Of a DNA stretch of 64,000 bases, positions 1 to 64,000 are shown in pieces. Made by a program: the position numbers and the translations under genes. Numbering within the stretch: position 1 is the first letter of the stretch; each line of letters opens with the position of its first letter. The notes under the pieces were generated by a model. That model saw only the letters and a list, made by a program, of their open reading frames with translations, did no database searches and had not been told where the DNA came from. Source of the stretch: Candidatus Heimdallarchaeum aukensis (GTDB taxonomy: Archaea; Asgardarchaeota; Heimdallarchaeia; Heimdallarchaeales; Heimdallarchaeaceae); contig CP084166.1 of the NCBI GenBank assembly GCA_021513695.1, positions 192,001 through 256,000 on the forward strand. The letters run 5' to 3'.

Positions 1-996
1 ATATTTTTTATTGTCAATTATTAAATAATCTACTGGAAAGAAAAAGTGATTATCTTCAAATTTAACAGGGTTAATGGATATATGAGCCATTCCTTGTATT
101 TTATCTGCAACAATAAGTGAGAGGGGATTTTTAGCATTTGGATTTGTTCCTATTCCAAATTGATCAACATATAGATTGGTTTTTTTCATAAGTTCTTTCA
201 TCATTTTACCTTTTTTTCCTCCTCCTTCTACTTCTGTAATTAGATTATTTTTTATCCACAAAGTTATTTGCTCTGAAAGATCTTCAGTCCAACCAGGAAA
301 AATGTTTAATCTCCCATTAACAAGTATATTGTCATTGTTAGGACCTATAATATCTATACCTACTTCTCCAGATGGAATATTCATTATTAACCCTTTTTCT
401 TCGAAAATTCCTGTGTCACAGTACATACCAACTTGTTTATTTATATTAATTTCAAGAGAACTCCCGGATGGGTCAAATATCCTAAAATTGTTTGTCTTTT
501 TAATTATATTATATAATTTGGTAGTTAGTTTCTTTAAATAAGGAACATTAACGTCTATTGGCCCGTTTGGCAGAAAATCTTCAATAGAAATTTGTGGAGA
601 AGAACATTGATTTATTGCTTTTCTTTTGAGTAAATCATTGAAAACTGTCACTCTGGTAAGAGAAAAATGAGTGATTGTGAATACAAAATCTGATTCGCTA
701 ACTTTCTTGTTTAGTATTGGGTCATCAGGATCAACATAATGCTGATATGTAGGTTTAATAAAATAGATTTTAGTAGGGTTAGGAAAATTTGACTCAATAA
801 CTTTTTTTATGCTTCTAGCAAGTAAATTTCGTTCAATCATATCTGAAAGTAAAGAAATTTGTTTATCTACAAAATCAGTTGATGTGGGATAATCGCTTAC
901 AATTAAAATTTTATCACTTTTATCTAATAACCAGTATTCTTCCACTAATTTTTTAACTGTAGGAGTAATTTTTCTCTCAAGTGTTTTTATTGACAT
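1..996 (-). CDS. Aminopeptidase-like protein (peptidase M29/AmpS-like, tentative). The 3' end runs off the window start; the ATG is at 996.
   Basis: A long minus-strand ORF is open to position 1 and translates to MSIKTLERKITPTVKKLVEEYW.... It is absent from the supplied track because it has no stop inside the window. The C-terminal region EVEGGGKKGKMMKELMKK...FGIGTNPNAK...GMAHISINP loosely resembles thermophilic aminopeptidase T. Confidence 0.4.
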   Translation of the reverse strand, partial: MSIKTLERKITPTVKKLVEEYWLLDKSDKILIVSDYPTSTDFVDKQISLLSDMIERNLLARSIKKVIESNFPNPTKIYFIKPTYQHYVDPDDPILNKKVSESDFVFTITHFSLTRVTVFNDLLKRKAINQCSSPQISIEDFLPNGPIDVNVPYLKKLTTKLYNIIKKTNNFRIFDPSGSSLEININKQVGMYCDTGIFEEKGLIMNIPSGEVGIDIIGPNNDNILVNGRLNIFPGWTEDLSEQITLWIKNNLITEVEGGGKKGKMMKELMKKTNLYVDQFGIGTNPNAKNPLSLIVADKIQGMAHISINPVKFEDNHFFFPVDYLIIDNKKY

Positions 997-1111
997 TCTT
1001 TATGAAATAATAAATTTAACACTTAAAAATTCATTGATAAGATGTGTTTTGAATAAACAGTAAAATTATAAAAAATAGAAGAAGGTAAGGAACAATTATT
1101 ATCGACTAAAA

Positions 1112-1690
1112 TTATTTACTTGGTAAAAATGATTCAAGAGAATGGTTCTTTATATGTTGAATTATAGAATTCTTTGTATCAAAAGTTTCTTTACAAATTT
1201 TACATACGAAAATCTTCTTTTCTTGAATATAATCCCCAAAATTTATAACTATAAATTCTGATTTGAAACTTGATTCTTTTTCTAGATTATTCACAACATT
1301 ACTACAGATTTCATTTTTTGTATTTAATAGGTCAGGTGGGAAATCTAAAGTATCTTCATTTTCTTTAAGATAATCTTCGACTTTTTTTGAGAAATCTCTG
1401 GGAAAATACCATTTATTACCCTTTCTCTCAACAAATTTTTTTAGAAAGTAGTTTATTCTGTTATATAAATTAACCCATGAAGGATGCTGTGAAGCCCCCA
1501 GAAATGATTCAAATTGGCCATATGCTATATATCGAGCAATCGTAGATGTGTCTATTGCTACTGGTTGCCAATCTGCTTTATTCTCAAAATGCTTGAATGA
1601 TTCCACTGCGTCAACTATAGATTTTAGCAAATTTACCTTATCGATATCAAAATTCGCTTCTGTATGTGATGACCCTTTTTCACTAATCAT
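1112..1690 (-). CDS. Small protein with a C-terminal classical C2H2 zinc finger
   Basis: The C-terminus reads FVCKICKETFDTKNSIIQHIKNH, which is C-x2-C-x12-H-x3-H, the canonical C2H2 spacing. The ORF is 192 aa. Confidence 0.55.
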   Translation of the reverse strand: MISEKGSSHTEANFDIDKVNLLKSIVDAVESFKHFENKADWQPVAIDTSTIARYIAYGQFESFLGASQHPSWVNLYNRINYFLKKFVERKGNKWYFPRDFSKKVEDYLKENEDTLDFPPDLLNTKNEICSNVVNNLEKESSFKSEFIVINFGDYIQEKKIFVCKICKETFDTKNSIIQHIKNHSLESFLPSK

Positions 1691-2034
1691 AATTATAGAA
1701 GCTATAAACCTACTACTTTTAAGTATTATTCTTTTTTCAGAAAGTTGTAAAAAATTGACAAATTTTTATAACTTTTTACTTTTTTAAAATAGTTTGCTAA
1801 ATAATTCCTTATTTAGTGATAAGAAGAGCAATTTCACCAAAATATCTTGGTATTTTAACTAAAAGGTATATTAAGAAAAAAGGTCAATGTTATTGTGAAA
1901 TTATTAGTGATTTTGAGAAATTAATACTTTTTCATATCTTTTTTTAAATAACTAGAAAAAATTATGCTAGAGCAAACACAATCTTTTTATTTTTTAATAC
2001 TATCTATAAATTAAAGAATTCTTGAGTGGTTAAA

Positions 2035-2175
2035 ATGTCAGAAGAAGAAGAAAGAAAAATTGATCCAGACTTGAAGAAAGAATTACTCGAAAAAACTGGG
2101 GAATCAAGTTCCGATGTTGATGAAATAGCAAAAAAATTGGAAGGTAAAATACCAACAAAACCTAAAGAAGAATAA
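2035..2175 (+). CDS. Hypothetical small acidic/lysine-rich protein (46 aa)
   Basis: ATG at 2035 gives MSEEEERKIDPDLKKELLEKTGESSSDVDEIAKKLEGKIPTKPKEE and a TAA stop. It is too short for the ORF track and lies in an otherwise empty 580 bp spacer. Confidence 0.25.
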   Translation: MSEEEERKIDPDLKKELLEKTGESSSDVDEIAKKLEGKIPTKPKEE

Positions 2176-2374
2176 TAACTTTTTTTAACATTTTTTTAAA
2201 AAATTATTCTTTCTATTTTGTTTCTATTTTTGTTTAAGTTTTTGATAGAATTTCTTTTCTGGGAGATTCAAGATTTTTAGATTTTAATTAAATTTTGTAA
2301 TTCTTTTTTTATTTAGAATTACTTCTTTATTATTAGAGTTACATAGTGAACTTTAAGAAATAAATATCTTTTTT

Positions 2375-3571
2375 TTGTTTAGCATGCTTAAGAAAGAGAC
2401 TTATAAAGATATGATTACTGCAAATCAAGCTGTTGCATTAGCTGTTGTTCGTGCAAAACCCAAAGTTATTGCTGCTTATCCTATATCTCCTCAAACTACA
2501 ATTGTTGAATATCTCGCTGATTATTGTGCTTCAGGTGATCTTGATGCAGAATATGTTAGAGTAGAGTCTGAGCATAGTGCAATGACTGTTGTAGCTGCTG
2601 CACAAGGAACAGGTGTTAGAACTTTTACAACCACTGCATCTCAAGGTTTAGCTTATATGCATGAAGTAGTGGCTGCTACTGGAGGAATGCGATTACCTGT
2701 TGTAATGTTTGTAGCTAATCGCACACTCATGAGTCCTGGGGGTATTTGGCCTGAATATTCAGATACCATGCCTGAAAGAGACACAGCTTGGCTTCAAGTT
2801 TATGTTGAAGATAATCAAGAAGTTTTTGATATGATTATTCAAGCTTATAAAATAGCTGAACATAAAGATGTGTTATTACCAATAATGGTCTGTGGAGATG
2901 GATATATTCTTACTCATACATCAGACACTGTTGAAATTTTAGGAGAGAAAGAAGTAGATGAATTTCTTCCACAATATAAATCAGAGCATGCATATTTGGA
3001 TATTGAAAGACCTTTGGCACAAGGAATAATTGTTCCACCTGCATACCATATGGAAGCAAAATATCAAATGCATATGGCTATGAGAAAAGCAAAAAAAGTA
3101 ATCCAAGAAGTTAATGAGGAATTTTCAAAGAAATTCGGTCGAGATTACGGGGGGTTAATAGATACTTATAAGCTAGAAGACGCAGAAATAGCATTAACAG
3201 TTGTAGGTTCAACTACAGGAACAGCAAGAACAGTAGTTGACGAATTAAGAAAAAAAGGGGTAAAAATAGGTCTTCTTAAAATTAGATTCTTTAGACCTTT
3301 TCCATTTGAAGAAATAAGAAAAGCTTTGGAAAATATGAAAGCTATAGGTGTTTTTGATAGAAGCTTATCTTATGGTTCTACAGGACAATTTTTTGGTGAA
3401 GTTAGAAACGCGTTATATGGGTTAAATATTCCTATAGTTAATTTTATTGCAGGATTAGGTGGGAGAGACATTAGAGAAGAAGATATTCGAACAATGATTA
3501 ACAAAATCGATGAACTAAAGGACAAAGAACAACCAGAAGATCCTATAATATTCGTTAATACTCGATTTTGA
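2375..3571 (+). CDS. porA: 2-oxoacid (pyruvate):ferredoxin oxidoreductase alpha subunit
   Basis: The 398 aa product begins ...ITANQAVALAVVRAKPKVIAAYPISPQT..., typical of a PorA/KorA N-terminus. The length fits a stand-alone alpha subunit. A T-rich stretch follows the stop. Confidence 0.8.
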   Translation: MFSMLKKETYKDMITANQAVALAVVRAKPKVIAAYPISPQTTIVEYLADYCASGDLDAEYVRVESEHSAMTVVAAAQGTGVRTFTTTASQGLAYMHEVVAATGGMRLPVVMFVANRTLMSPGGIWPEYSDTMPERDTAWLQVYVEDNQEVFDMIIQAYKIAEHKDVLLPIMVCGDGYILTHTSDTVEILGEKEVDEFLPQYKSEHAYLDIERPLAQGIIVPPAYHMEAKYQMHMAMRKAKKVIQEVNEEFSKKFGRDYGGLIDTYKLEDAEIALTVVGSTTGTARTVVDELRKKGVKIGLLKIRFFRPFPFEEIRKALENMKAIGVFDRSLSYGSTGQFFGEVRNALYGLNIPIVNFIAGLGGRDIREEDIRTMINKIDELKDKEQPEDPIIFVNTRF

Positions 3572-3805
3572 GTATACAATTTTTTTATTTCTCTTTTTTT
3601 TAAGAAAACTAGAAAAAGTGAAGCTAAAAACTTTAAGTTTAATTATTTTTTATCTAGAGACGCTATTACCTTCTATATCATTTACAAGCAGTTAGATTAG
3701 CATTTAGATTCACACTGTTTATAGGATTAACTTAGAGGTTTTTTTCCTTGATTTTAGACTAAAGTTTAAATACTAGTTCTTTTATAACTAGTACTTGAAC
3801 CTTTT

Positions 3806-3812
3806 AGGAGGT
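3806..3812 (+). promoter_or_regulatory. Shine-Dalgarno-like AGGAGGT, 8 nt upstream of the histone-fold gene start
   Basis: aggaggttagaactATG. Confidence 0.45.
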
Positions 3813-3819
3813 TAGAACT

Positions 3820-4026
3820 ATGGCGAAAAAGAAGAAAGCTGCACCAAAAGCTGATATCCTTATCGTCAAATCAAAAGTTCGAGAATATGTTAAGAGCCTT
3901 GGAGAATTCCAAATGAGTTCAGACTTTATTGAAGCTCTAAATACTGAAGTAGCTGGATTAATCAAATCAGCTGCTGAGAGAACAAAGGCTAACAACAGAA
4001 AGACACTCTCTGCAAGAGACGTATAA
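3820..4026 (+). CDS. Archaeal histone-fold protein with a lysine-rich N-terminal tail
   Basis: The tail MAKKKKAAPKAD precedes ...SSDFIEALNTEVAGLIKSAAERTKANNRKTLSARDV. This matches the histone alpha2-L2 pattern (...AKHAGRKTIKAEDI...). A strong SD lies upstream. Helix alpha3 looks short. Confidence 0.6.
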   Translation: MAKKKKAAPKADILIVKSKVREYVKSLGEFQMSSDFIEALNTEVAGLIKSAAERTKANNRKTLSARDV

Positions 4027-4055
4027 AATTCTCGACGTGATTTGATAGGGAAAAA

Positions 4056-4130
4056 GAAGACTCAACTAGGTTGAATCTTCCTTAAGTATAAAAATAATTA
4101 TATCTTTTTATTTCTTTCTATTTTTTTGTC
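4056..4130 (+). terminator. Hairpin (gaagactcaac-tag-gttgaatcttc) followed by T-tracts, downstream of the histone-fold gene
   Basis: The stem is 11 bp with one mismatch. It is followed by tttttatttctttctattttttt. Confidence 0.3.
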
Positions 4131-4199
4131 GGATGAATATTTAACTTTTAGGCTTTTTTACCAAAAAGTTAATAGTTTTTAGATAATTCTTCCTTAATA

Positions 4200-4910
4200 A
4201 TGCAGATAGAAGGAGAATATACATATGCCAAATTTATAGAAAGGCCAAACAGGTTTTTAGCAAAAGTAAAACTTTATTCTACAGAAAAAGTAGAGTATTG
4301 TCATGTTCCAGATCCAGGAAGATTAAAGGAATTACTTTTACCTAACGTTGAAGTTTTTTTAAGAAAAGAAAAGAGTCAAATTAGAAAAACAAAATATTCT
4401 CTAATAGGTGTTAAAGCGGAAAATGGTACTTGGGTCAACATTGACTCACAGATTAGTAATAAGCTCTTTTATTTAGAGATGAAAAAAATTGAAAATTTTA
4501 GTAACTATAAGATCCTAAAGAAAGAATTTAGTTTAGGAAAAAGTAGAATAGACTTCTTGTTAAGAAATGTTGAAAACAGTAAGCAAGCTTTGGTTGAAGT
4601 GAAAAGTGTTACTTTGGTTGAAGAAAACACAGCTTTATTTCCTGATGCTCCGACGAAGAGAGGAGTAAAGCATCTGAAAGAACTTGAAGAAGCGGTTAAA
4701 GAAAACAAATATAATGCTTTTATTGTTTTTATTGTAAAGAGATCTGATGCTAAAAGTTTTAGTCCTAATTGGGAAAGAGATAAAAATTTTGCTAGCGCAC
4801 TAGTTGAAAGTTCTAAAAAAGGAGTTAAAATAATAGCTGTTGTATGCTCTTTTTCTCCTGAAAGAAAGGAATTGAGTATAATAAATAAAATCCCTATATT
4901 TCTGAATTAA
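4200..4910 (+). CDS. sfsA: Sugar fermentation stimulation protein SfsA family
   Basis: ERPNRFLAKV...YCHVPDPGRL...RIDFLL..., plus the conserved SfsA N-terminal and C-terminal motifs. Confidence 0.6.
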   Translation: MQIEGEYTYAKFIERPNRFLAKVKLYSTEKVEYCHVPDPGRLKELLLPNVEVFLRKEKSQIRKTKYSLIGVKAENGTWVNIDSQISNKLFYLEMKKIENFSNYKILKKEFSLGKSRIDFLLRNVENSKQALVEVKSVTLVEENTALFPDAPTKRGVKHLKELEEAVKENKYNAFIVFIVKRSDAKSFSPNWERDKNFASALVESSKKGVKIIAVVCSFSPERKELSIINKIPIFLN

Positions 4911-4928
4911 TATCGCGTCATTTGTTCT

Positions 4929-6404
4929 TTAACTTAACGATTTTTTTCTCATTTTCTCTATATATTCTTGACTATAACCAAACAAAATAAACTTTCTAGA
5001 ATTTTCAAAAGTGATTTTCACTGAAATTTCTTGTTCATTATCTAAAAATATTTCAGGTAGTAGCATGTTTGATTTTATATTTTCAATTTTTATTATAGGT
5101 ATAGATTTTAGAACTCTGTCTTTTGTTGTTAATACAAATAAATGTTCATCAACAATTGTCCATTTTGCTACATATTCTTTTTTTACGACCTCATTTATTG
5201 AATTTATATAGATATCATCGAAGAAAACTTGTTCTGTTTTTATTATTGCTTCTATTATGAAACTGGTCAGTAGGTAGAGAACTATAAACCAATAAACATA
5301 ATTTTCATCCCAAAAATGAATAACAAATAAAACCATTGAAACAATTAAGAACGCAAAATTACCCAGAAATTGAAGAAAATATTTGTGTGCCTTTTTTAAT
5401 CCCTCTTTTACCTTCGTTTTCTGTTTATAAGCAGTAAAATGCTTAAAATTTAGATATTTTTCATAATCGTTTTCATAATCTTTAAAGAAAAAAGGTTGAA
5501 AGATTTTTTTCCATTTAACTACTCTTGCAGGAATTTTGTAAAACATTTCTTCTTCATTACCAAATGATATTTTAGATGAAATCCAATTTTTAGGTAGATC
5601 TTCTTTTTCTTTTACTCTTAAGAAAACATTTTTTATTTCTCTTTTCATTTTTACTTTTTCTCTTAATTTTACTATTTTAAAATATGAAAAAATTAGTATA
5701 ATTGAGAAAAAAGTACTAAGTACAGTAAGTGTGAAAGTTGTATAATATGCAGTTTTCAGACTTATATTATTGTTAAAAGCAATATAGAGCGAGGGTAATG
5801 TTAGGGCCAACATAAACAAAATCCCTATTGCTTGAATATTGTTTTCTAATCTAAAATTCTGATTTCTAGTTCTCCTAATAGATTTCTTTAACAAATAAGA
5901 TAGTAATTTAAAGGCTTTGTAGTATGCTAAAAAGAAGAAAGTAGGAAAAAGTACAAACATACATATATACAACCATATTGAAAATATAGAAGGTTGTGTG
6001 TAATCTTCTGTTCTAAGAAATGAGCTGAAAATAAGAAAGCTAAGTAAAGTTGAGAAACCTAAAACAAATATGTTAGGAAAAATAAAAGTCCAAATCGCAA
6101 ATGATTCCATTATTAACTTCCTTGAATCAACGATTTGATTCAAAGGATATAAATCAGAAAGAGGATCTTGAATGCTTTTATCATCTGTTTCATTCTTGAA
6201 ATAGTAGCCCTCAAATATTATTTCTTTCTGATTCTTTGATTTCCAATTAACAAAATCTATTATTAGTTCTCTTTGGTTATTGGAAATATCTTTGGTATGG
6301 ATGTTGTAATCTTCAATTTCTCCTTTTTTTCTAAAATAATCAGTTTTAATCCTGACAGATTTTTTATTTCTTGAAATATATTTTTCTTTATTTGTTACCT
6401 TCAT
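4929..6404 (-). CDS. Polytopic membrane protein with soluble N- and C-terminal beta-rich (PH-like?) domains; hypothetical
   Basis: The 491 aa product has at least six hydrophobic helices in its central part. Its start is 4 nt downstream of the helicase stop, which suggests an operon. Confidence 0.45.
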   Translation of the reverse strand: MKVTNKEKYISRNKKSVRIKTDYFRKKGEIEDYNIHTKDISNNQRELIIDFVNWKSKNQKEIIFEGYYFKNETDDKSIQDPLSDLYPLNQIVDSRKLIMESFAIWTFIFPNIFVLGFSTLLSFLIFSSFLRTEDYTQPSIFSIWLYICMFVLFPTFFFLAYYKAFKLLSYLLKKSIRRTRNQNFRLENNIQAIGILFMLALTLPSLYIAFNNNISLKTAYYTTFTLTVLSTFFSIILIFSYFKIVKLREKVKMKREIKNVFLRVKEKEDLPKNWISSKISFGNEEEMFYKIPARVVKWKKIFQPFFFKDYENDYEKYLNFKHFTAYKQKTKVKEGLKKAHKYFLQFLGNFAFLIVSMVLFVIHFWDENYVYWFIVLYLLTSFIIEAIIKTEQVFFDDIYINSINEVVKKEYVAKWTIVDEHLFVLTTKDRVLKSIPIIKIENIKSNMLLPEIFLDNEQEISVKITFENSRKFILFGYSQEYIEKMRKKSLS

Positions 6405-6408
6405 CTTT

Positions 6409-9393
6409 CTACTTCCATATTATTTTTTTATTGACTTTGAAGATTTTATTCTGTTTTTCTCTTTCCTGAGTTATATTTTCTTTTACAATTTCTCCAAGAG
6501 CAACTATCCTGTTCCAAATAACAACTAATTGACTAATTTCATCTGTTTTTAAAAATGAAAGACCTATAACTATTAATTGTTTTAATGCTTTTTCGTTTAT
6601 TTTTTGATTGTTTTTAATTATTGTTTCATCTTCTTTTAATTCTTTAATCGAGATTCCAATATTAGCATTTTGAAGCATGAGCATGGAATCTAATACCGTT
6701 TCTACTTTTGGATTGATTCTTGGTAACAATAGTCGAAAATAATTACCTATTCTTTGGCTAAATGTAACATATTTTATTTCTTCACTGATTAAGTTCAATG
6801 CGTCATTTTTCTTCTTCAGGGCTATTTTATACTCATTTAATAAAATTAAACTTTGAAATACATCAGATAGTAATTCTGTGAAAAGTTTCTTTTCAAAATC
6901 AATGTATCCCTTACGGAAAAACCTTTTTTCATTATTCTTATATTTTATAACTCCATAACTATCGTTCACTACAGGAATGATAAAAGTTCTATCTTCAAAT
7001 TTTAAGTCATAAGATAATAATTCAACGTTGTCATATTTTTCTCCAATTTTCCACTGCTCATAAGTTTTTTCTCTTTGCAACGCCTTATTTATCATGATTT
7101 GGTTAAATTTACTGATATCTTTTGCTATCTCACTTATATCTTCAGAGATTGAAGGAAAAATATGTCCTATTCCTTTTTCTATTATTCCATCTTCTGACAA
7201 TCCATAAAAGTGTTCATGTTTTCGTTGTATATTAAAAAAGGTGCTAAGACCGAAAGGTAAACTAGGCTCAATTACAGCTATATCCCATATGTTGCTTATT
7301 TTTTTGTCATCTGTTTCATCTACTCTATATGCTCTTCCTTTAGTTTGAATAACAGTTTGATAAGCAGATACTGAAGTTAAATCAATAAGTGTATTTAGTT
7401 TAACAGAGTCCCACCCTTCTCCTAATATGTTTCTTGGCCCAATCAGACATTTAGTTATCCCCTTCTCAAGTAAATAAGTAAAAAGAAGAGTGTATATTCC
7501 TGTTCTCCAATCAAATCCCTCTCCTATAATTTGGACAATTTTCTCGTTTTCTGTTCTTTTTATTGACAATTTAAAATCAAATTTGAAATTCTCTTTCCAT
7601 TTTTCACTTTCTTTTAGTATTTGATTAGCTATGTCTCTATCTGTAAGTATTGATGAAGAAGAAATGGAAACTGGATCTAACTGGTTGGTTTTAGTATTTG
7701 AAATAAGCTTTTCTAAGATACTTAACGACAGATTTTCTGTAGTAAAATCATAAATTATTGCTGAACGTAATTTATCCTTTAAATATGAGAATTCATACTC
7801 TAGAATCTCAACAATAGCATTTATTTTTGATTTACTTGAATTAAGAAAACTAAAAGTTACTTCTCTCTCTTTCATTAAATTATCTACATTCTCTAGTTTC
7901 TCAAAAAATCGACCTAATTCGTTATAATAATTTAAAGCTTTTTTAGAATTGAATTTCTGTTTTCTAAGATAATTCCAATAATAGGCGTGAAGAATAATAA
8001 ATAATTCATTTAATGTAAATTTTTCTTGATCAATTGCTTCTTGATTTTCAAAAATCAGATAAATTTTGTTTACTAAATCATCATTCTTGTATCGTTTTAT
8101 TATGTTTAGATGATTATTTTCATATTCTTCTTTAAGAAATTCAATAGGGTCTTTTAGATTTTTAGATTTTAATGAAGAAAAGAGCTTTCTCAAAGGTTTG
8201 AATTTTTTTTCTATTTCCTTTCTTTCTTCCTCTTGAGGATAGACAAAGTATAACAAATCTTGATAAGGGGCTATGTTTTTTTGTTTTACCGCTGCTGGAG
8301 TAGGTATTTCGATATCAACAGAACCAAAAAGTAATTCGTATATTCCTACTTCTTCATCCTCGACATTCACATCAGTTGGAGGAGTTGCAGTTAAACCCAA
8401 AATGAATGGGATGTTAAATTCTTCAATAAGATAGTTTACAATATATGCCCAAATTGATGTAAGATGATGACACTCATCTAAGATTATTAGACCTATTCCT
8501 TTGTTTTTTAGGGTGTCAATTATCTCTAATGTGTTTTTGTGTAGAATGTCTTTAATCTTTATATCTGAAAAATTAAACTCTCCTTTTATTATCTTATGCC
8601 TTATTTTGTTGATATATTCATTTATTTTTGCTTTATACTCTTCATAATTACTTTTTTTTAAAGATTCAATAAATTCTTTATTTTCATTTTTTTCTTTTAA
8701 CCACATTTTTTCAGCAAAATGCTGTAACATCTCTTCTTCTTGAGAATAAACAGAAAAACGTTGGTAGGTCATTACTGTAATTGGAGCTCTTGATTTAGGG
8801 TCTGTATTTCCAATCATCGTGTTAATGATATTGTTTTCTTTGTCAAGAAACAATTTAATTTTATCTATCCATTGGTCCTGAGTAGAAAAATTTGGTGTTA
8901 GCACTAGAGTATTTTTTGCTATTTGTTTTGCTATTTCAAGACCTACAATAGTTTTTCCTGAACCAGGAGGAGAAACAACATAAAACTTCCTTTCTACTGT
9001 GCTAATTTTTTGTTCAAATTTTTCTAAAATAAGTTTTTGAGATTGCCAAAATTCTCCTCGAAAATACATGTTTGTTAATAAAGAAGGATCAATTTGTCCA
9101 TCTCTGTCTAAATCAAATCTGTATTCACGGAAAGAATTTATTGAAATTTTGATAAAATTATTTATTTTCTCTACTTTTTTACAGTGGGGACAATATTCAT
9201 TTATTTTATACCATTGCTCTAAATGTTCAGAATGAAAAAGACTTCTACAATAAGGGCATAGATAGACTATATCTTCTTTATCAAAAGGTGTAAAGCATAT
9301 CTCACATTTAACAATTTCAGCTCTGCAATTTTCACAGAAATTCCAATCTAACTCAATTTTTGAGTTACAGTTTGTACAACTGTAATGATTCAT
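6409..9393 (-). CDS. Superfamily-2 (DExH/ResIII-like) helicase with N-terminal multi-Cys zinc-ribbon module
   Basis: The N-terminus carries repeated C-x2-C pairs (CTNC, CENC, CEIC, CPYC, CPHC). Walker A is VVSPPGSGKT. Motif II is ILDECHH, motif III is LTATPP and motif VI is QTKGRAYR. A long insert lies between the RecA lobes. Confidence 0.7.
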   Translation of the reverse strand: MNHYSCTNCNSKIELDWNFCENCRAEIVKCEICFTPFDKEDIVYLCPYCRSLFHSEHLEQWYKINEYCPHCKKVEKINNFIKISINSFREYRFDLDRDGQIDPSLLTNMYFRGEFWQSQKLILEKFEQKISTVERKFYVVSPPGSGKTIVGLEIAKQIAKNTLVLTPNFSTQDQWIDKIKLFLDKENNIINTMIGNTDPKSRAPITVMTYQRFSVYSQEEEMLQHFAEKMWLKEKNENKEFIESLKKSNYEEYKAKINEYINKIRHKIIKGEFNFSDIKIKDILHKNTLEIIDTLKNKGIGLIILDECHHLTSIWAYIVNYLIEEFNIPFILGLTATPPTDVNVEDEEVGIYELLFGSVDIEIPTPAAVKQKNIAPYQDLLYFVYPQEEERKEIEKKFKPLRKLFSSLKSKNLKDPIEFLKEEYENNHLNIIKRYKNDDLVNKIYLIFENQEAIDQEKFTLNELFIILHAYYWNYLRKQKFNSKKALNYYNELGRFFEKLENVDNLMKEREVTFSFLNSSKSKINAIVEILEYEFSYLKDKLRSAIIYDFTTENLSLSILEKLISNTKTNQLDPVSISSSSILTDRDIANQILKESEKWKENFKFDFKLSIKRTENEKIVQIIGEGFDWRTGIYTLLFTYLLEKGITKCLIGPRNILGEGWDSVKLNTLIDLTSVSAYQTVIQTKGRAYRVDETDDKKISNIWDIAVIEPSLPFGLSTFFNIQRKHEHFYGLSEDGIIEKGIGHIFPSISEDISEIAKDISKFNQIMINKALQREKTYEQWKIGEKYDNVELLSYDLKFEDRTFIIPVVNDSYGVIKYKNNEKRFFRKGYIDFEKKLFTELLSDVFQSLILLNEYKIALKKKNDALNLISEEIKYVTFSQRIGNYFRLLLPRINPKVETVLDSMLMLQNANIGISIKELKEDETIIKNNQKINEKALKQLIVIGLSFLKTDEISQLVVIWNRIVALGEIVKENITQEREKQNKIFKVNKKIIWK

Positions 9394-9609
9394 CAGATTC
9401 TATTTCCTAAACATCTATATAATATCTTTCTTTCAAAAAGTGTAAAAATAGAAAGAGTTGAGAATCATAATATGCAATTATCATCATAATTCAGACAGGG
9501 GTAACTTAATCATTTTCTCAACAAAAAAAAGATTTCTTCTTGTTTTTTTAATTTTCCCTTTTGTAAAACTTCTTGAACAGTAAATTTTTGATAAAATATT
9601 GAAAATTTA

Positions 9610-9972
9610 TTATCCGTGCCCTAGCAAGTCATTGGCTACCATGTTAATTACTTCTTGTGCTTCTTTTGATAGTAGGTGTCTTTTAGGAGTAATAGCTGCT
9701 TTATAGATATCATTTAGAATTTTAGCTCTATTCTTATTCACTACATCGAGCAAAGTCATATCATCAATATTATCTGCTTGCTCTTTATATAAAGCAATAA
9801 TGTCGTCTTCAAGTTCTTTTGTTGCTTCTTTTATTGCTTTAATAATTCTTTTTTCTGAAGCTGTAATCTTGCCTGATTTTGAACAGAAGTCAATTACTGA
9901 TTGAACCATATTCTTCAAAATCAATTTAACTTCTTCAATTTCTTTTTCAGTGTCTACTGATTCTGCCAACAA
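9610..9972 (-). CDS. Hypothetical alpha-helical protein
   Basis: The ORF is 120 aa. No motif was recognised. Confidence 0.3.
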   Translation of the reverse strand: MLAESVDTEKEIEEVKLILKNMVQSVIDFCSKSGKITASEKRIIKAIKEATKELEDDIIALYKEQADNIDDMTLLDVVNKNRAKILNDIYKAAITPKRHLLSKEAQEVINMVANDLLGHG

Positions 9973-10045
9973 TAAGCACCTATATTTTTGTATATAGTCT
10001 CATATTTATTCTTTTCCGATATCATAAAAATTAATAGAAAAAAAC

Positions 10046-10969
10046 CTAATCATTTTTTATGCTTTCGTCTAGGTTGGTAGCTTTTTCTAATCCTCTATAT
10101 ATCTTCCATCTTCTATCGATATATTCTTTAAGTTTTTCAACTTGTTCAGGGGTTATATTTTTGAATCGTCCTTGTTTTGACAAAAATTCTTCTAATCCTG
10201 TAAATTTAGGTTTTCTGTTAATTTTCACTCTTCCATTTTCATATTCAATTAGTAGCCAATAACCTGATTCAACAGCTTCTTTTGCTAATTGGGGACCTAA
10301 ATGAGTTGGTACTTTCCATCCTGGAGTGCAGATAGACAAAACTTCTATATATCTAAATCCCTTCATCTTCTTTGCTTTTTCTATTTTATTGATAAAATCT
10401 TGAATGTAAGCTGTTGAAGCAGTAGCTACATAGGTAGCTTCATGTGCAATAAGTATCCTTGGAATATCTTTTGGAAACCATTCATTTCCTTTCGATTTTC
10501 CTTTAACAGGAGTTGTTGTAGACCACGAACCATAAGGAGTCAATCCTGAAGCTTGAATTCCTGTATTCTCATATGCTTGATTGTTGTAACAAATATACAA
10601 TATATTTTCATCTCTTTGAGCTGCTCCAGATAGAGCTTGTAGACCTATATCTGCCGTACCTCCATCTCCAGCCATCCCCAAGACTACTATATCTTCCTTG
10701 TTTTGAGCTTTTAAAGCTCTTGAGATCCCAGTAACAGTTGAAGCGGTATTCGCAAACTGTAGATGGAAATAAGGAACATCCCAGTTAAGATTAGGAAAAG
10801 TTCCTCCAAAAACACTTAGACAACAAGGGGGAACACTCACAATTGTTTTTTTCCCTAAAATACGCATTACGTTAATAGCGATATTTGACGCCATACAACC
10901 TGCACAAGCACTGTCTCCGCTTACAAACTCTGCTCTATCTGGAAGATCTTTTAATCTCATAGCTTTCAC
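10046..10969 (-). CDS. porB: 2-oxoacid:ferredoxin oxidoreductase beta subunit (TPP-binding)
   Basis: GMAGDGGTADIG is the TPP-binding GDG motif. Cys residues near the N-terminus are of the kind that bind the proximal FeS cluster. The product is 307 aa. Confidence 0.8.
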   Translation of the reverse strand: MKAMRLKDLPDRAEFVSGDSACAGCMASNIAINVMRILGKKTIVSVPPCCLSVFGGTFPNLNWDVPYFHLQFANTASTVTGISRALKAQNKEDIVVLGMAGDGGTADIGLQALSGAAQRDENILYICYNNQAYENTGIQASGLTPYGSWSTTTPVKGKSKGNEWFPKDIPRILIAHEATYVATASTAYIQDFINKIEKAKKMKGFRYIEVLSICTPGWKVPTHLGPQLAKEAVESGYWLLIEYENGRVKINRKPKFTGLEEFLSKQGRFKNITPEQVEKLKEYIDRRWKIYRGLEKATNLDESIKND

Positions 10970-11201
10970 TCTAATGGTTATTTTCTCAAATTATTGTTTG
11001 ACTTTTAAATGATTAGGTATATTCGCTTTATCGCTGTCTTGTCCTTCTGCTTTCTGAATTAGTTTTCTAGATTTTTAAATGTTGCATTTTAGACTTTAAT
11101 TTTCAAATATTTTATACTGTTTTATCAAATTATTTATAAGTAAGTATTTTTTTGCTCTTCTGAATAGTTACGTTGTTTACGTAGATTATAGGTGATAGTA
11201 A

Positions 11202-12944
11202 ATGAGTGACAATAGAAGTATAGAGAAAAATCTTGAAAAGCTTGTCCCCCCACATGGAGGAAAACTTGTAGACAAACACATAATAAGTGAAGAAGAAAGG
11301 TACAATTATGTTGAAAAAGCAAAAACTTTGCCTGTTTTAGAATTAAATGAAAGAACATTAGCTGATCTTGAATGTATAGCTACTGGAGTTTACTCTCCTC
11401 TAACAGGATTTATGACAGAAGAAGATTACAATAGTGTTGTCGAAACAATGCGATTGAAAAATGGTATAATTTGGCCTATTCCAGTAACTCTTCCAGTTGA
11501 TGATAACTTTGCTGAAAGTTTAAGTAAAGGAGATGAAATTGCATTAAAGTGGAATGGCATATATATGGGTTTAATGACTGTTTCTGATATTTACAAACCT
11601 GATAAAAAGAAAGAAGCTCTTAATGTTTATAAAACAGAAGATAGCGCTCATCCTGGAGTAGCTGCTCTATACCAAACTGGAAGCTATTATTTGGGAGGAG
11701 AAGTTTTATTAATTGATGATCTTCCTCACAAAGATTTTGTAGAATATAGATTTACTCCAAAACAAACAAGAACTGAATTTGCAAAAAGAGGGTGGAAAAC
11801 AGTCGTAGCTTTCCAAACAAGGAACCCAATACACAGAGCACATGAATATTTACAGAAAGTTGCTTTAGAATCTGTTGATGGATTATTCATAAATCCTCTT
11901 GTGGGTTCAACAAAAAGTGATGATGTTCCAGTTCAAACTAGAATGGAAACTTACAAAGTAATATTAAATGCTTACTATCCAAAAGATAGATTCTTCCTAG
12001 GAGTATTCCCTGCAAACATGAGGTATGCTGGCCCTAGAGAAGCAATTATGCATGCAATTGCTAGACAAAATTATGGTTGTTCTCACATTATTATTGGAAG
12101 AGACCATGCTGGAGTTGGAAACTACTATGGAACTTATGAAGCTCAAGAGATTTTTGAACAATTTAGTGATAATGAGTTAAAGATTAAACCTTTCAAATTT
12201 GAGCACGCTTTTTATTGTAAAATTTGTGAGCAAATGGCTACTCAAAAGACTTGTCCTCATGGTAAAGAGAGTCATGTTTATCTCTCTGGAACAAAAGTTA
12301 GGCAGATGTTAAGAGAAGGACAAATGCTTCCTAGAGAGTTTACTCGACCAGAAGTAGCTATGATTTTAACTGATGCTTATAATGGAAAGGCAAAAATAGA
12401 ACAAAAGGGTGTAACTTTACTATTTACTGGTCTTAGCGGATCAGGAAAAACAACAATAACTAAAGCTCTTGCTCAGGAATTAAAGAAAAGAGGATATCAA
12501 GTAGAACGTCTTGATGGAGATGTTGTAAGACAGTATCTAACCAAAGATTTGGGCTTCAGTAAACATGACAGAGATGAAAACATTAGAAGAGTAGGCTTCG
12601 TTGCTCATATGTTAACTCGTAACAATGTTATAGTTTTAATGGCTAATATTGCTCCTTATCAAGCAGTAAGAGACGAAATCAGACAACTAATTGGAGACTT
12701 TATGGAAGTATATGTAAAAGCTCCTCTAGAGGTTTGTGAATCTAGAGATGTAAAAGGATTATATAAGAAAGCAAAAGCAGGTGAAATATTAAATTTCACA
12801 GGAGTCAATGATCCATATGAACCTCCAACTAACCCTGAAATTGTTTGTGAAACTGATAAAGAAACTGTAGAAGAATCAGTCCATAAAGTATTAGCAAAGT
12901 TAGTCGAATATGGATATGTTGATTCTAGTGTTTTAGAGAAATAA
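11202..12944 (+). CDS. Bifunctional sulfate adenylyltransferase (ATP sulfurylase) / adenylylsulfate kinase fusion
   Basis: The N-terminal half has [11 protein letters not shown] and GRDHAG, the ATP sulfurylase motifs. The C-terminal half has [13 protein letters not shown], the APS kinase P-loop. Confidence 0.85.
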
Positions 12945-13019
12945 CTAACTTCTATTTTCTTCTTTTTTTTAAAAATTCTCCCAAAAACATTATTAAATAT
13001 TGAGAAAATAAAATAAAAT

Positions 13020-13658
13020 ATGGAAAAAAATATTGAATCTGTTCCTTTATGGAAGAAAATCGGAGAGAAACTAACACCATATTTAACGAGAGATGATTTC
13101 ATTTCTATGGATAAAGAACGATATATCAGCCTTATTAAAAGATTGAAAGCAATAAATGAATTATCTGAAAAACAATATACTTACGCAAACATTAATCGAG
13201 ATTTAATTTTAATCCGAATGGGGCTTATTCACAATCTTCCAGAAATAACAGATGATTCATTAGAAACAATATTGAAGCAACTAGCTGTTCACTTAGCAAT
13301 ATTATATTACAATGATAATGATGTTAGTAGTTGGACTGAAGCAGAAAATAAGGTTTTAGAAGTTATTTCTTCTGGATTTGAATCAAGAGTAACTATGGGT
13401 TTAAGTCCTACAGAGCATTTAGAAACTTTAAGCTCGAAAATAAAAGAAATAGGACAGATAAATAAAGAAACAATTGCACAAATTATAAATGAAATTGAAG
13501 AAACAAAAGATAAACTCATGCAGTCAGGTATCTCTGGTGTCACTTTGCATAAATTCACTCAATACGCACAAAAACTTAAAAGAGCTGATGATGAATTACC
13601 AACAAAATATGATATATTAGAAGAAATTGCGAGTTGGCAAGAACTTATCTCAAAATAA
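13020..13658 (+). CDS. Hypothetical protein
   Basis: The ORF is 212 aa. No recognisable motif was found. Confidence 0.3.
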   Translation: MEKNIESVPLWKKIGEKLTPYLTRDDFISMDKERYISLIKRLKAINELSEKQYTYANINRDLILIRMGLIHNLPEITDDSLETILKQLAVHLAILYYNDNDVSSWTEAENKVLEVISSGFESRVTMGLSPTEHLETLSSKIKEIGQINKETIAQIINEIEETKDKLMQSGISGVTLHKFTQYAQKLKRADDELPTKYDILEEIASWQELISK

Positions 13659-14520
13659 AAAGACTAGGGGAGTAAAATTGAGTAAGAACAAGAAAGAAGA
13701 CAAAAAGAAAAGTGAAGACATAGTCAACAATGTTAAAGAAACAATTCCAGATCTACCAGAAATTTTCAGACACGAAAAGAAAGAAGAAACAGAAGAAATA
13801 GCTAGTATTCCAAAAGTAAAAATTGAGAAAAAAGAAAAAGAGCAAGTTGAAGAAACAAAGTCTAGTAATCTTTTTGGTCAGAAAATTCAAGGTCTAAAAG
13901 AAAAAGTTGAACAAATTGTAAATGTTAACAAATTACGTCCCCGAATTGAAAAAGATATTGAAAATCTACTTAAAGATGGAAACACATTACTTATCGGTAA
14001 AAATGTAGGTGTCTTTGCAGAGAGATTAACAGAAAAAGGAATGAATATAATAGCTCGAGACACATCAATTACCTTTATCAGTCCCAAAACTGAAGTGAAT
14101 AATGTAAAAATATTAGAAAAAATGGAATTAAAACCCTTTTCTCTGGAAAAGATGAATAATCTTAAAGGTCCTTTCATAAATATTATTTTATTTTTTGCTT
14201 TAAAAGGAAGAAAAAAGGAAGAAATTTACTCAATAGTAAATAAGTGTAAACAACTATTGTACTCCTCTGGTCTTCTCTTTATTGTAGAAGAATCTACTTC
14301 AGGGTTAAATATTTTTTTAAATTTCTTTAAGTATTTAACCTATGTAAATAAATTCATTAAAAGTAAGATTAAGAAAGAAGAATATACTTGGCCAGTAGTT
14401 AAAATAAAAAAAGTAATTAAACAACTCGAACTAAGAAAATTCAAGACATTCGTTTATGGGGGAAGAAATGTTCAAACTTATGTTCTAGCAAAAAGACTAA
14501 GTGCCTTTCTTTCTAGATAG
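13627..14520 (+). CDS. Hypothetical protein with Lys/Glu-rich N-terminal region and possible Rossmann-like C-terminal domain
   Basis: LLIGKNVGVFAERLTEKGMNIIARD resembles MTase motif I. The start codon is uncertain because the ORF overlaps the previous one. Confidence 0.3.
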   Translation: MRVGKNLSQNKKTRGVKLSKNKKEDKKKSEDIVNNVKETIPDLPEIFRHEKKEETEEIASIPKVKIEKKEKEQVEETKSSNLFGQKIQGLKEKVEQIVNVNKLRPRIEKDIENLLKDGNTLLIGKNVGVFAERLTEKGMNIIARDTSITFISPKTEVNNVKILEKMELKPFSLEKMNNLKGPFINIILFFALKGRKKEEIYSIVNKCKQLLYSSGLLFIVEESTSGLNIFLNFFKYLTYVNKFIKSKIKKEEYTWPVVKIKKVIKQLELRKFKTFVYGGRNVQTYVLAKRLSAFLSR

Positions 14521-14867
14521 CCTTTTTTTTCAAAGAACAATCTGAAAGAAATGAAGAATTAAAGAAGATGTAAGAGTTGCTACAGTTGTTATAAGCGACA
14601 AACTATAGTACAATAGAATATATAAATTAATAATTCTAGTTATGTAAGTTTTAAAAGTAATTTTTGTTCCAGTTTATTTTTAATTTTTAATATAAATTAT
14701 GTAATACTCAAAACTATGTTTTTGTCTTATCTAAATAATATATCAAACACTTTCTAACTACAGATAAAGAATTTGGCCGACATAATTTGTTTAACAGTAA
14801 TATTCACTTTCAATGCACCCTCTCTGTCGCTTTAAATAGTACCATTCGAGAAGTTACATGAAAAGAT

Positions 14868-15833
14868 ATGATAAGAACAGAGCAAGAGAATAAAGCTAGA
14901 ATTGTGTGTTCAGAGTGTGGAGAAAGTAATTTTGTTGAAACTGTTTCAGATGTTGTTTGTAGAAATTGTGGTCTTGTAATTGATCAAAGATACAGTTCAG
15001 ATCATTTTGTTGAAAATGATTCCACAGATTGGAGAAAAAAACGTTTTGGTAGTCCTGAAAGTAGAAGAAGTAAAAATACATATTTTTCATCTTTTGAAGT
15101 TTCTCCAGGAGAAAGCAGAGCACAATTTCAGAGAATGTGGTTTGCTGAAAAAAAGTTGGAATATGATGCAATAGAAGAGAACAAGTCAAGATTATTAAAT
15201 ATTCTAACAAAATTAGGCTTTTCTTCTAATCAAAAAAACCAAATAATGTATGAATTAAGAAAGCGATATGAAGCTGAAAAAAGAGCAGGTAACAAAGTAT
15301 CAAACATTTTCCTATTAGCTTCAGCGTTAGCAATTATTTTTTCAAAAAACCTTAATATTCCAGTGAGTATTCGTACTGTAGTTGATGTTTTTAAAAGCTA
15401 TGGCTGTAAAATTAGCTCAAAAGCAGTTAGAGATTATATCATTTCAAACAATTTGGCTTATACCAATTCATCTACAAGTGTTTGGGTAACAAAACATATG
15501 GCAACCTTGAGGTCTGATTTGTCGATTAGAGAGCAAATAAGGCAAGAATTACAAAATGTTGGAGACTCGTTAGAAATAACTGAACTAGATATAGACAAAA
15601 TCTTGACTTCAATTGAACTATTTGCAGTTAAACTTTCCAAAATTGAAGCCAAAAGCAGACGTCCTAGTGTTCTAAGTGTAGCATGTATATTCCTTGCTTC
15701 AGAGATGATAGCTGAAAAGATTAATATTACATTATTTAACCAAGCTTTTTTGGCAAGAACTTGCAAAGTTAGTCCTGCGACATTACGAAGTCACTTAATC
15801 TATCTGAGAAGTAACATAAAAACAAAGATTTAG
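14868..15833 (+). CDS. tfb: Transcription initiation factor IIB (TFB) homologue
   Basis: The N-terminal zinc ribbon is CSECGESNFVETVSDVVCRNCG. Two cyclin-like repeats follow (…IFLLASALAII… and …SVLSVACIFLASEMIAEK…). Confidence 0.7.
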   Translation: MIRTEQENKARIVCSECGESNFVETVSDVVCRNCGLVIDQRYSSDHFVENDSTDWRKKRFGSPESRRSKNTYFSSFEVSPGESRAQFQRMWFAEKKLEYDAIEENKSRLLNILTKLGFSSNQKNQIMYELRKRYEAEKRAGNKVSNIFLLASALAIIFSKNLNIPVSIRTVVDVFKSYGCKISSKAVRDYIISNNLAYTNSSTSVWVTKHMATLRSDLSIREQIRQELQNVGDSLEITELDIDKILTSIELFAVKLSKIEAKSRRPSVLSVACIFLASEMIAEKINITLFNQAFLARTCKVSPATLRSHLIYLRSNIKTKI

Positions 15834-15863
15834 TTTTTTTCCATTCTAAAAAGTTTTATAAAT

Positions 15864-16793
15864 ATGTTCACAACTTCAAGAGTTATGGTATTATCTCCCA
15901 CAACATTATTTTTGATTTCTATAATTGCTCTAGTCGTTGGTATTTTAAGTGTGATTGCAGGATTAGGTGGTGGGGTATTTATAGTTCCTATCTTAACTGT
16001 TTTATTTAAATATGAGATGCCTATTGTTGTTGGAACAACTTTAGCTTCAACTACATTTATTTCTCTAGTTGGGGTAATAGGTGCAAGAAAAAGAAAAGAA
16101 ATTGATTTTAAATTTGCTTTCGCATTTTTGATTCCTGCCACGATATCAACTTTTTTTGGAGCTCTAATTACAGATATGATTCCTGAAATTATTTTACTCT
16201 CAATATTGTTTTCTTTAGCTCTGTTATTAAGTATTAGGATGCTACTTGAGTCAAGAAAAAAGAAAAAACTTGGAATAAAGACTTATAGACGAGATAAAAT
16301 ACAAGAATTAAAAAAAGAAAAGAAAGAACAAGAAGAACATAGTCATAAAATAGCTTTTTTCGCAAGGTTTCATTATCCTTGGTTAAGACCTTTTATAACT
16401 ATCAAAAGAGATGAATACGAGTTCAAAATAAGTATACCAGTAATAATTGTATTTGGTTTATTAATTGGTTTTATCACTGGGCTTTTAGGATCATCTGGAG
16501 GATGGCTTATATCTCCGTTAATGATCTTAGGATTTGGTTATACTCCTATTGTAGCTTCTGGTACTTCTCTTTTTATCATTCTAATTAAAGCAATTGTAGG
16601 AGGTACAACTCATGTTATACAAGGTCATTTTGATATGATTCTGTTTTTTGTATTATCTGTATTTTTACCGATTGGGGGTTTTATTGGAGATTTAATAAAA
16701 AGACGTATGAAAAATAGAATAGTTGGTTTAATATTAGGATTTTGTCTGTTGGGTGTTTCTGCTGTAATACTTGTGTTCTATTTCATTCTTTAA
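15864..16793 (+). CDS. TauE/SafE (DUF81) family sulfite/anion exporter
   Basis: Two 4-TM repeats each carry a G-rich motif (GLGGGVFIVPIL and GLLGSSGGWLISPLM). Confidence 0.65.
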   Translation: MFTTSRVMVLSPTTLFLISIIALVVGILSVIAGLGGGVFIVPILTVLFKYEMPIVVGTTLASTTFISLVGVIGARKRKEIDFKFAFAFLIPATISTFFGALITDMIPEIILLSILFSLALLLSIRMLLESRKKKKLGIKTYRRDKIQELKKEKKEQEEHSHKIAFFARFHYPWLRPFITIKRDEYEFKISIPVIIVFGLLIGFITGLLGSSGGWLISPLMILGFGYTPIVASGTSLFIILIKAIVGGTTHVIQGHFDMILFFVLSVFLPIGGFIGDLIKRRMKNRIVGLILGFCLLGVSAVILVFYFIL

Positions 16794-16899
16794 CAAATTT
16801 TTTTAAGTTTAGAAACTTTTATGGTGAAAGCTTTTTTTGAATAATTGAATTTTTTTTTATTAAGATACCTTTATATTTTTCCATATAACTCGGTGCATA

Positions 16900-17634
16900 A
16901 TGAGTGAGAATAGTGCAGAAGATATAATATTAACTAAAGATCTAGTTAAGAACTTTAAACTTGATAGAGATACTATAGTAAAAGTTCTTACTGGAGTAAA
17001 CATGAGAATAAAAAAAGGCGAATTTGTTGCTATAATGGGGCCCAGTGGTTCAGGAAAGAGTACGCTAGTAAATATATTATCAACTTTAGAGACAATTACA
17101 GATGGTGACGTATATATTGTTGGAACTAATTTAAAAGAGTTAACAAACAAAGAATATTTAGAAATTAGGAGAAAAACTTCCTCAATCGTTTTTCAAAATT
17201 TCAGTTTGATCTCTTATCTCACAGCTTTAGAAAATGTAAAACTTCCTATGATTTTAAGAGGAGAAGATGATGAAACAGCTACAAGAAAAGCTATAGCATA
17301 TCTAGAAAATGTAGGTCTTTACGGAAGAATGCATCATTTACCAGAACAACTCTCAGGGGGAGAACAGCAAAGAGTTGCAATAGCACGTGCATTAGCTCAT
17401 GAACCAGATATTATATACTGTGATGAACCTAGTGGCAATTTAGATACTGTTACAGGAAGAGAAATAATAAGTTTGTTTAAACAGTTGAGCAAAGAGAAGA
17501 ATATTACTGTAGTTATGGTTACTCATGATCATGAAGCAGCAAAACAGACAGATCGATTATACATTTTGCGTAATGGAAAACTTGCAGAAGAGCAGATTTC
17601 AATTTTAAACAAGCGTAGAGGTGAAAGAAAATGA
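16900..17634 (+). CDS. ABC transporter ATP-binding protein (MacB/LolD-like)
   Basis: Walker A is GPSGSGKST. The signature is LSGGEQQRVAIARAL. Walker B is IIYCDEPSGNLD. Confidence 0.85.
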   Translation: MSENSAEDIILTKDLVKNFKLDRDTIVKVLTGVNMRIKKGEFVAIMGPSGSGKSTLVNILSTLETITDGDVYIVGTNLKELTNKEYLEIRRKTSSIVFQNFSLISYLTALENVKLPMILRGEDDETATRKAIAYLENVGLYGRMHHLPEQLSGGEQQRVAIARALAHEPDIIYCDEPSGNLDTVTGREIISLFKQLSKEKNITVVMVTHDHEAAKQTDRLYILRNGKLAEEQISILNKRRGERK

Positions 17635-20444
17635 GTATTTCAGGTAAAATTATTGCAATGATTAATTATATTCAACTTGCATTTAAGTCTATTATCTCAT
17701 ATAAGAGAAGATCTCTATCGATTGTTGCTGGGTTAATTCTAGGAGCAGCAATCTTCTCGAGTATTTTCTTTTATGGTTCTATTGTAAAAACAATAGCTGT
17801 AATGGATATAGTAAATAACATTGAAGCTGAAGTTATCTTTTATCCAAATGATTTAGGATTTAATAACCCATGGGAGCTTTCTAATGAGATAGCAAATGAA
17901 CCAGAAGCGAAAGAGGCAACGATTATTTACACAAAAAGTTATGGTTATATAAGTGGAGAAGATTTTTTTGAGTTTAGTTTTGAACTTACAGAAAATGTAA
18001 GTGATACGAAATATCAACCTGAATATCTGAATCCAATTGTTATCGATGAAGAGGATGTAAATAATGAGTTCGTTAATTCAATAGATTTAGTTGATGGAAA
18101 TCTATCTCTTAACGAGGGCGAATGTATAGTATCTGAAACTTTGTCTCTAATATATGGTTTGGAGATTGGTGATAATTTACCTGTAAATATAACAGCATCC
18201 ACTCTTGTATTTGATGATCTTACTCGAAACTTTACTGTTACTGAATCAGTAAATCTTGTAACTAATCTTACAATTTCAGGATTCTTTAACATTGAACGAG
18301 TAAGAACAGGAATAAGTTTCTTCAGTTCTGAAGATGTTATTTTTTCTTCTTCTAATCTAATAGATGAAATGATTGATTCACTTGTAAAACATGGGTATTA
18401 CATAATTGGAGTGAAATTAGATTATAGTAACTTATCAGTCGACGATATAAATAAAATGAGTGAAGAAATTGACATTTTCATTGATAGAATAATTAGAAGG
18501 CATCCAAATCAACTAGAAGGAATTAACCTTGTTGGTTTAGTGTTGCAAGCAAACTCAATATTAACTTTGATAATGCAAATAATAGATTTTGTTCTTTATA
18601 TTCCTGCGTTAATACTTTCTATAATTTTAATTAACTTTGGTGCTGATCTTGCATTACAAGAAAGGAAATACGAGGTAGGAGTACTAAAAGCTCAAGGAGC
18701 AAGTCCAAAGCAAATAAAAAGGATGATTTTTACAGAAATCATTATTATTGGAATTATAGGTGAAACTATAGGCATCAGTCTTGGAACAATTGGAGCAGCA
18801 GTCGTGGTATCTTCTTATAGCTTTATGAATGTGAATATATCACAGTTCAGTGAAGCTTTTACTTTTTTAAGTATTAAAGCTGGAGGAATTATCACTACAA
18901 TAATTGTTACACTAGGCATTTTACTAATTACAACTAACAAGAAAACAAAAACATTCTTAAAACAAGAAATAGCAGTAGTGAAAACAATAGATAAACCAAA
19001 GATTGGTTTCTTTAAACGTATTTATGCAGATGTCTTCGCTTTTTCATTTGGAATGATAGGCGTATTTCTATCATTTTTAAGAGAAATAAATGAAAATGTT
19101 AAATTCCAAGGTTGGGCAATCTTTCTCCAGATTACTTCACCTATTTTACTATGGTACGCTTCAGGATTGGTTGCTTCTAGAATCGCTCCTAAGATCCCAC
19201 AAGTTTTGGATAAGTATATAGTTAGAGTATTTAAAAGGATTGGACTCTTAATAAAAGGAAGTTTAAGTAGAAGACACCAATATTTCCCAAGAATAACTTT
19301 GCTTCTCTGCTTATCAGTTTCTCTTTCAGTTTTTACTGCCATTCAAGGAGCGACAGGGAACGAATTTCTTATCCAACAAGTAGAGACCAATGTAGGCGGA
19401 GATATGAGAATAGAATTAGTTGGTAATATCAACTCTCTTAGTATATCAAACTTCACAGGATTTGAAGACAAAATAGAGAGTGTAGTCCCTATATATTATA
19501 AATCTGCAGAACTGTTTTGGGGAGGTAAGATATTTATCTTTGGAGTAGACATTGAATTATACTCCGAAGAATGCTTCTGGCATAAAAATGCGATAGAAGA
19601 TTATAAAAATCCAAAAGATGGGTTAGATGTTCTACTTGCAGATCCTCTTAATAACATGGCTGTAGACAAGATGACTGCCAACTATCTTGAAATTGATACA
19701 AATTCCACTATCTCATTAACTGAAGTCAACAAAACAATTACTGCAGAAGCTAAAATTGTTTATGATCATGCTCCAGCATTGTTGGATGTAGAAAATGAAT
19801 GGGGTTTCCATGCTTTGGTCGATAAAAGATTCCTAATTGCTCATTTTCCAGATACGACAAAGATTGTAAGAGCAGTCATAAACTTTAAACTAGGAGTAAA
19901 TGTGGAAAAAGAAAGGTTAGCTTTTGAATTCAAGAAGAATTTTGAGTGGATAAGCGATATTTATACTTATGATGAGGTGCTAGAAGATTTACAAAAAGCT
20001 GAAGGACGAAGCTTTGGAATACCAGGACTTCTTTCGATTAACTATATCGTTGCTATTACTATTTCAATCATCGGAGTATTTATCTTTATGATGTTAATAA
20101 TTAATAAACGAAGAAAAGAATTTGCGATTTTAATTGCTGAAGGTGCTTCGAAAAAGCAACTAATTCTACTAGTAATAAGTGAAATACTTTCTATTGCTAT
20201 ATTTGCGACATTATTTGGTTCAATCATAGGTTATTTATTTGCTTATCAATTCAATATCTTCATCTCGTTCTTTGATTCGGTATTAGGCTTTTCTCAAGTA
20301 ACCTTTAAACGGAATTTATACATACCAATAGTGTCATTATCAATTACAATAGTAATATCTTTTGTGTCGATAATAATAGCTACGTTAATACCTGCAATTA
20401 GCGCATCAGAAGTAAACGTAGTCGAAGAAATGAGAGTAGTTTAG
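17631..20444 (+). CDS. ABC transporter permease, FtsX/MacB-type with two FtsX modules and large extracytoplasmic domains
   Basis: LKAQGASPKQIKRMIF and LIAEGASKKQLILLVI are FtsX signatures. The product is 937 aa. It overlaps the upstream ATPase gene by 4 nt. Confidence 0.75.
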   Translation: MSISGKIIAMINYIQLAFKSIISYKRRSLSIVAGLILGAAIFSSIFFYGSIVKTIAVMDIVNNIEAEVIFYPNDLGFNNPWELSNEIANEPEAKEATIIYTKSYGYISGEDFFEFSFELTENVSDTKYQPEYLNPIVIDEEDVNNEFVNSIDLVDGNLSLNEGECIVSETLSLIYGLEIGDNLPVNITASTLVFDDLTRNFTVTESVNLVTNLTISGFFNIERVRTGISFFSSEDVIFSSSNLIDEMIDSLVKHGYYIIGVKLDYSNLSVDDINKMSEEIDIFIDRIIRRHPNQLEGINLVGLVLQANSILTLIMQIIDFVLYIPALILSIILINFGADLALQERKYEVGVLKAQGASPKQIKRMIFTEIIIIGIIGETIGISLGTIGAAVVVSSYSFMNVNISQFSEAFTFLSIKAGGIITTIIVTLGILLITTNKKTKTFLKQEIAVVKTIDKPKIGFFKRIYADVFAFSFGMIGVFLSFLREINENVKFQGWAIFLQITSPILLWYASGLVASRIAPKIPQVLDKYIVRVFKRIGLLIKGSLSRRHQYFPRITLLLCLSVSLSVFTAIQGATGNEFLIQQVETNVGGDMRIELVGNINSLSISNFTGFEDKIESVVPIYYKSAELFWGGKIFIFGVDIELYSEECFWHKNAIEDYKNPKDGLDVLLADPLNNMAVDKMTANYLEIDTNSTISLTEVNKTITAEAKIVYDHAPALLDVENEWGFHALVDKRFLIAHFPDTTKIVRAVINFKLGVNVEKERLAFEFKKNFEWISDIYTYDEVLEDLQKAEGRSFGIPGLLSINYIVAITISIIGVFIFMMLIINKRRKEFAILIAEGASKKQLILLVISEILSIAIFATLFGSIIGYLFAYQFNIFISFFDSVLGFSQVTFKRNLYIPIVSLSITIVISFVSIIIATLIPAISASEVNVVEEMRVV

Positions 20445-20455
20445 GTGATAAAAAA

Positions 20456-21457
20456 ATGTATACAGGAATAATGAAAAAAGCAGAACTCCCGGAAGATTTA
20501 GCTTTGCAGTGTTTAGACCTTTATCATGTATATGGGACTGAACTAGAAAATAAAGTAGTAGCTCTTAGAGGGGTAAGTTTTGATATTAAAAAAGGAGAAA
20601 TACTTTCAATAATTGGCCCATCTGGAGCAGGAAAATCAACATTGCTTTTGAGTTTAGGTGGAATGTTAAAACCTTCAGCAGGTCAGATAATATTCAGTGA
20701 TGGAACAGATATTACTAAATTACCGGAGAAGTTCCTTTTTGAGTTTAGAAGAAAGAAGGTAGGGTATGTTTTCCAAGAACAGAACCTATTACCTCATTTA
20801 AGTGCAGAAAAGAACATAGAAATGCCCATGAAACTTTTAAATACTCCTTACTTAGAAATGAAAAGAAAATCAAAAGAACTTATGCAAAGATTAGGAATTT
20901 TCCATAGAAGACATCATATTCCCACTAAACTATCAGGTGGAGAAAGGCAAAGAGTAGCTATAGCAAGAGCTTTAGCAAATAATCCTGAAATAATACTCGC
21001 AGATGAACCTACAGGAGCTGTAGATGCTGAAACATCAGTACAAATTTTGGAGTTATTTACAGAACTTTCTGATGAATTTGGAACAAGTTATCTTATATGC
21101 TCTCATGACCCTATTGTTGCAGATTTCTCCAATCGTTCTTTGGAAATTCGAGATGGAATAATCATAGGAGAACATGGAATGGGTTTTGACCTCGAGAATC
21201 TTGATCAAACTCGATTGCTTGTTCCAGATAATCAAGGTAGATTGAGTATTCCAGAAGAAGCTATGCGACAATTAGGAGGAGCTTTTCTTTTCTCTTGGGA
21301 GGTTACAGAACAAGGTCTTTTGTTGAAACCTATCAAATCTCCAGAAAAAAGAGAAGGGCCAAAAATAAAGTTTTGCCCAAGTTGTGGGCTGGAAATACCA
21401 CCTAATACCTATTCTTGTCCTCGCTGTGGAACTAAACTAACAAGAGTAATTCATTAA
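20456..21457 (+). CDS. Second ABC ATP-binding protein with C-terminal zinc-ribbon extension
   Basis: GPSGAGKSTLL, LSGGERQRVAIARAL and ILADEPTGAVD are the ABC motifs. The C-terminal tail carries CPSCG...CPRCG. Confidence 0.8.
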   Translation: MYTGIMKKAELPEDLALQCLDLYHVYGTELENKVVALRGVSFDIKKGEILSIIGPSGAGKSTLLLSLGGMLKPSAGQIIFSDGTDITKLPEKFLFEFRRKKVGYVFQEQNLLPHLSAEKNIEMPMKLLNTPYLEMKRKSKELMQRLGIFHRRHHIPTKLSGGERQRVAIARALANNPEIILADEPTGAVDAETSVQILELFTELSDEFGTSYLICSHDPIVADFSNRSLEIRDGIIIGEHGMGFDLENLDQTRLLVPDNQGRLSIPEEAMRQLGGAFLFSWEVTEQGLLLKPIKSPEKREGPKIKFCPSCGLEIPPNTYSCPRCGTKLTRVIH

Positions 21458-21531
21458 TTTCTTTTATCTTTTTTAAACTAGTTTTTTAATTAGTAATATT
21501 TTTAACTAATGAATGTTCTATAAGGCTGAAA

Positions 21532-23337
21532 ATGGTTAAACAAGAAATCATTCCTCCAGAAGATAAAATTGACTCATGGGTTTATCGCCGAAAAATAGGT
21601 GAATATTCCAGTTTAAAAGAATTAGCAAGAAGAATTACTCAAGAAGAAAATATTCCTTTATTAGACTTAACACTTTTTCCAGATGTTTCTTATAATGAGA
21701 TAGAAGGAAAGCCAATAAGCGAAAAAAGCATACCTTATTTGTTAAACAAAGTTATGATTCAGAAGCCTACTGATAATCCAAATGATCATTTATTTGTTCT
21801 AGCTATGGATTATGGATATTTAGGAAAGAATATTACAAAAAAAATAGTTTCCATAAATAAAAAATATCCTTCACAAAGTAAACCTAAAGGAAAAGTAATT
21901 TTTTCTCTTTACAACGAAAATAAAATAAAAATTGCAGAAGTACCTTTTTTGCACTCTTCAAGTTTTCAAGGTCATCCTGTCTCTTCAGCTCCTCAAATAT
22001 TCTTGTGTTTCCTACCAAATTTAGAGGAGAATCAGAAATTTTATTATCAGATAATAGGTTATTCTAATGGAAATACAATAATTTGTGGATCTAAATTATT
22101 ATCGTTTAAGAATTATAGAAATAGCTCTTCTGAACCTTTTTTCTTTGTTGCAGCTTCAGATTTACATGCAGGCGCAGGAGCAAGATTCAAAAGAGGAAGA
22201 GTATGGGGGCTCTTTCCTCGAAATAATAAACATTTAATGAAGTTAATGAATAACATCGCAGAAAATGAAAGTACATACAGTTTTGATCATGGATATAATG
22301 CTTTTATGACTTCAGGAGATAATATAGATAATGGTTCTTATCACGAATATTGGGAAGATTTTTTAGACTGTAGTTCAATAGTATTATCTAAAATTCCTAT
22401 TTATCCTACAATAGGGAATCATGATTATTTGTTTGGAGGAATTTTTAGAGGAACATATCTCTCTTCTTGGAAAAAAACCCAAAAAAGTTTTCACGCTCTT
22501 TTCCATGTTCCACGAACTAGTCCTAAAGGTGCATTCTACGCTCATTCAAATGGAAACGTGAAATTCATCCACCTAGACTCAATGGGGTTGAATTGGGGAA
22601 ATGAGTCAATATATTGTGGAAGTAGACAATATGAATGGGTAAAATATCAGCTTAAAGAATGGAGGAGAAATCAGAAAAAGAATGAAGAAGAACCCGATTT
22701 CTGTGTAGTTTTTCTACATTCTGCTATTCTCACAATAGGTTTCTTTGGAAGAACGCAAGGAAAATCATCTGATGCTCTAGCAAATAAAAGCTTAATACCC
22801 TTGTTCAACACCTACGACGTTAATCTAGCAGTTTTTGGACATGATCATATGTACCAAAGATCAGAAGTAGACAAAACTTCATATTGCTGTATAGGATTGT
22901 CAGGGAAGACTCCCATAAATTATTTTGATTTCTTAAGGAATGTAGTAGGATATAAAATTCACAGAGATGAAGAAGGAGAAATAGCAAGGGGTTATGCAGT
23001 AATTTATGTGCCACCAAAAGTAAAAAATCAAACTGAAGAACAAAAAAGAGAGTTTGACAATTTTCTAGAGAGTGTTAGAAAAAAAGCAATGGAAAATATA
23101 GAACTTTATTATTACTTTAGTAAAAAAGAAAAAAGAAAAAACAAAGAACTATTTACTGATAAAGATAAATTAAGTGAGTTTGTTAAGAATAAAATAATAG
23201 CTAAACTAAAAGATCATCTGTGGTGGAGATTCTATAACTTAAAAGGAGAACTAGTGGATAGCTGCTTTATTCAAAAAACAACTGGAAATTATGATGACAT
23301 TGAAAAAATACAATGTCCGGGAGAGCACATAAGATAG
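21532..23337 (+). CDS. Calcineurin-like metallophosphoesterase (purple-acid-phosphatase-like)
   Basis: The motifs GDNIDNG, GNHDY, VFLHSA and GHDHMYQR are present. The product is 601 aa. Confidence 0.65.
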   Translation: MVKQEIIPPEDKIDSWVYRRKIGEYSSLKELARRITQEENIPLLDLTLFPDVSYNEIEGKPISEKSIPYLLNKVMIQKPTDNPNDHLFVLAMDYGYLGKNITKKIVSINKKYPSQSKPKGKVIFSLYNENKIKIAEVPFLHSSSFQGHPVSSAPQIFLCFLPNLEENQKFYYQIIGYSNGNTIICGSKLLSFKNYRNSSSEPFFFVAASDLHAGAGARFKRGRVWGLFPRNNKHLMKLMNNIAENESTYSFDHGYNAFMTSGDNIDNGSYHEYWEDFLDCSSIVLSKIPIYPTIGNHDYLFGGIFRGTYLSSWKKTQKSFHALFHVPRTSPKGAFYAHSNGNVKFIHLDSMGLNWGNESIYCGSRQYEWVKYQLKEWRRNQKKNEEEPDFCVVFLHSAILTIGFFGRTQGKSSDALANKSLIPLFNTYDVNLAVFGHDHMYQRSEVDKTSYCCIGLSGKTPINYFDFLRNVVGYKIHRDEEGEIARGYAVIYVPPKVKNQTEEQKREFDNFLESVRKKAMENIELYYYFSKKEKRKNKELFTDKDKLSEFVKNKIIAKLKDHLWWRFYNLKGELVDSCFIQKTTGNYDDIEKIQCPGEHIR

Positions 23338-23393
23338 CATTAAGTCTTCTATAAAAAAAGAAAAAAGGAAAAAAGAAAAAGGTTGCTTAGAAA

Positions 23394-24818
23394 TTATTTA
23401 GCAGGTTTTAGTGAAGCACCACATTTTATGCAAAATGAACTGTCTCCTGGGTTCTTAGCCTCACAGAAAGGACAGATAATTTCTTTATCTTTTGCTGGAG
23501 AACTTACAGAAAGAATCTCGTCAAACTCTGATGAACTTTTATTAACCGATAGAGGTTGATGGGTTGGAAAAGTCGCTTTTCTCGTAGAATATTCATGTTT
23601 AACCTTTTTAGCTTGTTCTGATTTTTGTATTCCAGGAATGAAAACAATGTCATTTTTCACATCATAAGCTATATTTGCAAGTCCTAAATTAATTATCTTC
23701 CAGATGTCTTGATGCACAACTTTGTATGGGGAGTTAAGTATTTTTGTTAGATCTCGAATATATATTGCTCCGTAACCTTGAACTATCTGGATAAGTTTTT
23801 CTCTCCTGTTCCTTGAATTATACATTACAATTGCAGTAATGATAGCTAGTATAATTGGCATTGCAAAAATGTTCCAAAAAGTAGCTGTAAAGCAACCAAT
23901 CAAGAAGAAGAATACTGACAGTAATATAAGAACTCTTTCGGTAATATCTGTTTGGTCATATTGATAATGTAATTTATTTATGAATTTGTTTTTGCTAACG
24001 TAAGTTTTTGGTGATTTAGCAACAATAAAGTTCTCAGAGATATTTGCTAATGCAGGTATGTACCTTGTTTTTCTATCAACTGCTTCAGTTATAGTAGATG
24101 GAGTTACTCTTGCTGAAGGCTTTGTTTTGTCGTTTGAACTAGATATATCTTTTTCTGCTCTAGAAACTGGTGCGCTAGAGGGTTTACTAGTCTCTTTTTC
24201 ACTGTGTTTACTGGGCCTTGAATAATAGTAACTTTCTCGTCTAGCACTTCTATCATAGCCCTTTCGTTCATCATATTTCGAAGCTCCTCCTGTAATTGGT
24301 ACTATAAATATATTCTTGATTAGGTATCCAATTGTGTGTAGAAACAACAATAACAAGAAGAAACCATCTATTACCCCGAAAATGAATGCTGAAATAACAA
24401 AAGCTCTTGGTATACTTACCATAATATAATATATAGAAATTGTAAAGTCATTTTCATTGACTAAGTATATTGCAGCATCATTATTATCATTTCCGAATAT
24501 TATTTCGCTATGTTTCTTATTTTTTACAGCATCATATTGATCAATATTTGAATATATGTCTTCAATATAATTCTCTATATGATATGTTGTTACTTTTACA
24601 TCTTCACCTGCATTTACATAATATTGAATGAAGTGGTAATATGAACTGTCTAATTCTAGAATTGTGTAATTGCCAGGATCAAGTGTAATTGTAGTCTCAT
24701 TATAATTTGTGTTTAATCCTCCAATCGTTACTACAATTCCAAGAGGTATTGTAGCGATTGCAATGAATACGATGGATGTTACTGCTAATCCGTTCAAATA
24801 TTTTGCGTGATTACCCAT
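23394..24818 (-). CDS. Membrane protein with Ser-rich linker and C-terminal zinc ribbon; hypothetical
   Basis: It has an N-terminal TM, several internal TMs and an S-rich segment. It ends CPFCEAKNPGDSSFCIKCGASL. Confidence 0.4.
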   Translation of the reverse strand: MGNHAKYLNGLAVTSIVFIAIATIPLGIVVTIGGLNTNYNETTITLDPGNYTILELDSSYYHFIQYYVNAGEDVKVTTYHIENYIEDIYSNIDQYDAVKNKKHSEIIFGNDNNDAAIYLVNENDFTISIYYIMVSIPRAFVISAFIFGVIDGFFLLLLFLHTIGYLIKNIFIVPITGGASKYDERKGYDRSARRESYYYSRPSKHSEKETSKPSSAPVSRAEKDISSSNDKTKPSARVTPSTITEAVDRKTRYIPALANISENFIVAKSPKTYVSKNKFINKLHYQYDQTDITERVLILLSVFFFLIGCFTATFWNIFAMPIILAIITAIVMYNSRNRREKLIQIVQGYGAIYIRDLTKILNSPYKVVHQDIWKIINLGLANIAYDVKNDIVFIPGIQKSEQAKKVKHEYSTRKATFPTHQPLSVNKSSSEFDEILSVSSPAKDKEIICPFCEAKNPGDSSFCIKCGASLKPAK

Positions 24819-24837
24819 TTTTCATCACTTTCTACTT

Positions 24838-24918
24838 TTTACTACTGTGGTAGTAGTTTCTACCTATTTATAAATGTATCTATTTATTTCTAAATTTTTA
24901 CTACTCAAGTAGTAATAT
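24838..24918. promoter_or_regulatory. Divergent promoter region with two palindromes sharing the half-site TACTACT/AGTAGTA (candidate TrmB operator)
   Basis: ACTACT-gtggt-AGTAGT lies at 24841-24857. TTACTACT-ca-AGTAGTAA lies at 24898-24915, just upstream of the TrmB-like gene. A TATA-like tttataaat sits between them. Confidence 0.4.
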
Positions 24919-24950
24919 TTATATACAATCAAGTGTGAAAAAACATGTAA

Positions 24951-25895
24951 GTGAGAAAATTGTCAAAGAGAGAGCAGTTGGAAAAGAATATAAGAAGATT
25001 ACAACAACTGGGATTTTCACAATACAGTGCTAAAGCTTACTTAGCTTTGGTTAGATTAGGAAAAGGAACTGCCTCTGAAATTGCTAAGAAGGCAGAGATT
25101 CCTCAAGCAAAAATATATGGTGTACTAGATGATTTATATGAGCGAGGATTTATAAGCAAAATAGAAGATGTTACCCCTGCATCGTTCATAGTAGAAAAAC
25201 CAAAAGAGCAATTCTTAAAGTTCTTAGAGAATTTTACAGAGCTAGCAGACTACCTGAATGAGATATACAACAGCGCTGGAGCAGAAAGTAAGTATGGTTT
25301 TGTGACTAAAGGTAACTTTACAGGAAAGCTACAAGCAACAGACTTTTTTTATATTTTTGATATGAGCGATAATTTATTCAAAAAATTCTTTGAGAGAAAA
25401 ATTCACAATTATTTCAAAGTTGGAGGGCCTTCAAACTCATTGATTGCAATTGGAGAAAAATACACAATTCTGCTAATTGAAAAAGATCATGGAATACAAT
25501 ATATTAAAATTGAAGATCAGATTTTTTCAAGGATGATAGATACATTATTAGCTTTATCGCCGTCTAATAGGCATATTACAGAAGAGATGTACGAAATAAG
25601 TATGGGAGAACCTATCTTATACATTGATTCAGTTTTAACTTCTTCAGGATATGTTTTTGGTCAATATGGCACAATATGGCTCTCTCCTGAAAGATTTTTT
25701 ATAAAAATTCCTGGAAAGGATGTTTACGCTCGTCCTCTCTCTTCTCTAGCAAGCTATGTTCTTACTGAAGATGACTCAATAGAACTTAATGTAGCAAGAT
25801 TAGATGGTGAGAGGGAGTTAAGTGAGATATTTACATTATCAGATCCTACAATTATTTTGAATTTGATAGATTTCATAAAAAATAAAAGAAAATAG
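24951..25895 (+). CDS. TrmB-family transcriptional regulator
   Basis: The N-terminal wHTH reads LGFSQYSAKAYLALVRLGKGTASEIAKKAEIPQAKIYGVLDDLYERGFISK. A long C-terminal effector domain follows. Confidence 0.7.
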   Translation: MRKLSKREQLEKNIRRLQQLGFSQYSAKAYLALVRLGKGTASEIAKKAEIPQAKIYGVLDDLYERGFISKIEDVTPASFIVEKPKEQFLKFLENFTELADYLNEIYNSAGAESKYGFVTKGNFTGKLQATDFFYIFDMSDNLFKKFFERKIHNYFKVGGPSNSLIAIGEKYTILLIEKDHGIQYIKIEDQIFSRMIDTLLALSPSNRHITEEMYEISMGEPILYIDSVLTSSGYVFGQYGTIWLSPERFFIKIPGKDVYARPLSSLASYVLTEDDSIELNVARLDGERELSEIFTLSDPTIILNLIDFIKNKRK

Positions 25896-25930
25896 TTAAA
25901 TTTCGTATTCGAAGCTACTTTATAAAAAAA

Positions 25931-26926
25931 TCACTTTTTTCTTTTTTCTTTATTATTATTAATGTAGTCCCGTTCTGAATCTTTAATCATATCTTCTAAT
26001 GACATCATTGGCTTATATCCAATTTTCATTATCTTTTCATTTGAAAGTGTCCAACATTTACCTATCATCTGTGCATATTCACGATTAAATAGTGGTTCTC
26101 TATGTGGTTTGATTATTCGAGACATAAACTCAAAAATCATTGCACCAAACAACAATAAAGGATATGGTAACATGAATTTAAATCGCTGTTTATTAAAAGC
26201 AATTAATTCTATCTTTTTTATAAGTTCTTCAAATTCAGCGTCATAGCTTGAAACATTATATACTTCTATTTTGTTATTACTATGTTCTGTAATTGTAAGG
26301 ATAGCTCTAGCGACATCATAGGCATGAATAGTACCGATTTTGTGATTTCTTTTCCCCATAATAGGAAAAAGATTTCTTTTTATTAGCTTTCTTGCAAAAA
26401 CATAAAAATGTCTGCTTCCTTTGCCAAGAACCAAAGGTATTCTGATAATAGCTCCTTTAATACCTGCTTCCTCACATAATTGTTGAACATATTTTTCTGC
26501 CTTTACTTTCGATTTAGCATAATAACCAATAGGATTAAGGGGACTGTCTTCTGTAATTGGACATTCTTTAAAAATCCCATAAACTGCCGCACTACTGGAA
26601 AAGAAAAACCTCTTTACTTGATTCCTTTTGGCAGCTTCAATCAGATTAATAGTCCCTTGAACATTTACTTTTTCATAAAGATCTTTGTGTTCATTGTTTA
26701 CAGCGGCAGCAAAATGGTAAATGTCTGTGATTCCCGTCTTTTTAATTAAGACATCTAAACTTTCATAATCTGTTAAATCACATATTAGATATGTAACTCC
26801 TTTGATCAAGTTTTCTATTGGTCTTCTGACTAACCCAAATAACTCGTAGTCTGTATTTTTACTAAGATATTCTAACACTCCTTGGCCTATACATCCGGAA
26901 GCTCCAGTAACTAATACCTTTATCAT
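25931..26926 (-). CDS. NAD-dependent epimerase/dehydratase (extended SDR)
   Basis: VLVTGASGCIGQGV is the glycine-rich NAD motif. YAKSK is the YxxxK catalytic motif. Confidence 0.75.
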   Translation of the reverse strand: MIKVLVTGASGCIGQGVLEYLSKNTDYELFGLVRRPIENLIKGVTYLICDLTDYESLDVLIKKTGITDIYHFAAAVNNEHKDLYEKVNVQGTINLIEAAKRNQVKRFFFSSSAAVYGIFKECPITEDSPLNPIGYYAKSKVKAEKYVQQLCEEAGIKGAIIRIPLVLGKGSRHFYVFARKLIKRNLFPIMGKRNHKIGTIHAYDVARAILTITEHSNNKIEVYNVSSYDAEFEELIKKIELIAFNKQRFKFMLPYPLLLFGAMIFEFMSRIIKPHREPLFNREYAQMIGKCWTLSNEKIMKIGYKPMMSLEDMIKDSERDYINNNKEKRKK

Positions 26927-27158
26927 TCAGTCCTTTCTTTTTTCACCTATTTTTATAACTATTGCTAGTGGAAAATTAACTTTTTTTATATCGCTTTTAA
27001 TTATACTTAAGTAAGGATTCTAAATACTTCCAAAAAACTTCTTTTTCAATTACATTTAGTTAAAATTTTTCATACAAATTTTCATTTCAAATTTAATGGA
27101 ATTCAAAACTAGATGTGTAAAAAACTCGCACTACAAAAGGTAAGGCGAAAGTTTTTAT

Positions 27159-28229
27159 ATGTGTTGTGTCTCACACATTAAAATGAAGACCTATAAATTA
27201 ATGAAAGAAGATTTTCCACAATTTCTAAGTCTTCTGCAAGAAAAAGGGAATCTTTATGGTCCAGTAAAGTCAAAAAATCATTATTCTTTCGAAAAGATTG
27301 ATGATTTGTCTAAGTTGACTTTTGACTACACAAGGACGCTAATGGGATTAAAAAAATTTGTAACTCCTCCCAAGTATAAAGTAAAACATTTTGATAAATC
27401 AGGCTCAGAGGATGTAATTCCTGAAGATGAAACAAATATAGTAATTGGTGCTCATCCTTGTGATATCCATGCGATGAAAATTCTTGATAAGCTATTTCTA
27501 GGACAGATCAAAGACCCATATTATAAAAAAAGGAGAGAAAATTTGGTGATTGTTGGACACTCATGTTTGCCAGATGAGAACTGCCTTTGCACTTCGACAG
27601 GTACAGATATGGTGTCGGATGGATTTGATTTGTTCTTAACGGAACTACAAGATTTCTATTTAGTGTGGGTAGGTTCTAGTAAAGGTTTATTTATTATCAT
27701 GTCTTCAGAAGATTTGTTTAATGATAAAATAGAAATGTGTGACATTGCAGAATATACAAGTTGGCAAGAAAACAGACAAAATTCATTCAAGACGACTATT
27801 CCATTTCATTTAATGCCTGATATAGTCCATCTAATATATGAAGAAGATGAATTATGGGATCAATTTGGAGAAAAATGTTTAAGCTGTGGTACTTGCAGTC
27901 TTGTATGTCCAACATGTAATTGTTTCAATGTTGAAGATAAGATACTTATTCATGCCGATGAAGTAGTTAGAGAAAGAATGCTAGACAGTTGTACCCTACC
28001 CTACTACTCTGTAGTAGCAGGAGATCATGATTTTAGGCCTGACAGAACTAAGAGGTTGAAACTCTATTACACTCATAAATTAAAAGAATATATAGGAAAA
28101 TGGGGTCAACCAGCTTGTGTTGGTTGTGGACGATGTGTCACTTATTGTCCTGTTGGTATAAATGTTAAAACAGTTTCAAATGCTTTTTACGAAGCGATTC
28201 AATGTGTTCGGGAGGTAAAGAAAATATGA
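27159..28229 (+). CDS. hydB: Sulfhydrogenase/[NiFe] hydrogenase group 3b beta subunit (FeS). The true start is probably the ATG at 27183.
   Basis: Ferredoxin-like cysteine clusters are present (CLSCGTCSLVCPTCNC and CVGCGRCVTYCP). Its position is first in the hydBGDA order. Confidence 0.75.
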   Translation: MCCVSHIKMKTYKLMKEDFPQFLSLLQEKGNLYGPVKSKNHYSFEKIDDLSKLTFDYTRTLMGLKKFVTPPKYKVKHFDKSGSEDVIPEDETNIVIGAHPCDIHAMKILDKLFLGQIKDPYYKKRRENLVIVGHSCLPDENCLCTSTGTDMVSDGFDLFLTELQDFYLVWVGSSKGLFIIMSSEDLFNDKIEMCDIAEYTSWQENRQNSFKTTIPFHLMPDIVHLIYEEDELWDQFGEKCLSCGTCSLVCPTCNCFNVEDKILIHADEVVRERMLDSCTLPYYSVVAGDHDFRPDRTKRLKLYYTHKLKEYIGKWGQPACVGCGRCVTYCPVGINVKTVSNAFYEAIQCVREVKKI

Positions 28230-29086
28230 TATCAGATAGAACTAAATTAGAAAATCCATATGAAGACCATTTGGCTACAATCATTGATTATCGCGATTTA
28301 ACAAGCGATACAAGATATTATAAGTTGAAATTTGTAGAACCAGAAGTACAAGAACACACTGGTGATTACAAACCAGGTCAGTTTGCGATGTTCTCCATTC
28401 CTGGTGTTGGAGAAGCTCCATTCTCTATATCTTCAACTCCGACAAGACCAGCTTTTCTAGAGTTTGGAATTAGAAAAGTGGGTTCATTTACTGATGCTTT
28501 ATTCAAGAAAAAAGAAGGAGATACTGTTTATATCCGTGGTCCTTATGGAAATGGATTTGACATGAAAAGCATGGAGGGAAAAGATATAGTTATAGTAAGT
28601 GGAGGATTAGGTGCAGTTCCATTAAGATCTGTTTTACTTTATCTAGAAGATAAAAGAGAATTATATAATAATGTATTCTTCCTAAATGGAGCTAGAACAC
28701 CTGAAGATATGCTTTTTAAAGAAGACTTCTTAGCTATGCATGCAAGAGAAATAATTGAAACACATTTAACAGTAGATAAAGATCCTACTGGAGAATGGAA
28801 ACACAATGTAGGTGTTGTAACTACACTATTCGAAAAAATTAACGGTCGAGTGGATAAAGATAATGCATATGCCTTAATCTGTGGGCCCCCAGTAATGTAT
28901 AAATTCGTTATAAAAGAATTGCTAAAAATGGAATTTTCAAAGAAAAATATACTAATGACACTAGAAAGAAGAATGAAGTGTGGTCAAGGACACTGTGGAC
29001 ATTGTGCTATTCACGGTGTTTATACTTGCTTAGATGGACCAGTGTTTAACTACTGGGATTATGAACGTATGGTGGAGTTGATTTAA
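28226..29086 (+). CDS. hydG: Sulfhydrogenase gamma subunit (FAD/NAD(P)-binding oxidoreductase with 2Fe-2S C-terminal cysteines)
   Basis: The start overlaps the hydB stop as ATGA. RBS GGAGGT is at 28211. GGLGAVPL suggests an FNR-like fold. The C-terminal cysteines are CGQGHCGHC. Confidence 0.75.
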   Translation: MISDRTKLENPYEDHLATIIDYRDLTSDTRYYKLKFVEPEVQEHTGDYKPGQFAMFSIPGVGEAPFSISSTPTRPAFLEFGIRKVGSFTDALFKKKEGDTVYIRGPYGNGFDMKSMEGKDIVIVSGGLGAVPLRSVLLYLEDKRELYNNVFFLNGARTPEDMLFKEDFLAMHAREIIETHLTVDKDPTGEWKHNVGVVTTLFEKINGRVDKDNAYALICGPPVMYKFVIKELLKMEFSKKNILMTLERRMKCGQGHCGHCAIHGVYTCLDGPVFNYWDYERMVELI

Positions 29087-29087
29087 G

Positions 29088-29879
29088 ATGTGGACAAGTG
29101 AGCATAAACCTATTGTTGGTGTTTTTGGTTTCAGTGGTTGTGCTGGAGATCAGTTGCGATTAATTCATATGGAGGATGAACTTGTTAGTTTATTTACCAC
29201 AGCAGAGATTAAATTCTTTCATATGGCTCAATCTCATCAAGAAGTTGAGCATGTTGACATTGCTCTAGTTGAAGGTAGTATAAATACCAAAAAGCAACTT
29301 GAAGAACTGAAAGAGATACGTGAAAAATCTACTTTTCTAGTTGCATTAGGTACTTGTGCTTGTTTTGGCGGTATTCAATATTTGAACGAGAAAGATGAAG
29401 CTTTTGAAGAGCGATTTAGACATGTATACGGTTCAAATATCAAGAAAAAAGAATTTATAGTCGGAGAAGCTATCCCTCCTCAACCTTTATGCAACTTTGT
29501 AAAAGTCGATGCCATGGTTCCAGGATGTCCAATAGAAAAAGATAATCTTTTACCTATATACACTAAATTGATAAAAGGTATTAGACCTCAAAAATATCCT
29601 GCTCCCGTTTGCGTTGAATGTAAATTGGAAGGTAATGATTGTCTTCTTCTTCACGGTATTCCTTGTATAGGACCTGTGGTCTCTGCAGGTTGTGGAGCTA
29701 TATGCCCTAGTCATAATCTCCCATGTGTAGGTTGTTGGGGTCCTTATGAAGCAGCGAACTATAAATCAATGATTGACAAGCTCGAAGAGATAGGTGTAGA
29801 TAAAGAAACAGCGTTACGCAAGATCAAGTTATTTGGCGGAAGTAAGGCAGAAGAAGAATTGGAAAAGGTGATAAAATGA
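29088..29879 (+). CDS. hydD: [NiFe] hydrogenase small (delta) subunit
   Basis: GFSGCAGDQ and GTCACFGG are cluster motifs, followed by C-rich segments. It overlaps hydA by 4 nt. Confidence 0.75.
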   Translation: MWTSEHKPIVGVFGFSGCAGDQLRLIHMEDELVSLFTTAEIKFFHMAQSHQEVEHVDIALVEGSINTKKQLEELKEIREKSTFLVALGTCACFGGIQYLNEKDEAFEERFRHVYGSNIKKKEFIVGEAIPPQPLCNFVKVDAMVPGCPIEKDNLLPIYTKLIKGIRPQKYPAPVCVECKLEGNDCLLLHGIPCIGPVVSAGCGAICPSHNLPCVGCWGPYEAANYKSMIDKLEEIGVDKETALRKIKLFGGSKAEEELEKVIK

Positions 29880-31159
29880 GTAAGGATATTAATGTAAAAG
29901 TTCTCTCTCGTGTTGAGGGCGATGGAGGAATAAAAGTATATGTGAAGAACAATAAAGTGGAACAAGTGCTAGTTGATATTTTTGAAGGACCACGAATGAT
30001 CGAAGCTTTAGTAAGAGGAAAAACTTTTCAGGAAAACGTTTCTCTCGTATCAAGGATTTGTGCAATTTGTACAGTTTCACATCGTTATGCTTCAATCAAA
30101 GCAATAGAGAAAGCTCTGAAGGTTGAAGTTCCTGAGAAGATACAATTGTTAAGAAAACTTCTACATTTAGCTGAATATATAGAATCTCATATTTTACATG
30201 TTTACTTCTTAGCCCTTCCTGATTTCTTTAGGAAACCTAGTGCTATCGCTTTACTTCCTACACATAAAGAAACTGTTGTAGAAGCAATAACATTGAAGAA
30301 GTACGGAACAGAATTAATGAAATTGTTAATGGGGAGAAAGATTCATGGAGAAAATCCACAAGTAGGCGGTTTTGGAAGAATACCAACTAATAAAGAACTA
30401 GATGAATTTGCTGAAAAAGCAAAAGAATATATTCCTCAACTTGCTGCATTTATCGATGTGTTAGCTTCACTTGAAATACCAGATTATTGCGAGAGAGAAA
30501 CAACATTTATGTGTTGTAATCCTCCAAACAATGAATTTGGATTTGAAGGAGACACTATTCTTATTTCTACTGGAGAGGAATATCCTGTTGAAGAATACAA
30601 GAAACTAACAAATGAGCGAGTTGTTCCTCATTCATATGCTAAAAGATCAAGATACAAAGATAAACCATTCACCGTTGGAGCACTAGCAAGACTTATTTTA
30701 ATTGGTGATAGACTAACAGGATTAGCTAAAGAAAAATTTGAGAATTACTATAATGAAAAATGGAAAGTTAATCCATTATACAATAACTTAGCTCAAGCAA
30801 TAGAAGCTCTCTGGTCATTTGAACAGATTCCAGAACTAGTAGAAAAAATAAAGTCTCTTCCTGACTCAGAAATCGTTGAAGTGAAAAACCTTAACGGAAA
30901 AGCAACTGCAGCTGTTGAAGCTCCTAGAGGTATACTCTATCACACCTATGAAATTAAGGATGGAAAGATGGTCAGCGCTGACATTATTACACCAACTGCT
31001 CAATTCCTTGATGATGTTGAAGAGTACATTAGAGTTGCAGCAGAGAAGCTAATTGCCGAGAAAAACGAAGAAACCGAGTTACATTTAGAAATGATTGCTA
31101 GAGCTTATGATCCTTGTATCTCTTGCAGTTGCCACATGGTAAAACTAATTGAAGAATAA
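29876..31159 (+). CDS. hydA: [NiFe] hydrogenase large (alpha) subunit
   Basis: The N-terminal Ni-binding motif is RICAICTVSH (RxCxxCxxxH). The C-terminal motif is DPCISCSCH (DPCxxCxxH). Confidence 0.9.
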   Translation: MSKDINVKVLSRVEGDGGIKVYVKNNKVEQVLVDIFEGPRMIEALVRGKTFQENVSLVSRICAICTVSHRYASIKAIEKALKVEVPEKIQLLRKLLHLAEYIESHILHVYFLALPDFFRKPSAIALLPTHKETVVEAITLKKYGTELMKLLMGRKIHGENPQVGGFGRIPTNKELDEFAEKAKEYIPQLAAFIDVLASLEIPDYCERETTFMCCNPPNNEFGFEGDTILISTGEEYPVEEYKKLTNERVVPHSYAKRSRYKDKPFTVGALARLILIGDRLTGLAKEKFENYYNEKWKVNPLYNNLAQAIEALWSFEQIPELVEKIKSLPDSEIVEVKNLNGKATAAVEAPRGILYHTYEIKDGKMVSADIITPTAQFLDDVEEYIRVAAEKLIAEKNEETELHLEMIARAYDPCISCSCHMVKLIEE

Positions 31160-31170
31160 AAGTGTGGTAA

Positions 31171-31650
31171 TTGACAGAAGAAAATTCAAACCCTTTTTCT
31201 TTTTCTTGTTTTACAAAACCAGAACACACTGCTTTTCTTTGTTTTGGAAATTTAGATAGAAGTGATGACGCTATAGGTCTTCTTATAGCTCGAGATTTAA
31301 AAAACCTTTTTCCACACGTTTTTAGTGAAGAATTCGACGACCCCATTGGCGAACTACTAATGATTCTTGAAGATGAAAGTATAGAGTGCATAACTGTAAT
31401 TGATGCATGTGATCTAAAAGCTGAAAATGGAAGTGTAATTGTATCTTCTAATATTAAAGTTGCAGAAAGTCGTTTGAGTACACATACTATACCTATAAAG
31501 CAATTGATAGAACTGATCCACAACGAAGGAAAAGAATTTGTTTTTATTGGTGTTCAAGTTTATAATGTAGAATTTATGGGAGAAATGAGTGAAGAAGTAT
31601 TAAAAGCTAAAGAAAAAATCCTTTCTTGGTTTGTTAAAGAAAATCAATGA
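31171..31650 (+). CDS. hycI: Hydrogenase maturation endopeptidase (HycI/HybD family)
   Basis: LCFGNLDRSDDAIGLLIA matches the protease family N-terminus (GN.L..DDG.G). The gene lies directly downstream of the large subunit. Confidence 0.7.
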   Translation: MTEENSNPFSFSCFTKPEHTAFLCFGNLDRSDDAIGLLIARDLKNLFPHVFSEEFDDPIGELLMILEDESIECITVIDACDLKAENGSVIVSSNIKVAESRLSTHTIPIKQLIELIHNEGKEFVFIGVQVYNVEFMGEMSEEVLKAKEKILSWFVKENQ

Positions 31651-32980
31651 GTTCTCTCATTTTTGAATAAGCATCTATTCCTTTTCTTGTAATTGAATAA
31701 TATTTTTTGTTTTTCCCTTTTATTTTTGAAGAAATCAGATTCTTTTCTTCAAGCTCATTGAGATGTTGGTATATTGATTGAAGCGATTTTCTTTTTCCTA
31801 GAGCTTTCCAGATAGCGTAACCGTGATTTGCTTTCTTTCTGGAAATCAGATCCAATATTTCAAACTTTGTTGTAGATTTTTCAGAAAGACCCCATACTGC
31901 TTTTTTAATTCCTCTTAATTTAGAAGCAAATATGTTTAACGCATTCAAGCCTGACCCAGAAAGAAGAGCAACTGTAGAATCGACGTTGATTCCTTCATTT
32001 TCTAATAATTGATTAGCAGCAACAACAACAGAAGCTGAAGCAGGTTCAATAAATAAGCCTTCTTTTTTTGCTAAAAGAAGGGCTTGATCTATCATTTTTT
32101 CTCCCTCTATTTCAATTTCTTTTCCTTTAGTTTTTAGAAGAATATCGCCGATTTTTTGAGAAAGTGTCTGAGGTGTAGGAATCTTTAGAGATTCTGCATA
32201 AAAGTCTAAATCTTCTTGTTTCAAAGACACAGCATAAAATGAGGGGATTTTTTCTATCCAACCAGATGCTAAAGCATCTTCAAAACCCCTATATATAGAA
32301 TAGAAAAGAGAGCCAGAACCTTTTGGAATAATAATATTTTCAATTGTTTCAGATAAGTGAGCGATTTCTAAACCTATAGTTTTCTGACCTTCAACAGTCA
32401 AAATATTGTCAGATGAAGCGAAAAAAACTCCACCCTTTTGTAGTTCTCTCCCCTTCTCAATTGCTTCTTCAGTAGTAGAACCATGTTCGACTACTTTACT
32501 TCCATAAACTTTCATCTGTTCAATTTTTGATAATTCTAAATTCGAAGGTACAATGTTAGTGAGTTCTAAACCTGCTAATGCAGAGTAAGCTGATAAACTT
32601 ATGCCTAAAGAACCAGAACTAGAGCACACCAGTTTAGAAATAGAGGAAGAAGAAAGATAAGAAGCAATAAGTGAAGATGCACGGTCTCTGAATGATCCAG
32701 TTGGATTTCTAAATTCAAGTTTTAGTTTTAATCCTTTTAGTGATGAAATGTTGTTAATTAATAAAATAGGTGTATTTCCTTCAGACAATGTATAAACCTT
32801 CTCTAGTGAAGGTAAAAAAGGACTGAATGACCATATATTTGATATTTTTATCTTACTTTTTTCAGGTCCTTGAATAGGGTCTATGTTTTGGATAGAACCA
32901 CAAAAAGGGCAAAGAAGATCAAAATTAATAGATAATGTATCTTTCTTACATTTGATACAATACGGTTTTTTCTTCCACAT
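31634..32980 (-). CDS. Threonine-synthase-like (fold-type II PLP) domain protein with N-terminal zinc ribbon and C-terminal PadR-type winged helix; the PLP-lysine is replaced by Arg
   Basis: The N-terminus has CIKCKK...CPFCG. The core reads LSEGNTPIL...FRNPTGSFRDRAS. The Lys position is codon AGA at 32687-32689 on the minus strand. The C-terminus FEILDLISRKKANHGYAIWKAL...KKYYSITRKGIDA is a PadR pattern. Confidence 0.7.
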   Translation of the reverse strand: MWKKKPYCIKCKKDTLSINFDLLCPFCGSIQNIDPIQGPEKSKIKISNIWSFSPFLPSLEKVYTLSEGNTPILLINNISSLKGLKLKLEFRNPTGSFRDRASSLIASYLSSSSISKLVCSSSGSLGISLSAYSALAGLELTNIVPSNLELSKIEQMKVYGSKVVEHGSTTEEAIEKGRELQKGGVFFASSDNILTVEGQKTIGLEIAHLSETIENIIIPKGSGSLFYSIYRGFEDALASGWIEKIPSFYAVSLKQEDLDFYAESLKIPTPQTLSQKIGDILLKTKGKEIEIEGEKMIDQALLLAKKEGLFIEPASASVVVAANQLLENEGINVDSTVALLSGSGLNALNIFASKLRGIKKAVWGLSEKSTTKFEILDLISRKKANHGYAIWKALGKRKSLQSIYQHLNELEEKNLISSKIKGKNKKYYSITRKGIDAYSKMRELIDFL

Positions 32981-32991
32981 TTTTTAGCTCC

Positions 32992-33186
32992 TTATTCTGT
33001 TAAAACAGGCTCTTCTTTTGGATCGATTCTAATATCGCTATTACAGAGTGCATCAAAAATTTCTTCGATCTTAAAAGAATCAGGGTCTTTAAAGTAGAGA
33101 TAAAGTTCCAAATCTCTCTTGATTAAGAAATCAAGAAGTTTTATAAGCAATTCTTTTTCTGTTTTTGAGTTAACAATAATTTGCAT
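32992..33186 (-). CDS. Hypothetical small protein (64 aa), 12 nt upstream of the ThrC-like gene on the same strand
   Basis: The ORF reads MQIIVNSKTEKELLIKLLDF.... It is tightly spaced with the downstream gene. No motif was recognised. Confidence 0.3.
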   Translation of the reverse strand: MQIIVNSKTEKELLIKLLDFLIKRDLELYLYFKDPDSFKIEEIFDALCNSDIRIDPKEEPVLTE

Positions 33187-33371
33187 TATATAAACATAGA
33201 TTTTCTATTCTTATATTTTTTGAATAAATATTACATTATTTTTGAATAAACAAAGTTGTCCTAAACATTCTTTAAATCAATATCTTTCATATTTTTTTGA
33301 TTTGAAAAATAATTGTTTTTAAGATAATTTTATAAATAACCTCTATCTTTTGATAAAATAAGGAGTTAAAA

Positions 33372-35081
33372 ATGCCACAGAAATTATGGAAATATATACC
33401 TTCAATACCTGATGAAATTGAAATACCAGATAAGAGTATTATTGAATTATTTAGAGAAACAGCTAGCAATTTTCAAGATTTACCACTAACTTATTTTGAA
33501 GGAAAATACAAAACCTACAAAGAAGTAGTTGATGACATTAATCGTTTAGCAAATGGTTTAAGAGATTTGGGTATAAAGAAAGGTGATAGGGTTGCAGCCT
33601 TTTTACCCAATAGCCCTCAATTTGTAGTAACTTTCTTAGCTGTACATTCATTAGGAGCTATTTTTACAGGTATTAGTGCACTCAGTTCCCAAAAAGAACT
33701 TCAATATCAACTAGAAGATAGTGGAGCAAAAGCTATAGTCACTTTTGATGTATTTTTAGACAAAGTCAGAGAAGTTAAAGGTGAAACATCACTAGAGCAT
33801 ATCATTGTCACATCTGCAGCTGATGAGTTGCCTTCAATTAAAGCATTTTTATATAGATTAATAATAGGTAGAAAGAATCCTAAAGTAAAAAATGAAATAA
33901 AATACAAGGATTTATTAAAGAAAAGTTCAAATGAACCAATTATTACAAAAGTAGATCCAAAGGAAGATATAGCAATTCTGCAATATACTGGTGGTACAAC
34001 TGGTGTAATGAAGGGTGCAATGCTTACTCACAGAAACTTAGTTGCCCAAGCGATTACTCTAGATTATTGGAAAAATTGGTTAGATAACGTGCCAGAAAAG
34101 CCATATAGAATAGTTGGAGCTTTACCGTTTTCTCATATTTTTGGACTTTCAACTTCGTTATTATGGCCTGCGATTGCTGGAGCAACAATATATCTGTTCC
34201 CTGACCCAAGAAAATTAGAAGCAATAATGAAGTCAATAGACAAATTCAAAATTCAATTTTTCATGGGTATTCCTGTAATGTTCTTGAAAATATCAGAACA
34301 TCCTAATGTGGATAAATATGATCTATCCTCTTTACTAATGTGCATTTCTGGAGGAGAATCCTTACCGCAAGTAACAGTTGAAAAATTTGAATCAAAAACA
34401 GGTAATGTTCTAGTTGAGGGATATGGTTTAACTGAATCTTCACCTGTTACACATGTCAACCCTGCAAATCGAAAATATAGGAAAATAGGAACAATCGGTA
34501 TACCAATACCTAATGTAAAAGCAATGATAGTCGATACAGATACATTAGAAGAAATAACAGAGTTTGGAAAACCAGGAGAATTATGGATTCGAGGACCTTC
34601 AGTGATGAAAGGATACTGGAACAATAAAGAAGCAACAGAAAACTCTCTAGTGAAAGGTTGGTTAAGAACAGGAGATATAGCTGTCATGGATGAAGAAGGG
34701 TTCTTTGCAATAGTAGATAGAATAAAAGATATGATTATCGTTTCAGGCTATAAAGTGTGGCCTAATGAAGTTGAGGATGTGCTATATAGTCACCCTGCAA
34801 TAAATATGGCAGCAGTAATTGGTGAAAAAGCTGAAACAAAAGAAATAGTAAAAGCATATCTAGTAAAAGAACCAGGACATGAAGAGTTGTCGCTAGAAGA
34901 AGTAAGAGAATATTGTAAGAAACACTTGGCTCCTTATAAAGTTCCAAGAAAAATAGAATACTTAGAAGAATTACCACGCACAGCTCTTGGAAAAGTTCTA
35001 AGAAAAGAACTAAGAGCATTATCAGCGGTAACATCTGCTCAATCATTACCAAAAGAAACTATTGAAAAACTAGCTAAATAG
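33372..35081 (+). CDS. AMP-dependent synthetase/ligase (acyl-CoA synthetase)
   Basis: YTGGTTGVMKGA is the AMP-binding motif. The product is 569 aa. An SD-like aggag lies upstream. Confidence 0.85.
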   Translation: MPQKLWKYIPSIPDEIEIPDKSIIELFRETASNFQDLPLTYFEGKYKTYKEVVDDINRLANGLRDLGIKKGDRVAAFLPNSPQFVVTFLAVHSLGAIFTGISALSSQKELQYQLEDSGAKAIVTFDVFLDKVREVKGETSLEHIIVTSAADELPSIKAFLYRLIIGRKNPKVKNEIKYKDLLKKSSNEPIITKVDPKEDIAILQYTGGTTGVMKGAMLTHRNLVAQAITLDYWKNWLDNVPEKPYRIVGALPFSHIFGLSTSLLWPAIAGATIYLFPDPRKLEAIMKSIDKFKIQFFMGIPVMFLKISEHPNVDKYDLSSLLMCISGGESLPQVTVEKFESKTGNVLVEGYGLTESSPVTHVNPANRKYRKIGTIGIPIPNVKAMIVDTDTLEEITEFGKPGELWIRGPSVMKGYWNNKEATENSLVKGWLRTGDIAVMDEEGFFAIVDRIKDMIIVSGYKVWPNEVEDVLYSHPAINMAAVIGEKAETKEIVKAYLVKEPGHEELSLEEVREYCKKHLAPYKVPRKIEYLEELPRTALGKVLRKELRALSAVTSAQSLPKETIEKLAK

Positions 35082-35161
35082 ACTTTTTTATTTTTATTTT
35101 TGTTTTTATTTTTCTAAATTTTGGTCTTATTTTATTGGAAAATGAAGGTGATGTTAGTTTA

Positions 35162-36112
35162 TTACTTTGTTAGAAACTCAAGTTTCTCGATATTAATAAA
35201 ACCAAAACTCACTAGATTTGAAAATAAAGAGAGAAAATAGGGGAAAGAAATAATTAATTCTTCATTCTTAAAAATCTCATAAATATCGTAAATCGTATGA
35301 TTAATATTTCCACAGCATTCTTTTAGCATTTTTATGAAAAGTTTGTAAACTTTAACTGGTGTCATCGGGAAAATCTCATCAAAATTTTTTTCGAATATAT
35401 CAATATTTGTTTTGTAACTGTGTGGAATAGCGATTCTAGATTGTAATAACAAATCCAACTCTAGCAATGAAATATCATCAGGGGGATTTTCAATAATTCT
35501 ATCAATGTAAGCAGGGATAAAAGCTAGTGAAAAATTGTCTAAATAAACAAGCTGTTCTATTAAATCGTTAATTTTCTTAATCCACAGTTGAGCTATTTTA
35601 GTATTTAGTGATGAATTGATGCAGATCTTAGTTTCTATGAAGTTGAGAATAGAGTATTCAACAATTTCATTGCACTGTTTATCAGTATTATTGGAATTCT
35701 CTTCAAGATAGTATATTTCTTCTCTTAATTTGTCTATTATCTTAAGAGAGTATAGGTTTACTCCTCCGTAATCAATCGTTGGGGTTAATATTTGCTGATT
35801 ATATTTTGAAATTGATGGTATTGGAATCCCGAATTCTACATCTTGTTCTCCTATTATTGAAGGTGTTTTATCAATATCCGTACGCAAAAGAACATGAGAT
35901 CTAACTGAATTGTTAGTGTCTATAAAGAGTTTTGTAGCTCTTAATGAGCTATCTCCACACTCATGTACATCTACAAGTTCAAAGATATCTTTACCTTCGT
36001 TCAAAAAAGGTAAAATCGTCTTTGGAATGAAAATTATTCTTTGTTTTTGACATGCTGTACATAAATACTCTATTGAAACTCGAGATTCAGCTCTTATTGT
36101 CAATTTCTTCAA
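35162..36112 (-). CDS. Hypothetical protein with N-terminal C-x2-C...H-x-C module; paralogue of 48127..48990
   Basis: It shares YLCTACQKQRI...DVHECG with YQCNICLKQRI...DVHKCKG in the other copy. The C-terminus is wHTH-like (...LFSNLVSFGFINIEKL). Confidence 0.4.
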   Translation of the reverse strand: MKKLTIRAESRVSIEYLCTACQKQRIIFIPKTILPFLNEGKDIFELVDVHECGDSSLRATKLFIDTNNSVRSHVLLRTDIDKTPSIIGEQDVEFGIPIPSISKYNQQILTPTIDYGGVNLYSLKIIDKLREEIYYLEENSNNTDKQCNEIVEYSILNFIETKICINSSLNTKIAQLWIKKINDLIEQLVYLDNFSLAFIPAYIDRIIENPPDDISLLELDLLLQSRIAIPHSYKTNIDIFEKNFDEIFPMTPVKVYKLFIKMLKECCGNINHTIYDIYEIFKNEELIISFPYFLSLFSNLVSFGFINIEKLEFLTK

Positions 36113-36507
36113 TAAAAAGTATACTTAATTATTTATATATTTATACATACGGTTTTTCTTTCTACTCGATGTGAAGAGAAATACTTGTTGTATGTAATTT
36201 ACAGAAAATGAGAACTTAAGTTTCAATGAACATATGACCATTTTCTAGCCAAAAAAGACCTGAAAGAAAGTCAGTGTTTTGAAAATAAAAAGATAAAAAT
36301 TTATTTGAAAACAATTTTATTAAATAGAACCTTTGTCAAACAGTTTCAAAGTAAATAGAAGAATGTTTAGTATAGTTTTCTTTTTTAGTTTAAAAGATTT
36401 AAAAAGGGAGTTTATAGTTTAAGAAAAAAACATTTATTCTTTTAATTGAATATTGTTAGAGTAGATAAGTTTTAATAGAATAAAGGTGAATTATATTAAG
36501 TAAACCA

Positions 36508-37092
36508 GTGGTACAAATGAACTCATTGAATCAAAACATCTTTAAAATCGTACTCCTTGGAGAAGGAGCTGTAGGAAAAACCTCTTTAAAACGAACTTAT
36601 ATGGGTGAAGAATTCGTAGAAGGATATAAAATGACAGTAGGTGCTGATTTCGCAGTCAAGAAACTGGAGGTAGATTTCTACAAAATAACTTTGCAGATAT
36701 GGGATCTAGCAGGGCAACCTAGGTTTGATGCGGTAAGAGAGGCATACTATAGAGGAGCTAAAGGAGCTTTACTAGTTTTTGATATCTCTAGACCAGAAAC
36801 ATACGAAATACTACCTAAATGGCTAAATGAGTTAATAAAAAACAGTGGTGGACGAAAGGTACCAATAATTCTAATTGGAAATAAATCTGACTTGCGCGAA
36901 AAACATGATCAAACTGTTCCAATTAACTATGCTGAAGATTATGCTGAAAAGCTAACAATGTGGTCTGGATATCACGTGTCTTACGTTGAAACAAGTGCAA
37001 AAACGGGAGAAAATGTAGAAAAAGCCTTTAGTGAATTAGCTCTTCAACTTGTACGTAATTTAGAAAAATTAAAAGTTGAACTAGGGATATAA
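36508..37092 (+). CDS. Rab/Ras-like small GTPase
   Basis: G1 is GEGAVGKT. G2 is YKMTVGADF. G3 is WDLAGQPRF. G4 is GNKSDL. G5 is ETSAK. There is no C-terminal prenylation motif. Confidence 0.85.
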   Translation: MVQMNSLNQNIFKIVLLGEGAVGKTSLKRTYMGEEFVEGYKMTVGADFAVKKLEVDFYKITLQIWDLAGQPRFDAVREAYYRGAKGALLVFDISRPETYEILPKWLNELIKNSGGRKVPIILIGNKSDLREKHDQTVPINYAEDYAEKLTMWSGYHVSYVETSAKTGENVEKAFSELALQLVRNLEKLKVELGI

Positions 37093-37096
37093 AAAA

Positions 37097-37867
37097 TTAC
37101 TTTCTAAAATATGGTATTTTTACATAAGGTAATTTAATAATAAATTTGTCTTTTGAATAAACAATTATTCCACCAAGTCCTTTAACACAATGTTCGATAA
37201 AATCTTGTTCTATTGACTTTACTTTTTCTCTTTTACCTAAAGTTTCAACCAATTTAAACTTATCATAAAGATTAATTTTAAATACAAAATCCAGCATGTT
37301 CTGCTCATTACTGTATATAATTATAATCTCTGAATTTTTTTGTTGTTGCAATAAGGATTGAAACATAAGATATTCAAATAGGATATCGAGATTTTCATCT
37401 TTAACTATACATAAATCAGCAGAACCTTCAGGAAAAATAATGTCTGGAGATTGTTTAGTATAATGAGTGAGAAGATAGTGAGAAGTTAATTCTTTTATGA
37501 ACTCATGCAAGTTAACAAATGTCTTTTTGTACAATCTTCTAGATAATAACGTTATCAACTGTCTAGTAAATTTAATTTTAAAAATACTCTCTTCTAAAAG
37601 TAGAAGTGATTCATTATTCTCAAAACTTCCTTCTTTCATTGCTGATAAAATACTTAAATTATATACTGTATGGAGAAGATTTCCCATGTCATGGGTTAAA
37701 ATTTCAACTATTTTTGTTGTTCTTTGGTTTTCAGTCTCTATTTCTCGAGTCTTAATTTTTAGATTTTTACTTAACTGATAATTCCAAAGAAATAGAGATA
37801 TGATTAATATAAGTACTAAAGCGAATATAGAGACTACAGCGATTAGAAAAATTGCATAGCTATTCAA
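37097..37867 (-). CDS. Membrane-anchored histidine-kinase-like protein (H-box present; ATPase domain degenerate)
   Basis: An N-terminal TM is followed by ILTHDMGNLLHTV (H-box). The C-terminus has VKGLGG (G2-like). No clear DxGxG was found. Confidence 0.4.
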   Translation of the reverse strand: MNSYAIFLIAVVSIFALVLILIISLFLWNYQLSKNLKIKTREIETENQRTTKIVEILTHDMGNLLHTVYNLSILSAMKEGSFENNESLLLLEESIFKIKFTRQLITLLSRRLYKKTFVNLHEFIKELTSHYLLTHYTKQSPDIIFPEGSADLCIVKDENLDILFEYLMFQSLLQQQKNSEIIIIYSNEQNMLDFVFKINLYDKFKLVETLGKREKVKSIEQDFIEHCVKGLGGIIVYSKDKFIIKLPYVKIPYFRK

Positions 37868-37953
37868 GAATCTTCATTAATGTCTACATTTTATTACTTA
37901 TATTTTTTTTTAATTAGATAATGTGATGAAAAATAAAGAAAATAAAAAACGCT

Positions 37954-39330
37954 TTACCCTGAAACTGTAATATTGGCTATTGAAACAGCAGGAGCATCTA
38001 AAGGCCAAGGTGATTGTAGTACATCATCACCAATTGAAATAAAGTTTTCAAAGACTTGGTAATAGTTTCCTGCAATGCTTACAGATCTTAAAGGTAATGT
38101 ACGTTCTCCTTTTTCAATTAGAAAAGCGTTGTTTGAAGTTATACTGAAATCTCCTGTAATTACATTTGCTGTGAATAGTCCTATTGGTGTCTCTTCAATA
38201 TAGATTCCTTTATCTATTTCTGCTATCTGTTCTTCGAGGTTTTTCTTTACTGGTTCAACTACGAGTTTTCTAGGAGAAACACTTGGGATATTTTCGAAAG
38301 CAATTCCTCCCATCATACCTCCTCTGCTTGCATTAGCTGTTGTTTCTGTATTTGCAGCTTTAGCATACATTCTATCAAAGAGGAAAGTTTTCAAAATTCC
38401 TTTTTCGATGATTGAAGTTTTACCTACTGGGCTTCCTTCTCCGTCAATTGCTACTGTACTTTGACTTTCAGGTATTTGTCCGTCGTCAATTAAGTTGAAC
38501 CTTTCATCAGCAATCTTTTTACCTAGCTTGTCTCCTAAAGGATTCCTTTTTTCCACATATGCAGCTCCAGAGAGTGATTGCATAAATGGAACAGTAAGAA
38601 ATGCTGAAGAAGTATAAGGATGAAGTACAATAGGAAGTTTTTCACTCACATTAAAGGGTTTTGAACCTAAATGCTGAAAACCTTTTTCTACTGCTTTTTG
38701 ACCTAGTTCACTAATATCTTCATTCTTTCTACTAAGGACAAATTCAGATGCAGTTTTCCTATCTCCTTCTTTCATTACAACTGCATACGCTGATCCTCCA
38801 AAGACAGTAGATAAAGTAGAAACTAAACATCCTTCAGTAGTTCCAATAGCGTATCCTCTTACTACTTTTTCGACGTTTACAGATACACCTATGATTCTTT
38901 GATCATTTTTATCAACATTGTAAAGTAGTTCTGAAATTTTGTCTGCTAATTTCTCAGGAGTTAAATGTAAAACTTCATGGTCGAGAATACCATCTTTAGA
39001 TTGTTTACTTTCACTTACAAAACTTTCAAAAAGAGGATTTTTTGGGCTAGCTTTAGCAATAGCATAAGCTTTTCTTAAAGCTTCCTTGATTGATTTTTCA
39101 GAAAAACCAGTACAAGAGGAGAAACCTAGTTGTTTTCCTATTGCAACTCGAATTCCTACCCCCTGAACTACACCATCTCTACTGTCTACTTTACCTTTGT
39201 TTTCGCTTAAACTGGTCTCTAACGAATTATAAACAAAAGCTTCAGCAGACGGAATGTTAAGATCTCTAGCATATTTAATCGTAGTATCGGCAATATTCAA
39301 TATTTTTTCTCGTATTTCATTCAGTTCCAT
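37954..39330 (-). CDS. pmbA: TldE/PmbA family protein (peptidase U62, non-HExxxH partner)
   Basis: It has the U62 family architecture without the metal-binding motif. It overlaps the tldD stop by 1 nt. Confidence 0.65.
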   Translation of the reverse strand: MELNEIREKILNIADTTIKYARDLNIPSAEAFVYNSLETSLSENKGKVDSRDGVVQGVGIRVAIGKQLGFSSCTGFSEKSIKEALRKAYAIAKASPKNPLFESFVSESKQSKDGILDHEVLHLTPEKLADKISELLYNVDKNDQRIIGVSVNVEKVVRGYAIGTTEGCLVSTLSTVFGGSAYAVVMKEGDRKTASEFVLSRKNEDISELGQKAVEKGFQHLGSKPFNVSEKLPIVLHPYTSSAFLTVPFMQSLSGAAYVEKRNPLGDKLGKKIADERFNLIDDGQIPESQSTVAIDGEGSPVGKTSIIEKGILKTFLFDRMYAKAANTETTANASRGGMMGGIAFENIPSVSPRKLVVEPVKKNLEEQIAEIDKGIYIEETPIGLFTANVITGDFSITSNNAFLIEKGERTLPLRSVSIAGNYYQVFENFISIGDDVLQSPWPLDAPAVSIANITVSG

Positions 39331-40781
39331 TATTTTGCACCTCCAACTAAAACTTCATCTACAAGTAACTCTGCACCCCCAAGTCCAACAGGTAATGGAA
39401 ATTGTCCACCTTTACCACATCCACCAAAATAACCAGTCATAATGTTGAAATCTTTGGTTACTCCTTGAACTTGTTTGATTAATTCTAAGATATTTCCTGA
39501 AAGTGATGCATCTCTTACAGCATACTTTATCTCTCCATTTTCAACCCAATAACCTCTATTGCAATTGAATAGAAAGTTTCCATCTAAACCCACTTGACCA
39601 CCTGATGAAGAAACTGCATAAAAACCATCTTTAAGCTGTTCTAGAGCTTCCTCTAGACTTAAGTCTCCAGGAGCAAAGTAAGTATTTTTCATTCGTGGGA
39701 TAGGTGGATACATAAAGGTGATAGCTCTTGAATTTCCTGTTGGTTCAGCATTCATCTTTTTAGCTGTTCCTCTGTTATGTAAGTATCCTTTCAATACTCC
39801 TTTCTCTAAAAGAACAGTTTTGTCAGTTTTAATTCCTTGGTCATCATAAGGAAGCCACAGACCATTTGTTTCTCTTGGGATTGTTCCTTCATCGATAATT
39901 GTTGCCATTTCAGTACCTAAAACTTCGCCTATTTTATCAGATAATGGAGACATTCCAGTTACAACAAAATCACTTTCAGATAAATGTCCAAAGGATTCGT
40001 GAGCCAATACTCCTCCTAATCTCCATCCAATAAGGGCTTTCTGTTTTCCCGCTTTAATTGGCTTTGCTTCAGTTTGCTCTTTGCAATATTTTCCAGCATT
40101 GGTTCCAATTGTTTCAGGAAGATATTTCTCTTTTTCAAAAACTTCTAAACCAAGTGAAGAACCAATTCCATCAATACCCATAGCTCTTTTTCCTTCAATC
40201 ATGGATATAGCTTGTATTCGAAGGTCAACTATCAAAGGTTGCCAGAAGATTTCACTTTCTTCAGAATTCACAAAATATTTGTCTCCATATAGTTCTCCGT
40301 ATAACCCTGTTGTACTACTCGGTTGAATGTGATTTTCAATAGCTTTTACTCCCCGTTTTAACATGGATAATTTTTCATCAAACTCTACATTCTTAGGGTG
40401 CTTCTTTACCTCTGTAAATTGTTTATCAACAATAGGATTCTGTGTTTCAAATTCCATTTTGACTTTATTTCTAGGAGCTGTTGCTTTAGCTATCTTGACT
40501 GCATTTTCAACTGTCTGAAGAATACTTTCCCAGTTTCTCTCTGGAGTGAAAGAAAAACCAGGAGAACCATCGAAATAAGCCATTATTCCAAAACCTTTTC
40601 TTAATTTAGTAGAAGCCTCTCTAATTCTTTCGTTGAGCAGATTAACTGTCATTAAGCTCATATCATCGTATCTAGCCTCAACAAAATCTGCTCCTAAATC
40701 TAATCCTTTATTTACTGCTTTATGTAGTAAATCAAAAATATATTCGTCTATAGCCTTCATCTCGAAAACAACATTGCTCAA
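39330..40781 (-). CDS. tldD: TldD family metalloprotease
   Basis: GVLAHESFGHLSE carries the HExxxH motif. The glycine-rich C-terminus reads GGCGKGGQ. Confidence 0.75.
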   Translation of the reverse strand: MSNVVFEMKAIDEYIFDLLHKAVNKGLDLGADFVEARYDDMSLMTVNLLNERIREASTKLRKGFGIMAYFDGSPGFSFTPERNWESILQTVENAVKIAKATAPRNKVKMEFETQNPIVDKQFTEVKKHPKNVEFDEKLSMLKRGVKAIENHIQPSSTTGLYGELYGDKYFVNSEESEIFWQPLIVDLRIQAISMIEGKRAMGIDGIGSSLGLEVFEKEKYLPETIGTNAGKYCKEQTEAKPIKAGKQKALIGWRLGGVLAHESFGHLSESDFVVTGMSPLSDKIGEVLGTEMATIIDEGTIPRETNGLWLPYDDQGIKTDKTVLLEKGVLKGYLHNRGTAKKMNAEPTGNSRAITFMYPPIPRMKNTYFAPGDLSLEEALEQLKDGFYAVSSSGGQVGLDGNFLFNCNRGYWVENGEIKYAVRDASLSGNILELIKQVQGVTKDFNIMTGYFGGCGKGGQFPLPVGLGGAELLVDEVLVGGAK

Positions 40782-40885
40782 GTATTAATAAATCTATACT
40801 TTCACTTTGAGCTAAATCATTTCACCCTTTGGTTAAAAATCTTTTTTTAACCGTTTTTCTTGATCTGATAAAGGTAAAGATAATT

Positions 40886-42922
40886 TTACTCAAAATAAAC
40901 TTCTTTGATCTTTGTATCAATATATTCTTTTATTTCTTCATATTCCAATATATCTTCATGAGGATACTCTAATAGCTTTTTTTCAATCAAGACGGCTATT
41001 TCTTCAGTCTTTTTCTTTAGTGCATACGAAAAACGGTCTACGAATAAAGCAATTGTAAATTCACTTTTTCCTAATAAAAGCATTATATATTCAGAGTGTT
41101 CCAAAATTCTTAGCTCTCCTTTCTTTAGTTTTAGAGTTTTGCTTATATTTTTTATAGCATTAATCATTCCAACAATAAGCAACTCATCAGAATGGAAAAT
41201 ATCTCCATAAGAGTAACTATAGAAAGGAACATTTTCAACAATTAATAAGAAATGAAAAAGATGGAAGTTATTTCTACTGCTTCTAATCTCTGAAGTGAGT
41301 AATCCCTTTGTAGTGTATTGTTTTATTAGATTATCTATTTCTAAAGAAAAATCCATAGAAAAGGGAGTTTGTTCGAATTCTGAGTTTGCTTTTGCCTTCT
41401 TTAGTAGTTGATAGATTTGTCTAATATTCTCTTCTTTATAATTTAAATTATGCTTTTTACATATTATTTCCACTCTTTTTAGCAAATCTTCTGAAAGGTG
41501 AAGTTTGTTTGTATATATGTAAACTGTTGCTAATAGCAACATATAATTTACTAATTGATAAAAGGCATTAAGTTCTTTCAATAGAATAATTATTTCTTGA
41601 GAATATAACTCGATTTCCTCTAATATTTTTTGCTTATTAATTTTATTAGTCTCGATTTTAAACATTACAAGATATAATTCAATCAAGTAAAGAAGAGCAT
41701 TTAATGCTTGGGGAAAAAGGTTCAATTCTCTGGCATAATTTATTCCTTTTAGTAAATAATCTCTGGATGAATAGTAATTCATTTTATAAAATTCAAAAAT
41801 GCCTTTAGTTGTAATATAGGTAGTATAATAAGCGTTAAGTTTAGGCTCATCTAATTTAAATGTCTTTGAATATTTTTCTAAATACAATCCTGCTTTATCA
41901 AAATTGTTAGATATAGCGTATGTCTCTGCTGCTAAAGGATAAATATAATCAAGAGCAATATTGTATTGTTCACTAATTTTAATAGCCTGTTCTAGAAATT
42001 TAAGGGATTCAGGAATGTTATTTAACAGTCTGTAAGCATAGATTATTTCTGCATTTATCATGGCTATATTTCTTAATTCTTTCTTTTTTTCCATAAAAAT
42101 AAGAATGTTAAATAAGTGTTTTAAACCCTCTTTGAAAAATCCTTGTTTGAGCAAAACTACTGCATAATTTGCTTTAGCAACTATTTTTCCTCTTTCAATT
42201 TTTTCAGAACTGAATAATTTAATTGCCTCTGCATAGGCAACCTTACTTTCTATTATTGATCCAGAATAAAGAAGGCAATTTCCTTGCATATTTAGTAAAT
42301 ATGCGTGCAAGTAAACATCTGAAATATCATGTTTTAGGATTTTTTGTAATGCTTTCTCTGAAATGTAAATTCCTTTAATATATTGATGTTTCATGTAGTT
42401 GAACAAGGTTTCTGTATAAAGATACATTATTTCGTAAAATCTACAAAGTTTTTTATCTTTTTCAAATTCACTAACTTGGTCCAATATCTCTAATGCTTTA
42501 TTCAAATATTCTTCTGCTTGCTCAAGTTCGTTTATAACAGAATAGTATTCTACTACATGAAGAAAAAAATCAAAAAGATAGATAATTTGAGTATTGATTT
42601 TACCTTTATCCAGTTTTTCTATTATTTCTTCGATTTTTGGATAATCTCCTTGTATTGCTACAATACGCGAAAAAGAAGCAAAAATTTCAAAAGATTTAAA
42701 CTTCAGATAAAACTCTGATAATTTTTCTCTATCATCATAAATTAATAGAATTTTAGCAATTAAAGCTTGATAATCTGAAGGAACTGAAGAAGATAGAATT
42801 TCATCCCAATACTTTAGGATTGTATTGTAGAAATCAAAATAAGTGTTAAACAACTTTGGATGCATTTTTCCATGTAAGAAATCTTCTTCTAAAAACCTCT
42901 CATATCGCTTTATTTGCATCAT
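40886..42922 (-). CDS. Large TPR-repeat protein with C-terminal roadblock/LC7-like domain (paralogue 1)
   Basis: The 678 aa product has TPR-like amphipathic repeats through the central part. The C-terminus reads FHLFHFLLIVENVPFYSYSYGD...LIVGMINAIKNISKTL...FTIALFVDRF. Confidence 0.5.
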   Translation of the reverse strand: MMQIKRYERFLEEDFLHGKMHPKLFNTYFDFYNTILKYWDEILSSSVPSDYQALIAKILLIYDDREKLSEFYLKFKSFEIFASFSRIVAIQGDYPKIEEIIEKLDKGKINTQIIYLFDFFLHVVEYYSVINELEQAEEYLNKALEILDQVSEFEKDKKLCRFYEIMYLYTETLFNYMKHQYIKGIYISEKALQKILKHDISDVYLHAYLLNMQGNCLLYSGSIIESKVAYAEAIKLFSSEKIERGKIVAKANYAVVLLKQGFFKEGLKHLFNILIFMEKKKELRNIAMINAEIIYAYRLLNNIPESLKFLEQAIKISEQYNIALDYIYPLAAETYAISNNFDKAGLYLEKYSKTFKLDEPKLNAYYTTYITTKGIFEFYKMNYYSSRDYLLKGINYARELNLFPQALNALLYLIELYLVMFKIETNKINKQKILEEIELYSQEIIILLKELNAFYQLVNYMLLLATVYIYTNKLHLSEDLLKRVEIICKKHNLNYKEENIRQIYQLLKKAKANSEFEQTPFSMDFSLEIDNLIKQYTTKGLLTSEIRSSRNNFHLFHFLLIVENVPFYSYSYGDIFHSDELLIVGMINAIKNISKTLKLKKGELRILEHSEYIMLLLGKSEFTIALFVDRFSYALKKKTEEIAVLIEKKLLEYPHEDILEYEEIKEYIDTKIKEVYFE

Positions 42923-43046
42923 TTTATTTCATTATTACTTTATCATAGTATATCTCAAGAGTCGTTAAAAGTTTATCTGATTTTCAAAAATTGATTGATT
43001 CTCGGCGACTCAAAAATAATAAAATAGCTAGAGTTCAAAAGAATAA

Positions 43047-45095
43047 CTACTTTTCAAATATTTCAATTCTTAAATTATCTATTTCTTGTTTTATAGGAGT
43101 TAAAATCTTATTGGTAAAATAGTCAATCTGCAAAACTTCTGTTTGTTGCAATAAACTCTCAATTTTGTTAGCAAATTGAATCAAACGTTCTTTTACAGAA
43201 TAATAGAACTCATCAATGAAGAGAACAACTGAATATTTCTTTCGTTTTTCAATCATTACTATAAAATCAGTAAACTCGATAAGCTTAAAGATTCCATGTT
43301 TTTTTGTCAGAGAGTCACTGAACGATTCAATAGCTTTGAATAATCCAGATAGAAGAAGTTGTTTTTCTTCAATTTTTTCTCCTTTAAATTGATGTGAATA
43401 TAATGGTAAACCGTTAAAGTGAATAATTATTAGATTTATTAGGTGATCTTTGTTATATAAATTGAGGTTTACTTCTATGTTCCTAATTTCTGTAGAAGGT
43501 TTCTGTAATGTTTTTGTTATACTATTCAAACTGAATATTTGAAGAGCTTTATCATCTAACTTTTCAGGATTCTGTTCCATTTTTTTCAGTGTTTGCATTT
43601 CACGTAAAATTTCTTTAAGTTGAGTATTCATATTGTAGTTTTTACATAACTCTACAGTTAAAGAGTAAATATGGTTCGCAAGATCGAATTTCTCCTGAAG
43701 TGCATAAATCCTAGCTAAAAGTAATTGAAAATCTATTTTTAAGTAAATGTTGCTGTGTTTTCGTAATATTAGGGATATCTCTTCGCAAATTTCCTCTAAT
43801 TCACTTATAATTTCTTCAGAATACTGTATTTGTAATTTCTTAATCAAGTAAATTGAATGATATTTCAGTCCAGTTAGATAAAGGGGAAAATTTTTGATAC
43901 TTTTAGCTATTTCTATTCCTTTTTCCAGGAAAATAGATGCATTGTATAAATTTCCTCTTATTAATTCGTAATATCCCTTTAAAGAATAAAATGCACCATT
44001 ATGGAAACTGATGTTTTCTTTATCTTTTAAGATAATATTTTCAAATGTTTTCAAAAGTTTTTCAACAATATCAAATTTTTGAATTTGTATTGCGAACTCG
44101 ATTGATGATATTAATACTTCGTCGTCATAGACTAATCTTGTTTCTAAGAGTTTTATATTTTCTTTAAGATATTCTACTGCTTTTTCTGTTTTACCAATTT
44201 CTATTAGGCATTGCATAATCTCTCTATTTATTAAAGCTACATTTCTCAACTCATTGTTTTCAGAGAAAAATTCTTTGATTTTTATTAACTTAGGTAGAGC
44301 TTCTTTATGTTTTCCGAGTTTGATATCTAAAGAAGCTATATTTCCTTCTGTTACAATTTTTCCTCGATTATTATTCATTTCATTAAACAAATTAAATGAT
44401 TTATAGTAATTTGACTTCGATTGTTTAAGCAACCCTTTAAACATGTAAGCGTTACCTAGAGTGTTGTAAGTAACTGCTAAAAGAAATTCATCTGTTTTTT
44501 CAATATTTTCTAATATTTTTTTGGCTTCACTAAAGTAAAAAATAGCTTTATCTGACTCTCGATATCTAAAAACAGTGAAACCCAGAGTATAGAATAAATT
44601 TGCTTGAAGAAAAAGAAACAATTGACCTTCACTCTTATTTAAGAGAAGTTTGCATTGTGAAATTAGCTGAGAAGCTAATTCATTATTGAAAGTTGTAGCA
44701 AATATTTTTATTTCAGAGTTGTAGAAGTAAAATCTAGGAAAAATTGAAGATTTAGAAATAGATGCTAGATCAGTTTCTGCAATATATGTTTGTGCTTTAA
44801 TTAATCCTCTTTTTAATCGTAATATGTTGAGTAAAGGGCCTAAAGTTTCGATTGAATTATATTTTTTATAAAGAAATTCTAATTTATCATATTCTCCATA
44901 CATATTAAACAAATAACTAATTAAAAATTGAACATCAGGGGGTATGAAAATGTCTCTTATCTTTTTCCAATAATTTTGAACATTTCTGTAAAGATTAAAC
45001 TCTTTCACTTCTGTTATAGTTTTTAACTTTAGATATTTTTTTATCCAATTTTGATCATCAGAGTTTAATAACTGTAAATACCAATCCAAAACCAT
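43047..45095 (-). CDS. Large TPR-repeat protein with C-terminal roadblock/LC7-like domain (paralogue 2)
   Basis: The 682 aa product has the same architecture as paralogue 1. The C-terminus LIIIHFNGLPLYSHQF...LLLSGLFKAIESFSDSL...YSVVLFIDEF fits the roadblock alpha-beta-beta pattern. Confidence 0.5.
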   Translation of the reverse strand: MVLDWYLQLLNSDDQNWIKKYLKLKTITEVKEFNLYRNVQNYWKKIRDIFIPPDVQFLISYLFNMYGEYDKLEFLYKKYNSIETLGPLLNILRLKRGLIKAQTYIAETDLASISKSSIFPRFYFYNSEIKIFATTFNNELASQLISQCKLLLNKSEGQLFLFLQANLFYTLGFTVFRYRESDKAIFYFSEAKKILENIEKTDEFLLAVTYNTLGNAYMFKGLLKQSKSNYYKSFNLFNEMNNNRGKIVTEGNIASLDIKLGKHKEALPKLIKIKEFFSENNELRNVALINREIMQCLIEIGKTEKAVEYLKENIKLLETRLVYDDEVLISSIEFAIQIQKFDIVEKLLKTFENIILKDKENISFHNGAFYSLKGYYELIRGNLYNASIFLEKGIEIAKSIKNFPLYLTGLKYHSIYLIKKLQIQYSEEIISELEEICEEISLILRKHSNIYLKIDFQLLLARIYALQEKFDLANHIYSLTVELCKNYNMNTQLKEILREMQTLKKMEQNPEKLDDKALQIFSLNSITKTLQKPSTEIRNIEVNLNLYNKDHLINLIIIHFNGLPLYSHQFKGEKIEEKQLLLSGLFKAIESFSDSLTKKHGIFKLIEFTDFIVMIEKRKKYSVVLFIDEFYYSVKERLIQFANKIESLLQQTEVLQIDYFTNKILTPIKQEIDNLRIEIFEK

Positions 45096-45104
45096 ATTTT
45101 TCCC

Positions 45105-45800
45105 CTAAGTATATCTATCTTTAGGTCTCCTTTCTGGTATCATTTCAATTTCTTGATTTTTTGTGAAATCATAATCTTTCTTAAAGAATAGAGCACAATA
45201 GCATCTTCCATATTCATTGATATCTTCTTCTGCATAATCACAAGGACAACAAATATCTCTATCAAGCTGAATATTTTCGTTTGTATCTCGACAAGGACAA
45301 TTAAAATAACCTATTCTATTATAATTATCTTTTAGTCCTTGTATTAACATGTCTAAAGTTCCATCGTTATTTGGATGTAACTTCCAATTCTTCTTTTTAG
45401 CTATATTCTGAACATATTTCTTTACTTCTTCAAAAGTTTTTGACTTTTTACTTCTTCCAATACCATGAAAGAGTTTCTCCCATTTCTTTTTGTTAAATCC
45501 CATTTCATATTTTTCTCCGTCAATAACTACGAATGGAAAAGCTATAAACTCCAAATTAAAAGCATGTCTTATTTCTTTTTTGATCTCTTTTTTTTCATTA
45601 TAGTTTATTAGATCTATATCGATAAAATAGTAAGAAATTTTATTATCTTTTAGCCAATTTTTACTTTTTTTACACCATTGACATGTAGAGATAGCAAAGA
45701 GAAAAACTTCAAAATCAGTTGTTGAATCTTCAAATAGCTCTAAATTATAGTTTGGCAAACTCTTAATTTTTTTTGCTATCTTTAAGTTTAGTTTCTCCAT
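45105..45800 (-). CDS. Glutaredoxin-like / ferredoxin:thioredoxin-reductase catalytic-subunit-like fusion
   Basis: The N-terminal half has the CxxC motif CQWC. The C-terminal half reads CPCRDTNENIQLDRDICCPCDYAEEDINEYGRCYCALF, an FTRc-like motif with Tyr in place of the usual His. Confidence 0.6.
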   Translation of the reverse strand: MEKLNLKIAKKIKSLPNYNLELFEDSTTDFEVFLFAISTCQWCKKSKNWLKDNKISYYFIDIDLINYNEKKEIKKEIRHAFNLEFIAFPFVVIDGEKYEMGFNKKKWEKLFHGIGRSKKSKTFEEVKKYVQNIAKKKNWKLHPNNDGTLDMLIQGLKDNYNRIGYFNCPCRDTNENIQLDRDICCPCDYAEEDINEYGRCYCALFFKKDYDFTKNQEIEMIPERRPKDRYT

Positions 45801-45875
45801 AGTATCACTTATTCGTCAATATTATACTAACTGTGTTGATTAATAATAAATGTTCTTCTACTATCAATCCAATAA

Positions 45876-46427
45876 TTATAAAGTATTTAAAAAGGCTATT
45901 TCATTGAAATTCTTTCTTGGAGGTCTATTTTTTTCAGAGTTTGCATCCTTTTCTGATAATACTTCAGTATAATTCTCATTATGTCTTCCCACTATAATTA
46001 ATGTAATAATTCTGTATTCTTGGGGAATATTCAATACATTTTTAGCTTCTTCTTCGTTAAACCCAGCTATTGGATGGGCAACAAGTCCCATTTCTGTTAA
46101 ACGTAGGATAATATTTGCTGTTGCCATTCCTGTATCAAAAAGATAGTATTCTCTTCCTTTAACTATACAATCTAAATCTGGTTTAGAGAAAACAGCAATT
46201 ACCATTGAAGCTTTTTTCGCCCAAGCATTTGCTTCAGATAAAGTAGAAAAGATTTTTTCCAGATTTTCTTTCCCGTAAACAAAGACAAATCTCCAAGGTT
46301 GTTTGTTAAAACAAGAAGGAGCTAAACTTGCTAATTCAACCAATTCCTTTATCATTTCTTCTTTTACTTCAAAGGGAAGTAATGATCTGTATGCTCTCCT
46401 TTTATTAACTATTTCATAAAAATTCAT
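45876..46427 (-). CDS. Nitroreductase family protein
   Basis: VNKRRAYRSL...LAPSCFNKQPWRFVFV is the nitroreductase N-terminal signature. Confidence 0.7.
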   Translation of the reverse strand: MNFYEIVNKRRAYRSLLPFEVKEEMIKELVELASLAPSCFNKQPWRFVFVYGKENLEKIFSTLSEANAWAKKASMVIAVFSKPDLDCIVKGREYYLFDTGMATANIILRLTEMGLVAHPIAGFNEEEAKNVLNIPQEYRIITLIIVGRHNENYTEVLSEKDANSEKNRPPRKNFNEIAFLNTL

Positions 46428-46904
46428 TTAATCACCTTTTATATTTAAAATTGTAGACAAAACATCCATAGAATGCTCTTTAACTTTTACTTTTTCCCAT
46501 ATCTTAGCAACTTTTCCTTCAGGAGAAATAAGGAAGGTCTTTCTAGCTGTACCAAAAAACTTCTTCGGTCCCATTTTCTTCTTAACCCAACAACCATAAG
46601 CTTCAATTATTTCATGGTTTTCATCGCTTAGTAAAATTACTTTTAGATCCTTTTTCTCTTCAAATTTCTTAAGTTTACTAATTGGGTCATTACTTATCCC
46701 AAAAATTATGGCATCTCTTTTCTTGAATTCTTCAATTTGTTCAGAGAATGTTTTTGCTTCAATTGTACATCCTGGAGTATTTGCTCTGGGGTAAAAATAA
46801 ACTACAACCCATTTTCCTAAATAGTCTTTTAGACAATGTTCTTTCCCATTTTGGTCCTTTAGACAAAAATCAATGGCTTTATCACCAACTTTTAAATTTG
46901 ACAT
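46428..46904 (-). CDS. bcp: Peroxiredoxin (Bcp/PrxQ type)
   Basis: FYPRANTPGCTIEA is the peroxidatic Cys motif. Confidence 0.8.
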   Translation of the reverse strand: MSNLKVGDKAIDFCLKDQNGKEHCLKDYLGKWVVVYFYPRANTPGCTIEAKTFSEQIEEFKKRDAIIFGISNDPISKLKKFEEKKDLKVILLSDENHEIIEAYGCWVKKKMGPKKFFGTARKTFLISPEGKVAKIWEKVKVKEHSMDVLSTILNIKGD

Positions 46905-47006
46905 AATATCAAAGACTAGTTGTTTTTCAAATTATTTAAAAATGATGTTCTAACAAAAAAAATTTAGAAAGTTAGTTAAGAGAAAATTGAGAAAATTAAG
47001 AATTTT

Positions 47007-48023
47007 TTATCTGTGATATCCAACACCAATATCTTCTTTTACATCTAGATCAACAAAAATACATTCTTTCTTCTGTGGTACTGGATTAAGAGAATCTGCC
47101 ATCCAAAATTGATAATTTTTGAAGTTTGCAGCAGAAGCAACGTTTCCATCTTTATCCATTACCAAAATAGACAGAGTTCCTACATTAGGTTCCAAATTTT
47201 CAATCATTTTTATGGCATAAACAGCAGCTTCTTCTACATTTTTTCCTTTAGATAATTCATATACAGCTATTCTAGCGAGAGATAATCTGATGGCTATTTC
47301 TCCTACGCCTACACAAGCAGCTGCTCCATATCTGCTATCAGCATAATTCCCAGCACCAATTAAAGGAGAATCACCCGCTCTACCAGGAAACTTGAAAGAT
47401 AAACCACTAGTTGAAACTCCTGAGCAAATATTTCCATTAATATCTCGTGCAATAACATTGACTGTTCCATGTTTCTCTTTGGCATATTTTTCATACCAGG
47501 ACATTAAATCATTATTTTCGACCATTTTCTTGAAAGATTTAAAATATCTCTCTTTAAGTTTCATAGTTTTCTCGTTGTCGTAAGGATAAGTCTCGATCTT
47601 TTTCTTTTTTAAGAAATCATTGTATATAGCTTTGGCATTTTCTGTAAGTAATTCTGATTGAGGGAATCCAATAACATCTGCGAACAAATCAGCAAATTCC
47701 CCAACTAAAAGAACATGTGGGGTTAATTCTAATACTTTTCTTGCAATTGAAATGGGATTTTTGTGTTTTCTAACTCCTGCAACCGCTCCAGCTTTTAAGG
47801 TAGTTCCATCCATTATAGAGGCATCTAGTTCCACTTCACCTAGTAAATTGGCTAATCCTCCAATACCAACTGTCCAGTCATCCAAATTGTCTTCAACAAT
47901 CTTTATTGTCTCTTCTACAGCATCTATTGCCTTATTTCCTTGTAACAAAAGCTCAATCCCTTTAGGTAAACCAACATCAGAACGAATCGTTCCTGCAATA
48001 ACAGCTCTTTCCAATTTAATCAA
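47007..48023 (-). CDS. Isoaspartyl peptidase / L-asparaginase (Ntn hydrolase) with an internal insertion
   Basis: ...GTIRSDVG...HGTVNVIARD...GRAGDSPLIGAGNYAD... matches the family. A roughly 60 aa Lys-rich insert precedes the nucleophile Thr. Confidence 0.6.
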   Translation of the reverse strand: MIKLERAVIAGTIRSDVGLPKGIELLLQGNKAIDAVEETIKIVEDNLDDWTVGIGGLANLLGEVELDASIMDGTTLKAGAVAGVRKHKNPISIARKVLELTPHVLLVGEFADLFADVIGFPQSELLTENAKAIYNDFLKKKKIETYPYDNEKTMKLKERYFKSFKKMVENNDLMSWYEKYAKEKHGTVNVIARDINGNICSGVSTSGLSFKFPGRAGDSPLIGAGNYADSRYGAAACVGVGEIAIRLSLARIAVYELSKGKNVEEAAVYAIKMIENLEPNVGTLSILVMDKDGNVASAANFKNYQFWMADSLNPVPQKKECIFVDLDVKEDIGVGYHR

Positions 48024-48126
48024 TTGAGAGTTCAGCTGGAATTAAAAAGATTTACTATTTGGAATCAGAAGATGAAGTCTTAAGCTATTTAATAGTAGAA
48101 AAACATGTGGATAAAGAAAAGAAAAA

Positions 48127-48990
48127 TTATTTTTTATCTACAAAATTTATGGTTAAGATATTAATTATACCTTTTTCAACTAAATTAGCTAAGATTGCGA
48201 TATATTCACTAAAAGAAAAATTATACTTTAGTTCATTGTATATTAGTAATATGTTGTTTTTATCATTGTTTTTACACTTTTCAATAATAGAAGCTAGATT
48301 TCGACTTTCAACAGTATCAAGGTCATTAAAAATCTCTCCAAATTCAGTGTCTTCTTTTATAGTTTGAGGAATTGAGCAAATACTATTTATTATTAATTCA
48401 AGAGCAAGTTTATCGCTCAAGTTCATCTCGTTCGTTACCTTATCATCTAAAAATTTTAGTACAAGTTCTAAAGCTTTGACATCAATATAGGTTGCTTTAG
48501 AGTAAGCTTCTTCAATTCCAGTTAACCATTTTTTAACTTGTTTTTTCTGAACTTCTTTTTCTGTTAATATTTGAATTTCAAGGAATTGGTCATCAATAAT
48601 TATTTTATCTAAGTCGTTTTTTTTAGTTTGATCAAAAACAAATATCTTATTTCTAATTTTATCGTTTATTTGGAAATAATCAATGTTTCTGATTCTAATA
48701 AGATGATCAGTAATGATTTCAATTTTCGATCTCTCTACTTTTTGAGGAGAAGGAAGAGGAAGTCCAGGAATACTAGATTCATCATTTTCCTTTTTTACTG
48801 GAATCTGTGTCCTTACATTTAAATCAGAATCCACATGAAGTAGAATAGCATTTTCCTTATTACCTTTGCATTTGTGAACATCAATAATATCCATTAAACC
48901 TCTCGTATCTACATTAAAATTTATATTTTCAGGAAGACCCATTATTCTTTGTTTTAAGCAGATGTTACATTGATATTCTATCTTCTTCAT
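48127..48990 (-). CDS. Hypothetical protein, paralogue of 35162..36112 (C-x2-C...H-x-C N-terminus, wHTH-like C-terminus)
   Basis: YQCNICLKQRI...IDVHKCKG; C-terminus ...IAILANLVEKGIINIL. Confidence 0.4.
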   Translation of the reverse strand: MKKIEYQCNICLKQRIMGLPENINFNVDTRGLMDIIDVHKCKGNKENAILLHVDSDLNVRTQIPVKKENDESSIPGLPLPSPQKVERSKIEIITDHLIRIRNIDYFQINDKIRNKIFVFDQTKKNDLDKIIIDDQFLEIQILTEKEVQKKQVKKWLTGIEEAYSKATYIDVKALELVLKFLDDKVTNEMNLSDKLALELIINSICSIPQTIKEDTEFGEIFNDLDTVESRNLASIIEKCKNNDKNNILLIYNELKYNFSFSEYIAILANLVEKGIINILTINFVDKK

Positions 48991-49153
48991 TCAAACTCTA
49001 CCATTAAATTATATATTTATTTTATTCATGAAGGAATTAATTAATATTTTGGTTTTTTCTTTTAAAATTTCTTAGAGATAAAATTATATTTTAAAAAGTA
49101 ATCTTAAATTATGGCTTAAAACCTTTCTAGTTTAAACTTTTTTGTAATTTAAA

Positions 49154-50062
49154 TTAAGTTGGAATTTTATCAATTATTTTTTTCATTGTTTGTGTAAATT
49201 CGTATACACCAGGTTTGATATGAAAGTAATCATATGTTGGAACAGTTAATGTTTTACAGTTTGGAATAATCTCTTCTAATTTCTTTGACTCTTGATAATT
49301 GTGATATTTATCATGTTCTGTTAATATTAAGAAAACAGGGCTTTTAATACCTTTAAAGTCGTTTGTAGCATCCCACTTCCTAACTTGATTACAGTTTTTC
49401 CACTTTTCGATATTGATTTTTTCAACTCTCTGGTAATAAACTTCTTTCTGAAAACCTTCAGACACTTTGTTCCTTAAATACATTCTACCTATTTTTTTGC
49501 CTAACCAATTTACAATATTTTTAGGAAGAATTAGTGCTAATGTGATCAAAAAACCAGGCGCTCTAGGTTTTCTAGCAGGACTTGCAAAAAAGCAACACTT
49601 TGGCTCAATTTTTTCTTGAGTTATACAATGAGCAATGTATGTTGCTCCTACACTCGAACCGAAAAATACTATGTTCTTTTCTTCAATTTGGTAATGTTTA
49701 ATGATCTCTGCTATATCTTTTGCCATTCTCTGAACAGAACATTCTGAATCTTTTTGTAAATTGATAGTGTCTTTATCTCTAGGATCAATAACAAGTAAGT
49801 TGTATACTTCAGCTATAGCATCCCAAAGATCTGTCCATGTTTCTTTTTCAGAACCAAAACCTTGAATAAAGACAAAAGTGGTTCTATTAGTATTCTTATT
49901 TTTATTAGAATAAATGCAATAAATATCTAGGTTGTCAGAAACAGTAACATATTCTTTTTTTGCTTCATTAATGAATTTCCAATCGAACTTGTATTTTGAT
50001 TCAAAGTCGTTTTTAGGCATAAAAATGATTGTGAAAAACTTGTATAAAAAGTAATCCATCAT
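49154..50062 (-). CDS. Alpha/beta hydrolase
   Basis: FFGSSVGATY is a GxSxG nucleophile elbow. The product is 302 aa. Confidence 0.55.
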   Translation of the reverse strand: MMDYFLYKFFTIIFMPKNDFESKYKFDWKFINEAKKEYVTVSDNLDIYCIYSNKNKNTNRTTFVFIQGFGSEKETWTDLWDAIAEVYNLLVIDPRDKDTINLQKDSECSVQRMAKDIAEIIKHYQIEEKNIVFFGSSVGATYIAHCITQEKIEPKCCFFASPARKPRAPGFLITLALILPKNIVNWLGKKIGRMYLRNKVSEGFQKEVYYQRVEKINIEKWKNCNQVRKWDATNDFKGIKSPVFLILTEHDKYHNYQESKKLEEIIPNCKTLTVPTYDYFHIKPGVYEFTQTMKKIIDKIPT

Positions 50063-50259
50063 AAATGGAATTTATAGGCCTTTAAACAAATAAATATACA
50101 AATTCGTGAAAATAAATTTATGTTGTTTCATAGGTTAATTTCAGTTTTATTCATTGTTAATCACATACCCTCGTAACCCACTTTCTATATTTTTGTTACC
50201 TATTTTTCTTGAGTAAACAAGATAGAACAGAGCCTTAAATGTTAAAAAAAAGAGAAGGC

Positions 50260-50730
50260 TTACTCTCCAAGAATTTTTGTTTTAAGATTAGCCATTTCAA
50301 TTGCTGAAAGAGCAGCATCTACTCCTTTATTTCCCATTTTTGTTCCTGCTCGCTCTATTGCTTGTTCTAGTGTATCAGTTGTTAATATTCCGTAACTTAT
50401 TGGTACATCTAGGTTCAATGATGCTTTAGCAACTCCTTTTGATACTTCACTGGCTACGTAATCAAAATGTGGCGTTGCACCTCTAATAACTGCCCCCAGA
50501 GCTATTATTGCATCATATTTTTTCTTTTCGCCCATTATTTTGAGAGTATAAGGTATTTCAAAAGCTCCTGGAGTCCATACTACATCTATATCTTCATTCT
50601 CGACTTCATGTCGTATTAATGTATCTATGGCTCCTTTTAGCAATTTACTTGTAATTAGTTCATTAAACCTACTTACAACTATTCCGATCTTTAAATTTTT
50701 TCCTGTTTGTTTTCCTTCAAAAATTTTCAT
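50260..50730 (-). CDS. ribH: 6,7-dimethyl-8-ribityllumazine synthase
   Basis: [11 protein letters not shown]...[14 protein letters not shown] are the lumazine synthase hallmark segments. Confidence 0.85.
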
Positions 50731-50741
50731 TTATACTCCTC

Positions 50742-51944
50742 TCAATTATCGATAATATTCAACAAATGACCCAATTTCTCTTGTTTCGCTTTTAAGTAAG
50801 CATAATTTTGTATATTAGGATCCATTCTCAAAGGTATTCTCTGTGCTATTTTTATGTTGTATTTCTCAAGTTTTTTTATTTTATCAGGATTGTTTGTTAA
50901 TATTCTGATCTCGTTTATTCCTAAATCTTTCAAAATATCCGCAGCTATCTTATAATCTCGCAAATCTGCAGGAAAACCTAATTTTAGATTTGCATCGAAA
51001 GTATCATATCCACACTCTTGAAGTTTGTAAGCTTTCAATTTATTTAATAAACCAATTCCTCTTCCTTCTTGTCTTAAATAGAGTAGTACTCCCGTTCCTT
51101 CCTCTGCTATCATTTCCATAGATTTCTCAAGTTGCGAACCACAATCACATTTTAATGATTTTAAAACATCACCTGTAAGACATTCAGAATGTAATCGGAT
51201 CAATATTGACTGATTTTCTTTTATTTCTCCTTTAATTAAAGCAATATGTTCTAATCCATTATACTTGTCGCTATAACCTATAATCTTGAATGTTCCAAAT
51301 TTTGTAGGTATATTTGTTTCTACTACACGTTCAACAAAGCTCTCATTTTTTAATCTATATTCAATCAATGAAGATATTGTTATAATTTTCAATCCATATC
51401 TTTGAGCAAAAGAGAGTAACTCTGGAACTCTTGCCATGTGTCCATCATCTTTTATTATTTCGCAAATAACAGCTGCGGGAAAAGCATTACAGATTTTTGC
51501 TAAATCAACAGATGCTTCTGTATGTCCCTCTCTTTTTAGAACTCCTCCTTCTACAGCAATTAAAGGAAAAATGTGTCCGGGTCGTCTGAAATCTTCTGCT
51601 TTTTTAGTACGGTCTGTAATGTCACGAACAGTTTTTGCACGTTCATAAGCAGAAATTCCTGTAGTACAATCAATACTGTCAATCGATACCGTAAAAGCAG
51701 TTTGGTTGGGATCATTATTCTTTGTAACCATAAGAGACAAGTTTAACTCTCTTGCTCTTTCAGAAGTAATGGGCACACAGACCAACCCTCGAGCAAAACG
51801 GATCATAAAATTAATTGTATCTGGTGTGATTCTATCGGCTAAAGCTACAAGATCTCCCTCATTCTCTCTCTCTTCATTATCAATTACAATGATACATTTT
51901 CCTTCTTTTAAATCTTTTATGGCTTCTTCTATTGAATTAAACAT
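50742..51944 (-). CDS. ribBA: Bifunctional 3,4-dihydroxy-2-butanone-4-phosphate synthase / GTP cyclohydrolase II
   Basis: The N-terminal DHBP synthase half has ...[12 protein letters not shown].... The C-terminal GCH-II half has CLTGD...CDCG zinc ligands and ...[11 protein letters not shown].... Confidence 0.85.
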
Positions 51945-51954
51945 TTAACCACTC

Positions 51955-52611
51955 CTAAAAACTATGTTCAAACAAAAATTCTTTTGAAAGAATGATTGAT
52001 TGCCTTTTCTCCTCATTGAACTTTTGCAGCAAATGTTCAACATATTTTGATAATATGTCGCACTCGATATTAACTACAGAACCTATCGAATATTTTCTCA
52101 TGATAGTATTTTCCAAAGTATGAGGAATAATAGAGACAGTAAAGCTACTAGAATTTTTATAGACACCGACAACAGTCAAACTTACACCATCAATAGCAAT
52201 CGAACCCTTTGGAACAATATAATTTAGAAGAAATGAACGAGTTTTTATTCTAAAAATTATTGAATTTTGTTTTGTTTCTTTCTTAACTATTTCTCCCATG
52301 GCATCAACATGCCCTTGTACAAAGTGGCCGTTTAATCGATCTTGTAACTTCAAAGCTCTCTCAAGATTAACAAATGAACCTCTCTGAAGAAATTTTAGAT
52401 TTGTTCGTTCTAATGTTTCTGGCATCATATCAGCTGTAAAGGCTGTACTAGTAAAACCAGTAACTGTTAAACATACTCCATTAACAGAAATACTTTCTCC
52501 AATACGTATATCTTGTAAAACTGTTCTAGCCTTTATCTCAATTTTACACTGGCTTCTTGACCTATTTAGATGATTAACTAAACCTATTTCTTCAATAATT
52601 CCTGTAAACAT
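51955..52611 (-). CDS. ribE: Riboflavin synthase alpha chain (bacterial type)
   Basis: MFTGIIEEIG begins the protein. An internal repeat follows (...NGVCLTV... and ...DGVSLTV...). Confidence 0.85.
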   Translation of the reverse strand: MFTGIIEEIGLVNHLNRSRSQCKIEIKARTVLQDIRIGESISVNGVCLTVTGFTSTAFTADMMPETLERTNLKFLQRGSFVNLERALKLQDRLNGHFVQGHVDAMGEIVKKETKQNSIIFRIKTRSFLLNYIVPKGSIAIDGVSLTVVGVYKNSSSFTVSIIPHTLENTIMRKYSIGSVVNIECDILSKYVEHLLQKFNEEKRQSIILSKEFLFEHSF

Positions 52612-53163
52612 TGGTTCGACCTACATTGTTCCATTTGTGTGAAATTACGGTAATTTGAATTTAGGAACTCTAATTGAATTAAAAACCTACTCATATATTA
52701 ACATTGTTACTCATATACTGGTAATTGCTCTATAGAGAAAACAAAGAAAAGAGTATTTTAAACGTAATTCTTTGTTATTATTCAAAAATAGGAGTACAAA
52801 ACTGTCAAAATATATAAAATACTAAACAAATTATTTTGATAAATCTGTTTTAAAATTAATTAAAAAACTTTCAAATAAAGAATAAGACCCTCAACAACCT
52901 TCTATGGCTTTACTTTTTAGTTTTGTTTTTTTATATCTGTTCTAAAAAGATGCCTTTTTGTAACAACCTCTTTCTTATTTATTACCCCCTTTATTTCGAG
53001 TGGAAAGACCTTTTTTTCGAGTGGAAAAAATGATAGATAAAAGATTGGAATCATTAAAGTAGGACGTTGTAATAGGTCTGAAAATTTATTTAAAATGTAA
53101 TAATTTGAAAACTTAATTTCATTACTTTCTGGTAATAAGTATTAAATGAGGAAAAAGTAGAAA

Positions 53164-53802
53164 TTAAATTCCACTAGATATTAAGATATAGTGCAAAGCT
53201 GCTCCTATTATTATGAAGATATGGAAAAATTCATGTCCTTCAATTACTCCAGGAATGAGAATAGGCTTTTTGTAATAGCTCATTATCGCACCGACAGTGT
53301 AAGCAATTCCCCCTAAAAATAAAAACATAATCTTAACAAATCCTAGATTATTTAACATGTAAGGTAGAGCAAGGACTGCTAACCAACCCATTATTATGTA
53401 CATAGTTGTATCCCATATATTTTTTTTCTTTATTTTTTTAGACAACTTGAGATAAACGCCTGCTATAGCTACAATCCACTCTATAATAATCATGGGGATA
53501 TAGTATAATTTGGGAAGGAAAAGATAAGAAATAATGGTATAAGAGCCTGCAATCATTAGGTAAATAGCTGCATGATCTATTTTTCTTGCCAACAATTTCT
53601 CGTAATTATCACCCTTTTGGGAGTGATATATGGCACTAGCACTAAACATTGCTAACATACAGATTGAATAAAGAAGAGCAATAAAGAATACTCTTAAATC
53701 ACTAAAACTGTTAATAAGAAGAAAAACTGAACCAATTAAAGCTAAAACAGCTCCTAATGCATGACTAATAGTGTTAAAGGTTTCTTGTTTATTGTAGAAC
53801 AT
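53164..53802 (-). CDS. Hemolysin III / PAQR family membrane protein
   Basis: Seven predicted TM helices. ...NTISHALGAVLAL... and C-terminal HEFFHIFII carry His motifs. Confidence 0.65.
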   Translation of the reverse strand: MFYNKQETFNTISHALGAVLALIGSVFLLINSFSDLRVFFIALLYSICMLAMFSASAIYHSQKGDNYEKLLARKIDHAAIYLMIAGSYTIISYLFLPKLYYIPMIIIEWIVAIAGVYLKLSKKIKKKNIWDTTMYIIMGWLAVLALPYMLNNLGFVKIMFLFLGGIAYTVGAIMSYYKKPILIPGVIEGHEFFHIFIIIGAALHYILISSGI

Positions 53803-53916
53803 AAGTAATGGTTTTCTAACTTGTATTTATTTATTTTCAAACAAAATTTTGTTAACCTAATTTTTGGAAAAAAGAAAGACTAATTAAGACAATGAATCTT
53901 TCGAAGTTAGACAAAG

Positions 53917-54798
53917 ATGGTTAGACGACCAAAAAAAGAATACTGGCTTGAAGAAGAAGCAGAAAAAATGATTTTAGAACTAGAAAATGGAGCAAAGTTA
54001 AGAATACTTTATTTTAAAGCAAAAAATAAAAGCAAAGAGACTTTAAATTTAGTGTTCTATTCTGGTTTTATTTCTTATGTTTATATCTGGGAAAAAGCTA
54101 TAGAAAAACTCCGAGAAAAGCATGATATTTACTTTATAGAAACAAGAGAAAAAGAATTTTCACGCTTTCCTAAAGATGAAGTAGTATATAACACAGAAAC
54201 TTTAGCTGAAGATTTCGTTTTGGTTCTTAAAGAATGTAAAATAATAGGGCATGATTTAGAAAATACTGTATTTATAGGTTCTTCAATAGCTTCTGTAGCT
54301 ATGCTTGAAGCAATGGGAAAATATGACATTAATCCTCTGATATCTTTCCACTCTTCTCCTCAAATGAAATATACAGCAGCTGACAGAAGAAAAAATATGC
54401 ATATAGTAGGAAGAATACCCTATTTTATTGTTCTTCTCATTAAACCACTGATTTTCTTCTTTTATGGTTTGAAATTTAGAAAGGATAGAGATTCTGCAAG
54501 AAGAAGAAAACATACATTAGCCAGATTGCTGCAACCTTCTCAACAAAAATGGATGAGAAAAGCTAAAACATTTGCAGCACCATATGAAGTAGATAAAGAA
54601 GCTCTAAAAAAGATTAAGTCCCCAGTAATAATAATTGGTGCAAAAGAAGATCCAGAACACGATGAAGAAGAAGTACAAAAACTAATAAATCTTATTCCTA
54701 GGAGCAAGTTCAGAAAAGTTAAAGAAAAAGCAGATACTCACAACGAAGTCTTAGCTGAGATAGTTTTTGAAGAATTAAGCAAATTAAGGAAAAAGTGA
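53917..54798 (+). CDS. Alpha/beta-hydrolase-like protein with basic C-terminal extension
   Basis: VFIGSSIASVAM is nucleophile-elbow-like (GxSxA). The product is 293 aa. Confidence 0.4.
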   Translation: MVRRPKKEYWLEEEAEKMILELENGAKLRILYFKAKNKSKETLNLVFYSGFISYVYIWEKAIEKLREKHDIYFIETREKEFSRFPKDEVVYNTETLAEDFVLVLKECKIIGHDLENTVFIGSSIASVAMLEAMGKYDINPLISFHSSPQMKYTAADRRKNMHIVGRIPYFIVLLIKPLIFFFYGLKFRKDRDSARRRKHTLARLLQPSQQKWMRKAKTFAAPYEVDKEALKKIKSPVIIIGAKEDPEHDEEEVQKLINLIPRSKFRKVKEKADTHNEVLAEIVFEELSKLRKK

Positions 54799-54931
54799 AA
54801 AAAAGAACTTTGCCCTAAATAATCAGAATAGTGTTTAGGAAATGATTCACTTTATTTTTAGACAAATCTCGCAAATATTTTTATAATAGTCAATTTTTTT
54901 TTAAGATATAACTCTTAAAGGCGAATTTTGT

Positions 54932-55563
54932 TTGAATATGCGAGAAAATGAAGAAATAGAAATTAAAGGAAAAAGTAAAATTAGAAGAATAGCATCTCTT
55001 GATTTTCAAAGAGGATTGGCAATTTGGATGATGGTTTTTTTACACGTCTGGAATCATATTTACGACTTTAGTTGGATAGATTTAGGAACAATATTTCAAG
55101 AAGCAAACTTTCTTTTTGGAATTTGGGTAATTTTCTGTGGATTTTTCGGCGGGTGGGCTGGATATTTCCTTTAATTTCTTCAACAGTTAACGCTTTAGCT
55201 TCTGTGAAAAAAGTAAGAAAAAGTGGAAGTGCTGAAAGAGTTTTAGCAAAGCAAATTCTTACAGGAATAGGGGTTCTTATAGCTGGAAGATTGACAGAAG
55301 CTTTTGGATACTACGGTTATTTTGAAGAGTCTTTAGGTCAGGAAAATCACTTTTTTCGATAGAAACTTGGACCGATACACACTACTACTCTTTTATTTGG
55401 AGAAGAATCTTTATGGTTGAAGCTCTTCAGATTATTGGCTGGGCTATGATAATTAACGCTGTTATTCAATTTTTCTTGATCAAGAATGGAGGAGCAGAAA
55501 AAACGGTAAGAAACTTGATGATTTATGCTTCTTTAGTTGTTCTTGTTGCTACTCCTTTCATAT
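54932..55563 (+). pseudogene. Disrupted membrane acyltransferase-like gene (DUF1624/HGSNAT-like) split over three frames
   Basis: Frame A (54932-55174) reads ...SLDFQRGLAIWMMVFLH...FGGWAGYFL*. Frame B (55072-55362) continues ...GWIFPLISSTVNALAS.... A third short frame (55380-55563) reads ...MVEALQIIGWAMIINAVIQFF.... The total is much shorter than family members. Confidence 0.45.
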
Positions 55564-55590
55564 GAGTTGAAATTTTACTTAATTTCTTCA

Positions 55591-55765
55591 GGACTCTACC
55601 CAACCAGTCAACAAACATATCGAAAGTTGTGAGGACTGGGTTAAGAGAACATGAAAGACACAGTCTTAAGTGAGTTCTCTAAAGGGTTCATCTCCTGATC
55701 CCGGGCACTCATCACTCCCACATGGAAGACCGGGTGTCGTAGGAATGAAACCTACGTCTTTAAGC
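55591..55765. ncRNA. GC-elevated (about 45-48% versus about 30% background) hairpin-rich non-coding segment; candidate small structured RNA or insertion remnant
   Basis: Nested perfect stems are gagaac...gttctc enclosing agac-aca-gtct, cgtagg-aatgaaa-cctacg, ccagtc...gactgg and CCCGG...CCGGG. There is no ORF. No tRNA cloverleaf was found. Confidence 0.25.
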
Positions 55766-56043
55766 ATATAGATCAAAACACTAGATAAATGAGAATTGAA
55801 TATATAAAGACTGCAGAAAAGTTGTGACACTTCCCAATATCGTGTATTCTTTATTAATCCAAATGTGCTTCTGGTTGTTCTTGGTCTAATAACTCCACAA
55901 ACTAAAAATTTAGTTCTTTACGTAAAAAAGTATTTCATCAAAACTAAACTTCAGAGAGATGCTAAAATAATGTGGAATGGTTAAATTATAAAGAACTTTC
56001 CAGATCCTAACTCTTTTTTTCTTTTAAAAAAATGAGAAAAAGA

Positions 56044-56856
56044 TTACTCTTTAACTGCTTTTAAGGCAAATAAAAGAGGAAAATCAATTTTTTCATCTTT
56101 GAAGTACCAATATCTGTCTTCATGTTGTACTAAAAAAGGAAATTGCTTAAATTCACTAAACGGATATTCGTTAAACAATTCAATTTTTAGTCCTTCTTTT
56201 ATCAAAGAATTGAGGATTTCACTTATAGTATGCATCCACTCGTAAGTCTTTAAATGTTCGATTTTTTTATCAGAATCAGTGTAAGTGTATTCAGAATCAA
56301 ATTCCATTGCTTCTTTTGAGAAATAACTGTATCTAATTTTTAGTTCTTTTTCATTTTCATCATCAAAGACATGTGAGAGAGGGTGCGATTCTACAATTAG
56401 AAAATTTCCACCTTTTCTTAAAAATTTGGAAATTATTTCTGCCCATTTTCTTATGTCAGGTAACCAAGGTAGAACACCATAAGTAGTGAAAACAATATCA
56501 AACTTTTCTTTTAGAAGCTTATCAAGATCATAAATGTTTGCACAAATAAATTTAGCACGAACATTAATTTGTTCACTTAATTTTTTGGCAAAGGTAATAG
56601 CTTTTTCAGAAAAGTCTACTCCAGTCACTTGAGCTCCCATTCTAGCTAAAGAAAGGGTATCCATTCCAAAGTGACATTGTAAATGGAGTATTTTTTTTCC
56701 TTTTATATTTCCAAGCAGTTCAAGCTCAACTGAGTGTAAAGAGTTTTTTCCTTTTAGAAAACCCTCTAAATCATAGCTTTTTGATTTTGAATGAATCTCA
56801 ACAAGTTCATCCCATCGCTTTTTATTTGTTTCCATAAATTCTTTGTTGCTATCCAT
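56044..56856 (-). CDS. Class I SAM-dependent methyltransferase
   Basis: KILHLQCHFGMDTLSLARMGAQVTGVDFS is motif I plus the post-I acidic residue. Confidence 0.6.
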   Translation of the reverse strand: MDSNKEFMETNKKRWDELVEIHSKSKSYDLEGFLKGKNSLHSVELELLGNIKGKKILHLQCHFGMDTLSLARMGAQVTGVDFSEKAITFAKKLSEQINVRAKFICANIYDLDKLLKEKFDIVFTTYGVLPWLPDIRKWAEIISKFLRKGGNFLIVESHPLSHVFDDENEKELKIRYSYFSKEAMEFDSEYTYTDSDKKIEHLKTYEWMHTISEILNSLIKEGLKIELFNEYPFSEFKQFPFLVQHEDRYWYFKDEKIDFPLLFALKAVKE

Positions 56857-56967
56857 TATGGAAAACTGAAAAGTTAGCTAATAAGAATTTCTATATATTA
56901 TCTTTTACAATATTTTAAATAGAAGTTTTTTCTAAATAGGCAAAAAGCAAATACCTACGAAGAGTAG

Positions 56968-58365
56968 ATGATCTTGAATTTTAGAAAAATATCTATCAAA
57001 GAAAATTTATTGAAAATGGTTATTCCTTTAGTACTATTCATCATTTCAATTACTGTTCGTTTACTCCTCAGAAAATGGTTTTATGCAAATTATGATGTAA
57101 CACATTATATTTCTGAAGAAGGATACTATTGGGAAACATATTTAGACGCAGATACTTACTATCAGTACTACCTTTACGCTTTTAAGCATGAAAATTGGTT
57201 AATTTACGATCCTTCCAGTCCATATCCTCTCTCAGGATATGTTTATGGCCCTTTATTCGTATACTTTTTGACTATACTATCTTATTTTGTAGGTATATTT
57301 TTTCCTAACTCCACAAAACTTGAAATAGCTTGGAAAACAGTGATTTTTGCCCCTCAATTGTTTGACTCTCTATCAACAGTTGTTATTTATTATATTATTA
57401 AAGCAATGGCAAAAGAGATATCAGAAGAAAAAGTAAAAAGCAAAGTAAGAACAGAAATAATAGCTATTTCTACTTCCATCATTTTCATTTTTATGCCTGT
57501 AGTTTTATTCTACAATAATTTTCTTTATCTTAATTCTTATATGTATACCTTCTATGCGTTACTAGCTTTCTTATTTCTGATAAAAGAAAAGTTTGATCTT
57601 TCTGCATTTTGGTTAGCTATCTCGATAATGACAAAGCAATTATCTCTTTTTCTTCTCCCACTGTGGTTTTTGTATATTTTTAGAATAGATAAGAAAAAAG
57701 CGCTGAGATATGGGATTTTAACTTTCTTACTAGGTTCACTTCTTTCTCTTCCTTGGATAGTTCTTTTTCCTGAAAGCTTTTTGGTAAGAATGTTTTTTCA
57801 AGGTACTCCTAAACTCACTTCTTTCTCTATTGAATATAGATGGATTTTATGGTCAACAACTCCTTTCCATGCTTTCCTGTATTGGGGCTGGGATAAAGCT
57901 GCTTTGTTTTACTTTAAACTGAATCAGAAATATATTCCTTTTATAATATTCAATGTTTTGAGCTATTTCTGGATTATTTTAACAGGAAAAAAACTCAACG
58001 AAAATAAAAGTAATTTATTAACATCTCAAGCTCTTTTTGCTCTAGGGATGCACATTTTTCTGTCTAGAGGATGTTACAAATATTATGACGCATTTTTTAT
58101 TCCTTTTGTAATTCTTGCTTTAGGAGGAAAAACATTATCAATAAAGAGAGATTGGTTAAAAATCCTATATCTAAGTTCCTTTAGCATATGGATTTTCTTC
58201 TTAAATTTGTGGATAGTAATTAAAATTAAGTGGTTACATCAATTTTATGTTTTCTTGATATTTCTGACGGTATTATTGTTAATTGATGAAGATCTATTTC
58301 TTTACTTATTTAAGAAAGAAGCTTACTCCTCAATTATCAAAGAAATAGATTTTAGAAGAAAATAG
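56968..58365 (+). CDS. Polytopic membrane protein, GT-C-like glycosyltransferase candidate
   Basis: The 465 aa product has more than 10 predicted TM helices. An aromatic-rich loop (YYWETYLDADTYYQYYLYAF) follows TM1. Confidence 0.3.
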   Translation: MILNFRKISIKENLLKMVIPLVLFIISITVRLLLRKWFYANYDVTHYISEEGYYWETYLDADTYYQYYLYAFKHENWLIYDPSSPYPLSGYVYGPLFVYFLTILSYFVGIFFPNSTKLEIAWKTVIFAPQLFDSLSTVVIYYIIKAMAKEISEEKVKSKVRTEIIAISTSIIFIFMPVVLFYNNFLYLNSYMYTFYALLAFLFLIKEKFDLSAFWLAISIMTKQLSLFLLPLWFLYIFRIDKKKALRYGILTFLLGSLLSLPWIVLFPESFLVRMFFQGTPKLTSFSIEYRWILWSTTPFHAFLYWGWDKAALFYFKLNQKYIPFIIFNVLSYFWIILTGKKLNENKSNLLTSQALFALGMHIFLSRGCYKYYDAFFIPFVILALGGKTLSIKRDWLKILYLSSFSIWIFFLNLWIVIKIKWLHQFYVFLIFLTVLLLIDEDLFLYLFKKEAYSSIIKEIDFRRK

Positions 58366-58428
58366 ACTTATCACTTATATTTCTATTATTATGTATGTTC
58401 TTGGAAATTTTTAAGATTAATTATTGAT

Positions 58429-59424
58429 TTGTTGTTAGTGTTAAAACAAAAAAGAAATAAAAAGATAGTTTGTGCTCTTACAATGACCTCTCTACGCGAA
58501 ATTATCAAACCAAACAAAAAGTTCAATCTAATCAATTTAGATGAAAAAAAAACTGTAGAATTTTGGATTATTTGCTTAGTTGTTGTTATAGATTTGATTT
58601 TTTCAGTTATCATAAATTTGGTTATTTATCGCTTTGGAATATTTAATTGGATTTACGATATAACAGGTTTTGTAACGCCAACAATGCTTGCTTATACAAT
58701 ATTATATTTAGTTATTATAGGTTTATTAATAATTTATTTAGGAAAGCTAAAACCTAAAGATTTAGGATTTTCAACTAGCAAACTTTGGCAAGGTGTTTTA
58801 ATTGTGTTTGTTGGTTGGTTCATTATTCAAATTGCAGGTGTAATTTATTCACTAATTATAAGTGGGACATTAACAATTGATAGTTATATGGTTCAATCTT
58901 CTGCAAAGTTAATAATTATAAAAAACGTTGTTCAATGGTTTTTTAATGCACCATTTGAAGAATTTTTATTTAGAGAATTTTTACTTACACAACTATATTT
59001 ACAGTTCAAAAATAGATTAATTGATGATCCTAAATCGGTTAAGAAGTCTCTAACTCGTTCTTTGATAATATCACAACTAATATTCTCGTTTATGCATATT
59101 CCAAATCGTATTCTATGGGTAGTGAGTTCAGAAAGTTATACTGTAAAAGAAATAATCTGGGCAGCGGTTAATCCTCTTCAATACGGAGTTTTGTTCCTAA
59201 TAGGATTAACATTTGCCATGTTGTATCACAGGACTGATAATATTTTCATTGTTATAGGAATACATGCACTTTTTAATGAACCTAACTCTTTGTTCTTTCC
59301 TAAATGGATAGGTTCAATCTTAATTTATGTTCTTGCAATAATTATAATCCTTTTCTATCCGTTTTTCTTGAGTAAATACTCTAAAGAAAAAGAAATAATT
59401 ATTGAAAAAGATAAAATCCCTTAA
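58429..59424 (+). CDS. CPBP (CAAX protease/Abi) family intramembrane metalloprotease
   Basis: EEFLFREF is motif 1 (EExxxR). FSFMHIPN is motif 2 (FxxxH). HALFN is motif 3. Confidence 0.7.
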   Translation: MLLVLKQKRNKKIVCALTMTSLREIIKPNKKFNLINLDEKKTVEFWIICLVVVIDLIFSVIINLVIYRFGIFNWIYDITGFVTPTMLAYTILYLVIIGLLIIYLGKLKPKDLGFSTSKLWQGVLIVFVGWFIIQIAGVIYSLIISGTLTIDSYMVQSSAKLIIIKNVVQWFFNAPFEEFLFREFLLTQLYLQFKNRLIDDPKSVKKSLTRSLIISQLIFSFMHIPNRILWVVSSESYTVKEIIWAAVNPLQYGVLFLIGLTFAMLYHRTDNIFIVIGIHALFNEPNSLFFPKWIGSILIYVLAIIIILFYPFFLSKYSKEKEIIIEKDKIP

Positions 59425-59509
59425 GCTTTTTCATTTTTCATCATATATTTTAGTCGTTTGCTAAACAATTGCTTCGTTTCGCTTTATATTTAAACGTAAA
59501 AGTTTTTTA

Positions 59510-60337
59510 ATGCAAAATAAAAAGCAATTTATGAAAAATCTTTCTTCAATTGAAGACATTGAAGATGAGTATGTAAGAATCCGTCTTCAAGAATTAGCTA
59601 AAGAAGATTATGTACTAGGAATTCAGATAAATGGTAGCAGAGCAACAGGTTTTGCTCGACCAAACGCTGATTGGGATGGTTTTTTGTATGTCACAGAGGA
59701 ATATTACAGTTCATTGTCTCTTAGAGAAATTCATATTTTAGAATTTGATGAAACAGTTGAACCAAAAAGATTACTTTTTGATTTTCTCCTAATTACAGAC
59801 AAATGGATGGGAGAAAGGTTAAACTCTCCTCAAGATGTAGAGCACTATGCATTTGTTGAAGGTAAAATAATTTATGATCCTACTGGAAAACTCAAAGCAT
59901 GGACAAAAAAAATAGCTCAATATCCTGAAGAAGAGCATGAAATTAGACTAAAAGCAAAATATATGCTGTGGAGAGAATCATTAGGTTTTGGACTAATAAA
60001 TGATAAACGGGGATTTGAAACAAATAAGAATGTTAATTTGCATAGAGCAGTTCTTGCTGCTGTTCATTTATGGTTTACAATTCGAAAAAGTTGGACTCCT
60101 CCTTTGAAGTGGTGGAGTTTTCATGCAAAGAAAATGGGTATGGATAATAATACTTACAAACTTTTTGAAAAAATAATTAATAATCCTGACTTAGAAGATA
60201 TGAAAAAGATAGATGCAAAGTTCAAGGAAATGATTAAGGAAAGTGGATTTGATTTTGTAGATAATATGTATGACGTTTATATGGAATATTATAGAGCAAA
60301 TCGCGATGAAGCTTTCCATAGACACATGTTCTTGTAA
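59510..60337 (+). CDS. Nucleotidyltransferase-fold (Pol-beta-like minimal NTase) domain protein
   Basis: INGSRATGFARPNADWDGFLYV fits hG[GS]-x10-D-x-D. Confidence 0.5.
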   Translation: MQNKKQFMKNLSSIEDIEDEYVRIRLQELAKEDYVLGIQINGSRATGFARPNADWDGFLYVTEEYYSSLSLREIHILEFDETVEPKRLLFDFLLITDKWMGERLNSPQDVEHYAFVEGKIIYDPTGKLKAWTKKIAQYPEEEHEIRLKAKYMLWRESLGFGLINDKRGFETNKNVNLHRAVLAAVHLWFTIRKSWTPPLKWWSFHAKKMGMDNNTYKLFEKIINNPDLEDMKKIDAKFKEMIKESGFDFVDNMYDVYMEYYRANRDEAFHRHMFL

Positions 60338-60415
60338 TTTTTTTGTAAAAAAATTAAAAAGCGAATAGAGTATCTTCTATCTAGAATGTTTTTTTCCTTT
60401 GTTCTAAACTGAATA

Positions 60416-61279
60416 ATGATTTTTCTGATCTCTCTTAAAAAAATTCAAAAAAAAAATAAATATCAAGAAGAAGAAAAAAGAACCATGAGCGAAGAAAAAT
60501 CAAAAGTTAAGTCATTCTTTAATCCAATTTCTTTTGTAGTTATTTTGCTAATTTGGAATTGGTTAGGTGGTTATCTACTTGATCTTTTTTCAGTTCCGTC
60601 TCAATGGATAGGGACTTATTATCTAGCAGGAACACTTATTTGGAGTTTAGTTTTTGCTAGAGTAGTCAATAAGAAACTAGAAAATATTGGTGTTACAGTT
60701 AAAGTCAAATTTGATTTAAAGTCTTTATTACTAATTATTTTAGCTGCTTTAATAGGTTCAGTATATTTGCTTTTGTCTGCGATCTACAAGTATTCTTTAC
60801 CTTTGGTTGAAATAAACACAGAAATCATAGTCACACTTATTGTTTTACCTATCTCAATTCTAATACAAGCTTTTTTTGAAGAGATAGCTTGGGCAGGATG
60901 GCTTTATTCAAACTTGAAAATGAGAGAAGAAGTAAAGAACTTGATTATAGGTTTGGTATGGGCTGTCTGGCATGTTCCTTTCTATCTATGGGGAATCAAA
61001 TATTTCACATATACACCCTTGTTATACTCTCTTAATGTCATAGGGATAATCTTATCACGTTTTGTTATTAACTGGTTCAGAAAAGAAATGGACAATGTAT
61101 GGTGGCCAACTTTCTATCATGGAGGAATAAATTTAGGTGGATTTATAATCATAGTATTGTATCCTGGTATCGAAAAAATAGCTGAAGTTATAGTATATTC
61201 AGGGTTAATACGAACAGTTATAATCTTGATTTTACAGATTGTAATAACTTTTATTGGAAAGAAAAGAGAAAAAGTTTAA
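60416..61279 (+). CDS. CPBP-like membrane protein (second paralogue; motif 1 Arg replaced). The start is probably the internal ATG at about 60486.
   Basis: FFEEIAWAGW, WAVWHVPFY and FYHGGINLGG are present in multi-TM context. Confidence 0.5.
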   Translation: MIFLISLKKIQKKNKYQEEEKRTMSEEKSKVKSFFNPISFVVILLIWNWLGGYLLDLFSVPSQWIGTYYLAGTLIWSLVFARVVNKKLENIGVTVKVKFDLKSLLLIILAALIGSVYLLLSAIYKYSLPLVEINTEIIVTLIVLPISILIQAFFEEIAWAGWLYSNLKMREEVKNLIIGLVWAVWHVPFYLWGIKYFTYTPLLYSLNVIGIILSRFVINWFRKEMDNVWWPTFYHGGINLGGFIIIVLYPGIEKIAEVIVYSGLIRTVIILILQIVITFIGKKREKV

Positions 61280-61291
61280 TTTTTCTCCTTT

Positions 61292-64000
61292 TCAATCCAA
61301 TTTTAGCATTTTTATTTCTATTGGATCAAAGCCAACTTTTAATTTGTTTTCTACTTTTTCTAATTCCTTTACAACTGTTCCATCAATCATAATTTGATTT
61401 ACTTTAGAAACAGTAGCAGGTACTTGAATCGTAGTTTCTTGTTTCTTTTCAGATAGATTGTATAATGTAACTAAAATTGCTCCATCTTTCTTTCTTAATG
61501 AAGATATTCTGATAAAAGGGTTAGAATTGGTTATTATTGGTTCAATCTTTTTATTTTCACTGTTATTACTTACAACAATAGAAATAGGTTGTAAACAAGC
61601 ATTTTCAGAAAGATTATCTGAATAAACAATGTTCTTATTTTTGGAGTGAGCTACAATTGAATACTCAAACTCGAAAGACTTGTTTTCTTCTTGTGCTCCT
61701 GGAGTGTATAAAAAGGGGCCAGCATGCATAGGTCTTTCTGGAAAATCAGAACGAGATAACCAACCTACAGATCTGAGGAGTGTAAGACATAATTTTGAAC
61801 CTTCTACAAGCTCAACTTCAGGTAAACCTTTGTTTATTAAAGTAAAAGCTTCTTCACCTTTCTCATTTCCTACTCTGATCCACCTTTTCTGTGCTTGTAT
61901 TCCAGAAGGTTTTTCTACATAATTTTCTGCTTCTTTCGGATAAGAATTTCTTTCAATATAACCAAAATGAGTAGAAGTGTAAGTTTTTTTACTTGAGAAA
62001 GGTAATGAGAAAGTAATTCTTAAACGATGGTCTTTTGCAGTATTGAATATTTTTGTTTTTATATCAATTCGTGGAGAATCTCTGAAAAAAGTAAAATGAG
62101 TAACTACATCAATTTTTGTTTTTCCTATTCTCTTTTCTCTTTTCTCATCTAATTGCCTAAATGTTTTAAAAGTGGCTTTTTCTTCGACTACTGTGAAAAC
62201 TTCACCTTTTGTTATAATTCTTCTTTTAGTTTTTGACAATTTAGTCTTTACAGGACCTACAAAACTGTAAGTGTATTCATCTCCTCTATCTCCAGTGTCT
62301 TCAAATTGATGAAGTAGAGAATATTCAGTTTTTGTTTTCTTATCATAAAGAGAAAAGGAACCATTTCTCTTAAATTTGACAATATAATAATTGTTAGAAA
62401 TAGTATTCTTTGTTACATTAAATTCTTTTTGAGTTATTGTGTTATCATTTGCTTTTATTGATGAATTAACAGTAAAGCGAGTAAAAGACCAAGGTTTAAG
62501 AGGAGCAAATGAAGCGTATTTTTGCTTAACTCCTCTAGTAGCAACAACATGAAAAAGCTTAAACTTACCACTATTGATCATCTCTTTCAATTCTTTCTTC
62601 ATTTTATCGATATTTAGTTCACCAATAGGTTTCTTTCCACATATAATTTTAATCTCACAAATAGAGTTTTCCTCATCTTTGTTAATAATTACCTCATTGA
62701 TGTAATCATCAATTATTTTTCTACCAGGAAGAAGTTTTAATCCTGATTTTAACATCAATGGTTTCATCTTTTCGTCTAAAATTTTTTCTTGCGAACTATA
62801 AAGTGGTTGAATAGTGTATCTTTGACCGTCTTCACTTATTATCGTCTTTATAGGGAAGTCTAATGGAAAATCAAATTCAAAATAAGTAGGTTCACTACTA
62901 TTTGTCGGGTTGAAAATCATAATCTCTTTAGGCTTTTCAGATTCGTCTAAAGACATTTTAGCTAAAATATTTTCTAAAATGATGTTAGCAATACTTTCAG
63001 ACCAATAAAACCTTGATTTCATTTCTTCATGAGTTTGATCAATTGAACACCCACAAATCGAGTCATGAGGGTGGTTTTTTAGTAACCATTTCCAAGCTAA
63101 ATCTAAATAGGTTTTAGGATATTCAAACGTATAATAATAAGATAAATAAGTTGAAAGTGGTTCTGCATAATGTACAAGGAGATCCTCTATTTTTTGGTTC
63201 CACTGTTTAATCCAAACCCTACTGGAATATGTGTCTTGCAAAAGAGGAGCTCTTTCTGAAGAACGAAATTCTCCTGCATAATGAGCAGGTCCATAATTTT
63301 CCTTTTTCATTTTTTCATTCAATTTTTCTATGAATTCACTAAGAGAACCTAATTTTACTTCAAGATTTTCATATTTTATTTCTTTTAACATTCTGGGGAT
63401 TTTTTCCTTTGGAAATTGGTGGTCCGTTCCATTCATAAGTAAATATAAAGGAAAAGGAGAAAAACTTTCTAGATCTTTTACACAAGTTTCTATTTGAGAT
63501 TTAAGTTCTTCTTTATTTTCGTCTGTTAAATGAGCTGCATTTCCATATCCATAAGGCATGTAAATTCCTAAAATTGATTTAGTAGAGTTTTCATTTCCTT
63601 TCCAAATGAAGGGTACTGTATTTATTTCCTCTCCTACTCCTCTCCAGATAATAGAACCAGAAAAATCAGTTAAATCTGAAACTAATTGAGGAATAGCTCT
63701 TGTATGACCAAACTGGTCAGGAAGATAAGCGAGTTTCATTAATGGAATGTTGTATTTTTTTGAAAGATTATAACTAACTTCAAGATTTCTTATCAAACTT
63801 TCTTGTCCAACTAACCATTCGTCTGGAAGAACATACCAGGGTCCTACTTCAATTTTTCCTTTTTTAATCAAATCCAGTAATTCTTCTTTATTTTCTTTTC
63901 TAATCTCAAAATAATCTTCCAAAACTATAGTTTGTCCATCTAGCATAAAGTAATAATCTTGTTTTCTATTTATCTCAATTAGCTTGTCGATTAATTTTAC
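61292..64000 (-). CDS. Glycoside hydrolase family 38 (alpha-mannosidase). The N-terminus lies beyond the window end.
   Basis: LPDQFGH and NHPHDSICGCS are GH38 catalytic-region motifs. The ORF stays open upstream of 63946 to position 64000. Confidence 0.75.
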   Translation of the reverse strand, partial: VKLIDKLIEINRKQDYYFMLDGQTIVLEDYFEIRKENKEELLDLIKKGKIEVGPWYVLPDEWLVGQESLIRNLEVSYNLSKKYNIPLMKLAYLPDQFGHTRAIPQLVSDLTDFSGSIIWRGVGEEINTVPFIWKGNENSTKSILGIYMPYGYGNAAHLTDENKEELKSQIETCVKDLESFSPFPLYLLMNGTDHQFPKEKIPRMLKEIKYENLEVKLGSLSEFIEKLNEKMKKENYGPAHYAGEFRSSERAPLLQDTYSSRVWIKQWNQKIEDLLVHYAEPLSTYLSYYYTFEYPKTYLDLAWKWLLKNHPHDSICGCSIDQTHEEMKSRFYWSESIANIILENILAKMSLDESEKPKEIMIFNPTNSSEPTYFEFDFPLDFPIKTIISEDGQRYTIQPLYSSQEKILDEKMKPLMLKSGLKLLPGRKIIDDYINEVIINKDEENSICEIKIICGKKPIGELNIDKMKKELKEMINSGKFKLFHVVATRGVKQKYASFAPLKPWSFTRFTVNSSIKANDNTITQKEFNVTKNTISNNYYIVKFKRNGSFSLYDKKTKTEYSLLHQFEDTGDRGDEYTYSFVGPVKTKLSKTKRRIITKGEVFTVVEEKATFKTFRQLDEKREKRIGKTKIDVVTHFTFFRDSPRIDIKTKIFNTAKDHRLRITFSLPFSSKKTYTSTHFGYIERNSYPKEAENYVEKPSGIQAQKRWIRVGNEKGEEAFTLINKGLPEVELVEGSKLCLTLLRSVGWLSRSDFPERPMHAGPFLYTPGAQEENKSFEFEYSIVAHSKNKNIVYSDNLSENACLQPISIVVSNNSENKKIEPIITNSNPFIRISSLRKKDGAILVTLYNLSEKKQETTIQVPATVSKVNQIMIDGTVVKELEKVENKLKVGFDPIEIKMLKLD

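Follow-up and report, generated by a model that had tools for sequence, protein, structure and literature searches.

Two adjacent, diverged TPR proteins of Candidatus Heimdallarchaeum aukensis with predicted C-terminal longin domains

The gene pair and its TPR arms

The window analyzed here is a 64-kb stretch of the genome of Candidatus Heimdallarchaeum aukensis. Two adjacent genes are found on its minus strand, each opening with an ATG codon. Gene B (43047..45095) encodes a protein of 682 residues and is followed by gene A (40886..42922), which encodes a protein of 678 residues. The spacer between them (124 bp; 42923..43046) is T-rich past the stop codon of B and A/T-rich ahead of the start codon of A. 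A glutaredoxin/FTR-like gene lies upstream of the pair. The ORF list agrees with the tandem, same-strand arrangement described in an earlier, sequence-only reading of this DNA, and all of the peptide strings quoted there are found in the translations of A and B.

Using BLASTP, the two proteins were determined to be 25% identical, with 49% positives across 659 residues (E 3e-46). These values exclude a chance match and identify A and B as collinear paralogues from end to end, strongly diverged and of shared architecture as had been proposed. Protein B shares 99% identity with a hypothetical protein (NCBI) from a MAG of Candidatus Heimdallarchaeaceae and 82% with P0002. For protein A, the identity amounts to 87% with P0003 and 35% with the A-like gene product of genome L002. 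A full-length query of an index of 5.8 billion proteins returned only two close orthologues, the search having been swamped by TPR words.

Both proteins had been proposed to begin with a helical region containing TPR repeats, and this was confirmed by Pfam model TPR_12 and by structure prediction. In the structure model of A, residues 1-534 (41321..42922, minus strand) are folded into about 27 helices, and residues 157-320 form the regular 17-residue helix hairpins that are typical of TPRs. The corresponding all-alpha region of B covers residues ~1-530 (43506..45095, minus strand; boundary approximate), as judged from Pfam and from its collinearity with the modeled TPR superhelix of A. Residues 206-267 of B match TPR_12 at 36.5 bits, above the cut-off of 30.1, and A matches the same model at 25.4 bits. 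The above-cut-off match in B and the helix-hairpin superhelix together identify these arms as TPR. A reading of the pair as a defense system was dropped, as the one PADLOC hit (in B) was weak and to a generic TPR, and NCBIfam returned nothing.

Fold and sequence family of the C-terminal domain

The sequence-only reading had assigned to each protein a C-terminal segment of ~110 aa with the alpha-beta-beta-alpha-beta topology of a roadblock domain. The segment is real, conserved, and an alpha/beta domain of the roadblock/longin superfamily, but it is about 125-130 residues long, and the roadblock topology is refuted in the strict sense. The domain comprises residues 552-682 of B (43050..43442, minus strand) and residues 555-677 of A (40892..41260, minus strand). 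Two independent models predict the order beta-beta-alpha-beta-beta-beta-alpha-alpha, which is the topology of a longin domain. The model of the B domain consists of strands 4-11 and 16-21, helix 28-48, strands 57-59, 64-69, and 73-79, and helices 84-104 and 114-133, and the order of elements in A is identical. According to these models, the C-terminal domains of A and B have the longin fold. The longin is the sister fold of the roadblock, and the eukaryotic TRAPP and Mon1-Ccz1 complexes use longins to control small GTPases.

The closest structural relatives of the two modeled domains are the longins of TRAPP (Bet5/Trs23) and Mon1-Ccz1. Superposition with Bet5 covers 126-143 residues with a TMq of 0.76, a full-length match to solved longin domains, whereas the superpositions with roadblock domains cover only 80-105 residues with a TMq of 0.42-0.57. 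Roadblock/LC7 domains (MglB, LAMTOR2/3, and the Asgard roadblocks; PF03259) carry an N-terminal helix, in contrast to the two C-terminal helices predicted for A and B; the two arrangements are circularly permuted, and only the core aligns. The N-terminal helix is absent from the domain in A and B, and the stand-alone members of the family start directly at strand beta1. In addition, neither Robl_LC7 (PF03259) nor any other Pfam model matched the C-termini of A and B at E<=10. A strict roadblock assignment is ruled out on topology, and it is very unlikely that A and B function through an MglB-like roadblock/LC7 domain, as an MglB-type GAP or platform.

An exhaustive HMMER search found the domain in 140 clusters (50% identity). 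Among 55 members scanned against Pfam, matches were obtained to Fuz_longin_1 (24 members, best 1e-6), Intu_longin_1 (10), Robl_LC7 (10, all weak, with a best E of 2.9e-4), and Sybindin (6). The Fuz_longin_1 matches of up to 1e-6 were obtained with isolated domains; for full-length relatives, the scores shown are 17.4-25.6 bits, under the gathering cut-off of 26.1 bits. A and B themselves have no match to the Pfam longin models, Fuz_longin_1 (PF19036) included. No Pfam or NCBIfam model was found to cover the domain, the NCBIfam scan of A and B being empty. By these sequence comparisons, the domain represents a previously unmodeled family for which the nearest Pfam entry, matched below threshold, is Fuz_longin_1, the first longin of MON1/FUZ/HPS1. 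The top PDB profile match is longin domain 1 of MON1A, in which GKPVYS is aligned with the GLPLYS loop.

The loop motif of B is G-L-P-x-Y-S and that of A is N-V-P-F-Y-S, in which the near-invariant glycine of the family has been substituted. In the B clade, a phenylalanine is found where the conserved beta3-beta4 histidine of the family stands. This complementary loss of conserved residues is in keeping with a division of roles between two subunits.

Distribution, architectures, and gene neighborhoods

All of the named family members are from Asgard archaea. The most frequent architecture is TPR-longin, with a homologous TPR arm in about 66 of the 140 clusters, and thus the fusion seen at this locus is widespread and is not a singleton. 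The same module is also found C-terminal to receiver, LRR, Ig-like, FrhB, and multi-pass membrane (5-12 TM) domains, and in P0045 an Arf-like GTPase is fused directly to it. There is no further copy of the longin domain elsewhere in the 64-kb window.

Tandem pairs in the order B-then-A are found in three genomes (the window, L001, and L002), another tandem pair is found in L004, and a single copy is found in several Heimdallarchaeial genomes (L003, L005), so not all members of the family can require a heterodimer. A and B fall into separate clades with 100% bootstrap each, the B clade being composed of B, P0002, and P0004. The duplication that gave rise to them is ancient, and their adjacency has been retained in three or more genomes.

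The sequence-only reading did not recognize this arrangement from characterized proteins, which holds for the databases and literature that we searched. We found no description of a TPR-longin architecture in Asgard archaea in the literature texts searched, although the family may already be listed as an unnamed asCOG in the supplementary tables of Liu et al. The family and its tandem pairs are absent from the searched text of Liu et al. 2021 (10.1101/2020.10.19.343400), Tran et al. 2024 (PMC10933270), and Traffic 2025 (PMC12290439). The Asgard longin proteins described in these three papers share with our family the phylum and the fold. Like our family, they also occur in multidomain architectures restricted to particular lineages, with GTPase-longin and two-component-longin fusions among them.

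The only GTPase gene near the pair in the window, a Ras-like gene at 36508..37092, is on the strand opposite to A and B and is 3.8 kb away. Of nine loci checked for a small-GTPase neighbor, one was found only in L001, the close relative of the window, which shares this linkage; there is none beside P0004, P0007, P0009, P0010, P0016, and P0061 (outside the lineage of the window) or beside P0036. The missing synteny is weak evidence, since Asgard GTPase genes are reported to lie, in general, outside operons with their roadblock/longin genes (PMC10933270).

It is conceivable, although we regard it as rather doubtful, that the longin domain is simply a dimerization or ligand-sensing module, used as GAF/PAS-like folds are, on a TPR signaling or assembly scaffold with no small GTPase as client. 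The lack of a conserved GTPase neighborhood at the loci checked and the promiscuity of the module, whose many fusion partners are equally compatible with a generic dimerization or sensor role, are consistent with such an arrangement. So is the TPR arm, which resembles the peptide-sensing Rap/NprR/PlcR, MalT, and STAND proteins. Together with LGN/Pins and the APC/C TPR subunits, these sensors (MalT through its domain III, STAND as PH0952) are the nearest known counterparts of the arms, and all of them differ from A and B in having no longin domain. However, in both structure and sequence, the nearest relatives of the domain are without exception longins from GTPase platforms or coats, an Arf-like GTPase is fused to the longin within the family itself, and the argument from synteny is weak for the reason given above.

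A candidate platform for small GTPases

Asgard genomes are rich in both small GTPases and roadblock/longin proteins. Because the two kinds of gene are not joined in operons, hardly any regulator has been matched to its GTPase. To our knowledge, essentially all of the characterized longin and roadblock modules pair up. We propose, on balanced chances, that A and B are paralogous cytosolic TPR-longin scaffolds in which a longin dimer would serve as a platform regulating a small GTPase and the TPR arms would bind a ligand. By analogy to Bet5-Trs23, Mon1-Ccz1, and FLCN-FNIP, the C-terminal domains would pair, probably as an A-B heterodimer, and a small Ras/Arf/Rag-like GTPase would dock on the dimer. 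The platform would then control either the nucleotide state of the GTPase (as a GEF or GAP) or its localization, and a peptide or protein bound by the TPR arms would recruit or gate the platform. The conserved tandem pairs, the separate clades, and the complementary substitutions are indirect support for the proposed heterodimer, and a conserved, diverged paralogue pair in some Heimdallarchaeia would mirror the heterodimeric logic of the eukaryotic longin GEFs and GAPs. The earlier suggestion that a scaffold is coupled to a GTPase-regulatory module survives the change of fold, since longin domains do the same job as roadblock domains. Longin/roadblock dimers have been described as GTPase platforms, and GTPase-longin fusions have been reported from Asgard archaea (PMC10933270; bioRxiv 10.1101/2020.10.19.343400).

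The proteins to which A and B are most similar differ from them in architecture. MON1/FUZ/HPS1 (PF19036) and their partners CCZ1/INTU/HPS4 (PF19031) are Rab GEFs with three consecutive longin domains per subunit, whereas A and B have a single longin that follows an N-terminal TPR superhelix (all-alpha over residues 1-534). The TRAPP proteins Bet5/TRAPPC1 and Trs23/TRAPPC4 (Sybindin, PF04099; the matches in 6 of the 55 members being weak) are small, separate subunits acting together with the Bet3 family, and no Bet3/V4R gene was found among the window ORFs scanned. A more specific proposal is speculative, and we think it unlikely: the A-B longin heterodimer would be a bona fide GEF (or GAP) acting on a Ras/Rab/Arf-like GTPase of Heimdallarchaeia, would be gated by a TPR-bound ligand, and would be related as a single-longin archaeal form to the first longins of the Mon1-Ccz1 type.

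A and B could instead be longin-type GAP subunits for Rag/Arf-like GTPases, similar to FLCN-FNIP, NPRL2-NPRL3, or SMCR8-C9orf72. The heterodimeric paralogue logic would fit, as would the Gly-x-Pro motif ahead of beta2 and the mostly basic residue that opens beta3 (K/R in 92 of 144 sequences). The receiver-longin architecture within the family also parallels that of Asgard proteins in which Liu et al. describe an NPRL2-like longin joined to two-component domains (bioRxiv 10.1101/2020.10.19.343400). We nevertheless consider such a GAP improbable. It is highly improbable that the pair is a primitive adaptor or coat, in which an alpha-solenoid and a longin, resembling an AP/COPI large subunit and sigma/mu (or zeta/delta-COP), are combined in one chain.

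With its MON1/FUZ-like sequence signature and its predicted TRAPP/Mon1-Ccz1-like structure, the TPR-longin family provides a concrete and abundant candidate regulator. If A and B do form a GEF/GAP platform, then dozens of unannotated Asgard TPR-longin proteins would constitute a major unrecognized class of small-GTPase regulators. The members are named "hypothetical", "tetratricopeptide repeat protein", or "MalT-like TPR region" in the databases, and the assignment of the longin domain corrects a public annotation that labels them as hypothetical or just as TPR proteins.

Tandem paralogues A and B and their conservation

Genes A (40886..42922, minus strand, 678 aa) and B (43047..45095, minus strand, 682 aa) each start with ATG in the ORF listing and are separated by 124 bp, in a window with a G+C content of ~30%. 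The sequence-only reading had described them as tandem, diverged paralogues; the coordinates agree, the peptides it quoted were found in the two ORFs, and BLASTP aligns the pair collinearly from about residue 30 onward to the C-terminal end (659 aligned residues, 25% identity, E 3e-46). Judged from this alignment, A and B are true paralogues that have strongly diverged. Protein B shares 99% identity with a hypothetical protein from a Candidatus Heimdallarchaeaceae MAG, which makes the source an Asgard archaeon.

Homologues over the full length (E<1e-70) were obtained only among Heimdallarchaeia-type sequences. The B-then-A tandem is present in a close relative (locus L001), with identities of 82% (B) and 87% (A), and in a far more distant genome (L002), where P0004 has 35% identity to B, and the gene after it has 35% identity to A and only 24% to B. 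The A and B clades each have a bootstrap value of 100% in a neighbour-joining tree, with all A-like sequences forming the sister group of the B clade. The tree indicates that the duplication is older than these lineages and that the adjacency has been retained. In another genome, P0009 and P0011 form a different tandem, with 38 bp between them, and a single copy is found in two genomes, L003 and L005 (3.3-Mb contig, Ca. H. endolithica). A loop glycine that is near-invariant (134 of 145 sequences) has been lost in A, and the B clade has phenylalanine at a position that is histidine in 72 of 146 sequences.

The C-terminal longin domain

The C-terminal ~150 residues of both proteins gave no Pfam match, even at E<=10. 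A profile built from the two C-termini was used in an exhaustive HMMER search, which found the domain at E<=1e-3 in 140 cluster representatives among 1.84 billion. Its signature is L-x-I-x3-G-L-P-x-Y-S-x2-F ... D-x2-L-x-S-G-x3-A-I-x2-F-x2-E ... G-x-L-[KR]-x-I-x-H. When 55 members were scanned singly against Pfam, sub-threshold matches were obtained to Fuz_longin_1, the first longin domain of FUZ/MON1/HPS1 (24 members, best 1e-6), Intu_longin_1 (10), Robl_LC7 (10, best 2.9e-4), Sybindin (6), and Longin (1). The top profile match among PDB sequences was longin domain 1 of MON1A (E 0.017; 'SEAGKPVYS' versus 'SESGLPLYS'), followed by TRAPPC1, Trs23, and Bet5, with an Odinarchaeal roadblock lower, all of them sub-threshold. 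By these profile comparisons, the domain is a distinct family without a model of its own, within the longin/roadblock superfamily and nearest to the MON1/FUZ-type longins.

Residues 549-682 of B were modelled confidently with AlphaFold from a 55-sequence alignment (pLDDT 88.7, pTM 0.82), which gave the order beta1, beta2, alpha1, beta3, beta4, beta5, alpha2, alpha3. The order is identical for residues 555-677 in the full-length model of A. In the roadblock topology, a helix precedes beta1. No such helix is found in A or B, and the stand-alone members P0068, P0094, P0088, and P0133 start directly at beta1; a strict roadblock was rejected on these grounds. The Foldseek E-values are alike for the two classes, and the coverage is 80-105 columns for roadblocks (TMq 0.42-0.57) and 143 columns for Bet5 (TMq 0.76). 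Structural scores of 9.1, 9.6, and 8.8 were obtained for FLCN, FNIP2, and NPRL3, respectively. The element order beginning at beta1 and the greater coverage of Bet5 show that the predicted fold is a longin, and the earlier assignment of a roadblock-like C-terminus stands at the superfamily level but not as a fold.

TPR arms and other architectures

The TPR repeats proposed for the N-terminal region were borne out by the TPR_12 match in B (36.5 bits versus the Pfam cut-off of 30.1) and by the helical run in A, which has sub-threshold Pfam matches to TPR_12, TPR_MalT, TPR_1, and TPR_2. In the AlphaFold model of full-length A (19-sequence family alignment, pLDDT 85.1, pTM 0.82), residues 1-534 form ~27 helices, with a very regular series of 17-residue helices and 3-residue turns at 157-320.

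The sequence-only reading did not recognise the TPR fusion from characterised proteins; A and B are not its only cases. An iterated HMM based on the first 540 residues of the two proteins, searched only against the regions preceding the longin in the 140 proteins, detected a homologous arm in ~66 representatives at E<=1e-4 (71 matches once the two query proteins and their three close orthologues are counted) and recruited 61 of the 74 sequences of at least 450 aa. Separate Pfam scans confirmed TPRs in P0004, P0007, P0016, P0020, P0024, P0033, P0044, P0061, and P0066. Together, these matches make TPR plus C-terminal longin the dominant architecture of the family. An ESCRT survey mentions longin and TPR together in Vps28-C proteins (PMC10936438).

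Other representatives combine the longin with 5-12 transmembrane segments (~35 representatives, with 10-12 in P0023, P0103, and P0106, from Baldrarchaeia and others), two receiver-longin repeats (P0120, P0055, P0040, P0104), LRR (P0098), Ig-like (P0080, P0136), or FrhB (P0079) regions, and, in the single case of P0045, an Arf-like GTPase (Pfam Arf 1e-17); stand-alone longins are also present. The GTPase, receiver, and transmembrane fusions suggest that the family serves Asgard signalling as a general output or adaptor module. Every named member is Asgard (Heimdallarchaeota, Heimdallarchaeaceae, Ca. Heimdallarchaeum endolithica, Hodarchaeales, Hodarchaeota, Hermodarchaeota, Promethearchaeota, Odinarchaeota, and Baldrarchaeia), and the database labels go no further than hypothetical, TPR, or 'MalT-like TPR region' protein. 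Very many roadblock/longin proteins with lineage-specific multidomain architectures are already known from Asgard genomes, including 130 roadblock-superfamily asCOGs and fusions of longins to GTPases and two-component proteins (bioRxiv 10.1101/2020.10.19.343400). Our literature search, which lay outside the asCOG supplementary tables, found no account of the TPR-longin family, its MON1/FUZ-like signature, or the conserved tandem pair.

Small GTPases and the gene neighbourhood

Characterised longin and roadblock domains pair as homodimers or heterodimers into platforms for small GTPases, as in TRAPP, Mon1-Ccz1, FLCN-FNIP, GATOR1, Ragulator, MglB, and SRX-SRbeta (PMC10933270, PMC12290439). Because the closest relatives in structure and sequence belong to this type, one family member is fused to an Arf-GTPase, and the diverged tandem paralogues have been retained, we infer that the A and B longins would pair as a platform that acts on a small GTPase. 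The TPR arm would be a scaffold that binds a ligand or partner, and GEF activity, GAP activity, or mere recruitment are all candidates. The domain motif is closer to the G-K-P of MON1, and the GAP longins lie further off in structure. The promiscuity of the module across domain partners leaves room for a generic role in dimerisation or sensing.

For a paired GTPase platform, a possible client is the Ras/Rab-like small GTPase at 36508..37092 (plus strand; Pfam Ras 1e-48, Roc 4e-30), which is encoded opposite to A at a distance of 3.8 kb. Outside the window, this linkage is found only in the close relative L001, and no GTPase was found in seven other family contexts examined, in agreement with the remark that Asgard GTPases generally lie outside the operons of roadblock/longin genes (PMC10933270). 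The TPR-longin pair is a good candidate for experiments on archaeal GTPase regulation and no categorical surprise. The GTPase gene is abutted by 37097..37867 (minus strand), whose 256-aa product has a membrane helix at its N-terminus and no family. The protein of 60416..61279 (plus strand), an Rce1-like member of the CAAX prenyl endopeptidase family (Pfam 3.6e-10), may be relevant to the processing of a lipidated GTPase.

The gene at 45105..45800 (minus strand), a fusion of glutaredoxin and the ferredoxin-thioredoxin-reductase catalytic chain, stops 9 bp short of the B start, with nitroreductase and peroxiredoxin genes upstream. Co-transcription of this redox cluster with B is therefore possible; the linkage is absent from L002. 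The TPR-longin region is bracketed, in a layout shared with L001, by a second diverged paralogue pair (35162..36112, 316 aa, and 48127..48990, 287 aa, both minus strand; 25% identity, E 6e-23). Both proteins carry a C-x2-C ... H-x-C motif at the N-terminus and match no Pfam or NCBIfam family, apart from a faint match to DUF7505. Elsewhere in the window, the 994-aa protein of 6409..9393 (minus strand) has a RING finger (zf-RING_2, 4.8e-6) at its N-terminus joined to a ResIII/DEAD helicase core, a eukaryote-like arrangement. The gene at 31634..32980 (minus strand) encodes an unusual enzyme-regulator fusion, in which a PLP-dependent enzyme (PALP, 7e-49) is flanked by a zinc-ribbon-like CxxC...CxxC motif at the N-terminus and a PadR-type winged helix at the C-terminus.
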